A DNA stretch of 63,992 nt, the filler included, from a bacterium (GTDB lineage: Bacteria > UBA9089 > CG2-30-40-21 > SBAY01): assembly GCA_040757115.1 (NCBI GenBank). It is 7 parts of 7 records of this genome, joined end to end, with 100 filler letters (N's around TTAATTAATTAA, not from the genome) between each part and the next. Parts side by side here need not be neighbours in the genome. Positions count along the whole stretch, not along the records: positions 35,845 to 41,880 come from JBFLYA010000224.1; 6 more parts are not named here. One strand, written 5' to 3'. The notes beneath the pieces are model-generated. The model did not search any database. It was not told where the DNA came from and saw nothing but the letters and a program-made list of their open reading frames with translations. Positions 1 to 63,992 of this stretch are shown here, in pieces. The position numbers and the translations under genes are program-made. The first letter of the stretch is position 1, and every line of letters starts with the position of its first letter.

Positions 1-128
1 TCTTTTATAGTTAATATGACCGTCCTCCAGTTATATTCAGGCAAATATTTAGAAAAATTTAACACCCTCATTGTGCTACTTCTTCCTGAGGGAGGAAAAT
101 CAAAAGTAATTAGAAGAAGATTTTTCAT
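1..128 (-). CDS. Glycosyltransferase family 4, N-terminus (runs off window start)
   Basis: Manual translation MKNLLLITFDFPPSGRSSTMRVLNFSKYLPEYNWRTVILTIK matches the GT4 N-terminal pattern; TTGACC-17-TATATT promoter at 190-162. Confidence 0.7.
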   Translation of the reverse strand, partial: MKNLLLITFDFPPSGRSSTMRVLNFSKYLPEYNWRTVILTIK

Positions 129-253
129 TTATTTTCATTATCCTTTTGGCAATATAAAGAGAATATACCATAAATCTTCATCCAGGTCAATAGATTTTTG
201 AAAAAAGTGATAAATTGAAAGTAAAAAACATATTACCGACCACCGATAGATGA

Positions 254-2575
254 TTACTTCTTTTTCTGTTCCTCAATCATCCGAATTAAATTTTTAGCAT
301 AGGCATTATTTGGGTCTATCTCTAATACTTTCGTAAACTCTAAATATGCCTCTTGAAATCGTCTTTGTTGAAAATAGATAGAGCCAAGATTTTTACGCGG
401 CTCTATATTTTGAGGGGCAATCCGAATCATCTCCTGACATTCCTTAATTACTTCCGTGATATTCTTTTCATCATAGTAAATTCGGGCAAGATTATTATGT
501 GCCTCAAAATTATCCGGGTTTGTCGTGATAAGTTTTTTAAGCAGTGCCTTTGTCTGTTCTGTCTTACCCTGGAGAGTGTATATTTTAGATAGATTATCAA
601 GAGATAAACCACATTCAGGATTTACTTCTAATCCTTGTTTAAACAGTTTGATTGCCTTATCATATTTCTTTTGGCTTATATAGATTGTCCCTAATTTACC
701 CCGGACATCGGTAAAAAACGGGTCAAATTCCAATACCTTTTGATACTCGGAAATAGTCTTATCTATTTGGTCATCCTGGCTATAAGCAACACCAAGTAAG
801 TTATGGAAAATAGTATCTTCGGGGTAAATTTTTGTAATCTTTTCCCCGGCTTCAATTGCCTTTTTAATATTTTCTTTAAAAGTTTGAGTGGTATCTAAAT
901 ATGCATGTAAGATATGTTCGTAATAATGCCTTTCATAAGGATTTAAGAGTAATGCCTTTTCAAATCCTGGGATGGAATCAACTACTGCCCCTCCAAAATA
1001 AAGGTCTCTGCCTTGTTTAAATTCAATGTCGGCAGAATAAATATTAATCGTGAACCTGGTGATAGCAATCATTGGGAGAATAATAATTATGAAGATAACT
1101 AACTTAATCCATCTGGGGATTTCAGGCAGGGAAATAGATGCTGTCCCCTCTTGACTATTAAGCCTTGCCACAACACCACAGAAGATAAAAAAAATAGATG
1201 TGCTGGGAATTATCCAGAAACAGGATTGACTCTGAACAAAATAACCTACCCCCGCACAAAAAAGACCTATGTTCACAAGCCTATTTTCTTTATTTACCGC
1301 AAAAGCCCCTTTCAGGCAGAGCCCGAAGAAGATAATCAGCATCCACAAGTATGCCCCTAATCCTAAAAGTCCTTTTGCTAAGGTTAAATCTATAATATCA
1401 TTATGAACTCGGTCCGGCCTCCCATATTGTCCTCCTTCGGTCAGAATAAGTTCTAAAGAGCGATATTGTGGATAGATAAGTCCAAATGTCTCTGGACCGA
1501 TACCGAGCAGGGGATAATCCTTAATAATTCTAAATGAATCTCGCCACATAATGGGTCTCGCCCCTCCACTGGCTCTCAATCTTCTGGTAAATTCTGTCTC
1601 AATAGAAGTCGTAGGCATCTCTTCATCTACCTTAACAGCCTCATTAACCATTTGTAAGATTCTTCCAAATGAAGAGGTTTCAGGTTTAAGATTGAAATAT
1701 CCAGCTACAACTATAAGAATGCTTAAGGGAATAATTACCTTTTTTGTGATAAAGATATGTTTTATTACCAGGGATAAGCACAGAAAAGCAATCATTGAAA
1801 GCCCACATCCAATAGATGCCCCTCGTCCCTTACTTAAACATAAACCGGCTAAAATAAGAGCTAAACACATTCCGTAAAACCAGGGACTAATTTTGATAGA
1901 AATGGTGACAGGGAATTGAGTTAACTGTTTAATTTTATCCGCGATATTTTTAATCTTAATCGCTGGTTTTTTTTGGATCTTTAGTTCCTGCAAACATAAA
2001 GCAAAGGCAATAGGAACTAAAGTAGCGGTATAAGCACCTAAATAAACAGGATTACCAAAAGTTGAGAAGACACGATTGGCATCATAGGCACCCCATCCCA
2101 CTAAATCACGGTTTAGATGTTGCATTAATCCATAAAAACCGATTAAACCACCTGTAAAAACAGTTATATTTAATATTCGATAAATAGAATCCTGATTTAA
2201 GAAGTTTACCACAACATAAAACAGAAAAAGATAATTAATAAAGGTAATCAATCCTTCATAGCGATAATAGGCACCAACCAGGCTTAAATAAGGATTTTTA
2301 GAGGATATAGTGGCGGCAATACTCACGACAAGAAAAGCAAAAAGTGGCAGGTCAAATTTAGTCTGAAAGAATTTAATCTGTTTAGACAGGAAAAACTTTA
2401 CTAACCAGGTTAAAAGGATAATTCCAGAGAAAAGGTGCATCAAGGCTAATTTGCCTATCATTACTCCACTTAATCTCAAGTCAATAAACCAGGGAACTGA
2501 AATGATAAGTAGCATTAAGTTAATTTCTACGATTAGATTATAATAATCAAAATTCTTTTTCGACTTCTTGCTCAT
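254..2575 (-). CDS. O-antigen ligase (Wzy_C) family membrane protein with C-terminal TPR repeats
   Basis: Multi-TM N-terminus with STFGNPVYLG, R..MWRDSFRIIKDYPLLGIGPETF and DRVHND motifs; TPR repeats in the last ~250 aa. Confidence 0.85.
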   Translation of the reverse strand: MSKKSKKNFDYYNLIVEINLMLLIISVPWFIDLRLSGVMIGKLALMHLFSGIILLTWLVKFFLSKQIKFFQTKFDLPLFAFLVVSIAATISSKNPYLSLVGAYYRYEGLITFINYLFLFYVVVNFLNQDSIYRILNITVFTGGLIGFYGLMQHLNRDLVGWGAYDANRVFSTFGNPVYLGAYTATLVPIAFALCLQELKIQKKPAIKIKNIADKIKQLTQFPVTISIKISPWFYGMCLALILAGLCLSKGRGASIGCGLSMIAFLCLSLVIKHIFITKKVIIPLSILIVVAGYFNLKPETSSFGRILQMVNEAVKVDEEMPTTSIETEFTRRLRASGGARPIMWRDSFRIIKDYPLLGIGPETFGLIYPQYRSLELILTEGGQYGRPDRVHNDIIDLTLAKGLLGLGAYLWMLIIFFGLCLKGAFAVNKENRLVNIGLFCAGVGYFVQSQSCFWIIPSTSIFFIFCGVVARLNSQEGTASISLPEIPRWIKLVIFIIIILPMIAITRFTINIYSADIEFKQGRDLYFGGAVVDSIPGFEKALLLNPYERHYYEHILHAYLDTTQTFKENIKKAIEAGEKITKIYPEDTIFHNLLGVAYSQDDQIDKTISEYQKVLEFDPFFTDVRGKLGTIYISQKKYDKAIKLFKQGLEVNPECGLSLDNLSKIYTLQGKTEQTKALLKKLITTNPDNFEAHNNLARIYYDEKNITEVIKECQEMIRIAPQNIEPRKNLGSIYFQQRRFQEAYLEFTKVLEIDPNNAYAKNLIRMIEEQKKK

Positions 2576-2584
2576 TGTTTTATA

Positions 2585-2613
2585 AGTATACTCGGAATAT
2601 TAAGTATTGTCAA
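2585..2613 (-). promoter_or_regulatory. sigma70 promoter TTGACA-17-TATACT, 9 nt upstream of ATG
   Basis: Consensus hexamers at 17-bp spacing; no Shine-Dalgarno fits before the ATG at 2575. Confidence 0.65.
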
Positions 2614-2686
2614 TATAATTCATATTACCACTCGCAATTTTTCTTGACATTCTTAGACAAAGGTGATAATGTATAATAGAATTTTG

Positions 2687-2954
2687 GTAACTATTCACCA
2701 CGAAGGGCACGGAGAGCACGAAGTGAAATTTGATGAATTATCGAATAGAGTCATTGGATGCGCTATAGCGGTGCATCGAACTCTTGGGCCAGGTTTGCTT
2801 GAATCCACTTACGAACAATGCTTGTCCAGAGAGATGAATCTTTCAGGGATATCATTCAAACTACAGTCTCCTTTGTCTGTTGAGTATAAAGGCATAAAGA
2901 GATTTGTTCTGTAACATCTCCCTGCCCTTCGTGCTCTTCGTGGTGAATAGTTAC
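2687..2954. mobile_element. GTAAC-ended miniature element carrying a deleted GxxExxY gene
   Basis: Terminal inverted repeats GTAACTATTCACCACGAAG / CTTCGTGGTGAATAGTTAC with CACGAAG 9-mer arrays; same ends recur at 17544, 23092 and 46363; no target duplication found. Confidence 0.75.
2723..2914 (+). pseudogene. GxxExxY protein (PD-(D/E)XK-like), internally deleted
   Basis: VIGCAIAVHRTLGPGLLESTYEQCL (GxxExxY motif) joined directly after VEYK to the family C-terminus GIKRFVL*; central catalytic part missing. Confidence 0.8.
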
Positions 2955-2972
2955 CAATATTTTAAACCAAAT

Positions 2973-3950
2973 ATGAAAAGAAAAAAAATAGTTATTGTCT
3001 CTTTAATCCTTATTGTATTATCCCTGCTGATATTATTCCTGCTTAAAACAGAAGACAGAATCCTTGTTGCCCGAACAATTGTTATACCAAAAGGTGTCTC
3101 GGCAAAGAATATTGCAAAGAATCTGGAAGAAGAAGGAATAATTAAGAATCAAACTGTATTTCTTATTCTGGCAAAAATTTCTGGGGCAAGCAAGAGATTT
3201 AAGGCGGGTGAGTATGAATTAAATAATAGGATGAAGATGACCGAGATTATTGAAAGGCTAAAGAGAGGAAAGAGAATAATTCATCGGCTCATTATCCCTG
3301 AAGGCTATACATTAAAAGATATAGCCAATCTATTAGAAAAAAATGGCTTTGCCAATAAATATAAATTCCTCAATCTTTGCTATGACCCAACCTTTATGGA
3401 TAAGTTTTCTATAAATTCGTCCAGTTTAGAGGGTTATCTATTCCCGGATACATATTTTTTGCATAAGGGAATGGATGAAGAAGAAATAATTTCTCTAATG
3501 GTAACAAGATTTAATGAAGTGGTAAAAAAAGAGATTAAAGATGAGTCGATTCATAAGATTATCACCCTTGCTTCAATTATTGAAAAAGAAGCAAAGATTA
3601 AAAAGGAATACCCCATTATTTCGGCTGTTTTTCAAAATCGTCTAAAGATGGGAATGCCTTTGGAATCTTGTGCCACTGTTTTATATGCCTCAGGAGAGCG
3701 AAAAGAGTGGCTTTCTACTGAAGACACAAAAATACCATCACCTTATAATACTTATCTTCAACCTGGCCTGCCGCAGGGCCCAATCTGCAATCCTGGTATG
3801 ACGGCCATTAAAGCCGCCCTAAATCCTGCAGATGTAGATTATCTCTATTTTGTTTCAAATGGTGATGGAAGTCATACCTTCTCAAAAACCGGCAGTGAGC
3901 ATATTTTTTATAAAAACAATAGGACAAATTGCACTAATAATCACTCTTAA
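2973..3950 (+). CDS. mltG: Endolytic transglycosylase MltG (YceG family)
   Basis: N-terminal TM; IPEG, LEGYLFPDTY, LASIIEKEA, SPYNTY, PICNPG, YLYFVS motifs; start moved to ATG 2973 because upstream codons are element-derived. Confidence 0.93.
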   Translation: MKRKKIVIVSLILIVLSLLILFLLKTEDRILVARTIVIPKGVSAKNIAKNLEEEGIIKNQTVFLILAKISGASKRFKAGEYELNNRMKMTEIIERLKRGKRIIHRLIIPEGYTLKDIANLLEKNGFANKYKFLNLCYDPTFMDKFSINSSSLEGYLFPDTYFLHKGMDEEEIISLMVTRFNEVVKKEIKDESIHKIITLASIIEKEAKIKKEYPIISAVFQNRLKMGMPLESCATVLYASGERKEWLSTEDTKIPSPYNTYLQPGLPQGPICNPGMTAIKAALNPADVDYLYFVSNGDGSHTFSKTGSEHIFYKNNRTNCTNNHS

Positions 3951-3976
3951 AAAATCCTAAAATTACAAAAAAAACC

Positions 3977-4005
3977 TTGACACAAAAAGAGAAATCTGGT
4001 ATTAT
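3977..4005 (+). promoter_or_regulatory. sigma70 promoter TTGACA-17-TATTAT (extended -10) for A2M-pbpC
   Basis: Consensus spacing; AAGGAGG RBS before ATG 4050. Confidence 0.7.
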
Positions 4006-4049
4006 TAAAACATAATGGGAATAACTACTTACAATAAGGAGGATTCAAA

Positions 4050-7000
4050 ATGTTTTGGAAACAGATTTGGGAAAAAATCAAACAACATAAAATTCTAACC
4101 TTATCCTTAATTATTATTGCTCTCTTTGGAGTATCTCTATTCTTAATAAAAGAAAAACCAATCCCTTTAGTCGAAAAGATAAAATCAATAAAAATCCCCC
4201 TACCATTTCAACGAAAACCAGTTAAAAAAGAGTTTCAGATAACTATGCAGCCTGAAGGACTCCTCAAGGAATTTCCCAAAGAGATTACATTTTACTTTGA
4301 AGAAGGATATGCAGAGGCATCTGGGTTGAAGATAGAGGATATCTCCAATTCTATAAAGATAGAGCCAAAGATAAAAACCTCTGGAACATGGATAAATGAG
4401 TGGATATTTCAAGCCTCTTTTCTGGAAAACCTCAAGCCTGAAACAAAATATGAAGTAGAAATATATAGCATCCCTCTAACTATTCCAAAAGCAATCCCTC
4501 ACCAAAAGTTTAGTTTTACTACACCAGGTTTTACCGCCCAAATCTTTCTTAGCTCTTATGAAAACCAGAAACCCAGAATTTTATTAGACTTTACCTTCGA
4601 ACCAGTATTAGAGAAGATAACGCAATATCTTGAGATTCACAATTCAAAGGGAAAAAGGATAACACCATCAGCGATAGAAAAAGTTCAGGGAAAACCTAAT
4701 GAGGTCATTTTCTCTCTGCCAATCATAGAGAAAGCGGATGAGTTCTCTATTGTTTTAAAGAAAGGTCTTCCCTGCACATCCGGTTTCTTTTTAAAGAATA
4801 ATATCCAGGCAAAGATTCCTGTAAGCCCAATAACGATGTCCATAACCGAGCATAGAATTGAAGAAGCAGATGATGGGTATCTGGTGGTATTTTCTGCGGC
4901 ATCGGATGTTGAGAAGAATATTGACCTGGTGATAGATGAGAAGAATATCTCGCATTTTATAAATATAACCCCAGAAATTCCTCTTGATATTACCACCTCA
5001 AGAAATAGAATCTATATTTTATCCTCTAATTTTCTACCTCAAAAAGAATATACAATTACCTTAAGACCAGGGATAAGGAGTAAAAAAGGAAGCCTGCTTA
5101 AGGAGGAATATACCTGCACATTTACCACTCCAGAAAAGAAGCGAAAACTTCAATTCATCTATTCGGGAAGACATTTTGGAAAAACAGGAAACTGGAATCT
5201 TCCTTTAAAGGTAACAGGTATAAAAAAACTAAACCTTGATGTAGTCTATCTCCCTCCCGAGAATACCCTGTTTTGGCACTTGAGAAATTGGAGTCGCACA
5301 GATTATTTCTGGGATTTGGGCGAAGAGGTTATCAAAGATAGTCCTATTTCTGTTGAAAAAGATGGCATATTATGGATAAACCTCAAGGACTATCTAAAGG
5401 ATACACAGCCAGGAACATATCTTGTAAGAACTCGCAGTGTAGAGGGAAAGTATGTGGAGGATAATATTATTGTTGTCCTTTCTGATTTATCCATTGTGGC
5501 AAAGTGGTTTAAGAAAGACCTCCAGGTCTGGTGCTTCAATTCATCAAACCTCAAGCCTGAGGATAATGTTGATATTGAGGTAAGGACTTCAAAGAATTTT
5601 GTCTTCGGAAAAGGGACGACCGATGCCGATGGTAAATGCCATATATCTTCCCCAAAAGAGGAAAGACAACCTTACATCATCTTTGCCAAAAAGGGTGATG
5701 AATGGACATATTTATACATTCCCGGGTTGTCTATCCCTCTATCAGAATACGACATTCAAGGTGAAGACCCTGAAATACCATACCTCGCCTATATCTATCC
5801 TGAGCGGGAACTCTACAGACCAGGAGAAACTGCCAATGTTGGCGTTCTGGTCAGGGAAAGAAATTCATTCAAAGGTGTATCTATACCTGTCAAGATAAAC
5901 ATAAGAGACCCAAAGGGCAATAACTTCCTTTCCTTATCCGGGAAAACTGATGAATATGGACTTTGCACCTTTGTCATTCCTACATCTGCCTCATCTCCTA
6001 CAGGTAAATATATCATCGAGCTTATAGCAGGAGATAAGACACTCTATACCACAGGTATATTTGTTGAATGTTTTGTTCCTGAAAGAATGAGAGTCAATCT
6101 CTCTTTACCCAAAGGGGCATTTGACCCATATAAACCATTTCCTTTAAAGATAGCCGCAGAATACCTTTTTGGTGCTCCTGCTGATAATGAAGAATACCAC
6201 GGTAAGGCAAGGTTTGAAGAGACACCATTCAAATCCTCTGGATATCTTAACTATTCCTTTGGACCAGTCTATTTGGAAAAAGAAAAACCACCTGTTTATG
6301 AAGAGGCAATTGATGAAGGAAATCTTGATGAAAAAGGAGAGGCAAGTGTAGATGTTTGTATCCCTCCAGAGGTTAAATTTAATAACCCGATTCTATTTAT
6401 CGGAAATGTTGAGGTTGAAGAGGGAGGAAGTGGAAGGGTTACCAGAAAAAGGATAACAAAAGAAATTTACACCAAGCCATTTTATATTGGGATAAATCCC
6501 GATGTAACGAGAATAATAGAGAATAAACCCTGCAATGTCTCTGGTGTTCTCTTGAAACCCAAAGGAGATTTTTATCAGAAAAAGACTACATTGTATTACC
6601 AGATATTCAGACTCTCTTATCACTATAGCTATAGATATTGGGACGATGACAATTGGAAGGCAATACTTAATAAAATTCCAGTAACACAAAAGAAGATTCT
6701 TTCTACAAGTGATGGTAAGTTTGCCTTTTCATTTACAGCAAAAACATCATGGGCTGATTACCTGATAGAGGTTGGCAATGAAGATAATGATGTTTTATCC
6801 CAAACAAAAGTCTGTGGCTGGGGTTGGTGGTGGGGTGAAGATGAAGAAACGACAGAATCCCCTGAGGTTCTTTCTTTAAGGCTGGATAAGAAGGAATATG
6901 ATGTAGGAGAAGAGGTCAAGGTTTCAGCATCTTTACCATTTGAAGGAAATATCCTCTGGACGGTTGAGTTGGATAAAGTATATGAATCCTCTTTTCAAGA

Positions 7001-9416
7001 GGCAAAGGGGAAGATAGCTAATTGGTCATTTAATGCACCAAAAGGGGTCTCAACTGTTTATGTTACAGGTTTATTGGTCAGGTCGGGTGAAAACTATTTA
7101 GTCCAGCGGGCATTTGGTGTTTGCAGGGTAAAAATCAGACCGAAAGAACTTAAATTGGCATTAGATATTGAGTCAGTATCTCAAATGAAACCTCAGACAG
7201 AACTCCTTATCAAAGTAAAGGCTCAAGAGAAATTTAAGGCAACGATTGCGGTTGTTGATGAAGGCATACTTCAAATAACAGATTTCAAAACCCCAGACCC
7301 TTACGAAGGCATCCTGCGGAATTTAAGACTTTGCATCAATTCTTGTGAATCATTTGGTTGGCTTGTAAAGAAATTTATGGAAAGACCAGGTGGCGGATTT
7401 ATGGCTCGTGAAAAGGAGTTTCCAGAGGCAAGATTTGCCAGAATAGTCTCTTTTTGGAGTAAAATACAGGAGAGCGACAAGGATGGAAATGTTATTTATA
7501 AAGTAAAGATTCCTCAGTATAATGGAAAACTTCGAGTAATGGCTGTGGCAGTGGGAAAGGATAGTTTTTCTTCAGCGGAAAAAGGAGTTGTAGTAAAAAG
7601 CAATGTGATTATTTCACCAACTATACCCAGATTTATGTCTTCAAACGATACATTCTCATTCCCAATCACTTTAATAAATACAACAAAGAAAGAAGAAAGG
7701 GTTGATATTTCTATTGCGGCAAGTGGTGCTTGTGTCAATCCGAACGGAATTGACCTTTTCCTCTCTGCTAATGAAAAAAGAACACTCTGGTTTAATGGCA
7801 AAGCAGATGATGTGCCTGGGGCAATATCAATAAAAATAAAGGCAAAATCCAGGACAGAAACCTATCAGGAAGATTTTGTCATTCCATTATACCCGGATGT
7901 GCCATATCTTACCCAGTCTGACTATGTTGATATTAAACCCAATCAATCCGTAGATTTGACACCCTATCTTAAAAATTGGTATCCAAGGGCACATACAAGT
8001 AAGATTGTTCTCTCATCTTGTCCCGGTATGTCAAGACTTTCTCATGCGAAGTATGCCATTGGCTATCCTTATGGCTGTATTGAGCAGACATCTACATCAC
8101 TTCTGGTTCTTTTAAGGCTTTCTTCACTCCTGCCCATTATTGCACCAGATATATCAAAGGAAAAATATGTCGATATGGTCAATCATGGAATAAGAAGGCT
8201 TATTTCTATGCAGACAATCTCAGGTGCCCTTTCTTTCTGGCCAGGGGAAGATAGTGAGGCATCACCATATTCAAATGCCTATGCTTGCTTTGTTCTTCTT
8301 GAGGCAAAAGCAAGTGGCTTTCTTGTTCCTGAGAGTATTATTTCTTCCCTCTTATCATGGCTTGATAGGATTGATGATAAGAATGGATATAGATTTTATG
8401 TTCTGGCAAAGGGTGGTCTGCTTAAGAAAAAGCCTGATGCCGTAGATAGACTTATGGCACAAGGAGACAAAAAGGAGTTTTCCTCAAAAGACCTTCTCTG
8501 GATAGCCGCAAGCCTACACCAAATTGGGAAGGTAGGGAAGGCGAAAGAATTTTTACAAGAGTCCCTCAAAACACCACCAGAAAATATAAGAAGATACTAC
8601 GATGATTTCTACAGTTCCTTACAACAATTGGGGATGAGACTTTATGTGGTTAATGATATGATGTCAAATTCAGGATTAGAAAACAGATTGGTTAATGAAC
8701 TTATAACTAACCTTTCCCATAGAGAAAGTTACTGGTACACAACTCAGGAGCTTGCCTGGGGACTTGTTGCCCTCGGAAGGTATGTCGAGAGAAGACAGAG
8801 AGGAGAATTTTCTGGGGAAATTGAAATGAATAAAAAGATTTTATTGCCAAAGAAGGAAAAGTATGGTTTATTATGGATACTTAAAAATCCAGGAGAGAAG
8901 GATGTAATCTTAAAGACAAAATCAGATACATCCCTTTTCTTAAACATAGAAAATACTGGCTTTTGTAGTGAAAAGAGGACATTTGAACCGTATTCAAAGA
9001 ATATATCTATTGAAAGAAAGGTGTTTGATTACTATGGAAGGGAGATTACCTCATCATCTTGCGGAAAGCAGGCTATAGTAGAATTGAAGGTCTGGTCGGA
9101 TAATTGTTATGATAATGTGGCAGTTGAACTTCCTATCCCTGCTGGTTTTGAGATAGAAAATCCAAGACTTACCAAAGATAGCCTTCCAAATTGGGCATCT
9201 GAAAAAGAAAATCTCTGGATGCCAAATTATGTTGATATAAGGGATGATCGGGCAATAATATTTGGAAGGACTGCAAAAGAACCTCATTTTTATTACATCC
9301 AGGTAAGGGTAACCACACCTGGGATTTTCTTCTTCCCACCCGCACAGGCAATGGCAATGTATGACCCGGAGGTAAGGGCAAATACTGCCGCAGGAAGATT
9401 TGAGATAGAGAGATAG
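4050..9416 (+). CDS. Bacterial alpha-2-macroglobulin (YfhM-like)
   Basis: 1788 aa; MG2 motif LYRPGE, AVVDEGILQIT, thioester YPYGCIEQ, C-terminal PAGFEIEN and AMYDP; pbpC downstream. Confidence 0.93.
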   Translation: MFWKQIWEKIKQHKILTLSLIIIALFGVSLFLIKEKPIPLVEKIKSIKIPLPFQRKPVKKEFQITMQPEGLLKEFPKEITFYFEEGYAEASGLKIEDISNSIKIEPKIKTSGTWINEWIFQASFLENLKPETKYEVEIYSIPLTIPKAIPHQKFSFTTPGFTAQIFLSSYENQKPRILLDFTFEPVLEKITQYLEIHNSKGKRITPSAIEKVQGKPNEVIFSLPIIEKADEFSIVLKKGLPCTSGFFLKNNIQAKIPVSPITMSITEHRIEEADDGYLVVFSAASDVEKNIDLVIDEKNISHFINITPEIPLDITTSRNRIYILSSNFLPQKEYTITLRPGIRSKKGSLLKEEYTCTFTTPEKKRKLQFIYSGRHFGKTGNWNLPLKVTGIKKLNLDVVYLPPENTLFWHLRNWSRTDYFWDLGEEVIKDSPISVEKDGILWINLKDYLKDTQPGTYLVRTRSVEGKYVEDNIIVVLSDLSIVAKWFKKDLQVWCFNSSNLKPEDNVDIEVRTSKNFVFGKGTTDADGKCHISSPKEERQPYIIFAKKGDEWTYLYIPGLSIPLSEYDIQGEDPEIPYLAYIYPERELYRPGETANVGVLVRERNSFKGVSIPVKINIRDPKGNNFLSLSGKTDEYGLCTFVIPTSASSPTGKYIIELIAGDKTLYTTGIFVECFVPERMRVNLSLPKGAFDPYKPFPLKIAAEYLFGAPADNEEYHGKARFEETPFKSSGYLNYSFGPVYLEKEKPPVYEEAIDEGNLDEKGEASVDVCIPPEVKFNNPILFIGNVEVEEGGSGRVTRKRITKEIYTKPFYIGINPDVTRIIENKPCNVSGVLLKPKGDFYQKKTTLYYQIFRLSYHYSYRYWDDDNWKAILNKIPVTQKKILSTSDGKFAFSFTAKTSWADYLIEVGNEDNDVLSQTKVCGWGWWWGEDEETTESPEVLSLRLDKKEYDVGEEVKVSASLPFEGNILWTVELDKVYESSFQEAKGKIANWSFNAPKGVSTVYVTGLLVRSGENYLVQRAFGVCRVKIRPKELKLALDIESVSQMKPQTELLIKVKAQEKFKATIAVVDEGILQITDFKTPDPYEGILRNLRLCINSCESFGWLVKKFMERPGGGFMAREKEFPEARFARIVSFWSKIQESDKDGNVIYKVKIPQYNGKLRVMAVAVGKDSFSSAEKGVVVKSNVIISPTIPRFMSSNDTFSFPITLINTTKKEERVDISIAASGACVNPNGIDLFLSANEKRTLWFNGKADDVPGAISIKIKAKSRTETYQEDFVIPLYPDVPYLTQSDYVDIKPNQSVDLTPYLKNWYPRAHTSKIVLSSCPGMSRLSHAKYAIGYPYGCIEQTSTSLLVLLRLSSLLPIIAPDISKEKYVDMVNHGIRRLISMQTISGALSFWPGEDSEASPYSNAYACFVLLEAKASGFLVPESIISSLLSWLDRIDDKNGYRFYVLAKGGLLKKKPDAVDRLMAQGDKKEFSSKDLLWIAASLHQIGKVGKAKEFLQESLKTPPENIRRYYDDFYSSLQQLGMRLYVVNDMMSNSGLENRLVNELITNLSHRESYWYTTQELAWGLVALGRYVERRQRGEFSGEIEMNKKILLPKKEKYGLLWILKNPGEKDVILKTKSDTSLFLNIENTGFCSEKRTFEPYSKNISIERKVFDYYGREITSSSCGKQAIVELKVWSDNCYDNVAVELPIPAGFEIENPRLTKDSLPNWASEKENLWMPNYVDIRDDRAIIFGRTAKEPHFYYIQVRVTTPGIFFFPPAQAMAMYDPEVRANTAAGRFEIER

Positions 9417-9425
9417 GACGGGGAA

Positions 9426-9456
9426 ATAGGACATATAGGACATATAAGACATATAA
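9426..9456 (+). repeat. 9-nt tandem array ATA(G/A)GACAT x3.4, left arm
   Basis: ATAGGACAT ATAGGACAT ATAAGACAT ATAA; inverted counterpart at 10052-10087. Confidence 0.8.
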
Positions 9457-9471
9457 AGGAGTATAATAATT

Positions 9472-10044
9472 ATGGTTCCCCCAAATGATTCTGGACAACT
9501 TATTCCTGCTCACGGTGGTTACCGAAACTTACAGAGTTACCAGATGGCGGAGATAGTGTTCGATGCCACGACGGTATTCTGCAAACGATTTGTTGATAGT
9601 CGTTCACGCACTACTGACCAGATGGTGCAGGCGGCGCGCTCTGGCAAACAGAACATTGCTGAAGGCAGTATGGCTTCTGGCACCTCCAGGAAAATCGAAC
9701 TTAAACTTGTCGGCATTGCACGGGCAAGCCTTGAGGAATTGCTGATTGACTATCAGGATTTCCTGCGACAGAAAGGCTTGCCACTCTGGACTAAAGATGA
9801 CCCGCAGGCGAAAAAGATCAGAGGACTGGTTTATGAGAAGAATAAGTCATATATGACTTATAAGACCTATATTGAATTTTCTCCTCCTGATGTTGCGGCA
9901 AACACAGTAATTTGCCTGATTCACCAGACAAACTACCTGCTCGACCAACAATTAAGAGCGTTAGAAAAAGAATTCCTGGAAGAAGGCGGGTTCACAGAAA
10001 GGCTTTACCGCATGCGTTCACAAAAACGCCAGGAGAAAAAATGA
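9472..10044 (+). CDS. Four-helix-bundle protein with suffix domain (IVP/bAvd-like fold)
   Basis: HGGYRNL, DQMVQAARSGKQNIAEGS, ARASLEELLIDYQDFLR and EGGFTERLY motifs. Confidence 0.88.
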   Translation: MVPPNDSGQLIPAHGGYRNLQSYQMAEIVFDATTVFCKRFVDSRSRTTDQMVQAARSGKQNIAEGSMASGTSRKIELKLVGIARASLEELLIDYQDFLRQKGLPLWTKDDPQAKKIRGLVYEKNKSYMTYKTYIEFSPPDVAANTVICLIHQTNYLLDQQLRALEKEFLEEGGFTERLYRMRSQKRQEKK

Positions 10045-12290
10045 AAAAAATAGGTCTTATAAGTCTTCTATGTCCTATAAGTCTTATTCTCTTTTTACTC
10101 TTTTTCCCCCTTCCCCAAAAGCTCAATTGCTCATACTCAAAGATTGTCAGGGCTTCTGATGGAAAGGTCTTGCGTATTTTCCTTTCTACGGATGAAAAAT
10201 ATCGAATATTTCTGCCAAAATCTGCTATTTCCCCACTTTTTGTCCAAACAACCATTACCTATGAAGATAAGTTTTTTTACAGACACCCTGGCATAAACCC
10301 TGTTTCTTTCTTTAGGGCATTTTATAAAAATATAAAGGCAAAGAGGATTACACAAGGTGGCTCAACAATAACTATGCAACTTGCAAGAATCCTTGAACCA
10401 AAACCACGCACTATAAAAAATAAACTTATTGAGATATTCAGGGCATTTCAACTCGAACTACATTTCTCCAAAGATAAAATACTCGAACTTTACCTCAATC
10501 TTGCACCTTATGGAGGCAATATCGAAGGCATTGGTGCGGCAAGTATATCTTACTATGGAAGGCTACCTGATAATCTCACGCCCGCAGAAGTAGCCTTTCT
10601 TGTCTCCCTACCTCAACGCCCTCATAAATCCTCTCCCCAAAAGGTATTAAAGATTATGTTAAGTAAAAAACTTATTAGCAAAAGGGAGTATGATTTAGCC
10701 AGGGTATCCTCCTTTCCTTCTAAGAAAATACCCTTTCCATTCGAAGCACCACATACCTGTGATTTTTTGGTAAGTAGATTTCCTCAACTTAATGATATTC
10801 ATTCTACAATTGATACCAATATCCAGAAAAAGGTTGAAAATATCCTGTCTTCTTATAAGAAAAAAATAGAAGAAATGGGTGCATCAAATGCAAGTGTGGT
10901 GGTGATGGAGAATAAGACAAGAAAGATTAGGGCACTTATTGGCTCTCTTGACTATTTTGATAAAGAAAATAGAGGGCAGGTCAGAGGATTTTATGCCTTT
11001 CGTTCACCTGGTTCAGCACTTAAGCCATTCCTTTATATTATGGCAATTGAAGATGGACTTATCAACCCCGAAACTCTTATGGAGGATGCACCCTATAGAT
11101 TTGAAAATTACGAACCTGAAAATTTCTCCAGGCAATTTCTTGGTTTAGCCACAGCAGAAGATAGCCTCTCCTTTTCTCTAAACCTTCCTTTTATCCTTAT
11201 GTTAAAACGATATGGCTACCAAAAATTTTTAAATAGGATTTCTGAAGGAGGGCTTGTTGGACCATTATCACCATCCTCTTATGGACTTCCTATCATTACA
11301 GGTGGGATGGATATTCGCCTCATTGACCTGACAAATCTATACCTCACCCTATCAAGGGGTGGCTTCCATAATGAATGGAGGCTCTTAGAGGATACACCAA
11401 CAAAAAAAGAAAAACTTCTCTTTAAACCTCCAGCAGTTCTATTAGGATTAAATGCCCTTTCAAAGAGGGATAGGCCAGATGCACCAAATCTTGCTTTATA
11501 CACCATCCCAAAGAAAAAGGTTTATTGGAAAACAGGGACATCTTATGGAAGAAGGGATGGCTGGAGTCTTGGTTTTGACTGTGATTACACGGTTGGTGTG
11601 TGGGTTGGAAATTTTAGTGGAGAGGGCTCGGATAAGCTAATTGGTGCCTTAATTGCCTCCCCCATTATGTTTGATATAATAAGGGCAATAGGTGATGAAA
11701 AAGATAAAAAATTCTTCTGGGAAGAACCAGCAAAAACTGATTTAGAAACGGCTTATGTATGTAAGTTTTCTGGATATAAACCTTCTCCATATTGTTTTGA
11801 AAAAAAAGAGGTTTCTGTCCTGAAAAATAACCATCCTTATGTTGAATGCCCATTCCATAAAAAATTTATCATTGAGAAAAAAACAGGATTCAGGGCATCA
11901 CCATTTAAGGAATATAAACCAGGCGAACTCACAGAAAAGATTTTCCTTGTTTATCCAGCCTCCGTGCAAAAAGTCTTAAAAGGAAATAAAGAACCACAAT
12001 TTCCACCAGAATGTAGGGTAGTTGAAAAAAGCAATCTTAATGTTATTAGTCCGGTGGATGGTGAAATATATTTTATTCCCAAAGGGGTTAGAGATGCAAA
12101 TTTTATACCACTTCAGGCATTTAATTCCTGCGGAGATATTCAGTGGTTTATAAATGATAAATACAGAGGGAAGACAAAATCCGGCGAGGTTTTTCAAATA
12201 GAACCAATTTGGGGGAGGATGAAGATTGTAGTTTATGACGATAAGGGAGAAAATAGGATAATCAAGATAAATGTTGAAGCAGAACCATAG
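10041..12290 (+). CDS. pbpC: Penicillin-binding protein 1C
   Basis: EDKFFY, QGGSTITMQLAR transglycosylase motifs; RSPGSALKP and KTGTS transpeptidase motifs; start at ATG 10041 (ATGA overlap). Confidence 0.93.
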   Translation: MKKIGLISLLCPISLILFLLFFPLPQKLNCSYSKIVRASDGKVLRIFLSTDEKYRIFLPKSAISPLFVQTTITYEDKFFYRHPGINPVSFFRAFYKNIKAKRITQGGSTITMQLARILEPKPRTIKNKLIEIFRAFQLELHFSKDKILELYLNLAPYGGNIEGIGAASISYYGRLPDNLTPAEVAFLVSLPQRPHKSSPQKVLKIMLSKKLISKREYDLARVSSFPSKKIPFPFEAPHTCDFLVSRFPQLNDIHSTIDTNIQKKVENILSSYKKKIEEMGASNASVVVMENKTRKIRALIGSLDYFDKENRGQVRGFYAFRSPGSALKPFLYIMAIEDGLINPETLMEDAPYRFENYEPENFSRQFLGLATAEDSLSFSLNLPFILMLKRYGYQKFLNRISEGGLVGPLSPSSYGLPIITGGMDIRLIDLTNLYLTLSRGGFHNEWRLLEDTPTKKEKLLFKPPAVLLGLNALSKRDRPDAPNLALYTIPKKKVYWKTGTSYGRRDGWSLGFDCDYTVGVWVGNFSGEGSDKLIGALIASPIMFDIIRAIGDEKDKKFFWEEPAKTDLETAYVCKFSGYKPSPYCFEKKEVSVLKNNHPYVECPFHKKFIIEKKTGFRASPFKEYKPGELTEKIFLVYPASVQKVLKGNKEPQFPPECRVVEKSNLNVISPVDGEIYFIPKGVRDANFIPLQAFNSCGDIQWFINDKYRGKTKSGEVFQIEPIWGRMKIVVYDDKGENRIIKINVEAEP
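10052..10087 (-). repeat. 9-nt tandem array, right inverted arm, inside pbpC 5' end
   Basis: AGGTCTTAT AAGTCTTCT ATGTCCTAT AAGTCTTAT is the degenerate reverse complement of the 9426-9456 units. Confidence 0.7.
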
Positions 12291-12383
12291 GAATTTTGGA
12301 TTGCGGATTTGCGAAATTGGTCCTCAGTTTTTGGTCTTCACTGCTCTACTATTTTTACCTTGAATCATATAGCGAAATTTTCC

Positions 12384-12412
12384 TTGACATCAATAAAATT
12401 ATATATTATTAT
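12384..12412 (+). promoter_or_regulatory. sigma70 promoter TTGACA-17-TATTAT, 9 nt upstream of ATG
   Basis: Consensus spacing; ATG at 12422 without SD. Confidence 0.55.
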
Positions 12413-12421
12413 AAAATACAA

Positions 12422-13120
12422 ATGAACATCATTCCTTTACAAATTATTGACCAGAAACTACTTGATTTTAAGTTAGCCCCACAAATAAAAGTTGGCGAGG
12501 TTCTTGAAGGAACAGTAGATGAGGTATTAGAAAATAAAACCTATCTTTTTAAACTCGCTGGATTTACTTTTCGAGCAAGAAGTCCACTTATATTAAATAA
12601 ATACGATAGAATCCAGGTAGAAGTAAAAAGCATTGAACCAAGAATTGTGTTCAAATTACTCCCATCACAAAACAAAAGCAATTTACCTGTTTCTGAAAAG
12701 ATAAAATCTCCAGATACAAACTATTTATTTTTTACCACCTCGAATTTATCTTCTCTGGGGATAAATAATCTCTGTGTCAAAACATTTGACACAGATGAAG
12801 AAATCTCTTCTAAAGGACTAAAATCTAAATATGAGGCAGTAGATATTCTTCTGGAGATGTCTGAGTTAGGTAAAGTTTTAGTCAAAATAACTCGCCAGGG
12901 AGATTTATCTTATTATCAAATAATAGTTGAAGATAAAAATATTAAGGAATTTGTTGAGGAGAACCTGCAAGGATTATTAACTGATTTAGAAAATGTCGGC
13001 TTCCCATTTCCCAACATAAATTGTTTAGCTAATCCAGGTTTAAAAAATCAGGATTTTTATGCTGAATCAACAATAACCAGGACGGAAAAAGGGTATAGTC
13101 GAATAGATACAATTGGATAA
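12422..13120 (+). CDS. Hypothetical protein with FliK/Flg_hook-like C-terminal domain
   Basis: LEMSELGKVLVKI...LLTDLENVGF resembles the FliK C-terminal domain; N-terminal OB-like GEVLEGTV segment. Confidence 0.45.
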   Translation: MNIIPLQIIDQKLLDFKLAPQIKVGEVLEGTVDEVLENKTYLFKLAGFTFRARSPLILNKYDRIQVEVKSIEPRIVFKLLPSQNKSNLPVSEKIKSPDTNYLFFTTSNLSSLGINNLCVKTFDTDEEISSKGLKSKYEAVDILLEMSELGKVLVKITRQGDLSYYQIIVEDKNIKEFVEENLQGLLTDLENVGFPFPNINCLANPGLKNQDFYAESTITRTEKGYSRIDTIG

Positions 13121-13132
13121 AAGAGGTAATTG

Positions 13133-15403
13133 ATGGAAATTATAGTTACCCATACCAATACAGACTTTGATGCCTTAGCCAGTCTGATATTAGCCGCTAA
13201 ACTTTATCCAGACGCTCAACTTGTTCTGCCTGGCTCTTGTGAACAGAATGTCCGGAATTTCTTAGATGAGTATCCTCATGGCTTTAATCTTAAGAAATCT
13301 AAACATATTAAATTAGAGCAAGTCACAAAACTTATTTTAGTTGATACCCGTCAATCTTCCCGCATTGGGAAATTTGAAATCCTCACTGATGGCCAGATAC
13401 CAATTTATATCTATGACCATCATCCTGCACAAGAAGGAGATATTAAAGGTGAACTGATGGAGATAAAAGAACTTGGCGCCACTGTATCAATTATTTTAGA
13501 GAAGATTAAAGAACAAAATATTACCATTAGTCCAATTGAGGCAACAATTGCCGCTTTAGGGATTTATGAAGATACAGGTTCTCTCACCTTCTCTACGACT
13601 ACCACCGCAGATATTTCTGCCATAGAATATCTTATTTCTTGTGGTGCAGATTTAACCATAATTGCCAGGTTACTTGAAAAGGAACTTACTGTGGACCAGC
13701 TTTTTATCCTTAATGACCTCATATCCTCACAAAAGGTATATCAAATTGACCAGACAAATATAGTTATCGCCAAAGTTGTTATAGATAAATATGTTGGAGA
13801 CTTAGCCGTGCTTGCCCATAAGATAATGAATATGGAATCCTTAGAGGTATTATTTTGCATTATTGGTATGGAGGGAAGGGTTCAGTTAATTGCCAGAAGT
13901 CGCACAAACAAAGTAGATGTGGCTGAAATTCTCTCATTAATCGGTGGTGGAGGACATAAAACTGCCGCCTCCGCTACGATTAGAGAATTAAGTTTAGAGG
14001 CAGTTGAACAAAAACTATTGGAAATATTACACCTAAAATTAATTCCAACCAAAGAAACAACTTCTCCTCCAATCCAACTTTATCCGCATAATATTAAACA
14101 TTTAATGAGAAAAAACCTCCCGGAACCAATCCAGAACATATTAAAATTACTCGGGAAAATAGGTGATGGACTTAAAATGAATGTGTATGTGGTGGGCGGA
14201 ATTGTCCGAGACCTTTTATTAGGTAAGGCAACATTTGACCTTGATATTGTCGTTGAAGGGAATGGGATTGAATTTGCCAGAGAGTTAAGTCAAAGGATTG
14301 CAGGAAGTTATAAAAGCCATGAAAGATTTAAAACCGCTGCGGTGGTGTTTCCGGATGGGTTCAAAATAGATATTGCTACTGCTCGAAAAGAGGTTTATGA
14401 CCAGCCAGCCGCATTACCGAGAGTAACTACAGGAGGAATTTATGATGACATTTTAAGACGAGATTTTACGATAAATGCCCTCGCCATTCAGCTTAACCCA
14501 ACATATTTTGGGAATTTAATAGATTTTGTTGGTGGAGAAAAAGACCTGAAAGAAGGATTAATTGAAATCCTTCATGATAAAAGTTTTATTGATGACCCAA
14601 CCAGAATCTTTCGCGCTATAAGATTTACCTCTCGAGGGAATTTCAAACTATCCGACAACACAAAAAACTTAATTATTAAATCAGCGACCAAAGACCTGTT
14701 TTTACGGCTGGCAAAACAACGGCTCCGCAATGAACTTATCCTTATTCTAAAGGATGATAATCCAGATTCCGCTTTTCTCCAATTGCAAGAACTAAATATT
14801 CTTAAGTATATCTATCCCTTACTACAAACCGGGAGAAACCAATCATTACTTTTTAAAAAAATTACCCATACCTTATTCTATCTTGAAGTTATCATTGAAC
14901 ATAAACCTATAGATAAATGGTTAATTTATCTATTAGGTTTGATTGATGGATTAAGTAAAGAAGAGGCATCAGAATTTATGCACCACCTTAAATTTACTAA
15001 GATTCAACAAAAAACAGTTATTACAGATAAAGAGGAATCTCAACTTTTAATAGATTTCCTGAAAAGATATAGAGACCCCTCCCCTGCTGCACTTTATAAT
15101 CGGCTAACAGGAATTCCTTTAGAGGTTCTTGTATTTATTATGGCTAAGGTAGATGCGTTTGAAAACAAAGAAATAGCCTCTTGTATAAAAAAGCAGATAG
15201 TTTTTTTCTTGACGGAATTAAGCAAGGTAAAACTCAGTATAAGCGGGGATGACCTTAAAAAATTAGGAATTGAACCAGGCCCTGTTTATAAAGAAATATT
15301 TGATAAGGTTTTATCGGCTAAATTAAATGGGAAACTGAAGACTAAAGAGGATGAGTTGGAACATGCTAAGTGTCATGTTGAACAAATAACGCACGGAATT
15401 TGA
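13133..15403 (+). CDS. DHH/DHHA1 phosphoesterase fused to tRNA nucleotidyltransferase (CCA/A-adding class II)
   Basis: THTNTDFDA, YDHH, GGGGHKTAASA; VGGIVRDLLL, DLDIVV, RRDFTINA, DDPTRIFRAIRF. Confidence 0.9.
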   Translation: MEIIVTHTNTDFDALASLILAAKLYPDAQLVLPGSCEQNVRNFLDEYPHGFNLKKSKHIKLEQVTKLILVDTRQSSRIGKFEILTDGQIPIYIYDHHPAQEGDIKGELMEIKELGATVSIILEKIKEQNITISPIEATIAALGIYEDTGSLTFSTTTTADISAIEYLISCGADLTIIARLLEKELTVDQLFILNDLISSQKVYQIDQTNIVIAKVVIDKYVGDLAVLAHKIMNMESLEVLFCIIGMEGRVQLIARSRTNKVDVAEILSLIGGGGHKTAASATIRELSLEAVEQKLLEILHLKLIPTKETTSPPIQLYPHNIKHLMRKNLPEPIQNILKLLGKIGDGLKMNVYVVGGIVRDLLLGKATFDLDIVVEGNGIEFARELSQRIAGSYKSHERFKTAAVVFPDGFKIDIATARKEVYDQPAALPRVTTGGIYDDILRRDFTINALAIQLNPTYFGNLIDFVGGEKDLKEGLIEILHDKSFIDDPTRIFRAIRFTSRGNFKLSDNTKNLIIKSATKDLFLRLAKQRLRNELILILKDDNPDSAFLQLQELNILKYIYPLLQTGRNQSLLFKKITHTLFYLEVIIEHKPIDKWLIYLLGLIDGLSKEEASEFMHHLKFTKIQQKTVITDKEESQLLIDFLKRYRDPSPAALYNRLTGIPLEVLVFIMAKVDAFENKEIASCIKKQIVFFLTELSKVKLSISGDDLKKLGIEPGPVYKEIFDKVLSAKLNGKLKTKEDELEHAKCHVEQITHGI

Positions 15404-15546
15404 TTCTGGTAACTGGTAATTAAATACCGTTCGGTTGAGCTCACGACGAATCTATTTAAGCAATTACCAGTTACCAGTTACCAATTATCCGTTTGCAGGT
15501 TATGAAATCTGATGATACCCCGTGCAACACTTACTCAACAGCACAC
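15370..15546. mobile_element. MITE (177 bp) with TGGTAAC/TTACCAG 7-mer inverted arrays
   Basis: Imperfect TIRs GTGTCATGTTGA / TCAACAGCACAC; near-identical copy at 27140-27330; supplies the last codons and stop of the upstream gene. Confidence 0.8.
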
Positions 15547-15566
15547 TACGAAATTAGGAAGGATGT

Positions 15567-17105
15567 ATGGTTAAAGATAGTCAAAAAAGGATAACTAAAT
15601 TTATTGGTATCGTAAGTTTTGGCACATTTACCTCACGGATTGTGGGTTATATTCGAGATGTCTTAATTGCAGATAGGTTTGGGGCAGGTTTAGTTTCAGA
15701 TGCCTTTTTTACCTCATGGCGAATACCTAATACCTTGCGGGAATTACTTGGTGAAGGGGCATTAAGTGCCGCATTTATCCCTGTTTTTACTGAATATTTG
15801 AAGACAAAAGGGAGAGAACAAGCCTGGCAGTTAGCCAATCTGATTATCAATGCCCTGCTCATTATCTCCATATTAATTACCTTGTCTGGTATCATCCTGT
15901 CTCCTTTAATTATTAGCATAATTGCCCCTGGTTTCGTTGGCAAAGATGTTTTTACTTTGACCGTGCTCCTTACCCGTATAACATTTCCTTTTACTATTTT
16001 TATTTGTCTTGCGGCGTTAGTCATGGGGATTCTTAATTCAATTCAACATTTTACCTTACCGGCATTTGCCCCAGCCATATTAAACATTTGTTTAATCCTG
16101 GCAATCCTTTTTCTATGTCCTTTGTTTGGCGAACTATCAATTGTTGGGTTAAGTATTGGACTTTTAATTGGTGGTTTGATTCAGTTGTTAATCCAAATCC
16201 CACCTTTGATTAAAGAACGGATGGAATATCGGTTAATCATAGACTTTTTCCATCCTGGAGTTCGTGAGGTAATTCGTTTGATGTTACCACGGGCACTTGG
16301 CGCCGCGGTTACTCAATTTAATATCTTTATCTCTAATTTATTAGCCTCTTTCCTGATTTTTGGGAGTATTTCTTCATTATTTTATGCCAATAGATTGGTT
16401 CATTTTCCATTGGCAATATTCGGGATAGCTATCGGAACCGTCCTGTTTCCAACTATGTCCAGACAGGTAGTTGAAGGTAATTTACAGGGAGTAAAAGAGA
16501 GTCTTCGTTTTGGCTTGAAAATGGTAATCTTAACCTCCTTGCCGCCAACTATCGGCTTAATGGTTTTAGGAAGACCGATTATCGAACTTTTGTTTCAACA
16601 TGGGGAATTTGACATTACTGCTACTAATATAACTTATTTAGCCTTGTTCTTTTATGCCTTTGGGCTATTAGGCTTTTCGAGCTTGAAGGTTATTGTCCCA
16701 GCCTTCTATGCCCAACATGATACCTGGACACCGCTAAAAATAGGCATAATCTCAGTGATAGCCAATGTTATCTTCAGCCTTTTATTAATGAAACCATTAG
16801 AGCAAGGCGGATTAACTTTAAGCCTTTCTTTATCTGGATTTTTAAATGCTGGTTTATTATTGATAAGCTTAAGACAAAAAATTGGGCCCATCGGATTAAA
16901 AGAAATACTTATATTCCTCTTTAATGTCTTACTTGCCTCATCGATGATGGGATTTTTCTGCGGGATTATCCTGAAAATAGATATAGGCCTTTTTTATCAG
17001 GTGATAATCGGTATAATAGGTGGATTAATCGTTTTATTTTTAAGTTGTAAATGGCTAAAGATAAAGGAGGTTGATGATGTTTGGAAAATGGTTAGAAAAA
17101 AGTAA
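15567..17105 (+). CDS. murJ: Lipid II flippase MurJ
   Basis: SRIVGYIRD, RIPNTLRELLGEGALSAAFIPVF, YANRLVHFP motifs; 512-aa polytopic protein. Confidence 0.95.
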   Translation: MVKDSQKRITKFIGIVSFGTFTSRIVGYIRDVLIADRFGAGLVSDAFFTSWRIPNTLRELLGEGALSAAFIPVFTEYLKTKGREQAWQLANLIINALLIISILITLSGIILSPLIISIIAPGFVGKDVFTLTVLLTRITFPFTIFICLAALVMGILNSIQHFTLPAFAPAILNICLILAILFLCPLFGELSIVGLSIGLLIGGLIQLLIQIPPLIKERMEYRLIIDFFHPGVREVIRLMLPRALGAAVTQFNIFISNLLASFLIFGSISSLFYANRLVHFPLAIFGIAIGTVLFPTMSRQVVEGNLQGVKESLRFGLKMVILTSLPPTIGLMVLGRPIIELLFQHGEFDITATNITYLALFFYAFGLLGFSSLKVIVPAFYAQHDTWTPLKIGIISVIANVIFSLLLMKPLEQGGLTLSLSLSGFLNAGLLLISLRQKIGPIGLKEILIFLFNVLLASSMMGFFCGIILKIDIGLFYQVIIGIIGGLIVLFLSCKWLKIKEVDDVWKMVRKK

Positions 17106-17150
17106 TCAGTAAGTATTATAAAACGAAATTTTTGACAGGAGGGAATATAA

Positions 17151-17528
17151 ATGGAAGAAAAAACAATTGTCCTTGTTGCCCATGATTCTAAGAAAAAAGA
17201 TTTACTTGAATGGGCAAAATTTAATAAAGGCACACTTGAAAAATTTATCTTGTATGCTACTAAAACAACTGGGGAAGAAATGATAAAGAATGTTGACCTA
17301 AAAGTCCATTTATTACAAAGTGGTCCCCTTGGCGGTGATTCTCAAATAGCAACAATGATTGTCGAAGGGAAGGTGAATATGCTTATATTTTTCTGGGACC
17401 CTCTCACTCCTCAACCCCATGATGTCGATGTAAAGGCATTACTACGCATCGCCGTGCTTTACAACATCCCTGTTGCCTGTAATCGGACAACGGCTGACTA
17501 CATCATTTCTTCACCATTACTTAATTAG
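17151..17528 (+). CDS. mgsA: Methylglyoxal synthase
   Basis: LVAHDSKK, SGPLGGDSQI, QPHDVDVKALLR motifs. Confidence 0.95.
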   Translation: MEEKTIVLVAHDSKKKDLLEWAKFNKGTLEKFILYATKTTGEEMIKNVDLKVHLLQSGPLGGDSQIATMIVEGKVNMLIFFWDPLTPQPHDVDVKALLRIAVLYNIPVACNRTTADYIISSPLLN

Positions 17529-17543
17529 TTCCATACAAAAATA

Positions 17544-17581
17544 GTAACTATTCACCACGAAGAGCACGAAGAACACGAAGA
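17544..17581 (+). repeat. Solitary GTAAC/CACGAAG element end (left-facing)
   Basis: GTAACTATTCACCACGAAGAGCACGAAGAACACGAAGA; 36/38 identical to the reverse complement of 23055-23092. Confidence 0.8.
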
Positions 17582-17681
17582 CATCGGCGATTTTATCGGG
17601 TGCGAATCTCTGCAAGAGAATGTGTGTCATTGGATATTCCAATGCCTCTTTAGAAACAAACACCTGCTTAAATCTTTCCAC
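17582..17681 (-). pseudogene. Truncated N-terminus resembling spore-photoproduct-lyase-like radical SAM proteins
   Basis: VERFKQVFVSKEALEYPMTHILLQRFAPDKIAD starts 6 nt after the upstream stop and is cut by the element end; family call is tentative. Confidence 0.4.
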
Positions 17682-17687
17682 CCTGAT

Positions 17688-18581
17688 TTATTCTGCCTTA
17701 ATTTCAATCTCTTCTTCCGGGATTGATTCTTTTTCCACATATTTTAAGAGGTAATTAAGAAGACTGAGAATATTCAAGAGTTCCTTTTGCACCACCTCGT
17801 ATATTTCTGGAGATTCTACTTCCCAGTATAAATGAATTAGCCTATCGCGTAACTTTATCAACTTCAAAGTCGTCCTGGTAAATTCCTGGGGTATTACCTC
17901 AGATTGAACTAAATAATTAATTATATCTTTAGAACTGCCAGGTCTTCCTAATCCTTTGACCGCAATAATATGAGTGGCAAGGTCAACTAATGAATCAATA
18001 CTTATTCGCAAGTAATGTTCGGCTAAAGCGATATTCTGGGCATCGGTTAAAAAGATAGTCTCTGGAAGTTCTTTTAATTTATTTAATTTCTTTAACGCAC
18101 TCTCACAGATATTTGCTCGTTGGAAAACTATTTCTTTGTTAAACATATTTTCTCCTTTCCTGGTTAATCGTGATTCCAGATATTTATCGTAATGTTCTAA
18201 ATAAGGTTTAAACTTAAAATATTTTTTTGTTGATAAATCCTCAAATTCTCGCCGCAACTCATCATCTTTAGAATAGATAACCCTGCCTTTCGTAATAATA
18301 TCATATCTAAAGGGTAATGGGGCATTATTTAAAATTACCACATCGAATTTATCGAAATTCAGCACTTGAGAAAGGTCGGTGTTTAATTCAATCGCCTTTG
18401 TAAAGGTATTAACCGACTCACCACCTTCAAGAAAAAACGCAATATCTACATCTTCAACCTGTGTCAGGTCTTGAGATACTAAGATAGAGCCAAATAAATA
18501 AACGGCGACGACTTCACCCTTTGTTGAAGAATATCCTTGAATAACTTTAATCCATTCATTTAAATCTATCTTCATAATCAT
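17688..18581 (-). CDS. MNT (MntA-like) / HEPN (HepT, DUF86) type VII toxin-antitoxin fusion
   Basis: YLFGS...DVDIA nucleotidyltransferase domain followed in frame by HEPN with RDRLIHLY (RX4HXY). Confidence 0.85.
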   Translation of the reverse strand: MIMKIDLNEWIKVIQGYSSTKGEVVAVYLFGSILVSQDLTQVEDVDIAFFLEGGESVNTFTKAIELNTDLSQVLNFDKFDVVILNNAPLPFRYDIITKGRVIYSKDDELRREFEDLSTKKYFKFKPYLEHYDKYLESRLTRKGENMFNKEIVFQRANICESALKKLNKLKELPETIFLTDAQNIALAEHYLRISIDSLVDLATHIIAVKGLGRPGSSKDIINYLVQSEVIPQEFTRTTLKLIKLRDRLIHLYWEVESPEIYEVVQKELLNILSLLNYLLKYVEKESIPEEEIEIKAE

Positions 18582-18667
18582 TGGAACTAATTTCTATACT
18601 GGGTATGTGTTTAGCGTCTGCAGGCATTCAAACACTCTAAACACGGACAACTGGTATCACGCCACAC

Positions 18668-18720
18668 ATCGGGATTGACAACACTTGTGCAGTCATGACA
18701 CCACAAGTGGTGTCAATCCG
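18668..18720. other. Long stem-loop overlapping the aminotransferase stop
   Basis: GATTGACAACACTTGTG ... CACAAGTGGTGTCAATC; no clear U-tract. Confidence 0.45.
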
Positions 18721-19849
18721 ACCTCACAGCGGTTGGGAATGCTATATTTTCCTGCAAAATCTCACTTATTGCCAGGCAGACTTTATCCTGCTGGTCATAT
18801 TTTAGTCTGGGATACATAGGTAATGAGAAAATTTCCTTAGCTGCTTTTTCTGTTTCGGGCAAATCTCCTTCACTATATCCAAGATAACTATAGCCCCGCA
18901 TAATATGAATTGGCCAGGGATAGCTGATATTAACAAATATCTCGCGTTTGGCTAATTCCTTGATAATATCATCACGATTTGAATGCCGACAAACATAAAC
19001 ATAATAGACATGCGTATTGCCTTTTTCTATCTTTGGAAGTGTTAGTGATGTAGAGGCAAGTATTTTATCATAGCGATTAGATAAAGCTTGTCTCATAGCA
19101 ATATAGTCATCCAATCGTTTCAACTTACGCAGTAAAATTTCAGCATGAACTTCATCGAGGCGTGAATTATAGCCATCTTCTTCAGAATAATAAACATTTT
19201 CCATACCATAAAATCGTAACCTTCTCAATTTAGCATTCAATGCATCATTGTTTGTCATAACCATGCCACCATCTCCATATCCACCTAAAGGTTTGGTTGG
19301 GTAAAAGGAAAAAACACCTAAATCACCCATCGAACCTGCCTTGCGTCCTTTATAAGTAGCACCATGGCTTTGTGAACAATCCTCTATGACATAAAGATTG
19401 TATTTTTTAGCCATGGTCAACAAGGAATCCATATCAACACACTGACCAAAAAGATGGACAGGCAATAAACATTTGGTTTTCTCGGTGATGACTGATTCTA
19501 ATTGTTCGACATCCATCAGGTATGTTTCTGGTTTAATGTCAACGAAGCGTGCTTTTGCTCCGGTAGCGGCTATTGCCGCTACGGTTGGGACAGCGGTATT
19601 GGATACAGTTATCACTTCATCGCCACTGCCAATGCCAAGTGCCTTCATAGCAAGGAATAAACCATTGGTGGCATTATCCACACCCACACCATACTTGACA
19701 TTACAATATTGTGCAAAGGCAAATTCAAAATTTTTGACACTTGGTCCTAATATTAACTGACCTGAGCTGAAAACCTTCTCTATGGCATCAAAAATGTCTT
19801 CTTTCTCTGCCTTATATTCATCTAAATAATCCCATACTTTAATCGCCAT
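18713..19849 (-). CDS. DegT/DnrJ/EryC1/StrS NDP-sugar C3-aminotransferase (EvaB/DnrJ-like)
   Basis: VWDYLDEY N-terminus, IEDCSQSHGA, SFYPTKPLGGYGDGG, GYNSRLDEVHA. Confidence 0.9.
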   Translation of the reverse strand: MAIKVWDYLDEYKAEKEDIFDAIEKVFSSGQLILGPSVKNFEFAFAQYCNVKYGVGVDNATNGLFLAMKALGIGSGDEVITVSNTAVPTVAAIAATGAKARFVDIKPETYLMDVEQLESVITEKTKCLLPVHLFGQCVDMDSLLTMAKKYNLYVIEDCSQSHGATYKGRKAGSMGDLGVFSFYPTKPLGGYGDGGMVMTNNDALNAKLRRLRFYGMENVYYSEEDGYNSRLDEVHAEILLRKLKRLDDYIAMRQALSNRYDKILASTSLTLPKIEKGNTHVYYVYVCRHSNRDDIIKELAKREIFVNISYPWPIHIMRGYSYLGYSEGDLPETEKAAKEIFSLPMYPRLKYDQQDKVCLAISEILQENIAFPTAVRSD

Positions 19850-19866
19850 ATTGATCTCCAATTATG

Positions 19867-20826
19867 TCACATAGCCTTATGTGGAAGATTTCTTATGATT
19901 TCTAATAGTTGTGCATCTTCCAGCAGTATTTTGGCAAATCGTTGAAACGAATTATTCTTTATCGATGTTAGCACATCATCAATAAATAAAGCAAATGAAT
20001 CACCCTTCTCAATTGTAAGTTGTTGAGTTCTATTGCCTCTTTTGACATTAATAACTAATTCAATATCCGCAGGTGGCGTAAATATTCGTTCTGTCTCAAA
20101 GTAATAAGATTGTCCTATACAAGAGATACTATTTTTATATTCTGCCTCCAGACTGAAAAATCCTTGCAGAACAGAACCAGAGTCATAAATCATCATCAGA
20201 CTAAATGAAGTATCAACTCCATTCATATTGGATGAAGTTATCCTTGAGATAATTTCAATCGGCTTTTTACCAAAAAATATTCTGCTACAGCTAACGGCAT
20301 AAGACCCTCGATCAAGGATTATACCACTACCTAATTCTGGATTGTAACGGAAATTGTTTGGTTCTAAAGGTGGAGAGGTAAATGTTGCTGTTATGGATAA
20401 AAGAGGCTTATTATCCTCACTAATCATTTTTCGCAGTATCTTTGTCAGAGGATGATATGACCACACATTTGCCTCAGCCAGGCACAACTTGTTTCTTTGT
20501 GCATACTCCACCATATTCTCCGCATCAGCCAGATTAATAACTGCTGGTTTATCCACCATCACATGGAACCTTTTATTTAATGCTTGCCTTATCCATTCTG
20601 CATGCATACTATTGGGCAAAGACACATAAACCAACTCACCCCTGTATTTAGAAATTGCCTCTCCATAATCGTGATAAACATCACCACGCTTTTCCAAAGG
20701 AATTATATTCTCAATTGGATTTTGTCGTGTTGCCAGATGGATTTTTTCAATATTCTTCAAAGACAATAAAGCAGGTATTACCCTTCGCCTGGCTATTGAT
20801 GAATAACCGATGATAAGTATTTCCAT
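19867..20826 (-). CDS. Gfo/Idh/MocA oxidoreductase, probable NDP-hexose 3-ketoreductase
   Basis: GYSSIARRRVIPAL, VYVSLPNSMH, LGSGIILDRGSY, RIFTPP; adjacent to the 2,3-dehydratase. Confidence 0.8.
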   Translation of the reverse strand: MEILIIGYSSIARRRVIPALLSLKNIEKIHLATRQNPIENIIPLEKRGDVYHDYGEAISKYRGELVYVSLPNSMHAEWIRQALNKRFHVMVDKPAVINLADAENMVEYAQRNKLCLAEANVWSYHPLTKILRKMISEDNKPLLSITATFTSPPLEPNNFRYNPELGSGIILDRGSYAVSCSRIFFGKKPIEIISRITSSNMNGVDTSFSLMMIYDSGSVLQGFFSLEAEYKNSISCIGQSYYFETERIFTPPADIELVINVKRGNRTQQLTIEKGDSFALFIDDVLTSIKNNSFQRFAKILLEDAQLLEIIRNLPHKAM

Positions 20827-20841
20827 TCTATCTCCCTTTCC

Positions 20842-22272
20842 TTACTGGCTTGATTGGACAGACAAACAAGATAACAACCCCCTTGCTTCTATGTTCAAAT
20901 AATTATTAAATCTAATAAATCCTTTTATCTGATGGATGGTCATCCAGACATAATTGTCAGGTAGTTTTAATTCCTCATCTTCATCAGCTTCAATAACAAG
21001 ATAACGGTTCTGGTCATGGTAAAACCTTCCGCCTTCTTCAGATTGTAGGGCACTGTAGCGTATCTGGTCTGGTCTAGCATTAACAACAAAATCATAAAAT
21101 GGCGGAAAAAGATTTGTCTGCTCATAATTAGAGGGAGTGCATTGTAGGGTTGGAGCCATTTCAAGGCAATCAAAATTGCCTGGTTCAACCCTTCCTTGAA
21201 TAAGGAAATGCAGAATACCATTTTTTTTCTGGCAAATAAAACATAAAATCCCTCCTTTGGCGGATTCAATTAAAGGTTGTTCCCAACCTTGCACCTCACG
21301 ATTACTTGCTTTAACCGCTACCCCGATGATGGAAAAGTATTTCCCATTCTCTGCTCGAATAACATTTCCGTCATTTTGCCATCCTTTTACTTGATTAAGA
21401 GCAATTCGAGAAATTTTCAGTTCATAATGTGTTTTCATATGAGTGAACCAGCTGACAATGTTATCAAAGTCATTCACCGCCTCGGGTTCATTTCTTAATG
21501 ATGATAACAAAACAGCCTGGTCAAAAGAAAGTTTATCTCTATTCTTGAGTAAATAATTCAAGTTGTCTTCATTGTCATCGAACCGTATGCAGGATAGGAC
21601 AGTGCGAGAATCCATATTAATCAAATTATCTATCTTGAGTAATTCAAATAATTGTCCTAATGTCAGCCAGCAGAAATCATCATATACTTCAATATCTTCA
21701 TCTTCCTGAATTTCAACAATCATATTGCGATTACGCTTGCATAAAAACCGCGAGCCTTGCTCAGACTGCAACTGGTCAATCAAAAATTTATTATTTTTTC
21801 TATCCAAAAAATAATCTAAGTATTTTGGTCTGGAACCACCGTGAACCTGGGTAAAATTACTTCGCGTTGCCTGCACGGTTGGTGATATTTGCACCAAATT
21901 CACATTTCCGGGCTCCATTTTAGCCTGAACAAGAAAATGCACTACTCCATTTATTTTTTTTACTAAAAACCCTAATATTCCGATTTCTGGCTGATTGATA
22001 ATTGGTTGCATCCAGTGACTGGTATGCCCAAAATTTGTTTGGACATCTATCCCTTCAATACGGAAAAATTTCCCACTCTCATGCACAAGATTACCGGTAT
22101 CTTTTTCAAAATACCAGCCTTTTAATTTATTCAATGAGGTTTTCTCAACTAAAAAAGTGTTGGCCTGACAACGATTTTCTAACCATCTAAAGAATTCCGA
22201 TAGCTTTAAAATACCCTCCTTGACAAGAGCGGATTTCAGGAATTCTTTTTCCCATCTTTTTTTTGAAACCAT
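20842..22272 (-). CDS. NDP-hexose 2,3-dehydratase (EvaA/SpnO/OleV family)
   Basis: Duplicated domain: QPIINQPEIGILG, QAKMEPGN, SPTVQATRSN, QSEQGSRF and QSEEGGRFY. Confidence 0.93.
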   Translation of the reverse strand: MVSKKRWEKEFLKSALVKEGILKLSEFFRWLENRCQANTFLVEKTSLNKLKGWYFEKDTGNLVHESGKFFRIEGIDVQTNFGHTSHWMQPIINQPEIGILGFLVKKINGVVHFLVQAKMEPGNVNLVQISPTVQATRSNFTQVHGGSRPKYLDYFLDRKNNKFLIDQLQSEQGSRFLCKRNRNMIVEIQEDEDIEVYDDFCWLTLGQLFELLKIDNLINMDSRTVLSCIRFDDNEDNLNYLLKNRDKLSFDQAVLLSSLRNEPEAVNDFDNIVSWFTHMKTHYELKISRIALNQVKGWQNDGNVIRAENGKYFSIIGVAVKASNREVQGWEQPLIESAKGGILCFICQKKNGILHFLIQGRVEPGNFDCLEMAPTLQCTPSNYEQTNLFPPFYDFVVNARPDQIRYSALQSEEGGRFYHDQNRYLVIEADEDEELKLPDNYVWMTIHQIKGFIRFNNYLNIEARGLLSCLSVQSSQ

Positions 22273-22276
22273 ATCA

Positions 22277-22711
22277 CTATCTACCTTTTGGTTCCTCCCG
22301 CCATGGCAATCCTTTAACTTTAAGATATTCTTCCCATGTCCTTATCGATTTTGACATATCATATTTAGTATTGGCAAGTATAAGACAAACACCATCCGGG
22401 CTAAAGTTATACATATGTATCCAGAGCATCCTTGGCACATAAATTCCTTTTCCAGAGTCATCAAGCAAAAATGTCTTAACCTCCTCTCCATCTGACACAT
22501 CCACCTTCAACGAGCCATGTATGCCAATTAATACCTGATCTGTATCTCTATGAGCGTGGCCACCCCTGGCTACACCTAATACTACCTGATGAACATAAAA
22601 TACCCTGGCAATTTGGAAAGGAATATGCTCTTCACCCTCAATAGCAGTCAAACGACCTCTTTCATCTCTAACATCCTGAAATTTAATCCAATCAACTATT
22701 TCTAAATTCAT
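22277..22711 (-). CDS. FdtA/QdtA-type dTDP-sugar 3,4-ketoisomerase (cupin)
   Basis: DERGRLTAIE, IPFQIARVFY, RGGHAH motifs. Confidence 0.9.
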   Translation of the reverse strand: MNLEIVDWIKFQDVRDERGRLTAIEGEEHIPFQIARVFYVHQVVLGVARGGHAHRDTDQVLIGIHGSLKVDVSDGEEVKTFLLDDSGKGIYVPRMLWIHMYNFSPDGVCLILANTKYDMSKSIRTWEEYLKVKGLPWREEPKGR

Positions 22712-22950
22712 ATCATCTGATTACCAATTTCTAATACCTTTTCATATACTTTGATTGTGCCTTCAGCCATACTTTCCAAACTAAACTCTCTTACTGCTGT
22801 TTTTCTTCCTTCTTCTTCAATCTTTTTCTTTAATTTAGAATCCTGCTCTATCCTGATTATACTTTCACTTAGGCTCTTGATATCTCCTTTGGGCACAAGA
22901 ATACCCTTTTCTCCATCTTTAATTACCGTTGGGACACTGCCAATATTAAA
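22708..22950 (-). pseudogene. Glycosyltransferase family 4, C-terminal fragment
   Basis: NIGSVPTVIKDGEKGILVP...FSLESMAEGTIKVYEK; 5' part replaced by CACAAAG-type repeats. Confidence 0.75.
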
Positions 22951-23054
22951 GATCACAAAGAGTTTCACAAAAGAGTCAAAGATTTTTGAGAGAATAAATT
23001 TTTCCCTTTATTTCTTTGTGTACTTTGTGGTTAATTTCAGAGACCATCTAATTT

Positions 23055-23092
23055 TCTTCGTGTCCTTCGTGTTCTTCGTGGTGAATAGTTAC
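23055..23092 (-). repeat. Solitary GTAAC/CACGAAG element end (right-facing)
   Basis: TCTTCGTGTCCTTCGTGTTCTTCGTGGTGAATAGTTAC. Confidence 0.8.
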
Positions 23093-23215
23093 TCAAAATG
23101 TAAAATTATCTCTTTCCTTTCAGCGTTAAAATACTTGAAGCAAAGATATTACCAATTTGAAATTTGATTTGTAATTTTGCATTTTGATATTTATATTTGA
23201 TATTTAATATTTATT
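23093..23215 (-). mobile_element. Internally deleted four-helix-bundle element
   Basis: Minus strand: AAATATC repeats, MQNYKSNFK joined out of frame to GNIFASSILTLKGKR*; shares sequence with 29505-29600, 35313-35379 and 47841-47936. Confidence 0.65.
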
Positions 23216-23220
23216 TGTTG

Positions 23221-23250
23221 TCTCCCCCAAATCCTATTTTGCAGAACCCT
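23221..23250 (-). repeat. Dispersed repeat AGGGTTCTGCAAAATAGGATTTGGGG (IS-end-like)
   Basis: Other copies at ~35247 and ~42146. Confidence 0.65.
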
Positions 23251-23351
23251 AAATTATAATAATACTATATTTTACTTCATTTTGTCAAGAGGCTGACCGA
23301 GAATCTTTTAAAAATATCTTCTACTATTTTGGTAAAACCTACTAATAAAAA

Positions 23352-23432
23352 GTAACTATTCAGCCACAGATGGACACAGATGAAACACGGATTTTATTTT
23401 TTATCCGTGCTAATCCGTGGCTGAATAGTTAC
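23352..23432. mobile_element. 81-bp GTAAC-ended hairpin element
   Basis: GTAACTATTCAGCCAC ... GTGGCTGAATAGTTAC perfect 16-bp TIR with CACAGAT/ATCCGTG arrays. Confidence 0.8.
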
Positions 23433-23515
23433 TAATCTTTTATGTGATCTAATTTATTTCTATGTCTTCTCTGTTTCTCTGCGTCTGTGCGGTAAATTAC
23501 CACCTGAACGGTTAC
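23433..23515. repeat. Right part of the 254-bp GTAAC MITE family
   Basis: Homologous to ~25967-26049; terminal base overlaps the glyS TAG. Confidence 0.7.
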
Positions 23516-25650
23516 TATTTTTCAATCTCTGAGAAATTGGCTATTTTTAAAAATAAACCGGCTATCATCGCCAATAACGCCAGTCTGTTCTTTCGTAACT
23601 CCTTATCCTCAACCATCACCATGACCTCATCAAAGAAATTATCAATTGGTTGGCGAAGTTGGGCTAATGTCCATAGATAGTTTGAATAATCCTTTTTTAT
23701 CAGATAAGATTCTAATTCTTCTTTAATCTTTAGATAAACAGCATAAAGATTTTTTTCAGAATCTTCTACAAATAATTCCTTTCTGACTTCTGATTTGTGA
23801 GTTTTGATTTCTGTTTTCACGATATTCATTGCTCGTTTAAAGGCAATAATTAGTGGTTCAAAGTCAGCGGTTTTAGAAAATTTTGATAAAGCATCAGCCC
23901 TCTGGAGCACATCCAGAATATCATCTACACCTACGGATAATAAGCCTTGAGCTTGACTTGAAGTTACTATCCCTGGTTGTGAAAACATACCATTTATCAA
24001 TATATTTTGCAATCTCTGGGTTAAAAAGGTTAACACCTCAATCGCTACCTTTTCTTTATCTCTTTTTATCTTACCCTCTAATAAAATCAAGGCATAGTCA
24101 ATTAATTCCCGTAAAGATAAGGGAGGAATAGATGGGGTTGCGGGAATTTTAAAAAACTCAGCCGCTAAAATATTAATTATTCCCTGTGCCTGTCTTCTAA
24201 GTGCATACGGGTCTTCAGAACCACTCGGGATTAATCCAACACTAAAACAACCCACGATTGAATCTATTTTATCAGCAAGGCTCACGATGCTTCCAGTTAG
24301 GGTTTGTGGTAAAACCCCATCTGCCGAAGTCGGTAAATAATGTTCCCAGATTGCTCTGGCAACATCTTTATCTTCACCCGAACTAAGGGCATAGTAATAG
24401 CCCATTATTCCTTGAAGTTTCGGGAACTCGCCAACTATTTCTGTGGATAAATCTGCCTTTGCCAGTAATGCCGCCCGACTTGCCTTTGCGGTATTCTCTG
24501 GGGCTATTTTTTTCGAGATAAACTCGGCTAATTTTACAATTCTAAGTGTTTTCTCATAAACCGTGCCCAAATCCTCCTGCCAGACCCTTTCTTTTTCCTC
24601 CTCTAACCGTGATTCTAATGAAATCTTCTTATCTTGACTAAAAAAGAAAAAAGCATCGGATAGTCTTGCCGAAAGCACCCGCTCATTCCCTGCACGAATA
24701 ATATTGAGCGTATCCTTAGTCACCTTTTCAGGATTAGTATTGGCGATGACTAAGAAATTTGGCAAAAAGTTATTTTCTTTATCGACAAGATGAAAATACC
24801 GTTGATGTTCGCGCATTGCCGAAACTAATACCTCTGGTGGTAATTTTAAGGATTCTTTCGCAAAGTTTCCCACAACCATCGTTGGATATTCTACTAAATA
24901 GACAACCTCATCTAATAATTCATCAAGTTGCGGGGCAAGGCAATTATTATCTTCACAATATGCCTTTATCTCATTGAGAATCATTGCTCGCCTTTTCGCC
25001 TGGTTCACGATGACAAAATTTTCCTTGAGTTTATCTTCATATTCAGCCGGATGATTAATTTTAATCACCCGGTTCGATAAAAATCGATGTCCATAAGAAA
25101 TATTATCTGATTTCATACCGCTGAGTTCAAATTTTAGTTTCTCTTCACCCAAAAGGGCTAATATCCAGCGGACAGGTCGGGCAAAATAGAAATTTTTATC
25201 CTGCCAATACATCGATTTCGGGAAGGAGATAGATTTGATAATTTCCAGGAGGATTTTAGTTAAAACCTCTTTAGTTTCCTTGCCTGGCATTGTTTTATGT
25301 GCCAGGATATAGATACCTTTTGGTGTCTCTTTAAATTTTAATTCTTCTACGGCGATTCCTTGACTTCTGGCAAAGCCTATCGCGGCTTGAGTAGGTTTTC
25401 CGTCGGTGTTAAAAGCCGCATTCTTAGGCGGACCAATTGTTTCTGAAACTAAATCCTTTTGTCTTGAGGCGACCTCCTGAACATACAGCACTAATCTTCT
25501 TGGTGTGCCATAACTAAAAATACCCTTCTGTTCAATTCTTTCTTCTTGAAAAGCCGTATTGGTCAGGTTTTTTAACTGCTCCAGCGCCGGGGGAATATAT
25601 CTTGCAGGTATCTCTTCTGTGCCTATTTCTAACAACAAATCTTTATTCAT
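23515..25650 (-). CDS. glyS: Glycine--tRNA ligase beta subunit
   Basis: LLEIGTEEIPA, TPRRL, FARPVRWI, GNERVLSARLSDA, GSEDPYALRR, DALR-type C-terminus. Confidence 0.96.
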   Translation of the reverse strand: MNKDLLLEIGTEEIPARYIPPALEQLKNLTNTAFQEERIEQKGIFSYGTPRRLVLYVQEVASRQKDLVSETIGPPKNAAFNTDGKPTQAAIGFARSQGIAVEELKFKETPKGIYILAHKTMPGKETKEVLTKILLEIIKSISFPKSMYWQDKNFYFARPVRWILALLGEEKLKFELSGMKSDNISYGHRFLSNRVIKINHPAEYEDKLKENFVIVNQAKRRAMILNEIKAYCEDNNCLAPQLDELLDEVVYLVEYPTMVVGNFAKESLKLPPEVLVSAMREHQRYFHLVDKENNFLPNFLVIANTNPEKVTKDTLNIIRAGNERVLSARLSDAFFFFSQDKKISLESRLEEEKERVWQEDLGTVYEKTLRIVKLAEFISKKIAPENTAKASRAALLAKADLSTEIVGEFPKLQGIMGYYYALSSGEDKDVARAIWEHYLPTSADGVLPQTLTGSIVSLADKIDSIVGCFSVGLIPSGSEDPYALRRQAQGIINILAAEFFKIPATPSIPPLSLRELIDYALILLEGKIKRDKEKVAIEVLTFLTQRLQNILINGMFSQPGIVTSSQAQGLLSVGVDDILDVLQRADALSKFSKTADFEPLIIAFKRAMNIVKTEIKTHKSEVRKELFVEDSEKNLYAVYLKIKEELESYLIKKDYSNYLWTLAQLRQPIDNFFDEVMVMVEDKELRKNRLALLAMIAGLFLKIANFSEIEK

Positions 25651-25659
25651 TCTGAAGAT

Positions 25660-25688
25660 ATTTTACTATACTTTTATATTTCTGTCAA
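25660..25688 (-). promoter_or_regulatory. sigma70 promoter TTGACA-17-TAAAAT, 9 nt upstream of glyS ATG
   Basis: Consensus spacing; no SD. Confidence 0.6.
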
Positions 25689-25738
25689 TAAAAATCAAGT
25701 GATTATTGTAATGGGTGAGTTATTTGGGTGAATAGTTA

Positions 25739-26167
25739 TACCCAAATAAATTGAGTTTGCAAATATTTTGCTCTAAAAAGGGATCAAGGATTCGAGTAAC
25801 CGTTCACCGCAGAGACACAGAGACGCAGAGAAAAAATTAAAAACTATTTACCAGACGCAGAATTCCATCACGGATTTTCATCAGTGCAAGCTTTTGAGGA
25901 CCGACATATCATGATTGATTAACAAATTTGGTTTTGATGTCCTATGTAGGACAATAATTGCATCAATAATCTTTTCTGTTATCTGATTTATTTCCATGTC
26001 TTCTCTGTTCCTCTGCGTCTCTGCGGTGAATTACCACCTGAACGGTTACGGATTCGAGGGGGCAAGGATTCAAGTGCTTGAAAAATAAGGTGTTCACTCG
26101 ACCCCTGGATCCCTTGACCCCTTGAATCCTTTCAAGAAAGTTTTTGCAAACCTGTTTTCTTTGAGTA
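25739..26167. mobile_element. TA-duplicating MITE with 8-mer inverted arrays (outer shell)
   Basis: Imperfect TIRs TACCCAAA..GTTTGCAAA / TTTGCAAAC..TTTGAGTA; removing it and one TA restores GTGAATAGTTAC. Confidence 0.7.
25796..26049. mobile_element. 254-bp GTAAC-ended MITE with 8-bp target duplication (IS66-like ends)
   Basis: GTAACCGTTCA / TGAACGGTTAC ends; GGATTCGA at both 25788-25795 and 26050-26057. Confidence 0.88.
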
Positions 26168-26169
26168 TA

Positions 26170-26895
26170 CTACCCATCATTCTTCAGAGTCTCTTTGAGC
26201 ATTGCCAAAAGCCGATTAGTATCTATGGGCTTTTCTATCCAGCCATAGAAGCCCATCTTCAAGGCATCCTTAATTACTGATTTAAGTGGTTTATCCAGCA
26301 TTAGCATAACCACGACATCCTGGTCGATTTTCCGAACCTCTCTAAATATCTCCAGACCATTCATATCAGGCAAACCATAGTCTAAGAGGATAATATCATA
26401 CTCCTTCTCCCGGACGCGAGCGATAACTTCCTCTCCATTTTTAGCCTCATAGACGATATATTTTTTACCTTCAAGAAAAATCTTGAGTTCCTGTCGCATC
26501 CTTTCGACATCATCGGCAATAAGGACAACTCTCTTTTTAGATTTCAGCACGGATTCAATTTGTTCTAAAAGTTTCTCTATATCAAATGGTTTATGGATAC
26601 AGGCATAAGCCCCTTCCTTAAGTGCTTGATTAATCAAATCTTCAACTGCAAATCCAGTCATCATCAGGACACGAACCCCTGGGATTATTTCTTTTATTTT
26701 CAGGAATACCTCCACACCGTTCATATCTGGTAGTCTGATATCGAGGAGGCAGAGGTTATATGTAGTTTTTCTGACTTTCTCTATTGCCTCATACCCGGAT
26801 TGGGCATAGTCAACCTCATAGCCCGAAATCTCCAGAATTCGTTTTACGATAAATCCCAGGTCTTTTTCGTCATCAACAATTAATATTTTTGCCAT
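26170..26895 (-). CDS. Response regulator with two receiver domains
   Basis: ILIVDDE...LLDIRLPDMNG...HKPF and VLIADD...LLDYGLPDMNG...EKPI; GGAGGAG RBS supports ATG 26895. Confidence 0.9.
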   Translation of the reverse strand: MAKILIVDDEKDLGFIVKRILEISGYEVDYAQSGYEAIEKVRKTTYNLCLLDIRLPDMNGVEVFLKIKEIIPGVRVLMMTGFAVEDLINQALKEGAYACIHKPFDIEKLLEQIESVLKSKKRVVLIADDVERMRQELKIFLEGKKYIVYEAKNGEEVIARVREKEYDIILLDYGLPDMNGLEIFREVRKIDQDVVVMLMLDKPLKSVIKDALKMGFYGWIEKPIDTNRLLAMLKETLKNDG

Positions 26896-26922
26896 TTTTG
26901 ATGCTCCTCCCATTAAAAAATT

Positions 26923-27393
26923 GTAACTGTTCACCGCAGAGACGCAGAGAAACAGAGAAAATAAATCAGATAACAGAAAAGATTATTGAGACAATCTCTA
27001 CAAATATATCGCTCCTCTGGAGCTAATTATGATTGATAGATGGATTCTTCTATAAACATGTCATTCCTACGGAACTGTTTTTATCGCCAATCTAAGATAA
27101 AGAAGTGTTACCCACAAATACTAACTTGACAAGGCACTATTGTCGTGTTGAACAAATAACGCACGGAATTTGATTTTGGTAACTGGTGATTGGTAACTGG
27201 TAATTAAATACCGTTCGGCTGAGCTCAGGACGAAACTATTTAACCAATTACCAGTTACCAGTTACCAATTATTCGTTTGCAGGTTATGAAATCTGATGAT
27301 GCCCCGTGCAAAACTTACTCAACACGACAATAGTGAATCTGCAAATAGATTTTATTTTTTCTCTGCGCCTCTGCGTCTCTGCGGTGAATAATC
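26923..27393. mobile_element. Nested MITE cluster between regulator and kinase
   Basis: GTAACTGTTCACCGCAGAG left end, degenerate CTCTGCGGTGAATAATC right end; contains REP-like hairpins and the 27140-27330 element. Confidence 0.7.
27140..27330. mobile_element. MITE (191 bp), second copy of 15370-15546, TA-flanked
   Basis: TTGTCGTGTTGA / TCAACACGACAA perfect TIR; two extra 7-mer units. Confidence 0.82.
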
Positions 27394-27398
27394 TCTCC

Positions 27399-29423
27399 CT
27401 AAATCGGCAGAAATACCACAAATGTTGTTCCCTTCCCAACTTCACTCTCTACCTCTATCCTGCCCTGGTGTGCCTCAATTAAACGCTGGCAGATAGCCAG
27501 ACCCAGACCTATTCCTTTGCCTCTGCTGGTATAAAATGGCTCGAATATCTTGCTTATATCCTCTCTGGATATGCCTTTGCCCATATCCGAGATGCCTATC
27601 TTGATAAAATCTCCCTCTCTTTCACTTTTTACCTTTAACTTTTTACTCTTAGCTTCTCTCATTGCCTCAACCGCATTCTTCACCAGATTAACCAGCACCT
27701 GACGAATGCGGTCAGAATCCACATTAATCTCCGGCAGGTCGCTGGCTAAATTTTGCGTTACCTCGATATTAAAAAGGAATTTTGTCGGGAGTTCCTTTAT
27801 TGCCTCCTTGATTAATTCATTCACCTGGCACTTAGTCGTTTTCAACTCAAGTGGCTTTGAGAAATTCAGCAGGTCATTGATAAACCCGGTTGCTCTTCCT
27901 ATGGCATTATCCATCTGCTGGATAGTCTGCTGGGCATCAATATCCTCTTTGTGAGTCATCTTCAGATAGTATAGTCCTGATTTGATGACCTGTAATGGAT
28001 TTTTTACCTCATGAGCGGCCTCAGCGGCAATCTGGGCTGTGGCGGCTAATTTTTCTGTCTCTATCAGTTTTTTTTGTAACCTCTTTCGTTCGGTGATGTC
28101 GTGAAATATCCCCTGAATTGTTGGCTTTCCCTGAATTAAAGTCACAGAGGTGGTGATGCTCACCGGGATTATCTTCCCTGATTTAGTGATTACCTCTGCC
28201 TCATCATCAACCCAGCCCTTATGTTCGATATGTTTGCGAAACATCTCTGCGTAGTATTGTGCCTTTTCTGGTGGATGAACTGTGGTTTGATGTGAGCCTT
28301 TAATTTCGCTCTTTTCTTTCTCTAAAAGAACCTCCGCAGATTTGTTACACTCAAGTATTATACCTGTTTGCGGGTCTGCCCAGAAGATAGCATCCTTTGC
28401 GTTCTCAAAGGCTAACCTAAATTTCTCTTCGCTCTCCGCAAGTGCTTTCTCTGTCCGTTTGTGCTCCATAATCTCGTTTCTTAGTTCCACAGTTTGTTCT
28501 TCTACCAATTCCTCAAGGTGCTCGGTATGTTTTTCTAATTCTTCCTCCATCCATTTCTGCCTGGTGATGTCACGGGCAATACCAACCAGACCAATGATAT
28601 TACCGTTATCCTCAAACTGAGGAACCTTTATTGCTTGAAACCAGTATTTTCTTCCATCCACATCGGTCATATGCTTGGTGATTTCTTGAGGTTTGCCAGT
28701 TTTGAAGACTGTCTGGTCATCTTCGACATTCTTTTTTGCTTCTTCTGGGTCTTGCATCAATTCAAAATCGTTTTTCCCAATTACTTCTTCACGGGAAAGA
28801 CCAAAAGCCTCTAACGCCTTATTATTGGCAATAATATACCTGCTCTCTAAGTCTTTAAAGAAGATGGCATCATGAGCAGATTCCACCATAGATTGGTATA
28901 ACTTTAGTCTTTCCTCTGATTGTTTCAGTTTTTGATGTGATAAGCATCCTTTAAGGGAAATAGTAAATTCAGAGATAATATCACAGAGTTGAGAAGGTTT
29001 TTCTTTTTCAAATGGAGTTTCTTTGGCTAATTTTAAGAATCCCAGATTGTTGAGGCTATAAACAGCAAAAGCCTCTTTTTCTATCTCTTTCTCGGTAACA
29101 ACCTGAGAGAAATCAGGTTCACATGAGGCAACTGTCCAGAATTTTCTGCCTTCCAGGAGGGTAAAGAGGGGATGATTAAGGGGTAGTCTGGTCTCTTTCA
29201 CTCGAAACTCTGGATAGGCATAGATTAAAGAGGCGTATTCCTTGTCCTCTTTATCCAGATATTCGTTTTTTATCCAGATTGAGGCAAATCCAAGATTTTG
29301 TCGAGACATAAGTGCCTTTAAGAATATGGCACAGTTTTCTTTTAAATCCAGGGACTTACCAATAGAAAGAGCCAACTCGTAAAGCATAAAAATATCTTTT
29401 AGGACTTTTGATTTATTATTCAT
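27399..29423 (-). CDS. PAS-PAS sensor histidine kinase
   Basis: Two PAS domains, AAHEVKNPL H-box, NLVKNAVEA, DMGKGI, GIGLGL; AAGGAGG RBS supports ATG 29423. Confidence 0.92.
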   Translation of the reverse strand: MNNKSKVLKDIFMLYELALSIGKSLDLKENCAIFLKALMSRQNLGFASIWIKNEYLDKEDKEYASLIYAYPEFRVKETRLPLNHPLFTLLEGRKFWTVASCEPDFSQVVTEKEIEKEAFAVYSLNNLGFLKLAKETPFEKEKPSQLCDIISEFTISLKGCLSHQKLKQSEERLKLYQSMVESAHDAIFFKDLESRYIIANNKALEAFGLSREEVIGKNDFELMQDPEEAKKNVEDDQTVFKTGKPQEITKHMTDVDGRKYWFQAIKVPQFEDNGNIIGLVGIARDITRQKWMEEELEKHTEHLEELVEEQTVELRNEIMEHKRTEKALAESEEKFRLAFENAKDAIFWADPQTGIILECNKSAEVLLEKEKSEIKGSHQTTVHPPEKAQYYAEMFRKHIEHKGWVDDEAEVITKSGKIIPVSITTSVTLIQGKPTIQGIFHDITERKRLQKKLIETEKLAATAQIAAEAAHEVKNPLQVIKSGLYYLKMTHKEDIDAQQTIQQMDNAIGRATGFINDLLNFSKPLELKTTKCQVNELIKEAIKELPTKFLFNIEVTQNLASDLPEINVDSDRIRQVLVNLVKNAVEAMREAKSKKLKVKSEREGDFIKIGISDMGKGISREDISKIFEPFYTSRGKGIGLGLAICQRLIEAHQGRIEVESEVGKGTTFVVFLPI

Positions 29424-29504
29424 CCAAAACCTCCTTACCATTTCTCGCCTGGAGTTCTGCAACACTAAGAAACTGTAGTTCTTAAGCGGGTATTCTCCAA
29501 AAAT

Positions 29505-29608
29505 CAAAATGCAAAAAGCAAATATAAAAATTACATATCAAAATGTAAAATTATCTCTTTCCTTTCAGCGTTAAAATACTTGAAGCAAAGATATTACCAA
29601 ATTCCTCC
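29505..29608 (-). repeat. 3' end of a four-helix-bundle gene plus downstream repeat arm, at contig end
   Basis: Minus strand EEFGNIFASSILTLKGKR*; 29505-29600 reads identical to 47841-47936. Confidence 0.65.
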
Positions 29609-29708
29609 NNNNNNNNNNNNNNNNNNNNNNNNNNNNNNNNNNNNNNNNNNNNTTAATTAATTAANNNNNNNNNNNNNNNNNNNNNNNNNNNNNNNNNNNN
29701 NNNNNNNN
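29609..29708. other. Artificial contig linker
   Basis: N-runs flanking TTAATTAATTAA (stop in all six frames). Confidence 0.97.
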
Positions 29709-31481
29709 GAAGGGATGTATATTAATAACAATATTGGTCTTGGACATCGGAGGTTAAGCATTATTGATTTAGCCCAGGGACATCAACCTTTGTCTAATGA
29801 AGATAAGACTATCTGGGTTGTTTTTAATGGTGAGATATATAACTACCCAGAATTGCGTGATGAACTAATTAATAAAGGACATCTCTTTACAACTAACTCA
29901 GATACTGAGGTAATCGTTCATCTTTACGAGGAAAAAGGGGATGAATTTGTTTGCTATTTAAGAGGGATGTTTAGTATTGGACTATGGGATGCAAAAGCAA
30001 AAAAGCTTATCCTCTGTCGAGATAGAGTGGGAAAGAAACCACTTCACTATTTTATTGATAAGGATAGAATCATATTTGGCTCTGAAATAAAGTCAATTTT
30101 ACAAGACCAAACTATAAAAAAGGTATTAAATTATGAAGCGGTAGATGATTTTCTTAGTTTTTTGTGTGTACCAGCTCCTAAAACCATTTTTAAAGGAATA
30201 TCTAAACTTTTACCTGCCCATATCTTAATTTGTACCTCTACTGGAATCTCCATTCGGGAATATTGGGATTTTAAGTTTGAAACTACCCCGGGATTAAACG
30301 AAGATGAATACAAGGAAAATTTAACTCATCTCTTGAAAGAATCTGTCCAATGTAGATTAATGAGTGAAGTGCCATTGGGGGCTTTTCTAAGTGGTGGGAT
30401 TGACTCCAGCTGTGTCGTGGGAATGATGTCGCAATTATCTGAAAAACCTGTGATAACATCTTCTATTGGTTTTGATGAAGCGGTATTTGATGAATTGAAA
30501 TTTGCCCGGCTGGTTGCCTCACATCTTAAAACAAATCATCATGAATATATCGTTAGACCTGATGCTTTAGAGGTATTATCTAAATTAGTCTATCATTTTG
30601 ACGAACCTTTTGCGGATTCTTCAGCAATCCCAACTTATTATGTCTCTAAAATGGCAAAAGAGGATGTTACCGTAGCTTTGAGTGGCGATGGGGGAGATGA
30701 GTTCTTTGCCGGCTACAACTCCTACCAATACAATATTTCTCAAGATAGAATTCGTCGCCTTATTCCAGAATTTATCAAGCGATATATTCTTCGGCCTTTT
30801 TTAAATCACTATCCGAAATTTTTACGGGCAAAAAGATATTTAACCAGTATTTCCTCTTCATTTGAATCGACACTGATGATGAGCAAGTCTTTTTATGATG
30901 CTCAAATGAAACAACAGTTATATACGGATGAATTTAAGTCCCAACTAAGTGGTTATGACCCTTTTGTTGTCCTGGAACCTTATTTGAATCGCTCAAAGGG
31001 ATGGGATACACTCTCCAGAGCCCAATATATTGATGCTAAAACCTATCTTTCGGATGATATATTGGTTAAAGTTGATAGAATGAGTATGGCGGTATCTTTA
31101 GAAGTTCGCGCACCTTTGTTAGACCATAAATTAATTGAATTTGTTGCGACTATTCCTCCAGAACTACGATTAAAAAAAGGTGTATCTAAATATATCCTTA
31201 AAAAAAGCATGGAGGAATTAGTTCCATTAGAAATATTAGAAAGAGGAAAGAAAGGATTTTCTGTCCCCCTTAATCTCTGGTTAAAAAAAGACCTGAAAAA
31301 TATGGTTGAAGAAACCCTGCTTGTCCCAAAAGCCCTTCAGCGGGGATACTTTAAACCTGAATATATCCAATGGATGTGGCGTGAATATCAAAAAGGAACT
31401 AAAAACCTTGCTACCCAATTTTGGTGCCTGTTGATGTTTGAACTCTGGCATAGGGCATATATTGAGGGAGAACAGATATAA
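29709..31481 (+). CDS. asnB: Asparagine synthase (glutamine-hydrolysing), polysaccharide-amidating type; 5' truncated by contig edge
   Basis: GHRRLSIID, FNGEIYN, SDTEV, FLSGGIDSS, LSGDGGDE, KVDRMSMAVSLEVRAP. Confidence 0.92.
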   Translation, partial: EGMYINNNIGLGHRRLSIIDLAQGHQPLSNEDKTIWVVFNGEIYNYPELRDELINKGHLFTTNSDTEVIVHLYEEKGDEFVCYLRGMFSIGLWDAKAKKLILCRDRVGKKPLHYFIDKDRIIFGSEIKSILQDQTIKKVLNYEAVDDFLSFLCVPAPKTIFKGISKLLPAHILICTSTGISIREYWDFKFETTPGLNEDEYKENLTHLLKESVQCRLMSEVPLGAFLSGGIDSSCVVGMMSQLSEKPVITSSIGFDEAVFDELKFARLVASHLKTNHHEYIVRPDALEVLSKLVYHFDEPFADSSAIPTYYVSKMAKEDVTVALSGDGGDEFFAGYNSYQYNISQDRIRRLIPEFIKRYILRPFLNHYPKFLRAKRYLTSISSSFESTLMMSKSFYDAQMKQQLYTDEFKSQLSGYDPFVVLEPYLNRSKGWDTLSRAQYIDAKTYLSDDILVKVDRMSMAVSLEVRAPLLDHKLIEFVATIPPELRLKKGVSKYILKKSMEELVPLEILERGKKGFSVPLNLWLKKDLKNMVEETLLVPKALQRGYFKPEYIQWMWREYQKGTKNLATQFWCLLMFELWHRAYIEGEQI

Positions 31482-32629
31482 TGAGAAAGATAAATGTTAT
31501 GCATTTAGTTTATTCTTTAACCAGGGGTGGGATGGAAACAGGATTGGTTGCACGGGTGAATAAACATAATCAGGACTTATTTAACCCTGCTCTTTGCTCT
31601 TTTACCACAGGAGGTGCTTTAAAGGAATTAGTAAAAGACGGCATCGAAATAGTAGAATTAAAAAAGAAAAAAGGGAATGATTGGACACTTCCTCTAAAAT
31701 TGATGGGGTTATTTAAAAAGAAGAATATTCAGATTGTTTATACCCATAACTGGGGAACCTTGTGTGAAGGTGTCATTGGCGCTCGATTGGCTGGTGTCCC
31801 AATTGTTATCCATCAAGAACACGGAACCGTCATTGATGTTGTTAAATCTAAAAAGATAAGATTTTGGGCTCAACGATTTATCTTTAATTTTGTGGACCAA
31901 ATAACAACTGTTTCAGAATCCTTACGGAAATTAATGATTGACTCTCTGGGAATAAATGAAAAAAAGATTATTACTATCTTAAATGGCGTGGATTTAGACA
32001 GATTTAAAAATAATATAAATAAAAATGAAGAGAGGAAAAAACTTGGCTTAAGCGTTGATGAACCTGTAATTGGAACAATAGGTAGATTCGTTCCGGTTAA
32101 AGACCATAAGACGCTTTTATTCAGTATGTTAGATATAAAAAATGAGGTTCCAGGTATAAAATTACTCCTGATTGGCGATGGCCCACTAAAAAATGAATTG
32201 GAGGCTCTTGTAAAAAAACTTGGATTAAGTGAAAATGTTTTAATGCCTGGCGAAAGAGGTGACATCCCGCAATTGTTAAAAACAATGGATGTGTTTATCC
32301 TTCCTTCTCTATTTGAGGCGATGTCACGAACTATATTAGAAGCATTTGCCTCAGAAATACCTGTTGTTACTACAAATGTTGGTGGAAATCCTGAGGTCAT
32401 AACTCACAACTTAAACGGTTTATTAGTTCCGCCACAAAATCCAAAGGCATTAGCCGGGGCAATAATTAGTCTTCTTAAAGACAAAAATAAGGCATTTCGA
32501 TTTGGAGTGGCTGGAAAAAAATTAGTCGAAGAAAAATTCTCTCTCCAACGAATGGTCGAGGATGATGAAAAATTGTTTAAATATCACCTGAAAAGAGTAG
32601 GTCTCTTGAAATATGGGAACTCATCCTGA
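31481..32629 (+). CDS. Glycosyltransferase family 4
   Basis: GGMETG, IGRFVPVKDH, FILPSLFEAMSRTILEA, VGGNPEV. Confidence 0.9.
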   Translation: MRKINVMHLVYSLTRGGMETGLVARVNKHNQDLFNPALCSFTTGGALKELVKDGIEIVELKKKKGNDWTLPLKLMGLFKKKNIQIVYTHNWGTLCEGVIGARLAGVPIVIHQEHGTVIDVVKSKKIRFWAQRFIFNFVDQITTVSESLRKLMIDSLGINEKKIITILNGVDLDRFKNNINKNEERKKLGLSVDEPVIGTIGRFVPVKDHKTLLFSMLDIKNEVPGIKLLLIGDGPLKNELEALVKKLGLSENVLMPGERGDIPQLLKTMDVFILPSLFEAMSRTILEAFASEIPVVTTNVGGNPEVITHNLNGLLVPPQNPKALAGAIISLLKDKNKAFRFGVAGKKLVEEKFSLQRMVEDDEKLFKYHLKRVGLLKYGNSS

Positions 32630-32693
32630 TGGCACTGACTTGAGCACTATAGCCATCTATTTTGTTGTAGTATTTTTAACCACAAAGATGATA

Positions 32694-32910
32694 TAGCACT
32701 TATTAATCGAAATTTGACCCAGATATGGCTATGAAATTCCAAATCACAAATTCCAAAATACAAATAAATTCCAATGACCAAAATTCAAAACATTGCCCCC
32801 ATAGTTTGGTATTTATTACTTGAAATTTGGTGCTTATTTGAGATTTGGTGCTTGGGATTTGGGATTTTTTACTTATCCACCCTGAGTAAAATTTTGACTA
32901 ATAACTGCTA
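32694..32910. mobile_element. TA-flanked MITE with CAAATTC / TTGGGAT-type 7-mer inverted arrays and no gene
   Basis: Imperfect TIRs TAGCACTTATTAATCGAAATTT / AAATTTTGACTAATAACTGCTA. Confidence 0.72.
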
Positions 32911-32929
32911 TAGGATTTATAAATTATAG

Positions 32930-32958
32930 TTGACAATAATTTTAAATTATGATAAACT
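32930..32958 (+). promoter_or_regulatory. sigma70 promoter TTGACA-17-TAAACT, 7 nt upstream of ATG
   Basis: Consensus spacing with extended TG; ATG at 32966. Confidence 0.6.
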
Positions 32959-32965
32959 AAACATT

Positions 32966-34255
32966 ATGAAAATAAATGTTTCGCAAATCATAAAGGTAAT
33001 AGAATTCTGGCAGAATACCTCAAGAGGAGATAAACTTTATCCCAGGGCTATCGTTGAAGCAATAGACATTAAGACCAGCGAGATTGTAGATATTATTGGA
33101 CCAAGACGAAGTGGTAAATCCTCTGTTCTAAAACTATTGATAAAACATTTAAACCTTAAGGATAATTCTTTATATATAAATTTTGAGGACCCCTATTTTA
33201 TCGAGCACGACCACCCATCAATTATTGAAGAGATAATATCAGTTTATAAAGAATATTTTAATCCAGGTCTTTGCTACCTTTTCTTTGATGAGATACAGGT
33301 AATAAGCCAATGGGAGCGAACTATCCGAAAATTGCGTGATTCATCCCAATTTAAGATATTCATAACTGGTTCGTCATCAAAACTTCTCAGTAGTGAGATA
33401 GCATCTTTGCTAACCGGAAGGCATTTGTCTTATCAACTTCTGCCCCTCTCATTTGGTGAATACCTTCAATTCAAAGGGGTAGAGATTCTTAATAAAAAGG
33501 ACATCATATTAAAAGAAAAACTTTTACTTAAACTCTTTTCAGAATATCTATCGAAAGGTGGTTTCCCTGAGGTTGTTTTAACCGACAATTTAGAACTTCC
33601 CGGGCAATATTTCCGGGATATTATCCAGAAGGATATTGTTATGAGGTATGAGGTGCGTGAAAAAGGCATTCTTGAAAAGATGGCTATTTATCTTATAAGC
33701 AATGCCACAAAAACTACCTCTATTGAATCGCTTAAAAAGACCTTCAATATTTCCTATAAACTGGCATCTACCTATTTAGATTATTTGAAGGAGGTATTTT
33801 TGCTTTTTGAGATTCCACAGTTTTCCTATTCCTTAAAAAAACAGCAAAAGGGGTTTAAAAAGATATATGCTGTTGATTGTGGACTTGCCAATGCTGTCTC
33901 TTTTAGATTTTCAGAGGATAAAGGCAGAATGCTTGAAAATTGCGTTTTCTTACACCTTTTGCAAATGGGGCAGGAACTCTACTATTATAAGACAGGGAAT
34001 AATTTAGAGATTGACTTCCTGGTTAAGGATTTTAATGATAGAAAAATACCTATTCAGGTAACCTGGGAATTTGAGAGTAAAAAAACAAAAGGTCGTGAAT
34101 TATCCAGTCTTATTTCTACCATGGATGAACTAAAACTGACAGAGGGAATAATTCTTACCTACGATGATGAAGATAGTATTTCGATTGATAATAAATTTAT
34201 CAATATAAAACCGGTATATAAGTGGTTACTGGAAAGGGAAGGTAGAAATGATTAA
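32966..34255 (+). CDS. AAA_14 ATPase with DUF4143 domain (COG1373)
   Basis: GPRRSGKS, FFDEIQ, ITGSSS, GGFPE, KIYAVDCG, LEIDF. Confidence 0.9.
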   Translation: MKINVSQIIKVIEFWQNTSRGDKLYPRAIVEAIDIKTSEIVDIIGPRRSGKSSVLKLLIKHLNLKDNSLYINFEDPYFIEHDHPSIIEEIISVYKEYFNPGLCYLFFDEIQVISQWERTIRKLRDSSQFKIFITGSSSKLLSSEIASLLTGRHLSYQLLPLSFGEYLQFKGVEILNKKDIILKEKLLLKLFSEYLSKGGFPEVVLTDNLELPGQYFRDIIQKDIVMRYEVREKGILEKMAIYLISNATKTTSIESLKKTFNISYKLASTYLDYLKEVFLLFEIPQFSYSLKKQQKGFKKIYAVDCGLANAVSFRFSEDKGRMLENCVFLHLLQMGQELYYYKTGNNLEIDFLVKDFNDRKIPIQVTWEFESKKTKGRELSSLISTMDELKLTEGIILTYDDEDSISIDNKFINIKPVYKWLLEREGRND

Positions 34256-35279
34256 ATCTCTTATAAAAAGTATTTTGTATTATAGCGGCATAACACAACT
34301 CCTTCACGATTTTATCGCCTCAAAGACAAGATTAGCGGTGATATTGAGGTATCATTCCGTCGCAGATGAAGACTTCGTTTATGCCACCCCGAAAATAACC
34401 GTTTCGACAAGAGATTTTGAAAAACAAATAAAATATCTCTCTAAAAAATATAATATTATTTCTCTTGAAGATATTGCTGTCCACATTAAGGAAGGCAAAG
34501 AGTTACCCAGGAATTCATTAGCCATTACCTTTGATGATGGGTATAAAGATAATTATCTAAATGCCTATCCTATTTTAAAAAAATATGGTGCGACCGCGAC
34601 ATTTTTCCTTGCCGCAGGATGTATCGATGGGAAAGATATACTCTGGACACATCGAATCATCCATCTGGTCAAGGAGATAAAAAAGAAAGAAATCTCCCTT
34701 GAAAACCATCTCCTTAAATTTGAAACAGTTAAGGATAAATTAGTGTCGATAAATATCCTTAATTCGATAATTCTGCATCTTGACCAATCTAAAAGGGAAG
34801 AATTTATCACGGATTTAACCAGGAAATTTGAAGTAGGGATAAACAGAGAGGAACTTAGTCGTAAATATATGTTGTCCTGGGATGAGGTTAAGAAGATGGA
34901 GGGTATGTCCTTTGGTGGTCATACAGTTACCCATTGTAATCTGCCACATTGCTCTTATGAATATGCCAGGGAAGAAATTGAAGGTTCAAAGAAAATCCTG
35001 GAAGAAAAAATAGGCAAGCCGATAAATTTATTCTCTTATCCGAATGGCACAATTGAGGTTCATTTTAATGAGGAGAATAAAAAACTGGTTAAAGAGGCTG
35101 GTTTTATCTGCGCCGTAACTTCTCTTGATGGGCTGGCTGACAATAAAAGCGACCTCTATGAGTTAAGAAGAAAAGGGATTGGGAAAGAGACTAAATTGTA
35201 TTGTCTGGCGACAGAGATTGTAGTAAATACTGTGTTATATTCTCATAGGGTTCTGCAAAATAGGATTTGGGGAAGATAA
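34248..35279 (+). CDS. Polysaccharide deacetylase (NodB homology)
   Basis: YHSV, ITFDDGYKDN, GGHTVTH, FSYPNG; last ~10 codons come from a dispersed repeat. Confidence 0.9.
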   Translation: MIKSLIKSILYYSGITQLLHDFIASKTRLAVILRYHSVADEDFVYATPKITVSTRDFEKQIKYLSKKYNIISLEDIAVHIKEGKELPRNSLAITFDDGYKDNYLNAYPILKKYGATATFFLAAGCIDGKDILWTHRIIHLVKEIKKKEISLENHLLKFETVKDKLVSINILNSIILHLDQSKREEFITDLTRKFEVGINREELSRKYMLSWDEVKKMEGMSFGGHTVTHCNLPHCSYEYAREEIEGSKKILEEKIGKPINLFSYPNGTIEVHFNEENKKLVKEAGFICAVTSLDGLADNKSDLYELRRKGIGKETKLYCLATEIVVNTVLYSHRVLQNRIWGR

Positions 35280-35744
35280 ATGAGAGTTAGACCTGAAATT
35301 AGAGATAAAAATTCAAATATCAAATATCAAAATGCAAAATTACAAATCAAATTTCAAAAAGGACTTTAAGAAAAGACGGTATAGCGGTTATTAACTGGAA
35401 GTTTACATAGGATAATACCCATAAATAAGGCAGGAGAATAATCGTTCCGTTAGGAACATAATATCGGTAGGAATAGATAGACAAATCAATCAGTTCCGTA
35501 GGAACGATATATTGGTAGAAAATTTATGGAAAGCCATTTACCCATATATTGTCCCGTAAGCGTTCAGGTGGTGTAACAAAAGGAGATGTGGAGATTAAGG
35601 AGATAGGGAGATATTATTAAAAAAATTGAAATTAATAGAAACTAATAGAAATTTATGGAAATTTGTTGTTTTCCACAATCAATTTCTACCTATTTCTATA
35701 AATTTCAATCTATTTCTATTATCTTATCTCCATATCACTCTTAT
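35247..35744. repeat. Pile-up of element fragments to contig end
   Basis: AGGGTTCTGCAAAA repeat (35247), four-helix-bundle start MQNYKSNFKKDFKKR (35332), TATAGCGG end (35380), GTTCCGTAGGAAC REP-like hairpins, GTAAGCGTTCAGG MITE (35556-35744). Confidence 0.75.
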
Positions 35745-35844
35745 NNNNNNNNNNNNNNNNNNNNNNNNNNNNNNNNNNNNNNNNNNNNTTAATTAATTAA
35801 NNNNNNNNNNNNNNNNNNNNNNNNNNNNNNNNNNNNNNNNNNNN
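35745..35844. other. Artificial contig linker
   Basis: N-runs flanking TTAATTAATTAA. Confidence 0.97.
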
Positions 35845-35980
35845 GTCATAAAAGTCAAGTTTCTTTTTGTTCACAATCAAAGATTTCATAAACTCTCCCA
35901 TGAGGAGAGAAATATTATTAAATATTAATTATAAATTAATTAATAACTATATTAAACATATTATACGAGGGAGGTAGACC

Positions 35981-36175
35981 ATGAGCAAGAATTTCGATGC
36001 GTATATAACACTCGATAAAACAGGTTTGGAGAACAAGTATGTGATCATTGTAAATGGCGAAGTGGTGGCAAAGGGCGAGAATATTGAGGAAATGCTTGAG
36101 AGAGTGCGGCAAGAATATCCTCATGAAAAACCCTTTGTGGCAAAGGTGCCTGAGGAAAGGATGTTGGTACTATGA
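35981..36175 (+). CDS. DUF5678-like small protein
   Basis: NKYVIIVNGEVVAKGENIEE...YP...PFVAKVP pattern; GGAGGT RBS. Confidence 0.7.
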   Translation: MSKNFDAYITLDKTGLENKYVIIVNGEVVAKGENIEEMLERVRQEYPHEKPFVAKVPEERMLVL

Positions 36176-36570
36176 TACGTCAAAGGTTTAGAGAAGAAAA
36201 AAGTAGTTTAGGAATTGTTCTTCGCCCTGTAGCAGAGGTGATTTTGGAAAGGGATAGCTTTGCCGTGGAGACACCAATGTATGTAGATTCAGGTGCTGAT
36301 GTTTCAATGATACCATTTCGTTTTGGCAGAGCACTTGGGTTTAAGCAAGAAAAGGAAGATACCATTCAAGAAATTAAAGGTGTTTCAGGGGCAGGAGTTC
36401 CCTATATTCTCAAGGAGGTTACTTTGGTGTTGAATAGCAGAAGGTTGAAAATAAGGATAGCATGGGTATTATTAGAAGAAGTGCCGATGCTTATGGGAAG
36501 AATGGACATATTTGATAAATTTCGGGTGGTCTTTGATGAAAGAAATGCGTGGATTGATTTTGAGGAATGA
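36172..36570 (+). CDS. Retropepsin-like (clan AA) aspartic protease
   Basis: VDSGADVS catalytic motif and LMGRMD; ATGA-coupled to the upstream gene. Confidence 0.8.
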   Translation: MIRQRFREEKSSLGIVLRPVAEVILERDSFAVETPMYVDSGADVSMIPFRFGRALGFKQEKEDTIQEIKGVSGAGVPYILKEVTLVLNSRRLKIRIAWVLLEEVPMLMGRMDIFDKFRVVFDERNAWIDFEE

Positions 36571-36582
36571 CGGCGGAACAGC

Positions 36583-36891
36583 GTATAACAGAGCGTATCT
36601 GGTTTCGTGCCTTCGGCACTCCGCCCAAATTCCTCGCTTCGCTCGGAACTTCAGATACGCTCAGCCGATAACCAAAATGTCGCTTCGCTCCATTTTGGTT
36701 ATTGGGGTGCGGATGAGCGAAACGCTTCAGCAGATGTAATTCGAGGGAAATTTTTGAAAAAAGGAAGTTGCTCTGCGTCACTTCGGCTATCAGCGGCGGC
36801 GGGGAACCCATGAAGTGGGTCGCGCTTTGGGGTCGGGGCTGAAGTCAAAATGTCCCTTCGGGGCACTTCGCTCATCCGCATCCCGATAGGC
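36583..36891 (+). other. Long attC-like site (309 bp), R' mutated to GATAGGC
   Basis: R'' GTATAAC 12 nt after a stop; nested inverted repeats; homologous to 37672-37961. Confidence 0.65.
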
Positions 36892-36954
36892 GACATGCAC
36901 TTAGAGGATATATCATAACAGTTAAATCCGATGAGAGATATGGGTGAAACTACA

Positions 36955-37272
36955 ATGAAGCAGATTAATAACATCATCAGGGAGTTTAAAGTGAAAATTG
37001 AAAAACTCTATGGCAAAAGATTAAAGAATCTCCTCCTCTATGGTTCATGGGCGAGGGCAGAGGCTACAGATGATTCCGATATTGACCTAGCTGTGGTTTT
37101 CGATGGTGAGATTACACCAGGAAACGAAATAGATAGGATGATAGATATCATCATGGAGATAAATCTAAAATATGGTGTTCTAATATCAGTCTATCCTGTA
37201 TCTGAAAGGGATTATTTTGCTTTGAAAAGTCCATTACTTATGAACATTCGAAGGGAAGGAGTGCCTGCATGA
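36955..37272 (+). CDS. Minimal nucleotidyltransferase (MNT) antitoxin
   Basis: LYGSWARAEATDDSDIDL (GSX10DXD). Confidence 0.88.
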   Translation: MKQINNIIREFKVKIEKLYGKRLKNLLLYGSWARAEATDDSDIDLAVVFDGEITPGNEIDRMIDIIMEINLKYGVLISVYPVSERDYFALKSPLLMNIRREGVPA

Positions 37273-37655
37273 AAGAAGTAGCATCCCTCATAGAGAGACC
37301 AAAGAAATATCTTAAGAGTTCTAAGATGCTTATTGACGAGGGGGATTATGAATCATCGGTATCCAGAGCATACTATGCGATGTTTTTCTCGGCTGAGGCT
37401 ATACTTCTCACGAAGAATTTATCATTTTCATCTCACGGGGGCGTGATATCTGCTTTCGGAGAATACTTCGTCAAAACTAATATTTTTCCGAGAGAGATGG
37501 GCAGAGCAATTAACAGAGCATTTGAGAAAAGGCAGTTAGGGGATTACGAGTAGACCTTTGTAATATCCAAGGAAGAAGCAGAGGAAATCCTTGAGAATAG
37601 CACACATTTCATAGAAAAGATAATCCAATATTTAAAAGAGGGTAAGTTCCTATGA
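37269..37655 (+). pseudogene. HEPN domain protein with in-frame TAG at 37551-37553
   Basis: SRAYYAMF, SHGGVIS, KRQLGDY; frame continues TFVISKEEAEEILEN...KFL* after the TAG. Confidence 0.82.
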
Positions 37656-37671
37656 AGCACATGTGCACGTC

Positions 37672-37961
37672 GCCTAACAGAGCGTATCTGGCTTCGTGCC
37701 TTTGGCACTCCGCCCAAATCCTGCTTCGCAAGACTTCAGAGACGCTCGGAGCGATAGCCAAAATGACGCAGAGCTCGAACCCCTTTGGGGTTCGCATTTT
37801 GGTTATCGGGATGCGGATGAGCGAAAGGCTTCAGCAGATATAGCTCAAGGGGAATTTTTGAAAAAGGGAAGTTGCTCTGCGTCACTTCGGCTATCAGCGG
37901 ATGAACGGCTGAAGCCAAAATGCCCCTTTGGGGCACTTCGCTCATACGCATCCCGTTATAT
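37672..37961 (+). other. Long attC-like site (290 bp)
   Basis: R'' GCCTAAC, R' GTTATAT, outer GCGTAT/ATACGC stem; cassette-end complementarity on both sides. Confidence 0.72.
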
Positions 37962-37996
37962 GAAATTGTTAGCCATCAAAAACAGGAGAAAATACG

Positions 37997-38767
37997 ATGG
38001 AAGAAATAGAATTTGCATTTGCAGATTCTGTTGAAGTAGAAGCAATCGGAAGGTTGTTAAAGCGATGTGGCTTGCCTTACGAGGATATTGCCAATCACCT
38101 TCATCACTTCATGGTGGCAAAGACGGGTAATGATTTGATTGGAGTAATTGGACTTGAAGTGTACGAGAAGGTTGGGTTGCTGCGTTCCCTTGCCATAACA
38201 GACGATTATCGGGGCAGGGGTATTGCAAAAGCAGTCTACACAAGGATATTGGCGTATGCCCATTTACAAGGGATTGAAAGCCTCTACCTGCTGACGACCA
38301 CAGCGGAAGGCTTTTTCTCAAAGATGGGCTTTACCAAAGTGGAAAGGAACAACATTCCTGAATCTATTCAAGCCACAAAGGAATTTCAGAACTTTTGTCC
38401 TTCCACTGCTGTCTGCATGACCAAGGGAATTGAAAAAGACGCCCGATATTATCCAAAAGAGGTTCTACGTCTTCAACCCGATGTTCTAGGAGCAAGAATG
38501 TGGGGCATTGCGCTGGAAAAGACAATGTTCACATACTTTGAGGTGGAGTCAAACTGTCGGTTTGAGATACACGCTCATGAAAGTGAGCAAATCACGATGG
38601 TTCTTGAGGGGGAACTGTTTTTTGAGGTAGAGGGAAGGATTGTCGGCGTTAAGAAAGGGGAGGTCATAGCAATTCCTTCAGCCCTTCCCCATGCGGTATT
38701 TACGCGGGAGCAATTCGTAAAAGCGGTTGATGCCTGGTCCCCTGTAATGGAAAAGTACAAAAAATAA
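37997..38767 (+). CDS. ArsN2-type GNAT N-acetyltransferase fused to a cupin domain
   Basis: GLLRSLAI, YRGRGIA, LYLLTTTAEGFF, EFQNFCPSTAVCM; C-terminal HAHESEQ...PSALPH cupin. Confidence 0.82.
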   Translation: MEEIEFAFADSVEVEAIGRLLKRCGLPYEDIANHLHHFMVAKTGNDLIGVIGLEVYEKVGLLRSLAITDDYRGRGIAKAVYTRILAYAHLQGIESLYLLTTTAEGFFSKMGFTKVERNNIPESIQATKEFQNFCPSTAVCMTKGIEKDARYYPKEVLRLQPDVLGARMWGIALEKTMFTYFEVESNCRFEIHAHESEQITMVLEGELFFEVEGRIVGVKKGEVIAIPSALPHAVFTREQFVKAVDAWSPVMEKYKK

Positions 38768-38784
38768 CGATGACTGGCAACTTC

Positions 38785-38866
38785 ACATAACACGGTGTTT
38801 GTGGAAATCTACGCTTTCCCAAATCCCACCAAAGGCGAGACTTCACAAACACCGAGAACGTTATCT
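38785..38866 (+). other. attC site (82 bp)
   Basis: R'' ACATAAC, CGGTGTTTGTG / CACAAACACCG stem, R' GTTATCT. Confidence 0.8.
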
Positions 38867-38958
38867 GCAATGCCGTGGTCCTAAAGATTTAGAAAGATAA
38901 TACCAATTTCTCAAATAAAGAATTGATAAAGTAACCCTTTGAGAGGAGGATAAAAAAA

Positions 38959-40107
38959 GTGTTGCTTACTCACAGAGGAAAGATAATAGCAGAAGAGGAA
39001 AAAATTGCAGAAACATTAAGCTAGATTTGTGAGCATATTAAGAGTGAACATAGAAAGGGTAAAATCCCTTTGTTTATAATTGGCTCAGGGATATCAAGCT
39101 CTTTAAAAGATTCTTCTGGCAAACATCTTGGCAAAGGTATTCCTGATATAATACGAATGATAGAAAAACTTAAAGAGATATCATCTAATTATTCTTTACC
39201 AGAAGACCTTAATCAACTTTTTAAAACATGGGAAAGTTCAGAGGAAAGGAAGAGAGATAGGAGTATCGTTTCAAGAATTCTTATGTATTTTAAAGAGCCA
39301 TCCTTGGAGGAATTGCGAAAGATTTGGAGCGAATTTATAGAGTGGTTACTCTATAAGTGTGTTGATGAAGAAAAAAATATAGGTATGATAGAAGCTAAAC
39401 CTTCTATTGCCCATGAAAAGATTGCTGAGATGTATAAAAAGGCTGAGGATGGTGGAACTAATGCTATTTGCCTGACAATAAACTTTGATAGCCTTCTATA
39501 CAAAGCTCTGAGTGCAAAATTTGATGAATTTGATGAAAAAGGAAAGATTAAGAAGAAAAATGCCTACACATACTTTGAGCCTGAAGGATGCGAAGAGTTT
39601 TTCAAAAGAATGGAACACCATAGTGCTGTGGCCGAAATCCAAGCAAGAGAGAATGTCTTTTGGGCGAAATGTAAATCCTCTCTTTGCAACTTGAGAAACA
39701 AATCAATTCCTCTTTTAATTTCTGTAAAATACGGCCTTGGGGGTGCCCCTACCAAATGTGAATGTGGAGGATCGAGGGATATATTAATCGCTTTCCCTGG
39801 GACATACGAAAAAGATAGAATAATGCAAGAGATGCTTGCTAAGATTTGGAGATACCTTGCCTATAGAATAAGTTGTGTGATTACAATTGGGTTAAGTGGA
39901 GCATGGGATCCAGTTCTCATAGCATTTCTCTCGGATCTCCTTGGAGAAAGAGGAATTCCCTTGATTGATGTCAACAAAAAACCAGAAGATTCATGCTTAG
40001 TAAAAGAGATTGTTGAAACTGGGGTTTTTGATGCAGTAAGCATCACACAACCTGCTGACAATTTTATGGAGGACTTTGTAAAGAAATATGGGAGTTATGA
40101 TCTGTGA
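38959..40107 (+). pseudogene. SIR2-like protein; in-frame TAG at 39022-39024, 3' end set by an insertion
   Basis: GAGGAGG RBS + GTG; FIIGSGIS, LTINFDSLL, IGLSG motifs; CKSSLC...CECG possible Zn site. Confidence 0.7.
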
Positions 40108-40325
40108 TTCAGACAGTAGACTATAGACATCAGACTTCAGACTAAAACGGGCAGAAATTGCACAAGAATGAAGGCTTGGGAGAGCTACCTATACTTCTGT
40201 AGGTAAGGCTTAGGGAAAAATTCAGGGGGTGAGGTTTTGAGGAAGGCTTCTCGAATGCCACTAATTTCCTGCATAAATAGAGTCTATAGTCTTGTGTCTG
40301 ATGTCCAGTGTCTGAATCACAGATC
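40099..40325. mobile_element. 227-bp MITE with (C/T)AGAC 7-mer inverted arrays
   Basis: Perfect 17-bp TIR GATCTGTGATTCAGACA / TGTCTGAATCACAGATC; no target duplication seen. Confidence 0.8.
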
Positions 40326-41577
40326 TTGATAATCCAGAGGTTATGAATTATATCTCGAAGGATGACAAGGAGATAACTTCATTTAATTTATATATGTTTA
40401 CAGATACACCAATTTCTCTTGTCAATAAAGATGGTGTCAAGAAAGCAAATTTCCCTTTGCCTCCAGGAGAAATGTATATTTTACTACAGAAGATAATGTT
40501 AAAAGAGCATTAGAGCTTGGAGAAGGTGATATAAGAATCGGAACTCTTGATAAATCTTCTAATCCAGAGGTTAGAATTACACCTGATAGGCTTTTTCAGC
40601 CTCATATTTCAGTTTTAGGTAGAACAGGGTCTGGCAAATCTTATTTTGTTAAAGGATTGTCGAGGCATATTAAAGATAGAAATATTATCATTTTTTCACC
40701 CACTGATGAATACAATGAAGTTGGCAAGAAATATGGAATACAAGTACTTTCAAAACAAGATATTCTTTTGCCTTTAAAACCAGACTTTATGGGGTCAATT
40801 TATAATTTAACCCTTCAGGAAGAGATGCTATTGAAAAAATTCATGACAAAAGTTTCTCTCAAAGAAAAAATTTTTAGTGGAGAAATAGCAAACCAACTAA
40901 AAGATTGGGTTGCTCAGGGTTCTATTGTCTCTAATAAAAAAGGAAAAACAAAACAGATAAATCTTTTTGCATCAGAAGAGATATTATCTGAAGAATGGGA
41001 AGAGATTAAAATCCCTAATTATGTGAATACTACCTTACATAAATTACAGTCAAAACCCCTTTATTTTTCTAACAAACCTATGAAGGTTCTTGAGAACTCT
41101 CTGATTTTAGATATGAGTGAAATAGAACAGGAAGTTCAAGAAATTATTATTCGTTATACACTACATAATATTCTTGAGAAATATCGAAGTAAAAAGGAAG
41201 GAGTTGCTCGGCCAAAACTTCTTGTAGTAATAGAGGAGGTGCATAACTTTGCTCCGACTATCCAAACGACTTTTTGCAAGGATAAAATAATACAAATAGC
41301 CAGGGAAGGAAGGAAGTTAGGAATAAACCTATGTCTTTTAAGTCAACGACCTCGTCATTTTGACCAGACTGTTCTTTCTCAATGTAGTAATCTATTCCTT
41401 TTTCATATTCCCCATCCTGATGATGTCAATCATGTCTTTAGTGTTTCTCCTTTTTACAGTGGAAACTATGTTGAATTAGTTCAGAGACTTGATGTAGGAA
41501 AATGTTTAATAGTGGGGAATGTCTTTAGGTATCCCATTGTATGTTCGGTTAGCTTTGAAAACACAATGAATGTTTGA
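40326..41577 (+). pseudogene. HerA/FtsK-family ATPase, 5' truncated, frameshift near 40470
   Basis: FPLPPG / NVYFTTE split across frames; HISVLGRTGSGKS Walker A upstream of the tracked ORF; VIEEVHNF, AREGRKLG, SQRP. Confidence 0.85.
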
Positions 41578-41679
41578 AAACTACCTCATATCTAATGGCT
41601 AAATGAGTAGTTTCAAGTTTGAGTCTTGTTTTGTTAAATCATTTTTGCTATCAACCTAAGAGAATTAAAAAGGTAGATT

Positions 41680-41880
41680 ATGCGAATACTTGCAAAATTA
41701 AAAAGAAACCTGTCCTGGTAATGCTGACAAGGCTATAACTGTTGGAGCGAGTAAGGATGAAAAGATAGCTAATTACAGCAGTAGAGGGTTTGTATTTCAA
41801 GAAAAGCCGGATTTGCTAGCCCCGGGTTCTCTTTCTATTGGCAAATTTAAGGTTATGGGAACTTCTATCTCCACACCAAT
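41680..41880 (+). pseudogene. S8 (subtilisin) peptidase remnant, runs into contig end
   Basis: Frame from 41702: ETCPGNADKAITVGASKDEKIANYSSRG..KPDLLAPG..MGTSISTP; out-of-frame start MRILAKLK at 41680. Confidence 0.75.
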
Positions 41881-41980
41881 NNNNNNNNNNNNNNNNNNNN
41901 NNNNNNNNNNNNNNNNNNNNNNNNTTAATTAATTAANNNNNNNNNNNNNNNNNNNNNNNNNNNNNNNNNNNNNNNNNNNN
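41881..41980. other. Artificial contig linker
   Basis: N-runs flanking TTAATTAATTAA. Confidence 0.97.
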
Positions 41981-42245
41981 CCGCTCTCCTGCAATCTCTA
42001 ATCTCCCGTTTATAGTTTATCCTTGCTTACTTCATCTTGTTACCCAACTTGTGGGTAAGGATTAGACCCCCGCCAGCGGGGGACAACGGCCAATCAATCA
42101 CTTGAATGGCGACAGAGCACTAGTATAAAGGTTAAAATAGTGTATAGGATTCTGCAAAATAGGATTTGAGGGAGATAACTGAGAATTAGACCTGAAATTA
42201 AATCAAAAATCAAATTTATCTTGCTTCCAATTATAGCACAAGAAA

Positions 42246-43097
42246 TTACTTAACTACAACTACTGGACAGGGGGTATGACCAATGACCTCTTCAGTTACA
42301 CTGCCCATAAGGACTCTTTTGAGTCCTGTCCTGCCGTGACTACCCATAAAAATAACATCCACTTTTTCATTTTTTGCTAATTCTGTGATGACTTTATACG
42401 CCTCACCTTCTCTGACAAAGGTTACTACCTTAATGCCATCTGCTTCTGCCTTTTCCTTCACTTCATCAACAAAACCTTTGGCTTGTTGAATGAGGGTTTC
42501 TGCCACCTCTGGAGCTTCGCCATAAAATTCAGTCGGAACATCCACCACAGATACGACCTTCAATTCCCTATGGTATGATTTTGTAAAAGATATAGCCCTT
42601 TCTGTCGCTCCCTGACTACATTTGGAGCCATCAGTAGCAAGAAGGACATTTTCCCATCCTATGACAGTATCTCCTGGAATTACCAGCACATCCTTCTGAG
42701 TGTGACCTATAATACGGGCAGTAACACTGCCAACCAATATTCGCTCCAGTCGCCGTAGTCCCCTTCTTCCTACAACTATCAAATCGTAGTTTTCACTTTT
42801 GGCTAAATCAACAACCCGTTCATATATCTCACCTTCTTCGCAAATAGTCTTAATTGATACCCCTTCGGTTTTTGCTAATTCATCAGCTTGAGATAAGGCA
42901 TCCTGATATGGTTTTTTCATAGAGCCCATAATATCTCCCACACTAACTAAATCAAGATCGCCTGTATATGGTGGGACAACAGAAACAACCGTTATCTCAC
43001 ACCCTCCCTTCTGAACGAACTTGAATGATTCTTTTAGAGCATGCAAACTTGTTTCTGAACCATCAATTGCCACCAGTATTTTTTTATATCTTAACAT
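42246..43097 (-). CDS. Tandem universal stress protein
   Basis: Two Usp domains: ILVAIDGS...GRRG...GSVT and LLATDGS...GSHGRTG...GSVT. Confidence 0.93.
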   Translation of the reverse strand: MLRYKKILVAIDGSETSLHALKESFKFVQKGGCEITVVSVVPPYTGDLDLVSVGDIMGSMKKPYQDALSQADELAKTEGVSIKTICEEGEIYERVVDLAKSENYDLIVVGRRGLRRLERILVGSVTARIIGHTQKDVLVIPGDTVIGWENVLLATDGSKCSQGATERAISFTKSYHRELKVVSVVDVPTEFYGEAPEVAETLIQQAKGFVDEVKEKAEADGIKVVTFVREGEAYKVITELAKNEKVDVIFMGSHGRTGLKRVLMGSVTEEVIGHTPCPVVVVK

Positions 43098-43146
43098 CTT
43101 CGTTAACCTCCTTCTTCAATTCGCCATCCACAAATTTCCTGCATTT

Positions 43147-43175
43147 ATTATATGCTTTCTTTCTTAAAAAGTCAA
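43147..43175 (-). promoter_or_regulatory. sigma70 promoter TTGACT-17-TATAAT for usp
   Basis: Consensus spacing. Confidence 0.65.
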
Positions 43176-43266
43176 GGGGAAATTAATAGGAGGCAGATTT
43201 TCGCAGATTATCAGATAAGAATTAAAATAAAAATCCTGCGAAAAATCTGGTCCCAGTAATTTTCCC

Positions 43267-43295
43267 TTGACAAATACCTCTGAGAATGCTAAACT
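43267..43295 (+). promoter_or_regulatory. sigma70 promoter TTGACA-17-TAAACT for the TSUP operon
   Basis: Consensus spacing, extended TG. Confidence 0.62.
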
Positions 43296-43477
43296 ATTTT
43301 CGTTTTAAATCAAACTATTTCCTGGAGTATTTATAATAGCACACGGATGACACAGATTTAAACCGATTCTCGCTGATTTCTTTCTCTTTATTCTCTCTTC
43401 TGTTTTGTATCCGCAAATATCTGCATCATCTGCGTTATCAGCGTGTTATTATTTTCTTGATTTTAAAGGAGAGTAAA

Positions 43478-44425
43478 TTGAAGGTTGCAAAGGCATTAAA
43501 GGTAGGTATATCACTGATAGTTTTAATAATTACAGCGGTAACCGTATGGGCATCAACAGGAGTGGAAGTAGCAAATGCTAATGTGGTCTGGTGGATATGG
43601 CCATTGTCGTTATTCATTTTTACCTTTCTCCTTGGTATTGTAGCAGTTCTTGGGGGTGTAGGTGGTGGAGTATTATATGTGCCGATTGTCAGCGGTTTTT
43701 TCCCTTTTCATCTTGATTTTGTCAGAGCTGCTGGCCTTTTTGTAGCACTGGCTAGTTCGCTTGCCGCAGGACCTGGTCTGCTTAAAAGAAATCTGGCTAA
43801 TCTTCGTTTAGCATTACCAGTGGCGTTAATTGCTTCATCTGCCGCTATTGTCGGGGCTATGCTTGGACTTGCACTACCAACAAATATTGTCCAACTCTTA
43901 CTGGGTATTACCATTATCTCCATTGTTATCATTATGGTTTTGGCTAAGAAATCAGACTTTCCAGATGTGCCAAAACCCGATGCCTTATCGCAAAGCCTGA
44001 AAATTATGGGCATCTACCGGGAAGAATCACTTGGAAAAAATGTTGAATGGTGCATCCACCGCACAATGAAAGGATTATCTATGTTTATCATTATTGGCAT
44101 AATGGCAGGTATGTTTGGACTGGGTGCTGGCTGGGCAAATGTGCCAGTTTTAAACCTGATGATGGGCGTTCCGCTTAAAATATCCGTGGCTACAAGCTCA
44201 TTCCTTCTTTCTATCACTGATACATCAGCCGCCTGGATTTATTTGAATGAAGGAGCTGTTTTGCCAATAATTGTTGTGCCATCTATTGCCGGAATAATGT
44301 GTGGTGCTATGATTGGTGCCCAACTACTTGCAAAAACAAGACCAAGGGTAATTAGATGGATAGTTATTGCCCTTTTACTCTTTGCCGGAATGAAAGCAGT
44401 TCTAAAGGGGCTGGGGATTGGATAA
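43478..44425 (+). CDS. Sulfite exporter TauE/SafE (TSUP) family protein
   Basis: GGVGGGVLYVP and GMFGLGAGWANVP glycine motifs; AAGGAG RBS before TTG 43478. Confidence 0.88.
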   Translation: MKVAKALKVGISLIVLIITAVTVWASTGVEVANANVVWWIWPLSLFIFTFLLGIVAVLGGVGGGVLYVPIVSGFFPFHLDFVRAAGLFVALASSLAAGPGLLKRNLANLRLALPVALIASSAAIVGAMLGLALPTNIVQLLLGITIISIVIIMVLAKKSDFPDVPKPDALSQSLKIMGIYREESLGKNVEWCIHRTMKGLSMFIIIGIMAGMFGLGAGWANVPVLNLMMGVPLKISVATSSFLLSITDTSAAWIYLNEGAVLPIIVVPSIAGIMCGAMIGAQLLAKTRPRVIRWIVIALLLFAGMKAVLKGLGIG

Positions 44426-44474
44426 TTAAGTCCAATCTGCCCCACCTGGGGCTAAATTAATCAGAAGGAAATAT

Positions 44475-44894
44475 ATGAATAGTAATAAAACCAAAACATC
44501 AGAAGAACAAATAGCCTATGCTAATGTATTAAATGTAGCCATGTGGACAGGACTGTCAATTTTGGTAGTTACCTTCATCGTTTATCTATCAGGGGTATTG
44601 CCCACTTTTATCCCGATTGAAGATATGCCTAAATACTGGGGTATGGCATCAAAAGATTTTATACATCACTTTCAGGCTCCTACAGGCTGGGGATGGTTAG
44701 CAATGGTAGGGAAAGGAGACTATCTGACTTTTGTAGGTATAGCCCTCCTTGCAGGGCTTACAGTCTTATGTTATCTGGTGATATTACCTATTCTCATGAG
44801 AAAAAAGGATATTCCCTATGTGGTAATAGCAATTTTTGAGGTTGCTGTTTTAGTCTTAGCCGCAAGTGGAATCTTAAAATCAGGAGGGCACTAA
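44475..44894 (+). CDS. DUF1634-like membrane protein (TSUP partner)
   Basis: EEQIAYA, PTGWGW, GDYL motifs; three TM segments. Confidence 0.7.
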   Translation: MNSNKTKTSEEQIAYANVLNVAMWTGLSILVVTFIVYLSGVLPTFIPIEDMPKYWGMASKDFIHHFQAPTGWGWLAMVGKGDYLTFVGIALLAGLTVLCYLVILPILMRKKDIPYVVIAIFEVAVLVLAASGILKSGGH

Positions 44895-45021
44895 CTTGTA
44901 TTTATCTCTCTCACCGCAGAGAACGCAGAGTTCGTAGAGAATAAGCAACTCATAAACAACTCTCGTAACTGATTTCGCTTATTGACCATCTAATAATCTG
45001 GTTAAAAAACAATCAAATTCG

Positions 45022-45245
45022 GTAACCGTTCAGGGCTATACATTAGAAGTGTAAACAATAAAGGGATTAGAGTCAGACCTTGAATGTAGAAAGCAGTTCC
45101 TTTTACATTCAACATTCACGGTCTGACTCCAATAGTTTCCCTTCTCCGTTTCTCCCTTTCTCCGTTTCTCATCTGTCTTCTGACCTGTGTATTTATCCGT
45201 GCTAATCCGTGTTCATCTGTAGCTGAATAATTACTGAATAGTTAC
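45022..45245. mobile_element. GTAAC-ended MITE with doubled right end
   Basis: GTAACCGTTCAG left; CTGAATAATTAC TGAATAGTTAC right; internal GAGTCAGACC/GGTCTGACTC hairpin; right part resembles 56908-57029. Confidence 0.65.
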
Positions 45246-45315
45246 CATATTTTTTCTTCGTGGTCTTCGTGCCCTTCGTGGTTTATCTTAACTGCACAGC
45301 TCGACATTTTTTGCA

Positions 45316-46362
45316 CTACTTCTCTTTTTCCTTCTGTAACTTCCTCCACAGAGATACCCTATCGATACCCAGAATTTGTGCTGCCTGGGTCTGATTATTC
45401 CCTACCTCATTTAATACCCATTGGATATAATCTGTCTCTTGCTCCTTGAGGGTTGGTATCCTCCCTTCCTTTTTTCTGAATGTTCTAACGCTCAAACCTT
45501 TCAGATCTTCTGGAAGATGACTAACCTCGAGGACATTTCCACTGGCAAGGGCAACCCCTCGCTCAATGATGTTTTCCAATTCCCGAATATTCCCAGGGAA
45601 GTCATACTCTCTTAATAAGGCAAGCACATCTTCGGATATTCCACTTATCTCCTTCTTCATTAAGAGAGAGTATTTTTTCAGAAAGTAATAGCTTAAAAGC
45701 ACAAGGTCATCCTTCCTTTCTGAAAGCGGGGGCAGATGAAAGGAAAGGACATTTAAGCGATAATACAGGTCCTGCCTGAATTGCCCATCTTTTATGGATT
45801 CCTGGATGTTTCTATTTGTAGCCGCAATAAATCGGACATCCACCTTTATTGGCTTTGTAGAGCCAAGTCTTAAGACATCCTTTTCCTGAATAACCCTCAA
45901 TAGTTTTACCTGCATAGAGGGAAGCATCTCGGTTATCTCATCTAAGAATAGCGTTCCGCCGGATGCCATTTCAATTAGCCCCTTCTTCATCGCTTGAGCA
46001 TCTGTAAATGCACCCTTCTCATAACCAAACAACTCACTATTGAGGAGGCTTTCTGGGAAGGCACCACAGTTTATGGCAAAAAATGCTCCATTTGCGCGAA
46101 GGCTGTTAAAGTGGATATACTTAGCTAATAATTCCTTGCCTGTTCCGGTTTCACCGCTTATCAATACATTAGAGTCGGTTGGAGCAATCTGTTTGGCGGT
46201 GTTAAGTAGTCTTTGCATTGCTGGATCCTGGGTGATTATTTTAACCCTGCCCTGGAGGTTCTCCACCTGCTCCCGCAGCAACTTATTCTCCTTTTTAAGA
46301 TTTACCTTTTCTATCGCTTCCTTGACTACCTGTCTAATCTCGTCTAATTTGAATGGTTTAGC
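45316..46362 (-). pseudogene. Sigma54-dependent NtrC-family regulator lacking most of its receiver domain
   Basis: GETGTGKE, GAFTDA, LFLDEI, FRQDLYYRL, PGNIREL, Fis HTH; begins at AKPF next to an element end. Confidence 0.85.
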
Positions 46363-46431
46363 GTAACTATTCACCACGAAGAGCACGAAGGACACGAAGA
46401 TGTTACAGAACAAATCTCTTTATGCCTTTAT
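46363..46431 (-). repeat. GTAAC element end with GxxExxY C-terminus (GIKRFVL*)
   Basis: Reverse complement nearly identical to 2886-2954. Confidence 0.82.
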
Positions 46432-46452
46432 TTATCCCTACAAAAATATCGC

Positions 46453-47631
46453 CTACAAAATTGTAGGGGAGTATCTCTTCTTTAACCAGAGTTTAAAAAT
46501 AGGGTCAGTGAACTCGTATAAGCCCTTATCCTGTTTTAAAAGAATGCCTTTATCTATGAAATATTCGATATATCGGCTTATAAGATTAGAATTGCTTTTG
46601 GTTGTCTGACATATCTCTTTTGGAGTATGAAGGTTATGCACAGCCATTGCACAAATTATGCCTTTTTCCTTATCGCTGAAGGACTTAAATTCCTCAAAAA
46701 AGAGTATATCGCCTTCTTGAGCAAGAAAATCTCCGAATGCCTTTTGCACCAGTTCCTGGTTTATTATCTTCTCTCCTGTTCTGTTCAATTCCCTTCCAAT
46801 AAATTGGACATAAAAGGGTATGCCTTTGGTGAGCTTATACAACTCTTCCAGTGCCTCTTCCTTTATCTCACCCTGTATATTCCGTATCATCAAAGCTCTG
46901 ACCACTGAAATGTCAAAAGGGCCGATATGCCTTATTACAAACTGCCTGTAAAAAGCCGCAGATGGGGAAAGCACTGCGACATCCATCGTTCTTCTTATAG
47001 AACCCGATACACAGAGGATAGTTCTGGTCAAGTCTTCCTGGATAGTCCTTATTTTCTTGATGATGCCTTCACCGAGTTTTGTTCCGTTTTTTACATCCAT
47101 AATTGAAGGGAATTCATCCAGGATTAAGACCAATCTCAGGTTAAGTTCCTCAGCAAGTCTTTCAGCAAATTCAAAGACTTTTTTCACCAGAAGATTTATA
47201 TCCATCTCCCCTTTTTTGCCTGCGGCCAGTGAAATTTCAATATCTTCAAAGATACTTATCTTAACATCAATCGTCTTCAGAAAATCAAAAAACTTTGTTG
47301 CCGGGACCTTGAGGATATGTGCTATCTTATACTTTAAAGAGAGTCTCTTTTTCACAGCTTCAATAATAGAGATAGTAATCTGGTTGCAGAGGTCAACAGC
47401 GGTATTTTCAATAATATCCCAGAGTGAAAAATAGACAGCAACAATATCGTCTCTTTGGTTTAATCTTCTCGCCACTTCCTTGAGGATAGAGGTTTTACCA
47501 ATTCTCCTTGGTCCAACCAGGGCATATCCCATTCTTACTTTCTCATCCGTGAGGGTTTGAAGCATTTCTTCAAGGATATCTTCTCGATCAACAAAATCTT
47601 CCTCTGTTGCTGGCTGTAGTGTAAAACTCAT
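46453..47631 (-). CDS. Archaeal-type AAA+ ATPase (ATPase_2) with winged-helix C-terminus
   Basis: FVDRE, GPRRIGKTS, LILDEFP, TKGIPFYVQ, FTDPIFKLWL. Confidence 0.85.
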   Translation of the reverse strand: MSFTLQPATEEDFVDREDILEEMLQTLTDEKVRMGYALVGPRRIGKTSILKEVARRLNQRDDIVAVYFSLWDIIENTAVDLCNQITISIIEAVKKRLSLKYKIAHILKVPATKFFDFLKTIDVKISIFEDIEISLAAGKKGEMDINLLVKKVFEFAERLAEELNLRLVLILDEFPSIMDVKNGTKLGEGIIKKIRTIQEDLTRTILCVSGSIRRTMDVAVLSPSAAFYRQFVIRHIGPFDISVVRALMIRNIQGEIKEEALEELYKLTKGIPFYVQFIGRELNRTGEKIINQELVQKAFGDFLAQEGDILFFEEFKSFSDKEKGIICAMAVHNLHTPKEICQTTKSNSNLISRYIEYFIDKGILLKQDKGLYEFTDPIFKLWLKKRYSPTIL

Positions 47632-47731
47632 CTATGATACTCCTTTTTTAACAAAAGTGCTTTATGTCCTGACGCAATTGACAACTTCGGAACAGGTGAT
47701 ATTTTACAGGTTACCAATCTGCCCATTCTTA

Positions 47732-47760
47732 ATTATATACCCTTGTGAGGCTATTGTCAA
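47732..47760 (-). promoter_or_regulatory. Perfect sigma70 promoter TTGACA-17-TATAAT
   Basis: Exact consensus. Confidence 0.75.
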
Positions 47761-47840
47761 GCATTCTTTTCAGAACGGGTGTATGTAAAATTTGTGGGTA
47801 ACTTTTAACACCTCTATTTTTATCAATTTCCTCCAAAGAG

Positions 47841-47936
47841 CAAAATGCAAAAAGCAAATATAAAAATTACATATCAAAATGTAAAATTATCTCTTTCCTT
47901 TCAGCGTTAAAATACTTGAAGCAAAGATATTACCAA
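47841..47936 (-). repeat. Four-helix-bundle 3' end and repeat arm at contig end
   Basis: Reads identical to 29505-29600. Confidence 0.7.
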
Positions 47937-48036
47937 NNNNNNNNNNNNNNNNNNNNNNNNNNNNNNNNNNNNNNNNNNNNTTAATTAATTAANNNNNNNN
48001 NNNNNNNNNNNNNNNNNNNNNNNNNNNNNNNNNNNN
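47937..48036. other. Artificial contig linker
   Basis: N-runs flanking TTAATTAATTAA. Confidence 0.97.
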
Positions 48037-48189
48037 TCTTTGCGTTCTTTGCGGTTGATTTCTTTGCGTTCTTTGCGGTTAAAAAAGGATAAACCACTTA
48101 ATCTTAAAAAAACTTGAATATCGAGTTATACAAAGGTGTCTATCAAAGCAGACACCTTTTATTTTGGATAAACAAAAAGGAGAATTTGA

Positions 48190-49515
48190 ATGCGAAAACT
48201 AATTATCATTTCTTTATTGCTATTATTTCCTGTTCACTTATTGGCTAATAATACAGGATTAGAGATGTTTATGGGACTTCAGGCAAAAATCATTGAGGTG
48301 TCAAATGAAATAAAACCTGTGGTTGTCCATATCGAGGCCGTCCAGAAAAAAGGTGGGGCTAAACGAAGGGTTTTAGGCTCCGGGGTATTATTAGACCGTG
48401 AAGGGTATATCGTTACGACTGAACATTTGATTAGTGAGGCTGATGAAGCAAGGGTAACAATGCTAAATGATGTTACAAAATACAGGGCAAAGATAATCGG
48501 AATAGATAAATTAACCGATTTAGCCTTGCTAAAGATAGAACATCAGCAGGAACTAAAATATCCTGTGCTTGGGGATTCAGATACAACTTGCGTCGGCGAA
48601 TGGGTAATTGCCATTGGTAATCCTTATGGATTGGATGGAACAGTGTATCTTGGCATAATTAGCGCTAAGGGAAGAGACATTGAATCCGAAGGTGAAATAA
48701 TAAATGAATTTCTGCAGACAGATACCTCAATCGACCCGGGGAGTAGCGGTGGACCTCTGGTAAATTTAAAAGGTGAGGTCATCGGAATAAATAGTGGTGG
48801 GGCAGGGAGAGGCATTAGTTTTACTATTCCTATCACCGTGGTTAAAAAGGTCATAAATAAATTAAAAACTCAAGGGGAAATCGAGCGGGGCTGGATAGGT
48901 GTCTCAATCCAGGAATTTAATCGGGATATAGCCCAACAATTTGGCTTGCCCGAAGTTACCGGCGTAATAATAAATGGTGTGTTCGAAAACTCTCCTGCGG
49001 CGGAAAGTGGACTTAAACCACTTGATATTATCACTGAATTTGATGGCAAAAAGGTTAAGGCAGAGAAACCCGAAGCGGTAAATGAACTCATCCGAATAGT
49101 GGGAGACTCAAAAATCGGTCAAGAAGTCCAGATGAAGATAATCAGAGATAAACAACCACTCAGCCTTACTTTAAAAATCGCCAAACAGCCAAAGATAAAA
49201 GCTGATGAATTAGAAACAGACTTTGGTTTTGCGGTTAAGGAAATAACTGACTATATCTATCGGAATTACAAATTAGATTCAAAAGATGGGGTCTTTGTCT
49301 CAGAGGTAAAATGGGACACCTGTGCCTCTGATGCACAACTCTATGAAAAGGACATTATTATTAAGATTAATGATATGGAAATAAAAGATATTAAAGATTT
49401 TAAAAAAACTATCGAGACGGTTAAGGATAATAATAGGATTTTACTTCAGGTAAAAAGACAAAAGGATTTAATCCTTATTCTTCTGAAGACAGGGGAGTTC
49501 AAAAAAAAGTGGTAA
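48190..49515 (+). CDS. HtrA/DegP serine protease with two PDZ domains
   Basis: Signal peptide; TTEHL, TDLALLK, IDPGSSGGPL triad; RGWIGV PDZ start. Confidence 0.92.
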   Translation: MRKLIIISLLLLFPVHLLANNTGLEMFMGLQAKIIEVSNEIKPVVVHIEAVQKKGGAKRRVLGSGVLLDREGYIVTTEHLISEADEARVTMLNDVTKYRAKIIGIDKLTDLALLKIEHQQELKYPVLGDSDTTCVGEWVIAIGNPYGLDGTVYLGIISAKGRDIESEGEIINEFLQTDTSIDPGSSGGPLVNLKGEVIGINSGGAGRGISFTIPITVVKKVINKLKTQGEIERGWIGVSIQEFNRDIAQQFGLPEVTGVIINGVFENSPAAESGLKPLDIITEFDGKKVKAEKPEAVNELIRIVGDSKIGQEVQMKIIRDKQPLSLTLKIAKQPKIKADELETDFGFAVKEITDYIYRNYKLDSKDGVFVSEVKWDTCASDAQLYEKDIIIKINDMEIKDIKDFKKTIETVKDNNRILLQVKRQKDLILILLKTGEFKKKW

Positions 49516-49516
49516 G

Positions 49517-49876
49517 ATGAATTTAGATAAGATTATCATTTCAGGAATAGTTTTTTATGGCTATCATGGTGTAACTGAGATTGAGCAAGAGTTGGGGCAA
49601 AAATTCTTAGTCGATGTAGAACTACATTTAGATTTAAAGTCAGTCCAACACCTTGAAGATACGGTTGATTACAAAGAAATTTATAATTTGGTGAAAAGCA
49701 TTGAACAAAAGAAAAAATATCGGCTAATTGAATCTTTAGCCACAGACATTGCTCAGGCAATTTTAGACAAAACCAGAGCAATTGAAGTCATTGTTCGGGT
49801 AAAAAAACCTCAAGTCCCTATTGCGGGCGTAGTAGATTATGTCGCGGCTGAGATTATCAGAAGGAAAAATGAGTAA
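49517..49876 (+). CDS. folB: Dihydroneopterin aldolase
   Basis: FYGYHGV..E..LGQKF.VD, DTVDY, LIE, VKKP. Confidence 0.93.
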   Translation: MNLDKIIISGIVFYGYHGVTEIEQELGQKFLVDVELHLDLKSVQHLEDTVDYKEIYNLVKSIEQKKKYRLIESLATDIAQAILDKTRAIEVIVRVKKPQVPIAGVVDYVAAEIIRRKNE

Positions 49877-50408
49877 AGTTTATATCTCTCTTGGCTCAAA
49901 TTTAGGCGATAGAGAAAAAAATATTAAAGAGGCAATAAAACTCATTAATAGGCGGATAAAGGTGATTAAAACCTCACCAATTTATGAAACAGAACCTGTC
50001 GGATTTAAAGAACAGGATTGGTTTTTAAATTTAGTCGCCGAACTAAAAACCAGACTTTCACCTCAAGAATTATTGGCTATTTTAAAACAAATCGAGGGAA
50101 AACTCGGTAAGAAAATAGAAAGGAAATGGGGTCCCCGAACCATTGATTTAGATATATTGCTTTATGATGATATTATTTTAGATTTACCCGATTTACAAAT
50201 ACCTCATAAATTAATGCACACACGGACATTTGTTTTAATTCCATTATCTCAAATCGCCCCAGACATCAAACATCCAGTCTTGAATAAAACAATAAAAGAA
50301 TTATTAGATGAAGGGAATGACAAAAAATGTATGAAAGATAGCGTCAAGTTTTACGCAGAAGAAGTAGGTTTGAAGAATATCGAGAATATCAAAAGGACAA
50401 GAAAGTGA
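49869..50408 (+). CDS. folK: 6-hydroxymethyl-7,8-dihydropterin diphosphokinase
   Basis: YISLGSNLGD, YETEP, WGPRTIDLDIL, IPH...RTFVL; start at ATG 49869. Confidence 0.94.
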   Translation: MSKVYISLGSNLGDREKNIKEAIKLINRRIKVIKTSPIYETEPVGFKEQDWFLNLVAELKTRLSPQELLAILKQIEGKLGKKIERKWGPRTIDLDILLYDDIILDLPDLQIPHKLMHTRTFVLIPLSQIAPDIKHPVLNKTIKELLDEGNDKKCMKDSVKFYAEEVGLKNIENIKRTRK

Positions 50409-50471
50409 TGAAAAATAATAGCCCTCTTCATCCAATATTAAAAGCAGGAGGTAGTAGATAGTAGGTGGGGT

Positions 50472-51590
50472 ATGGGAGAAAATAAAGAGATATCTACAAG
50501 AAATTACAGTAGTCTGCTTGAAAGAATTGCTGAAATTCTCACTCAGGCAAGGACTAAGGCATTTAGAGAAATAAACAGAGCCCAGGTTTTAGCTTACTGG
50601 GGAATTGGCAGAGAGATTGTGGAGTTTGAGCAGAAAGGCAAGGCACGGGCAGAGTATGGAGAGGAACTACTCAAAAAACTTTCGGCAGACATGACTGCCA
50701 AATTTGGAAGAGGGTTCTCAGAAAGGAACTTAAGGAACATCAGAACTTTTTATCTCAATTTTCCAATTTGGCAGACACTGTCTGCCAAATCTTCTGAAAG
50801 ACAAAAAACGCAGACACCGTCTGGAAAATCTATAATTCGCCAGACACCGTCTGGAAAATTTGAACCAATGTTATCTTGGTCGCAGTATTGCGAACTATTG
50901 AAGGTAGAAGAGCCCCTTGCCCGTTCTTTTTACGAACAAGAATCCATTCAAAACAACTGGTCTGTCCGAGAACTGAAAAGGCAGATCGGCTCAATGCTAT
51001 TTGAACGACTGGCTTTAAGCAAAGATACCAAAGCAGTAATGAAAATAGCAGAGAAAGGACAGATAGTAGAGAAACCAGAAGATGCTATTAAAGATCCATA
51101 CATTCTGGAGTTCCTTAATCTCAAAGAAGAGACATCTTATACTGAAAGTCAGTTAGAACAAGCCTTGATTGATAATCTTCAACACTTTTTATTAGAACTT
51201 GGTAAAGGGTTTGCTTTCGTCGCCCGTCAAAAAAGAATTACCATTGCTAATCGTCATTATCACATAGATTTAGTTTTTTATAACAGACTGTTAAAGTGTT
51301 TGGTTCTGATAGATTTAAAAACAGATGAACTTGACCACGCTGACATAGGTCAGATGAATTTTTATCTGAACTATATCAAAGATAATGAGAAAGTTGAAGG
51401 AGAGAATGACCCTGTAGGGCTTATCCTCTGTGCGAAGAAAGATGATATTTTTGCTAAATATGTCTTAGGTGGCTTGAGCAATAAGGTCTTTGCTTCAAAA
51501 TACAAATTAGCATTGCCATCAGAAAAGGAGTTGAGAGAAAAACTGAAATCGCTGCCATTGTTGCAGGGTAAAAGTGAGAGGAAAGAGTAA
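50472..51590 (+). CDS. YhcG/DUF1016 PD-(D/E)XK nuclease domain protein
   Basis: YWGIGREI, LSWSQY, KDPYILEFL, LLELGKGF, GQMNFY. Confidence 0.92.
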   Translation: MGENKEISTRNYSSLLERIAEILTQARTKAFREINRAQVLAYWGIGREIVEFEQKGKARAEYGEELLKKLSADMTAKFGRGFSERNLRNIRTFYLNFPIWQTLSAKSSERQKTQTPSGKSIIRQTPSGKFEPMLSWSQYCELLKVEEPLARSFYEQESIQNNWSVRELKRQIGSMLFERLALSKDTKAVMKIAEKGQIVEKPEDAIKDPYILEFLNLKEETSYTESQLEQALIDNLQHFLLELGKGFAFVARQKRITIANRHYHIDLVFYNRLLKCLVLIDLKTDELDHADIGQMNFYLNYIKDNEKVEGENDPVGLILCAKKDDIFAKYVLGGLSNKVFASKYKLALPSEKELREKLKSLPLLQGKSERKE

Positions 51591-51592
51591 TT

Positions 51593-52741
51593 ATGGAAGA
51601 TAGAGATACTGCAAAAAACAAAGAACATTATCAAATATCTTTTCTACCTTGGGCTGGATTGAAAGGAGAGATAAAAATCGGACCTATTACATTTTGGTCA
51701 TTTAACTTACATGCTAAAGATAAAATTCCAGATCAAGAAATGTTAAATCATCTGACTAAGTATTTTGGTTGCTATATTGATCATCAAGGAAGACCCGTTG
51801 ATACAATAACAATTTGCTCTCATGGAAATATAGACTTTCGATGTCTTACAAATGATCAGTGTACCGATTTGCGCAGCGCAGTTGACATACTTATTTTTTG
51901 TACAATTGCACCACAAATAAAAAGGGCTGTATGTGCCAACAATAGGACTATAGGACCTCCCAGTGCAGAGGTTTTTCAGTTGGTAACACAAAATTTTAAA
52001 CCGGGGAATGACCATATCGCTGTGCGTTCTGGTAGTCTCCTTAGCGCTGGTTGGAAAATAGGAGAGATCAGTTTTCCAGAACCTTGGTCTACAGGAGGTT
52101 CTTTTGGAACTCCTGACACTGAACTCATTGATGGGTTTAACAAAGTATTTGCCCCTTTGTTTGCTCAAGATATGCGTGAACGGTTATTCAGAAGTTTAGA
52201 GTGGTTCCGATTGGCTCATGTGGAGAGTGATGAAGTATCACTGTTATCTAAAGTTGTTATGATGGCAACAGCGTTTGAGATACTTCTTCAATTTCCCAAG
52301 GAAGGCAAGCGTAGACATTTCGTAAATTATATGGAAAATAATATCGCATCAGATAGTTTCAATAAGGACAATCGAATCACGGACAGAGGGAAAACTTTTT
52401 CGTTGAGCCTTGCAGGATGCTGGGCTTGGGATTTCTACGAGTTAAGGAGTACCATCGTGCACGGTGATCACATTAACTCAGAACAACTTAAATATGAGAC
52501 ACGCGATAAAAATTGGCTTACACATCTCATCGTTGCTGATTTAGTCTTTTGGGAGTGTATTAAACGAGAATTGTTTAATCAAAAATGTATTGGTGACAAT
52601 GTGCGAGAATGTGCAAAGGAATTTGATAAAGCCTTTCCCAATGAACCAGAAGGGACTTCTGAAGAGCCACTAGCAAGGTGGTTTTTGGGGTTTAGTGATA
52701 TGCATAGTGCTCTTGGTTGGGAAAAGGAGAAAGTTAAATGA
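51593..52741 (+). CDS. Hypothetical protein with C-terminal HEPN-like RX4H motif
   Basis: ATAFEILL...FYELRSTIVHG. Confidence 0.55.
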   Translation: MEDRDTAKNKEHYQISFLPWAGLKGEIKIGPITFWSFNLHAKDKIPDQEMLNHLTKYFGCYIDHQGRPVDTITICSHGNIDFRCLTNDQCTDLRSAVDILIFCTIAPQIKRAVCANNRTIGPPSAEVFQLVTQNFKPGNDHIAVRSGSLLSAGWKIGEISFPEPWSTGGSFGTPDTELIDGFNKVFAPLFAQDMRERLFRSLEWFRLAHVESDEVSLLSKVVMMATAFEILLQFPKEGKRRHFVNYMENNIASDSFNKDNRITDRGKTFSLSLAGCWAWDFYELRSTIVHGDHINSEQLKYETRDKNWLTHLIVADLVFWECIKRELFNQKCIGDNVRECAKEFDKAFPNEPEGTSEEPLARWFLGFSDMHSALGWEKEKVK

Positions 52742-52945
52742 GTTTATATTGCAAGCGCTTAATTGAAGTTGATTCGCCGATAAAGAAGATTTCAGAACAT
52801 CCAAGGCGTGACCAGAATGTGAAGAAGGGGCATTTACATTCTATGCATGTATGGGTGGGCAACCCGTCCTCTTGCCTCTTGTAGGGCAGTAATAATGGGT
52901 GCCTTATTACCGGACCCTGTAGATTCAAATTGCTCAGAAAATTTT
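52738..52945 (+). pseudogene. DUF1156 adenine DNA methylase, N-terminal remnant
   Basis: KRLIEVD.PIKKISEH...GHLHSMHVW / WATRPLASCRAV...LLPDP with one frameshift; cut by an insertion. Confidence 0.8.
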
Positions 52946-53470
52946 CGACCTGTGCGGTTAGAAATTATCAAGGGCAATGGGATAAGAAGTATGTGTGAAA
53001 GCTGACAAATCTAACCATTACGCATACAATAAGGAATTTCAACCATTCGCAAATAAGCTACGCAAAGAAATGACTAAAGCTTAAGGCATGTTTATGGAAG
53101 TTTGTTTTAAAAGCAAGACAAATGAAGGGTTATCACTTCAGGAGGCAACGACCTGTATTGAATTATATCGTGGATTTTATGTGTAAAGAATTAAAGTTAG
53201 TCATTGAAGTAGATGGATTGACTCATCACAATGAGAAGACAGTGGAGAAGGATAAGAGGTAGGAGAAGGATTTAATAGAAGCAGGATTTATAGAGTATTG
53301 AGATTTGCGGATGATGAGGTATTAAATCACATAGAAGATGTGACAAGAAATATTGAAATGGTGATTGAAGAGGTTTCCACCCCCTTAATCCCCCGCCAGC
53401 GGGGGAGATTTTAGCTTCCATCAGTGGGGGGAACTCAAATTGACAGTTTATAACCTAACCGCATAGGTTG
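52946..53470. mobile_element. 525-bp TIR element carrying a DUF559 pseudogene
   Basis: CGACCTGTGCGGTTAG / CTAACCGCATAGGTTG TIR (14/16); flanks GAAAATTTT / AAAAATTTT. Confidence 0.72.
52996..53380 (+). pseudogene. DUF559 (Vsr-like) endonuclease, decayed
   Basis: YNK...LRKEMTKA, LWK..L, FRRQRPVLNYIVDF, LVIEVDG, VLRF; stop and frameshifts; CCCCCGCCAGCGGGGG hairpin follows. Confidence 0.8.
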
Positions 53471-53499
53471 AAAAATTTTGGATTTTAGATGAGGGAATT

Positions 53500-53715
53500 A
53501 TGAAACTTGAAAAAAGAAATATTGAAGTTTTAGATGAATTAATGGTTGAAGTGTTAAGAAAAAAAACTCCCCAACAAAGACTAATTATTGCATTTAATTT
53601 ATGGGATTCTGCAAAGAAACAATTAACAAACTATCTATCTTCTTTGCATCCCGACTGGGATAAGGAAAAAGTTCAACAGGAAGTAGTCAGGAGATTATCC
53701 TATGGAACAATATGA
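53500..53715 (+). CDS. Small hypothetical protein (probable partner of a nucleotidyltransferase)
   Basis: LRKKTPQQRL...HPDW...EVVRR; RBS present; overlaps the next gene start. Confidence 0.6.
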   Translation: MKLEKRNIEVLDELMVEVLRKKTPQQRLIIAFNLWDSAKKQLTNYLSSLHPDWDKEKVQQEVVRRLSYGTI

Positions 53716-53766
53716 CTTGCTTAAACATCTGGTTCAGAGTTTTGAATCACTTGGGATTCAATATCT
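53702..53766 (+). pseudogene. Nucleotidyltransferase-like N-terminus interrupted by a MITE
   Basis: MEQYDLLKHLVQSFESLGIQY then GTAACC element end. Confidence 0.45.
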
Positions 53767-53889
53767 GTAACCGTTCAGGCTATATATCAAAAGTGTAAGA
53801 AAGGGGATAAGGAGATAAGAGTGATATGGAGATAAGATAATAGAAATAGATTGAAATTTATAGAAATAGGTAGAAATTGATTGTGGAAA
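53767..53889. mobile_element. GTAAC/GTAAG MITE, one end, at contig break
   Basis: GTAACCGTTCAGG; distal part is the reverse complement of ~35670-35744. Confidence 0.78.
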
Positions 53890-53989
53890 NNNNNNNNNNN
53901 NNNNNNNNNNNNNNNNNNNNNNNNNNNNNNNNNTTAATTAATTAANNNNNNNNNNNNNNNNNNNNNNNNNNNNNNNNNNNNNNNNNNNN
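53890..53989. other. Artificial contig linker
   Basis: N-runs flanking TTAATTAATTAA. Confidence 0.97.
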
Positions 53990-54113
53990 ATTGTGGAAAA
54001 CAACAAATTTCCATAAATTTCTATTAGTTTCTATTAATTTCAATTTTTTTAATAATATCTCCCTATCTCCTTAATCTCCACATCTCCTTTTGTTACACCA
54101 CCTGAACGCTTAC
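53990..54113. mobile_element. GTAAC/GTAAG MITE, other end, inserted in an attC site
   Basis: Ends CCACCTGAACGCTTAC; reverse complement of 35556-~35680. Confidence 0.8.
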
Positions 54114-54175
54114 GATACTACAAAACTTTCAATTACGGCACAGCCCCCGCCGTCCGCTGCAACGATTGGTTAGGA
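54114..54175 (-). other. attC 5' half, interrupted
   Basis: Minus strand TCCTAAC..GTTGCAGCGGACGGCGGGGG..GAAAGTTTTGTAGTATC matches the first half of 63742-63874. Confidence 0.7.
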
Positions 54176-54264
54176 AAAAGTTCCACTTCACCGTCTTTTT
54201 CTTCTTATTTCTCTATTCCATAATTAATGTCTGCCCCAATCCTTATGCAATTGTTGAGCAATCA

Positions 54265-54540
54265 CTACCTCTTGAATAAATCTGAGTGAGTACCTGTCCG
54301 CTCAAAAACAATTGTATTTCCTTGAATCTTGTATATCAACAACCAATCCGATTCTATGTGGCACTCTCGCCGATCCTCATAATCTCCGATAAGTTTGTGG
54401 TCTCGGTGTATCGGATCCAATCGTTCACCGTCAAGCAGACACAGGACAATCATTTTTAATTTCTCCATGTTCTTTCGGCGATTCTGGGTAAGTTTAATAT
54501 CTTTGGAGAACTGCTTCGTGTAGACAGGCGTATACATCAT
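54265..54540 (-). CDS. yafQ: YafQ-family mRNA interferase toxin
   Basis: DHKLIG, RECHIESDWLLIY, RTGTHSDLF. Confidence 0.92.
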   Translation of the reverse strand: MMYTPVYTKQFSKDIKLTQNRRKNMEKLKMIVLCLLDGERLDPIHRDHKLIGDYEDRRECHIESDWLLIYKIQGNTIVFERTGTHSDLFKR

Positions 54541-54800
54541 ATCCCCAATTTCCGGAACATATCTTTTGCATCTTTACAGAGAATTACATCACGCCCGGCA
54601 TCTGTTGCCTCAAACGTCCTTTGCGTTGTCTTGTTTGGAATCGCAACGTCAAAGGGCAGTCCTTTTCGAAGAACCACCTGCTTGTAGAAGATGGCTATCG
54701 CCTGAGTTGTTGAAACACCAAGACGGCGGAAGATGCTTTCGGCGTGTTCCTTTAGATCAGATTCTACTCTAGCATGGATGACAGCGTTCTTGCTCATCAT
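54537..54800 (-). CDS. dinJ: RelB/DinJ antitoxin
   Basis: IHARVESDLK..AE.IF..LG, GLPFDV, PNKTT. Confidence 0.88.
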   Translation of the reverse strand: MMSKNAVIHARVESDLKEHAESIFRRLGVSTTQAIAIFYKQVVLRKGLPFDVAIPNKTTQRTFEATDAGRDVILCKDAKDMFRKLGI

Positions 54801-55026
54801 ATTTACTCCTTTTCAACTTATTGTAAATCTTCTCTCCTACACATTCTTTAGCATATTTGCACCATTGTAAGCAGGATTGGATGTCATTATAAACAATAAA
54901 TCCACACTTACATCTTACCATTGTCTCATTGGAGAATATTTCAACTTCCTCTTTGCAGTCTGGACACTCCTTTATTTTCAGCGTAGGGGTTGAAATATTA
55001 GCTAAACCCGGGCATTTATCAAACAT
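54769..55026 (-). CDS. Small Cys-rich zinc-ribbon protein
   Basis: CPG, CPDC.EEVEIFS.E, CKCG, SCLQWCKYAKECVG. Confidence 0.7.
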   Translation of the reverse strand: MFDKCPGLANISTPTLKIKECPDCKEEVEIFSNETMVRCKCGFIVYNDIQSCLQWCKYAKECVGEKIYNKLKRSKYDEQERCHPC

Positions 55027-55723
55027 AAAACCTACAATCCCCTTTATTGCAATGTTTATTTCTTGAGCTATGTTCGCATTTTAGTAGAGATGATGGAATA
55101 TAACCCAGCTTTACCTTTAAAACCTCACGGAAGTATTGAATAGCCGTCTCAATGGCGATATATGTGCTTCGTTTACAACATCTTGCCCCACGATGATTGG
55201 CTATTGAAGCAAGCACACGAGAGGTCATTACATTGGCGATAATTCTTTCTGTATCAGAGAGAGGTGTTGCCTTCAGGATAATAGCTACAGCTATGCCACA
55301 GGCAATAGCAACACCATCTGTGCCATATAACCCACAATAGCCAGCAGGGATATTGCTTCCCCTTTTAATCGCTTCCTCTATCGCTTTCTCATCTACGCCA
55401 CCGGCTACATTTTTATATGCTGTAACAAGAATTCCAGCAATCATCGGATGATGTTCAGGACCGATCATATGAATTGAGGGATGTTTCATCAGGATATCTG
55501 CCATCTCAAGTGGATTGGTTGTTTTTGAAGAAAGACAGAATTGGGTAATTACCTCAAGAGCACCTCTTTTATGGCAATCCTCACAGACATAATGTCTTTC
55601 CTTACAAATAAAATAACCCTTTTCACTCTTTCTACAATAAGAGCAGGTAGCGGAAATTGCCTCAGTCAGATATTCCAGCTCTTTCCCACAAACGATACAT
55701 CCACTTTTCTTTTCTTGTTCCAT
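55019..55723 (-). CDS. DUF5714 Cys-rich protein
   Basis: CIVCG..L.Y, HYVCEDCH, GPEHH, GYCG, GARCCKR. Confidence 0.78.
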   Translation of the reverse strand: MEQEKKSGCIVCGKELEYLTEAISATCSYCRKSEKGYFICKERHYVCEDCHKRGALEVITQFCLSSKTTNPLEMADILMKHPSIHMIGPEHHPMIAGILVTAYKNVAGGVDEKAIEEAIKRGSNIPAGYCGLYGTDGVAIACGIAVAIILKATPLSDTERIIANVMTSRVLASIANHRGARCCKRSTYIAIETAIQYFREVLKVKLGYIPSSLLKCEHSSRNKHCNKGDCRFYV

Positions 55724-55728
55724 TTATC

Positions 55729-55803
55729 TTACCTCCTCAATCTTGAGATAAGCTCTATAATCTCATCTATCTTCTTCTTTTTTTCTATCTCAGATGAGCC
55801 TTT
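55729..55803 (-). pseudogene. CsoR/RcnR-like repressor, C-terminal remnant
   Basis: GSSEIEKKKKIDEIIELISRLRR*; its last codons supply the GGAGG RBS of the DUF5714 gene. Confidence 0.45.
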
Positions 55804-55823
55804 AGGAAAGAAGAGAAAGAAGA

Positions 55824-55883
55824 GGGTCACATCTTGTGAATTGGGAATTACCCCTCGTTAATTCACAATTCAAGATGTGCCCC
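55824..55883. repeat. REP-like hairpin GGGTCACATCTTG..CAAGATGTGCCCC
   Basis: Inverted repeat at the junction between the repressor remnant and a half attC. Confidence 0.55.
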
Positions 55884-55897
55884 TCATACCCGTGCTC

Positions 55898-55937
55898 GGC
55901 ACAGTCCCCCGCCGTCAACTGCAACGCAGGGTTAGAC
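55898..55937 (-). other. attC 5' half, truncated
   Basis: Minus strand GTCTAACCCTGCGTTGCAGTTGACGGCGGGGGACTGTGCC identical to 60026-60065. Confidence 0.7.
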
Positions 55938-56064
55938 AAAAGCTCTGATTCCCTGTCTTTTCCTTTTCCTCTGCCTCACCGAATTATTGTGCATCCCACA
56001 TTCACGATCTGACCTCCACTCCTCGCCTTCTGAGCAAGATGTCTTGCCCTTAAAAGCTTACCAT

Positions 56065-56460
56065 CTACAGCCAATTCTCAACTTTAAGTTCTTTTATTCT
56101 TTCATAATGCCTGAGATTATTTGTAACTAAAATCCAACTTCTGCTCAAAGCAACACTTGCATTTAGAAGGTCAAAGTCTTCTATCAGTCTTCCTTCTTTT
56201 CTCAAATTTGCCTTGTTTCTTCCATACTGGTCAATACTTTCTTCATTAAGATAGGCGATTTCTACTTTCTTCAAAAAATCGGACAATCTCTTGAGATTTT
56301 GCTCTACATATTTTGAAAAGTAGGCTCCATACTTTAGCTCTCCAATAGTGATTATTGAAACGGCTAAATTATCCTCTCCTACTTTTTTGACCCTTTCCTT
56401 TATTTTATCTATTCCCTTGAACCAATAAATACAGGTATCCGTATCTAAGAGATATTTCAT
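56065..56460 (-). CDS. vapC: VapC PIN-domain toxin
   Basis: YLLDTDTCI, ELKYGA, DFDLL, LVTNN. Confidence 0.92.
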   Translation of the reverse strand: MKYLLDTDTCIYWFKGIDKIKERVKKVGEDNLAVSIITIGELKYGAYFSKYVEQNLKRLSDFLKKVEIAYLNEESIDQYGRNKANLRKEGRLIEDFDLLNASVALSRSWILVTNNLRHYERIKELKVENWL

Positions 56461-56711
56461 AATCTTATCTCTCCTTTTGAAGACTTTCGAGTTTCATATA
56501 TATCCTTAACTATTTCCTCCTCATCCCGCTCATCTTTCCAACTCCCAAAAGAATCCCAGAATAGCTTGGTCTCTTCCGAAAGAGTTTTTTCTTTCTTTTC
56601 CTTTTCTATAATTATTATCTTTACCATATGGGATTTCAAGGACTTATATTCTTTTGGTAATGGGATTATACCATTTGGTAAAATTTTTGTTTCGAATTGG
56701 TATGTTTGCAT
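56457..56711 (-). CDS. Probable antitoxin of VapC
   Basis: ATGA-coupled upstream of vapC; FGSWKDER..EEIVKDIYE.R. Confidence 0.7.
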   Translation of the reverse strand: MQTYQFETKILPNGIIPLPKEYKSLKSHMVKIIIIEKEKKEKTLSEETKLFWDSFGSWKDERDEEEIVKDIYETRKSSKGEIRL

Positions 56712-56889
56712 TTTTTATCACCTCCTTAAAGAATCGGAATGTTCTGGGATAAAATTGAGCGTTAATTTTATTAGCCCTTTCTGGTAAACATCTTTAATTG
56801 CATTTTGATACCTCTGCTTTTGCCAGATAGATACCTAACCTTAGATTATCTTGCCTATTAGCAGTTTTATTTTACTTCAACCCAATATT

Positions 56890-57029
56890 TACGCAGATTT
56901 CACAGATTTCTCCGTTTCTCCCTTTCCCCCTTTCTCATCTGCCCTCTGCCCTCTGCCTTCTGCCCTCTCCCCTCTGCCTTCTGCTATTTATCCGTGCTAA
57001 TCCGTGTTAATCAGTGGCTGAATAGTTAC
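56890..57029. repeat. Mosaic of 7-9-nt arrays ending in a GTAAC element end
   Basis: TTTCTCC, CTGCCCT/CTGCCTT and ATCCGTG units, then GGCTGAATAGTTAC. Confidence 0.7.
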
Positions 57030-57066
57030 CTACTTCACAGGTTACAAACTTTTCGTGGTTCAATAG

Positions 57067-59838
57067 TTATTTTTCAACAATGACATCAATCACTTTTTCT
57101 TTGGATTGGTTGCCAACCGTGTCTATTGCCTGTCCGCCAATGCGATGGATACCTTCAAGAGAAATCGAGAATGCACCCTCGTATTTCTTCCACTCTCCAT
57201 CATCGAGTCTGTATAGCACCTCAGCCACACCAGCGGCATCATCAATGGCGATTAATGAAAATCTGGCATCCGAATGAACATAATACCTTGAATCTAACTG
57301 GACACATCTATCTATCTCAATCTTTACCTCCGGCGGTGTCCTGTCAACAATGACATCAACTATCTCTTCCTTTGATTGATTACCAACCGTATCTATTGCT
57401 CGAAATCCAATACGGTGGTTGCCTTCATCCGCAATCGAAAATGCCCCATTGTATCTCTTCCAATCTCCATTATCTATTTTGCATAACACCTCAGCCACAC
57501 CCGAGGTATTATCACCGGCGATTAATGAAAATCTGGTATGCGGATGAACAAAACTCCCGGATTTGCGGTCTATCTCAATCTTTATTTCCGGTGGTGTGTT
57601 GTCAACAATGACATCAAGCATTTGCTCCTTTGATTGATTACCAACCATATCCACTGCTCGAAATCCAATTCGATGACTACCTTCCTGGCTAATCGAGAAT
57701 GCACCCGTGTATCTTTTCCATTCCTCATCATCTATTTTGCATAGCACCTCAGCCACACCAGCGGCATTATCACCGGCGATTAATGAAAATCTGGTATGCG
57801 GATGAATAAAACTCCCTGCTCTTCTATCGAGTTCAATCTTTATTTCCGGCGGGGTATTATCCACAATGACATCAAGCACTTGCTCCTTTGATTGATTGCC
57901 AACCATATCTACTGCTCGAAATCCAATTCGATGACTGCCTTCCTGTGAGAGCGAAAATGTGCCGCTGTATCTCTTCCATTCCTTATTATTATCGAGCCGA
58001 TATAACACCTCACTCACACCACAGACATCATCAATGGCTATTAGTGAAAATTTAGTCTGCGAATGAACAAAACAACCGAATTTGCGGTCTATATCAATCT
58101 GGACTTCCGGCGGTGTCCTATCAACAATAATATTAACCATCTTTTCCTCTGATAGATTGCCAAGGGGGTCTATTGCTCGGAATCCAATCTGGTGAATACC
58201 CTCCTCAACTATCGAAAACGCTCCCATGTATCTCTTCCACTTCTCATTATCAATCTTGCATTGCACCTCAGTCACACCCGAGGCATTATCACTGGCAATT
58301 AATGAGAATTTGGTTTGCGGATGAACAAAACTGCCTGATTTGCGGTCTATATCAATTTTTATCTCCGGTGGAGTATTGTCAACGATGACATCAATTACAT
58401 TTTCCTTTGATTGATTGCCAACCGTATCTGCGGCTCGGAATCCAATCTGATGATTACCTTCCTGCGAAATCGAAAATAGCCCGTTGTATCTCTTCCACTC
58501 CTCATTATCAATTTTGTATAATACCTCAGTCAGACCCGAGGCATTATCACTGGCGATTAATGAAAACTTGCTCTGCGGATGAACAAAATTGCCTGATTTG
58601 CGGTCTATGTCAATCCTTATCTCCGGTGGTGTATTGTCAACGATGACATCAAGGACATTTTCCTTTGATTGATTGCCAACCGTATCTGCGGCTCGGAATC
58701 CAATTCGATGATTACCTTCCCGGCTAATCGAAAATGCCCCGGTGTATTTCTTCCATTTCTCATTATCTATCCGGTATATCACCTCACCGACCCCGGCGAC
58801 ATCATCAATGGCGACTAATGAAAATCTGGTCTGCGAATGAACAAAACAACCAGATTTGTGGTCTATGTCAATCTTTATTTCCGGTGGGGTATTATCCACA
58901 ATGACATCAAGCACTTGTTCCTTTGATTGATTGCCAATATTATCTTTTGCTTGAAATCCAATCCGATGGATACCTGCTTGAGAAATTGAAAATGGTCCCG
59001 GGTATCTCTTCCATTCCTCATTATCTATCTTGTATAATACCTCAGCGACACCCGAGGCATTATCACTGGCGATTAATGAGAATCTGGTTTGCGGATGAAC
59101 AAAATTGCCTGATTTTCGGTCTACATCAATCTTTACCGCTGGTGGCGTGTTATCAACAATGATATTGGTTACCATTTCTTTTGATTGATTGCCAACCGTG
59201 TCTATTGCCACAATGCCAATCTTATGACTGCCTTCAAGAGAAATCGAAAATGTGCCGCTGTATCTCTTCCATCCCTTATTATCTATCCGATATAACACCT
59301 CAGCCACACCCGCAACATTATCAGTGGTTATTATTGAAAATCTGGTATGTGGATGAACAAAACAACCAGATTTGTGGTCTATATCCATCTGGACCTCCGG
59401 AGGTGTATTATCAACGATGACATCAGTTATTTCTTCCTTTGACTGATTGCCAACCGTGTCTATTGCTCGGAATCCAATCCTGTGATTACCTGACTGGCTA
59501 ATCGAAAATGCCCCGGTGTATTTCTTCCATTTCTCATTATCTATCCGGTATATTACCTCACCGACCCCGGCGACATCATCACTGGCGGCTAATGAAAATC
59601 TGGTCTGCGGATGAACGAAACAGCCTGATTTTCGGTCTATATCCATCTTGACTTCTGGTGCTGTATTGTCAACAATGACATCAATCTCCTTTTCCATTGT
59701 TTGATTGCCAATCGTATCTATTGCGCTAATTCTAATCTTATGCCTGCCTTCCTGAGCAATCGAAAATGTAGCGTCGTATTTCTTCCATTCCTCATCATCT
59801 ATTTTGCATAATACCTCAGCCACACCCGAGGCATTATC
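57067..59838 (-). CDS. Ig-like (OmpL47/Big-type) tandem-repeat protein, 5' truncated by contig edge
   Basis: Ten full ~86-aa (258-bp) units plus a partial: D(N/R)TPP, A.D..(S/A)GV, G.H.I...A.D..GN. Confidence 0.85.
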   Translation of the reverse strand, partial: DNASGVAEVLCKIDDEEWKKYDATFSIAQEGRHKIRISAIDTIGNQTMEKEIDVIVDNTAPEVKMDIDRKSGCFVHPQTRFSLAASDDVAGVGEVIYRIDNEKWKKYTGAFSISQSGNHRIGFRAIDTVGNQSKEEITDVIVDNTPPEVQMDIDHKSGCFVHPHTRFSIITTDNVAGVAEVLYRIDNKGWKRYSGTFSISLEGSHKIGIVAIDTVGNQSKEMVTNIIVDNTPPAVKIDVDRKSGNFVHPQTRFSLIASDNASGVAEVLYKIDNEEWKRYPGPFSISQAGIHRIGFQAKDNIGNQSKEQVLDVIVDNTPPEIKIDIDHKSGCFVHSQTRFSLVAIDDVAGVGEVIYRIDNEKWKKYTGAFSISREGNHRIGFRAADTVGNQSKENVLDVIVDNTPPEIRIDIDRKSGNFVHPQSKFSLIASDNASGLTEVLYKIDNEEWKRYNGLFSISQEGNHQIGFRAADTVGNQSKENVIDVIVDNTPPEIKIDIDRKSGSFVHPQTKFSLIASDNASGVTEVQCKIDNEKWKRYMGAFSIVEEGIHQIGFRAIDPLGNLSEEKMVNIIVDRTPPEVQIDIDRKFGCFVHSQTKFSLIAIDDVCGVSEVLYRLDNNKEWKRYSGTFSLSQEGSHRIGFRAVDMVGNQSKEQVLDVIVDNTPPEIKIELDRRAGSFIHPHTRFSLIAGDNAAGVAEVLCKIDDEEWKRYTGAFSISQEGSHRIGFRAVDMVGNQSKEQMLDVIVDNTPPEIKIEIDRKSGSFVHPHTRFSLIAGDNTSGVAEVLCKIDNGDWKRYNGAFSIADEGNHRIGFRAIDTVGNQSKEEIVDVIVDRTPPEVKIEIDRCVQLDSRYYVHSDARFSLIAIDDAAGVAEVLYRLDDGEWKKYEGAFSISLEGIHRIGGQAIDTVGNQSKEKVIDVIVEK

Positions 59839-59938
59839 NNNNNNNNNNNNNNNNNNNNNNNNNNNNNNNNNNNNNNNNNNNNTTAATTAATTAANNNNNN
59901 NNNNNNNNNNNNNNNNNNNNNNNNNNNNNNNNNNNNNN
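59839..59938. other. Artificial contig linker
   Basis: N-runs flanking TTAATTAATTAA. Confidence 0.97.
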
Positions 59939-60025
59939 ATATTAGTAGGGGCAAACCGTGAATGTGGAATGCACAATAATTCGGTGAGGCAGAGGAAAAG
60001 GAAAAGACAGCGAATGAGAGCTTTT

Positions 60026-60157
60026 GTCTAACCCTGCGTTGCAGTTGACGGCGGGGGACTGTGCCATGGTTAGAGTTTTGTGGTCTCTCAAAGTTTTATC
60101 TTGCTATCAAACTTTTGTGATAATTCTCCCCGCCGCACCTGAACTTTATCGTTAGAT
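60026..60157 (+). other. attC site (132 bp)
   Basis: R'' GTCTAAC, GGCGGGG / CCCCGCC stem, R' GTTAGAT; matching ATCTAAC at 62749-62755 closes the next cassette. Confidence 0.8.
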
Positions 60158-60661
60158 TGCATCTCGCAATCCAAGGAGGGCAGAATTAGCATGAAGAAGG
60201 ACTGGATCGGTCTTGAACATCTTCCCCACCTACTTGGCATCCTGGGTATAGTCGCAGTCTATGGAGTGATTAATGTATTTCTCTGGTTCAGCCAAGATTG
60301 GTTTCACTATGGGAAAAAAGAAGGAGTTGAAGGCCATTGTAGCCCAGATGGACCAACTTAAGGTTGTGATTCGAGAAATGGAATTACATCTCTCTTCAAC
60401 CGAGAAGGGTCTGGAGAAAATTAGGGGTGAAGTTGAACAGTACAAAATGAACATACCCAAATATGAGTCTCTGGCTACCGATGGACGCTTACCGCCCAAA
60501 CTCTACCGAGAGTACTCTGCGATGGTTGGTTCCGGCAATGTAAAAATAAGAGAATTCAACCTGAAATCGGCAAGTAGCTGAGTGAAAAGGGGAGGTGGAG
60601 GTAAAAAAGGAGGATATTTTGACAAATTTGGGAGAGAATTAAGGAAAAAATGAAGGGAATT

Positions 60662-60836
60662 GTAACCGTTCAGCCACTACATTTGGGCTTTTAGGAATTA
60701 CAAAACACAAAATATAGTATTTTGAGAGCCTGTTTTGCTTCCTTTTTTGAGCCTATAAAAAGCGGTGGTTACTATATGTAGGGGGCACCAGCAATTATCA
60801 CCAAACATCTTGCGTTTCACCCACCTGAACGGTTAC
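60662..60836. mobile_element. 175-bp GTAAC MITE nested in IS1380
   Basis: GTAACCGTTCAG / CTGAACGGTTAC; flanks AGGGAATT / GGGGAATT (7/8). Confidence 0.8.
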
Positions 60837-60951
60837 GGGGAATTAGATAACGGATAGCAAAGAGAAGGGATTAAGATGGGAGTGAGTCATAATTTGGACA
60901 CAATACGAGTGTTGGAGTTCTTTGAGAAGTAAGATTTAAGGGAGTGTTTAT

Positions 60952-62392
60952 TTAGCATCGAACTGGAACAGGGCTAAAACCATTAGCTACAAAATAGAAG
61001 AAAGCATCAAGATTTTTTTGATAGTCAGGATGATAGATTCGAGGAATTTATTGGTTGCCAGTTTAATTCGATGATACCTGCCACTACCGAGGATATTGCC
61101 AGGAACATTGATAATTTCTCTGCGGATGGTTTTAATTTCACACCTTTTTTTATCATCAGGCAAGCAAACCTGTCTATACCAATTCATCAGGTTGTAGGCG
61201 ATAGATTTGATGAGCATAAAGGCGTGATTGCGAATTTTGAGATGCTGAGATGCTTCTTCTACAGCAAAACCATCTTTGAGTTCATCTATTTTGTTCTCGA
61301 CATTAGCCCTATCATCATAGAATTTCATAATCTGGGCAGGTTCTTCTTCCATGTTGGTGACGACAGCTTCATAACGATAGAAATCTTTATAGTCGAGGAG
61401 GAGTTAGGGTGTATCTTTATCTATTTTCACTCTACGGATGACAAATCTTCTTGGTTTTTCCCAGGTTTTAAGGATAAATTCTTTACTGGTAACACTGGTG
61501 TATTCGTCAATATCTTGCCAGTCTTTTTCAGGAATGGAGAGGATGAATTTTCTAATGTTCTCTTTTAGCGGAGCTTTGCAGACATATTCTAAATATAAGG
61601 ATTCAAACTTCTTGAAGTTATCTTCATCAAAGAAACCTTTATCCAGTCTAAGTCTTTTAGCTACATAATTGTGAGACAACAAGTCAAGACAAGTTTGAAA
61701 GAAAGGGATGAATTCACCATTACTATGGACATCACCCGAGTAGAGATTAAGATGAACTAATTCATCGGATGAGCCAATAAAACAGACCTTAACTTTGAAG
61801 GAAGGTTGACCATGATAACGAGGATTATAGCCAACTTCACTACCTTTTTGATGACCATGAAGCGTGACAACTGAATCATCAAAATCTAAGGTGACCTCGA
61901 CAGGACCTGACCATTTTGATTTGAGAGCGATTATTTGTTTATTGATATTTATAAGTTCATCGATATGTTTGTTCTGGAAGTCAGAGAGCATATCACGGAA
62001 TACTTTTTCTGAAGGGAAAGAAGGGATTTGTTTCAGGTCAAGGTAACCTGGATCAAAGCGTAAAGATTCTGTATGGTCAAAACGGGACAAACCCAGACAG
62101 CAAGAGTCAATCAGATGTTCTAATGTTTGAGGAGCAGGATAATGCTGTTGGGTGCTTTAGAAAGAGTGAAGTTATCTTTAATGATACCTTTAAAATCAAT
62201 GGCTTGTTTAAAGGTTTCGATGGTATGAAAGTTACCAAAGGCAGTGACTGATGGATTATCAAATTCAACATCGAGATTAACGTGCCTTAGTTTTCGGACT
62301 AATTTTCGTTTATTTTTCTCCAGGGCGATGATTTCAGGTCGTCGTTCACGACGAGGGCGAGTATCTATTTGAAAAGTAGTAACAGGTATCAT
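60952..62392 (-). pseudogene. IS1380 DDE transposase with frameshifts
   Basis: TLDFDDSV..HG.Q.G..VGYNP, RLDKGFF, Y..RANVENKIDELK, AYNL split over three tracked ORFs. Confidence 0.9.
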
Positions 62393-62932
62393 AAAATTGG
62401 CCTCCTTTTTATATTATCTTTAGTAATATCAATTACTTACATAAAGTATAACATAGAAGGGGGCCACTGTCAAGCATTTTTGTTAAAAAATTTGCAGATT
62501 TTTTAATGAGTTAAGTATTTATATATCAAAAACTTAAAGGCATGGAAAAACGGTCAGTTGCCGATTTGAGGTCAACGAAGCATTAGGGGTCTATAAACGG
62601 GAATACAATGAGTACTCGGTAAAAGTCGGTGAATACAATGCGTTCATTCCTCGTGCGAACGAGCTTGCGAAAATCGTCGGAACTCATTGGTATGTGGTTC
62701 CAATGATCCTGCCGACTCGAGCTCCGATCCGCGAGTGATTAGCGAACTATCTAACTCCGATGGATTGGGTGGTACCGTGAAAGTAGAACGCAGAATTTAT
62801 TCGACAAAAGATTCTTTCAGATGCATACTATGCCCACAACAACCGAGCTTTTAAGTGAAAATTTAGATGAGGAGATAAATGAAATTCGTAATAAATATAT
62901 GATAAAGTTATTGAAAAGGAGTGATAGAAATC

Positions 62933-63241
62933 ATGGTCAATATTCAATTAGAGTTACAGCCACAGACAGAGGAACGCCTTCAAAAAATTCTTGGTCAGTA
63001 TCACAATCAAGAAATGTTTGCCCAACATATCATTGCATATCAAATTGCTGAATTGAAACAAGCTCTTCTTAATATTCGATTAGATCTACAGCAATTTGAG
63101 CAGAAATATCAATTAAAAACAGAGGAATTTTATCAGCAATTTCAAAAGGGTCTGCTTGAAGATACGGAAGACTTTATGATATGGGCAGGCGTTTATGAGA
63201 TGTTTCAAGAAAATAGTCGAAAACTAAGGGAATTACAATGA
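62933..63241 (+). CDS. Probable antitoxin (TumA-like)
   Basis: FEQKYQLKTEEFYQQFQKG.L.D.EDFMIWAG; ATGA-coupled to the toxin. Confidence 0.7.
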   Translation: MVNIQLELQPQTEERLQKILGQYHNQEMFAQHIIAYQIAELKQALLNIRLDLQQFEQKYQLKTEEFYQQFQKGLLEDTEDFMIWAGVYEMFQENSRKLRELQ

Positions 63242-63621
63242 TTGAAGCCTATTTTGAATATGTCGAAAAGACCATTCAAGATTTTCCTAATATCCGATCA
63301 TATACACTCAGTAAGAAGGTCTATAATGCGAAACAAGGCTTTATCAGAGGCATAATTCTGTTTGATGATGACACTCGACTTGAGTTTGTGGAAGTCAAAG
63401 ATGTGGATGTGAGAGAGAAAATCAAATATCGCTATCAATATATGGGTAAAGACCATACCATGTTCTTTCGGTATGATAATGCCTCTCATCACCCTCATAT
63501 TCTGACGTTTCCCCATCATAAGCATGTAGATAAAGAACATGTGAAAGAAAGCCATGAACCTGCATTAGATGATGTGTTATTGGAAGTTGCTCAAAGAAGA
63601 CATTTAAAGAAACAGGAGTAA
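63238..63621 (+). CDS. DUF6516 (TumE-like) toxin
   Basis: KYRYQY, FRYDNASHH, TFPHHKH. Confidence 0.78.
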   Translation: MIEAYFEYVEKTIQDFPNIRSYTLSKKVYNAKQGFIRGIILFDDDTRLEFVEVKDVDVREKIKYRYQYMGKDHTMFFRYDNASHHPHILTFPHHKHVDKEHVKESHEPALDDVLLEVAQRRHLKKQE

Positions 63622-63741
63622 CTTTAAGAGAAAAAAAGAAGAGAAAAGTAGGATTGAGGGAAAAATTCGGGGACATAATACTAAATTATTAAGAAGGAAA
63701 GCAAGTCAGAAGAAGAAAAAAGACGAGGGAGTGTATCTTTT

Positions 63742-63874
63742 ACCTAACGAAGCGTTGCAGCGGACGGCGGGGGATTGTGCCGTGATTGAAAGTTTTGTAG
63801 TATCTCCATAGGTAATCGTGCTTACAAAGTTTGGTGGTAATCCGCCCCGCAGCAGGTGAGCTCTATCGTTAGAA
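63742..63874 (+). other. attC site (133 bp)
   Basis: R'' ACCTAAC, R' GTTAGAA; same family as 60026-60157. Confidence 0.75.
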
Positions 63875-63886
63875 TAATAAAAATAA

Positions 63887-63962
63887 TCACACAGAGACAC
63901 AAAGTCACAAAGGAATTGAATAAAACAATAAACCTTTGTGTTCTTTGTGGCTTTGTGTGAGA
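63887..63962. repeat. CACAAAG / CTTTGTG inverted-array hairpin
   Basis: TCACACAGAGACACAAAGTCACAAAGG ... CCTTTGTGTTCTTTGTGGCTTTGTGTGA. Confidence 0.7.
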
Positions 63963-63992
63963 AAATAAAAAGGAGATATTTTAGGGTCAACC

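Follow-up and report, generated by a model that had tools for sequence, protein, structure and literature searches.

The window, i. e. the whole stretch of DNA analysed here (63,992 nt), includes a contig of 6036 nt at positions 35845-41880, on which co-oriented gene cassettes are followed by the remnants of three further genes on the plus strand: a SIR2-like gene, a gene for a HerA ATPase and a gene for an S8 subtilase. A MITE lies between the first two. The host is a groundwater metagenome-assembled genome. Neither the SIR2-like domain, nor this type of S8 protein, nor a close HerA was found in 24 genomes of the host's phylum (20 in the search with the S8 fragment); the two HerA matches obtained there were distant, with 29-37% identity in the C-terminal part.

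Three related attC-like sites were recognised on the plus strand of this contig, each behind a co-oriented cassette. The first two, at 36580-36672 after the first cassette and at 37669-37760 after a nucleotidyltransferase-HEPN cassette, were assigned by repeat alignment and folding. The third (38786-38866) closes a GNAT-cupin cassette and directly precedes the SIR2-like gene; it contains an R''-like CATAAC, a stem of 11 nt (L''/L') and, at 38860-38866, an R'-like GTTATCT, the attC core that the first-pass annotation had placed ahead of this gene. GTTATCT forms the 3' end of an 80-nt imperfect palindrome, and the first ~90 nt of the site align with the repeats after the two upstream cassettes. 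The bottom strand of 38783-38870 is predicted to fold with -18.5 kcal/mol (z = -5.0; 0 of 200 shuffles were as good), and for the other two sites the folding z was -2.5 and -1.4. The consensus of the attC R' box is GTTRRRY, from which GTTATCT departs at two positions. Rfam gave nothing of note on the contig and no attC match. The sites are called attC-like here, from sequence and folding. An integrase is absent from the contig at 35845-41880. In the nearest genome (G001), fragments of an integron integrase were found at contig ends; they score 215, 208 and 125 bits with TIGR02249, for which the cut-off for the full-length protein is 265. As had been noted before, no closing attC is visible before the contig stops at 41880, where the N/TTAATTAATTAA spacer begins.

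The remnant of the SIR2-like gene (38959-40101, plus strand) belongs to a longer fusion gene. Its N-terminal sirtuin-like domain is all that is left, corresponding to residues 1-370 of the 893 residues of P0002, the closest homologue (62% identity over 38983-40101, E = 2e-154, tblastn); the window copy has no HD half (about 523 aa). A TAG codon at 39022-39024 (plus strand), 21 codons downstream of a GTG with a GGAGG ribosome-binding site, interrupts the reading frame. This stop had been noticed at 39022 in the first reading of the sequence; it is in frame, it aligns with a Gln in P0002, and an independent contig set of the source run has the identical letters and 0 other letters.

The open frame that can be followed (345 aa, 39070-40107) contains the motifs GSGIS, TINFD and GLSG and four Cys, the features for which the gene had been called SIR2-like, and all of them are invariant or nearly invariant in relatives. 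In the columns of the SIR2-like domain, G5, G7 and S9 occur in 73/73 relatives, N138 and D140 in 74/74, C201 and C230 in 74/74, C206 in 73/74, C232 in 72/72 and G274 in 74/74. A sirtuin fold, set beforehand as a test of this assignment, is present: the AF2 model built with a 75-sequence alignment has a pLDDT of 92.5 and a pTM of 0.91 (with the single sequence, AF2 reached a pLDDT of 34, which is unusable), and its top Foldseek matches in the PDB are all sirtuins, including Sir2Tm (2h2i, E = 1.7e-8, probability 1.00) and SIRT2, with 314 matches at E <= 0.001. SIR2-family chains were also matched by profile with the N-terminal domain, among them 8yhx at 4.8e-5. The PADLOC SIR2 models gave no match to the window protein at E <= 0.1, a phmmer search of the single 345-aa sequence against the PDB had no match, and a word-index search with the 345-aa protein found itself as sole match.

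The active site appears to be altered in the whole family. The Asn of the NFD motif is invariant (74/74 relatives). Eight residues before the first zinc Cys, at what appears to be the position of the sirtuin catalytic His, 67 of the 74 relatives have Arg (Asn in 5, Lys and Trp in 1 each). The counterpart in Sir2Tm would be H116 (C124 being taken from the alignment), an assignment made by motif spacing rather than by superposition of residues. In the window copy, the codons at 39646-39654 (plus strand) read R193-E194-N195 where the family has RGD, at what appears to be the sirtuin His-Gly position. The copy thus carries G194E and D195N; by column counts in two alignments (A2 and A4), none of 74 relatives departs from this G or this D.

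The HerA gene (40325-41577, plus strand) begins at the equivalent of residue 57 of P0152, a homologue of 468 aa, and has an intact C-terminus. Residues 57-104 of P0152 align with 40325-40468 and residues 98-467 with 40447-41556, with 73-74% identity (tblastn). The frameshift that had been located near 40470 is a -1 frameshift at 40469-40470 (plus strand), where two bases replace one codon of the homologues (Ala, between PPG and NVY). There is no gap at this site against an independent contig covering the same bases. The independent contig set reproduces the letters of both the TAG and the frameshift sites, with a depth of about 332 on one side and 312 on the other. At 40618-40641 lies the Walker A motif GRTGSGKS, which is, as previously described, upstream of the tracked ORF; this ORF starts at 40657 and shares its frame. 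The motif VIEE is present as well. The gene scores 2.6e-38 with the PADLOC HerA model and 1e-14, above the cut-off, with Pfam DUF87 (PF01935). Judged by these motifs and profiles it is a HerA/FtsK-type ATPase gene with Walker A and B, broken by 5' truncation and frameshift.

At the junction of the two truncated genes sits a non-coding element of 221 nt (40102-40322, no strand assigned). Its inverted-repeat arms (40099-40143 and 40281-40325) are 45 nt long and 80% complementary, and in G001 49 of 50 matching places fall on the 221-nt element. It is short, non-coding, bounded by inverted repeats and multicopy, and hence is a MITE, as had been annotated for 40099-40325. Homology to P0002 ends with residue 370 of 893 at 40101 and homology to P0152 begins with residue 57 at 40325, with the MITE in between. 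Compared with the intact operon of relatives, about 2.65 kb are missing here, comprising the HD half, a middle gene and HerA codons 1-56; a tblastn search for these parts elsewhere in the 64-kb window found none of them. A simple insertion of the MITE into an intact gene pair was rejected, since the genes on either side both lack parts that their homologues have.

Alternatively, the missing 2.65 kb could be an assembly artefact: the genome would have one MITE behind the sirtuin-like domain and a second in HerA codon 56, which the assembler collapsed, skipping the HD half, the middle gene and the 5' end of HerA. The element is indeed highly repeated (49 places in G001, and depths that sum to thousands across it in run X1), and the independent contigs stop within the MITE on both sides. 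The window copy also has no target-site duplication, but this is weak evidence because among the six full-length copies in G001 only two have one (perfect, 11 bp) and the other four have none. However, even then the operon would be interrupted by the MITE twice. Moreover, the TAG, the frameshift and the REN substitutions are all found beyond the ends of the MITE and recur in independent contigs, and the missing segment is present on no other contig of the window. We consider such a collapse unlikely and the gap probably a real loss. The copy is degraded, as had been proposed. It carries the TAG codon, the REN substitutions and the HerA frameshift, lacks about 2.65 kb and has an internal deletion in the S8 gene.

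It is extremely improbable that domain loss has instead produced a functional, streamlined two-gene Sir2-HerA system. The sirtuin-fold ORF and the HerA ORF do remain adjacent and co-oriented. However, the upstream TAG forces the longest SIR2-like ORF to start from a TTG within the first beta-strand, and two residues that are otherwise invariant have been replaced. In HerA, the first 56 residues are gone and a frameshift follows, so that its longest ORF (306 aa) begins past the Walker A motif.

The organisation from which the remnant derives is seen in relatives. Five loci with a HerA of this clade were recovered, L011 in a Bacillota MAG and L012-L015 in metagenomes. All of them have the same order of genes: a SIR2-like-HD fusion (883-986 aa), a middle protein (275-306 aa) and HerA (461-473 aa), encoded on the same strand by reading frames that abut or overlap. 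The HerA proteins of these loci are 34-51% identical to that of the window, and the closest relatives (58-74%) lie outside this sample. One locus was found in a scan of genome contigs with a single HerA protein. The sizes of source contigs point in the same direction: P0002, the closest SIR2-HD protein, and P0155, a close HerA, each come from a single contig of 31,648 nt with the same sources, and P0003 and P0211 are each associated with a 6,958-nt contig named Dehalococcoidia.

For the SIR2-like protein, 168 relatives were found at E <= 0.001 among 1.84 billion cluster representatives (HMMER). Of the 149 relatives listed (the window's own left out), 74 contain an HD.GH motif, as do 58 of the 63 with at least 800 aa among the matches listed; a HerA-type Walker A occurs in none of the 149. 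The fusion occurs in 1 of 401 sampled Bacillota genomes, which, together with the lack of these genes in the host's phylum, points to a foreign origin of the locus. The HD half matches EF1143 (2o6i) with 5.4e-26 and SAMHD1 with about 1e-19 by profile, and its H..HD..D metal ligands are invariant in 15/15 sequences. Pfam HD was found in 5 of 8 relatives tested, and the PADLOC/NCBIfam dGTPase models score the HD half far below membership level (26.7 bits, cut-off 152). The middle protein has no match in Pfam, PADLOC, NCBIfam or PDB profiles, and its Atlas model (pLDDT 0.31) has uninformative structural neighbours. Genes of the defence-island type (NYN, a MmeI-like methyltransferase, an AAA_21 ATPase, an FRG protein) are found as neighbours of relatives. 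Two loci on viral contigs were set aside; they match in the HD domain alone.

These data modify the earlier view of the SIR2-like and HerA genes as one system. That the two belong together holds, since both are part of the same conserved operon type in 5/5 loci; their direct pairing does not, since an HD fusion and a middle protein intervene. Natively, the SIR2-like part is the N-terminal domain of a fusion of roughly 890 aa with an HD dNTPase-like domain. No SIR2-HD/HerA system is described in the literature searched, and the intact operon of SIR2-HD, middle protein and HerA thus appears to be undescribed there; supplementary tables of surveys may list one.

The third gene visible in the window, the S8 subtilase gene (41680-41878, plus strand), had been found behind HerA with most of its sequence deleted, which is correct. 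The frame at 41702-41878 matches Pfam Peptidase_S8 (3e-6, profile positions 165-244 of 288, Ser motif included). From its own ATG at 41680, 103 nt past the HerA stop codon and preceded by a purine-rich stretch, the gene reads 9 codons and continues out of frame with residues 218-274 until it runs into the contig end (independent contigs of run X1 leave e. g. 41796-41880 uncovered). Compared with homologues of 327 aa it retains residues 1-9, which are identical to P0275, and 218-274, which are 89% identical to P0272 and 84% to P0275; the equivalents of 10-217 are missing. This internal loss of about 206 codons includes the catalytic Asp and His regions, and the Asp-His-Ser triad of the window gene is incomplete.

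The first-pass annotation had suggested that SIR2, HerA and S8 may make up a single defence system of three components, in which a Sir2-HerA variant has acquired a protease dedicated to it and of which the window would contain a degraded copy. Several observations could be taken in this sense. The S8 gene follows HerA on the same strand at a distance of 103 nt with no recognised attC-like site between them, its full-length homologues match the PADLOC model 'subtilase' (1.8e-16) and, weakly, IetS (8e-8), and by eye they have no obvious signal peptide. In addition, the closest HerA relatives (P0152-P0155) fall outside the loci compared. Yet an S8 gene is lacking from all 5 operon loci, with downstream sequence informative in 4 of them (L011, L012, L014, L015), and two full-length S8 homologues had no match at E <= 1e-3 (tblastn) in 116 loci (828 kb), a set that covers neither the contexts of P0152-P0155 nor that of P0002, the closest relatives. 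An S8 gene downstream of SIR2-HerA homologues, which had been named as a check, was thus found in none of the four informative regions. The conserved third gene is a different one, encoded between the other two. The S8 gene comes with a start codon and an upstream purine-rich stretch of its own, and contigs of the S8 cluster share no size with those of the HerA clade, whereas the SIR2-HD and HerA clusters do. A SIR2-HerA-S8 triad is therefore very unlikely. The S8 fragment is very probably what remains of a separate small gene rather than a partner of HerA; it begins with an ATG of its own, and the deletion inside it breaks the frame. IetAS resembles the arrangement in the window in that an S8 protease gene adjoins an ATPase gene. 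However, the S8 protein here has 327 aa and the IetS profiles (749-780 positions) are matched locally, with 29-33 bits; the ATPase is HerA and no IetA, and the adjacency of S8 and HerA is not conserved.

Sir2-HerA is described as a two-gene anti-phage system with cryo-EM structures 8wld and 8w9l (PMC11514289, PMC11472057, PMC13434337). Common to both systems are a sirtuin-fold protein and a HerA ATPase encoded in one operon; the 345-aa model matches the SIR2 chain 8wld_K (TM 0.55, E = 2e-7, Foldseek), and relatives lie in defence-island neighbourhoods. Here, by contrast, the sirtuin-like domain forms part of a fusion with an HD dNTPase and a third gene lies between SIR2-HD and HerA. The position assigned to the catalytic His is Arg in most relatives, and the SIR2 of the solved complex is matched with only E = 0.16 by sequence profile. 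HerA is about 100 aa shorter and reaches 80 and 60 bits with the NCBIfam anti-phage HerA models, for which the cut-offs are 850 and 800. Together with the lack of a PADLOC SIR2 match this sets the locus apart from canonical Sir2-HerA pairs.

DUF4297-HerA and other HerA-coupled effector systems were reportedly described by Gao et al. in 2020. PMC9503650 describes a conflict system coupled to HerA in which sirtuin and endoDNase partners can replace each other. The operon shares with the DUF4297-HerA type the combination of a HerA-family ATPase and an exchangeable effector gene in mobile defence loci, but its effector is a sirtuin-like-HD fusion and it includes an extra protein without a known family; no nuclease domain was detected. 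Defence through dNTP depletion by a bacterial dGTPase is said to have been reported by Tal et al. in 2022. The C-terminal half of the native fusion is of the SAMHD1/EF1143 type, as the 2o6i match and the invariant ligands indicate; it differs in being fused to a sirtuin-like domain and encoded with HerA, and it is absent from the window. For the N-terminal domain, FAM118B is the best PDB profile match with alignment A2 (E = 6.6e-6) and the second (0.0025), behind the 'SIR2 family protein' 8yhx_G (4.8e-5), when A4, the profile of this domain alone, is used. Common to both are the motifs GxGxS and NFD. In its active site FAM118B uses Asn N163 and His H206 (PMC12700824); the present family retains the Asn but has no conserved His there.

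With respect to mobility, the locus can be compared with defence systems on integron gene cassettes. It shares with them co-oriented ORFs each followed by an attC-like palindrome, and a cassette of the nucleotidyltransferase-HEPN toxin-antitoxin type in the array. Such cassettes were reportedly described by Darracq et al. and Kieffer et al. in 2024. It differs in that the intact operon would be an unusually long cassette (more than 5.6 kb), with no integrase on the contig and no closing attC before its end.

Taken together, the region is most likely what is left, now dead, of an operon of three genes that was acquired by horizontal transfer. It would be the last unit to be seen in an integron-like cassette array, and the S8 gene would be a separate one. 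Where intact, the operon specifies a protein of about 890 aa with an N-terminal sirtuin fold and Cys4 zinc module and a C-terminal HD dNTP triphosphohydrolase of the SAMHD1/EF1143 type, a second protein of 275-306 aa of no known family, and a short HerA ATPase of about 470 aa. By analogy with Sir2-HerA and DUF4297-HerA, a HerA hexamer could scaffold and gate the effector, which would deplete nucleotides via the HD dNTPase. Since the catalytic His appears to be lacking, the sirtuin-like domain may serve docking, oligomerisation or nucleotide sensing rather than act as a classical NADase. A more far-reaching proposal, which we consider possible rather than likely, is that the intact relatives are an undescribed three-gene HerA-gated immune system with a His-less, zinc-binding sirtuin and a SAMHD1-like dNTPase as effector. 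In it, HerA and the family-less protein would trigger dNTP depletion upon phage infection, possibly with NAD sensing, and it would move on integron-type cassettes and small integrative islands.

The window copy itself is a wrecked pseudogene that serves no function, and its value is that of a pointer to a rare conserved operon. It illustrates how a defence cassette erodes in an environmental genome, through a multicopy MITE, point mutations and deletions. The operon unites two anti-phage themes that have so far been studied separately, HerA-scaffolded effectors and SAMHD1-like dNTP depletion. In its sirtuin-like domain the catalytic His appears to be lost while the NAD-pocket motifs and the zinc module are kept, which raises the possibility that sirtuin folds may be used as sensors or assembly modules instead of NADases.

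The window of 63,992 bases consists of separate contigs with N/TTAATTAATTAA spacers at 29609, 35745, 41881, 47937, 53890 and 59839. The locus studied here lies on a contig of 6,036 nt (35845-41880) on which all ORFs are co-oriented, and every sequence feature listed for it in the first-pass annotation is present. Three cassette units precede the SIR2-like gene. In the first (35981-36570), a 63-aa ORF overlaps by its stop with the start of a 132-aa aspartyl-protease-like ORF, whose Pfam match (E = 4e-4) is below cut-off; the second (36931-37553) is a nucleotidyltransferase-HEPN pair, again with an overlap of stop and start, and the third (37997-38767) a GNAT acetyltransferase-cupin fusion. Behind each of them lies one of a set of related imperfect palindromes, each about 90 nt long. 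The palindrome ahead of the SIR2-like gene folds best on the bottom strand (z = -5.0): its outer boxes pair, the spacer stays unpaired and the inner stem has 11 bp; the other two reach z = -2.5 and -1.4. Rfam returned nothing for these candidate attC palindromes. In G001, the nearest genome compared, which has 34% of sampled words in common with the window, related repeats match at 12 places, and contig ends carry partial matches to integron integrase. The related palindromes, the bottom-strand fold and the repeats and integrase matches of G001 together make an integron-type cassette array plausible. The attC core GTTATCT proposed ahead of the SIR2-like gene is there (38860-38866); the identity of the array is plausible but unproven. 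No closing attC is visible up to the end of the contig at 41880. In two cassettes the attC-like site is followed by another type of repeat, about 230 nt long (36672-36900 and 37760-37960, copies 90-96% identical), with several nested inverted repeats. Pieces of this repeat are also present in G001, at 12 places and chiefly on contig C579; it may be a cassette without an ORF, a further MITE or a structured RNA.

The SIR2-like ORF (39070-40107, 345 aa) carries the motifs GSGIS, TINFD and GLSG and the four Cys by which it had been recognized. Upstream, a GTG start with a GGAGG box (38959) opens the same frame, which is interrupted 21 codons later by the TAG already noticed at 39022. The 345-aa protein has no match in Pfam or NCBIfam, its sole PADLOC match is weak and local, and a word-index search returned nothing besides the protein itself. 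Searched exhaustively with HMMER, 1.84 billion representatives yielded 168 relatives at E <= 0.001. The AlphaFold2 model built on an alignment of 74 relatives has a pLDDT of 92.5 and a pTM of 0.91, and all of its best Foldseek hits among PDB entries are sirtuins (Sir2Tm, SIRT2, SIRT5; E ~1e-8, probability 1.00); the SIR2 chain of the SIR2/HerA complex also matches (TM 0.55). Sequence profiles reach SIR2-family chains (FAM118B, 6.6e-6; SIR2 family protein, 4.8e-5) and, more weakly, Sir2Tm, DSR2 and KomC (near 0.007). Because the model is confident and both structural and profile matches lead to the SIR2 family, we regard the sirtuin fold, whose absence had been named beforehand as refuting, as established. 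Across the relatives, there is little or no variation in the NAD-pocket motifs and the four Cys. The site eight residues before the first Cys is Arg in 67 of the 74 relatives and is followed by an invariant Gly-Asp. In Sir2Tm the catalytic H116 (taken from entry titles) stands at the same spacing before C124 (taken from the alignment). Judged by this motif spacing, Arg appears to take the catalytic-His site of sirtuins in this family. The window copy has Glu-Asn in place of the Gly-Asp found in 74/74 relatives.

Motifs were counted over 149 listed relatives, with the window's own protein left out. Among these, 74 contain an HD.GH motif and none a HerA Walker A; 63 are at least 800 aa long, of which 58 have HD.GH, and 45 are 330-500 aa long and are without it. 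By sequence, the C-terminal half of the long proteins belongs with the HD domains of SAMHD1/EF1143-type dNTP triphosphohydrolases: five of eight proteins tested match Pfam HD, the profile of the HD half reached 5.4e-26 against 2o6i and ~1e-19 against SAMHD1, and the H..HD..D ligands are invariant in 15/15 sequences. About 45 stand-alone sirtuin-like relatives (330-500 aa, no HD) carry the same RGD and Cys4 signature; an alignment of the sirtuin-like domain holds 40 of 348-490 aa. The closest of the relatives listed, with 63% identity, is a fusion protein of 893 aa (P0002). Its residues 1-370 align with the window across the TAG, opposite which P0002 has Gln, as far as 40101, immediately before the MITE.

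The MITE reported between the SIR2-like and HerA genes is 221 nt long with 45-nt inverted ends (40102-40322). It fills the gap left by about 2.65 kb, as measured on L011, an intact locus described below. The absent segment spans the HD half, which measures about 523 aa in P0002, together with a middle gene and HerA codons 1-56, and no part of it occurs elsewhere in the window. In G001, two of six full-length copies of this MITE family have 11-bp target duplications; the other four and the window copy have none. The gap is compatible with three scenarios: recombination between two copies, a deletion beside an insertion, or collapse of two copies by the assembler. An independent contig set, from a public groundwater metagenome run with 95% of the window's words, stops inside the MITE on both sides and so does not choose among the three. 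Its depth is much alike to either side of the element (332 and 312), and at the TAG and the frameshift its letters are exactly those of the window. Since the TAG, the frameshift and the Glu-Asn in place of the invariant Gly-Asp are present independently of the MITE, the locus is non-functional under every scenario. The view of this copy as degraded holds. Matches at 49 places show the MITE family to be heavily multiplied in G001. There, an integron-integrase fragment (C220:124-483) borders immediately on one of the copies (C220:484-704), which looks as though it had inserted into the integrase gene.

As first annotated, the Walker A of HerA (GRTGSGKS, 40618-40641) lies upstream of the listed ORF, which starts at 40657; the frame can be followed from 40447 and matches PADLOC HerA (2.6e-38) and Pfam DUF87 (1e-14). 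A 56-aa ORF from 40343 overlaps it with a shift. The nearest HerA relatives (P0152-P0156, 466-472 aa, 52-74% identity) have 56 residues before the start of homology to the window, which begins directly after the MITE. In P0152, residues 57-104 correspond to 40325-40468 and residues 98-467 to 40447-41556. At the frameshift located near 40470, two bases (40469-40470) stand against one codon in the homologues, i.e. one nucleotide is deleted. By length and profile this HerA resembles the archaeal repair type (124.7 bits, full length) more than the curated anti-phage HerA models, against which it reaches 80 and 60 bits over the C-terminal part; every score is far under the cut-offs. Directly 3' of the HerA stop, an inverted repeat seen by eye (41580-41615; 11-12-nt stem with one unpaired base, 13-nt loop) may be a terminator.

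When genomes and metagenomes were scanned with HerA, five loci of its clade were recovered, L011 (a Bacillota MAG) and L012-L015, whose HerA proteins are 34-51% identical to that of the window. In all five, co-oriented and abutting or overlapping genes encode a SIR2-like-HD protein (883-986 aa), a protein of 275-306 aa and HerA (461-473 aa). The middle protein has no match in Pfam, PADLOC, NCBIfam or PDB profiles. Database records place P0002 and the HerA homologue P0155 each on one 31,648-nt contig from the same sources, and P0003 and P0211 each on one 6,958-nt contig, both named Dehalococcoidia, which implies further co-occurrence for both pairs. The longer loci have NYN, MmeI-like methyltransferase, AAA_21 ATPase and FRG proteins as neighbours, a neighbourhood typical of defence islands. 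In L011 the operon is carried on a 6.2-kb segment between 275-nt direct repeats that are 97% identical, suggesting a small integrative island that duplicates the 3' end of its target. These repeats (28-302 and 6538-6812) bracket the three genes and a 98-aa ORF and span the 3'-terminal part of a TSCPD/zinc-ribbon gene. The operon is rare: the fusion was found in one of 401 sampled Bacillota genomes, the other 20 matches being HD-only enzymes, and the operon in none of 24 genomes of the phylum of G001.

The S8 frame annotated behind HerA (41702-41878) matches Peptidase_S8 (3e-6). Its nearest relatives (79-89% identity) are 327-aa S8 peptidases and database fragments of 132-135 aa. Their start codon and first nine residues are found at 41680-41706, 103 nt past the HerA stop; the sequence equivalent to residues 218-274 then follows out of frame and reaches the contig end. 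Thus most of the gene is deleted, as had been stated; about 206 codons are absent, including the Asp and His regions. The full-length homologues match PADLOC 'subtilase' (1.8e-16) and IetS only locally. In public data this 327-aa S8 type repeatedly appears as C-terminal pieces of 132-135 aa from an internal Val codon (P0271, P0274, P0282, P0283, P0285), and the gene may often be broken or interrupted elsewhere too. An S8 gene of this type is present in none of the five operon loci (the downstream sequence is informative in four; L013 has 109 nt only), nor in 116 fetched loci (828 kb in total), nor in 24 genomes of the host's phylum. The proposed SIR2-HerA-S8 triad is therefore not supported, and we read the S8 fragment as a separate gene, likewise decayed. 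Alternatively, S8 may be associated with the operon in a lineage-specific manner, within a sub-clade of the closest HerA relatives. With the S8 fragment read as a separate gene, what stands of the earlier interpretation is a degraded copy in which the sirtuin-fold protein and HerA are true partners, as in 5/5 loci.

The nearest known kind of system is Sir2-HerA; this family departs from it at the catalytic His, in having more than two genes, and in its scores against curated models. A 2026 classification of Sir2-HerA covers E. coli two-gene types (PMC13434337). A fusion of sirtuin and HD domains with HerA was not found described in the literature searched; supplementary tables of large surveys could list one. 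By analogy with solved Sir2-HerA complexes (PMC11514289, PMC11472057) and with HerA-coupled conflict systems (PMC9503650), HerA would be a scaffold and ATP-driven gate for the effector. Because the dNTPase site of the effector is apparently complete, dNTP depletion would be the most likely output. The sirtuin-like domain, which keeps the Asn and the NAD-pocket motifs and has lost the His, may dock on HerA, drive oligomerization or sense a nucleotide. The three-gene operon is best described as a new form of HerA-coupled effector systems. The window holds only its wreck, and the interest sits in the intact relatives.
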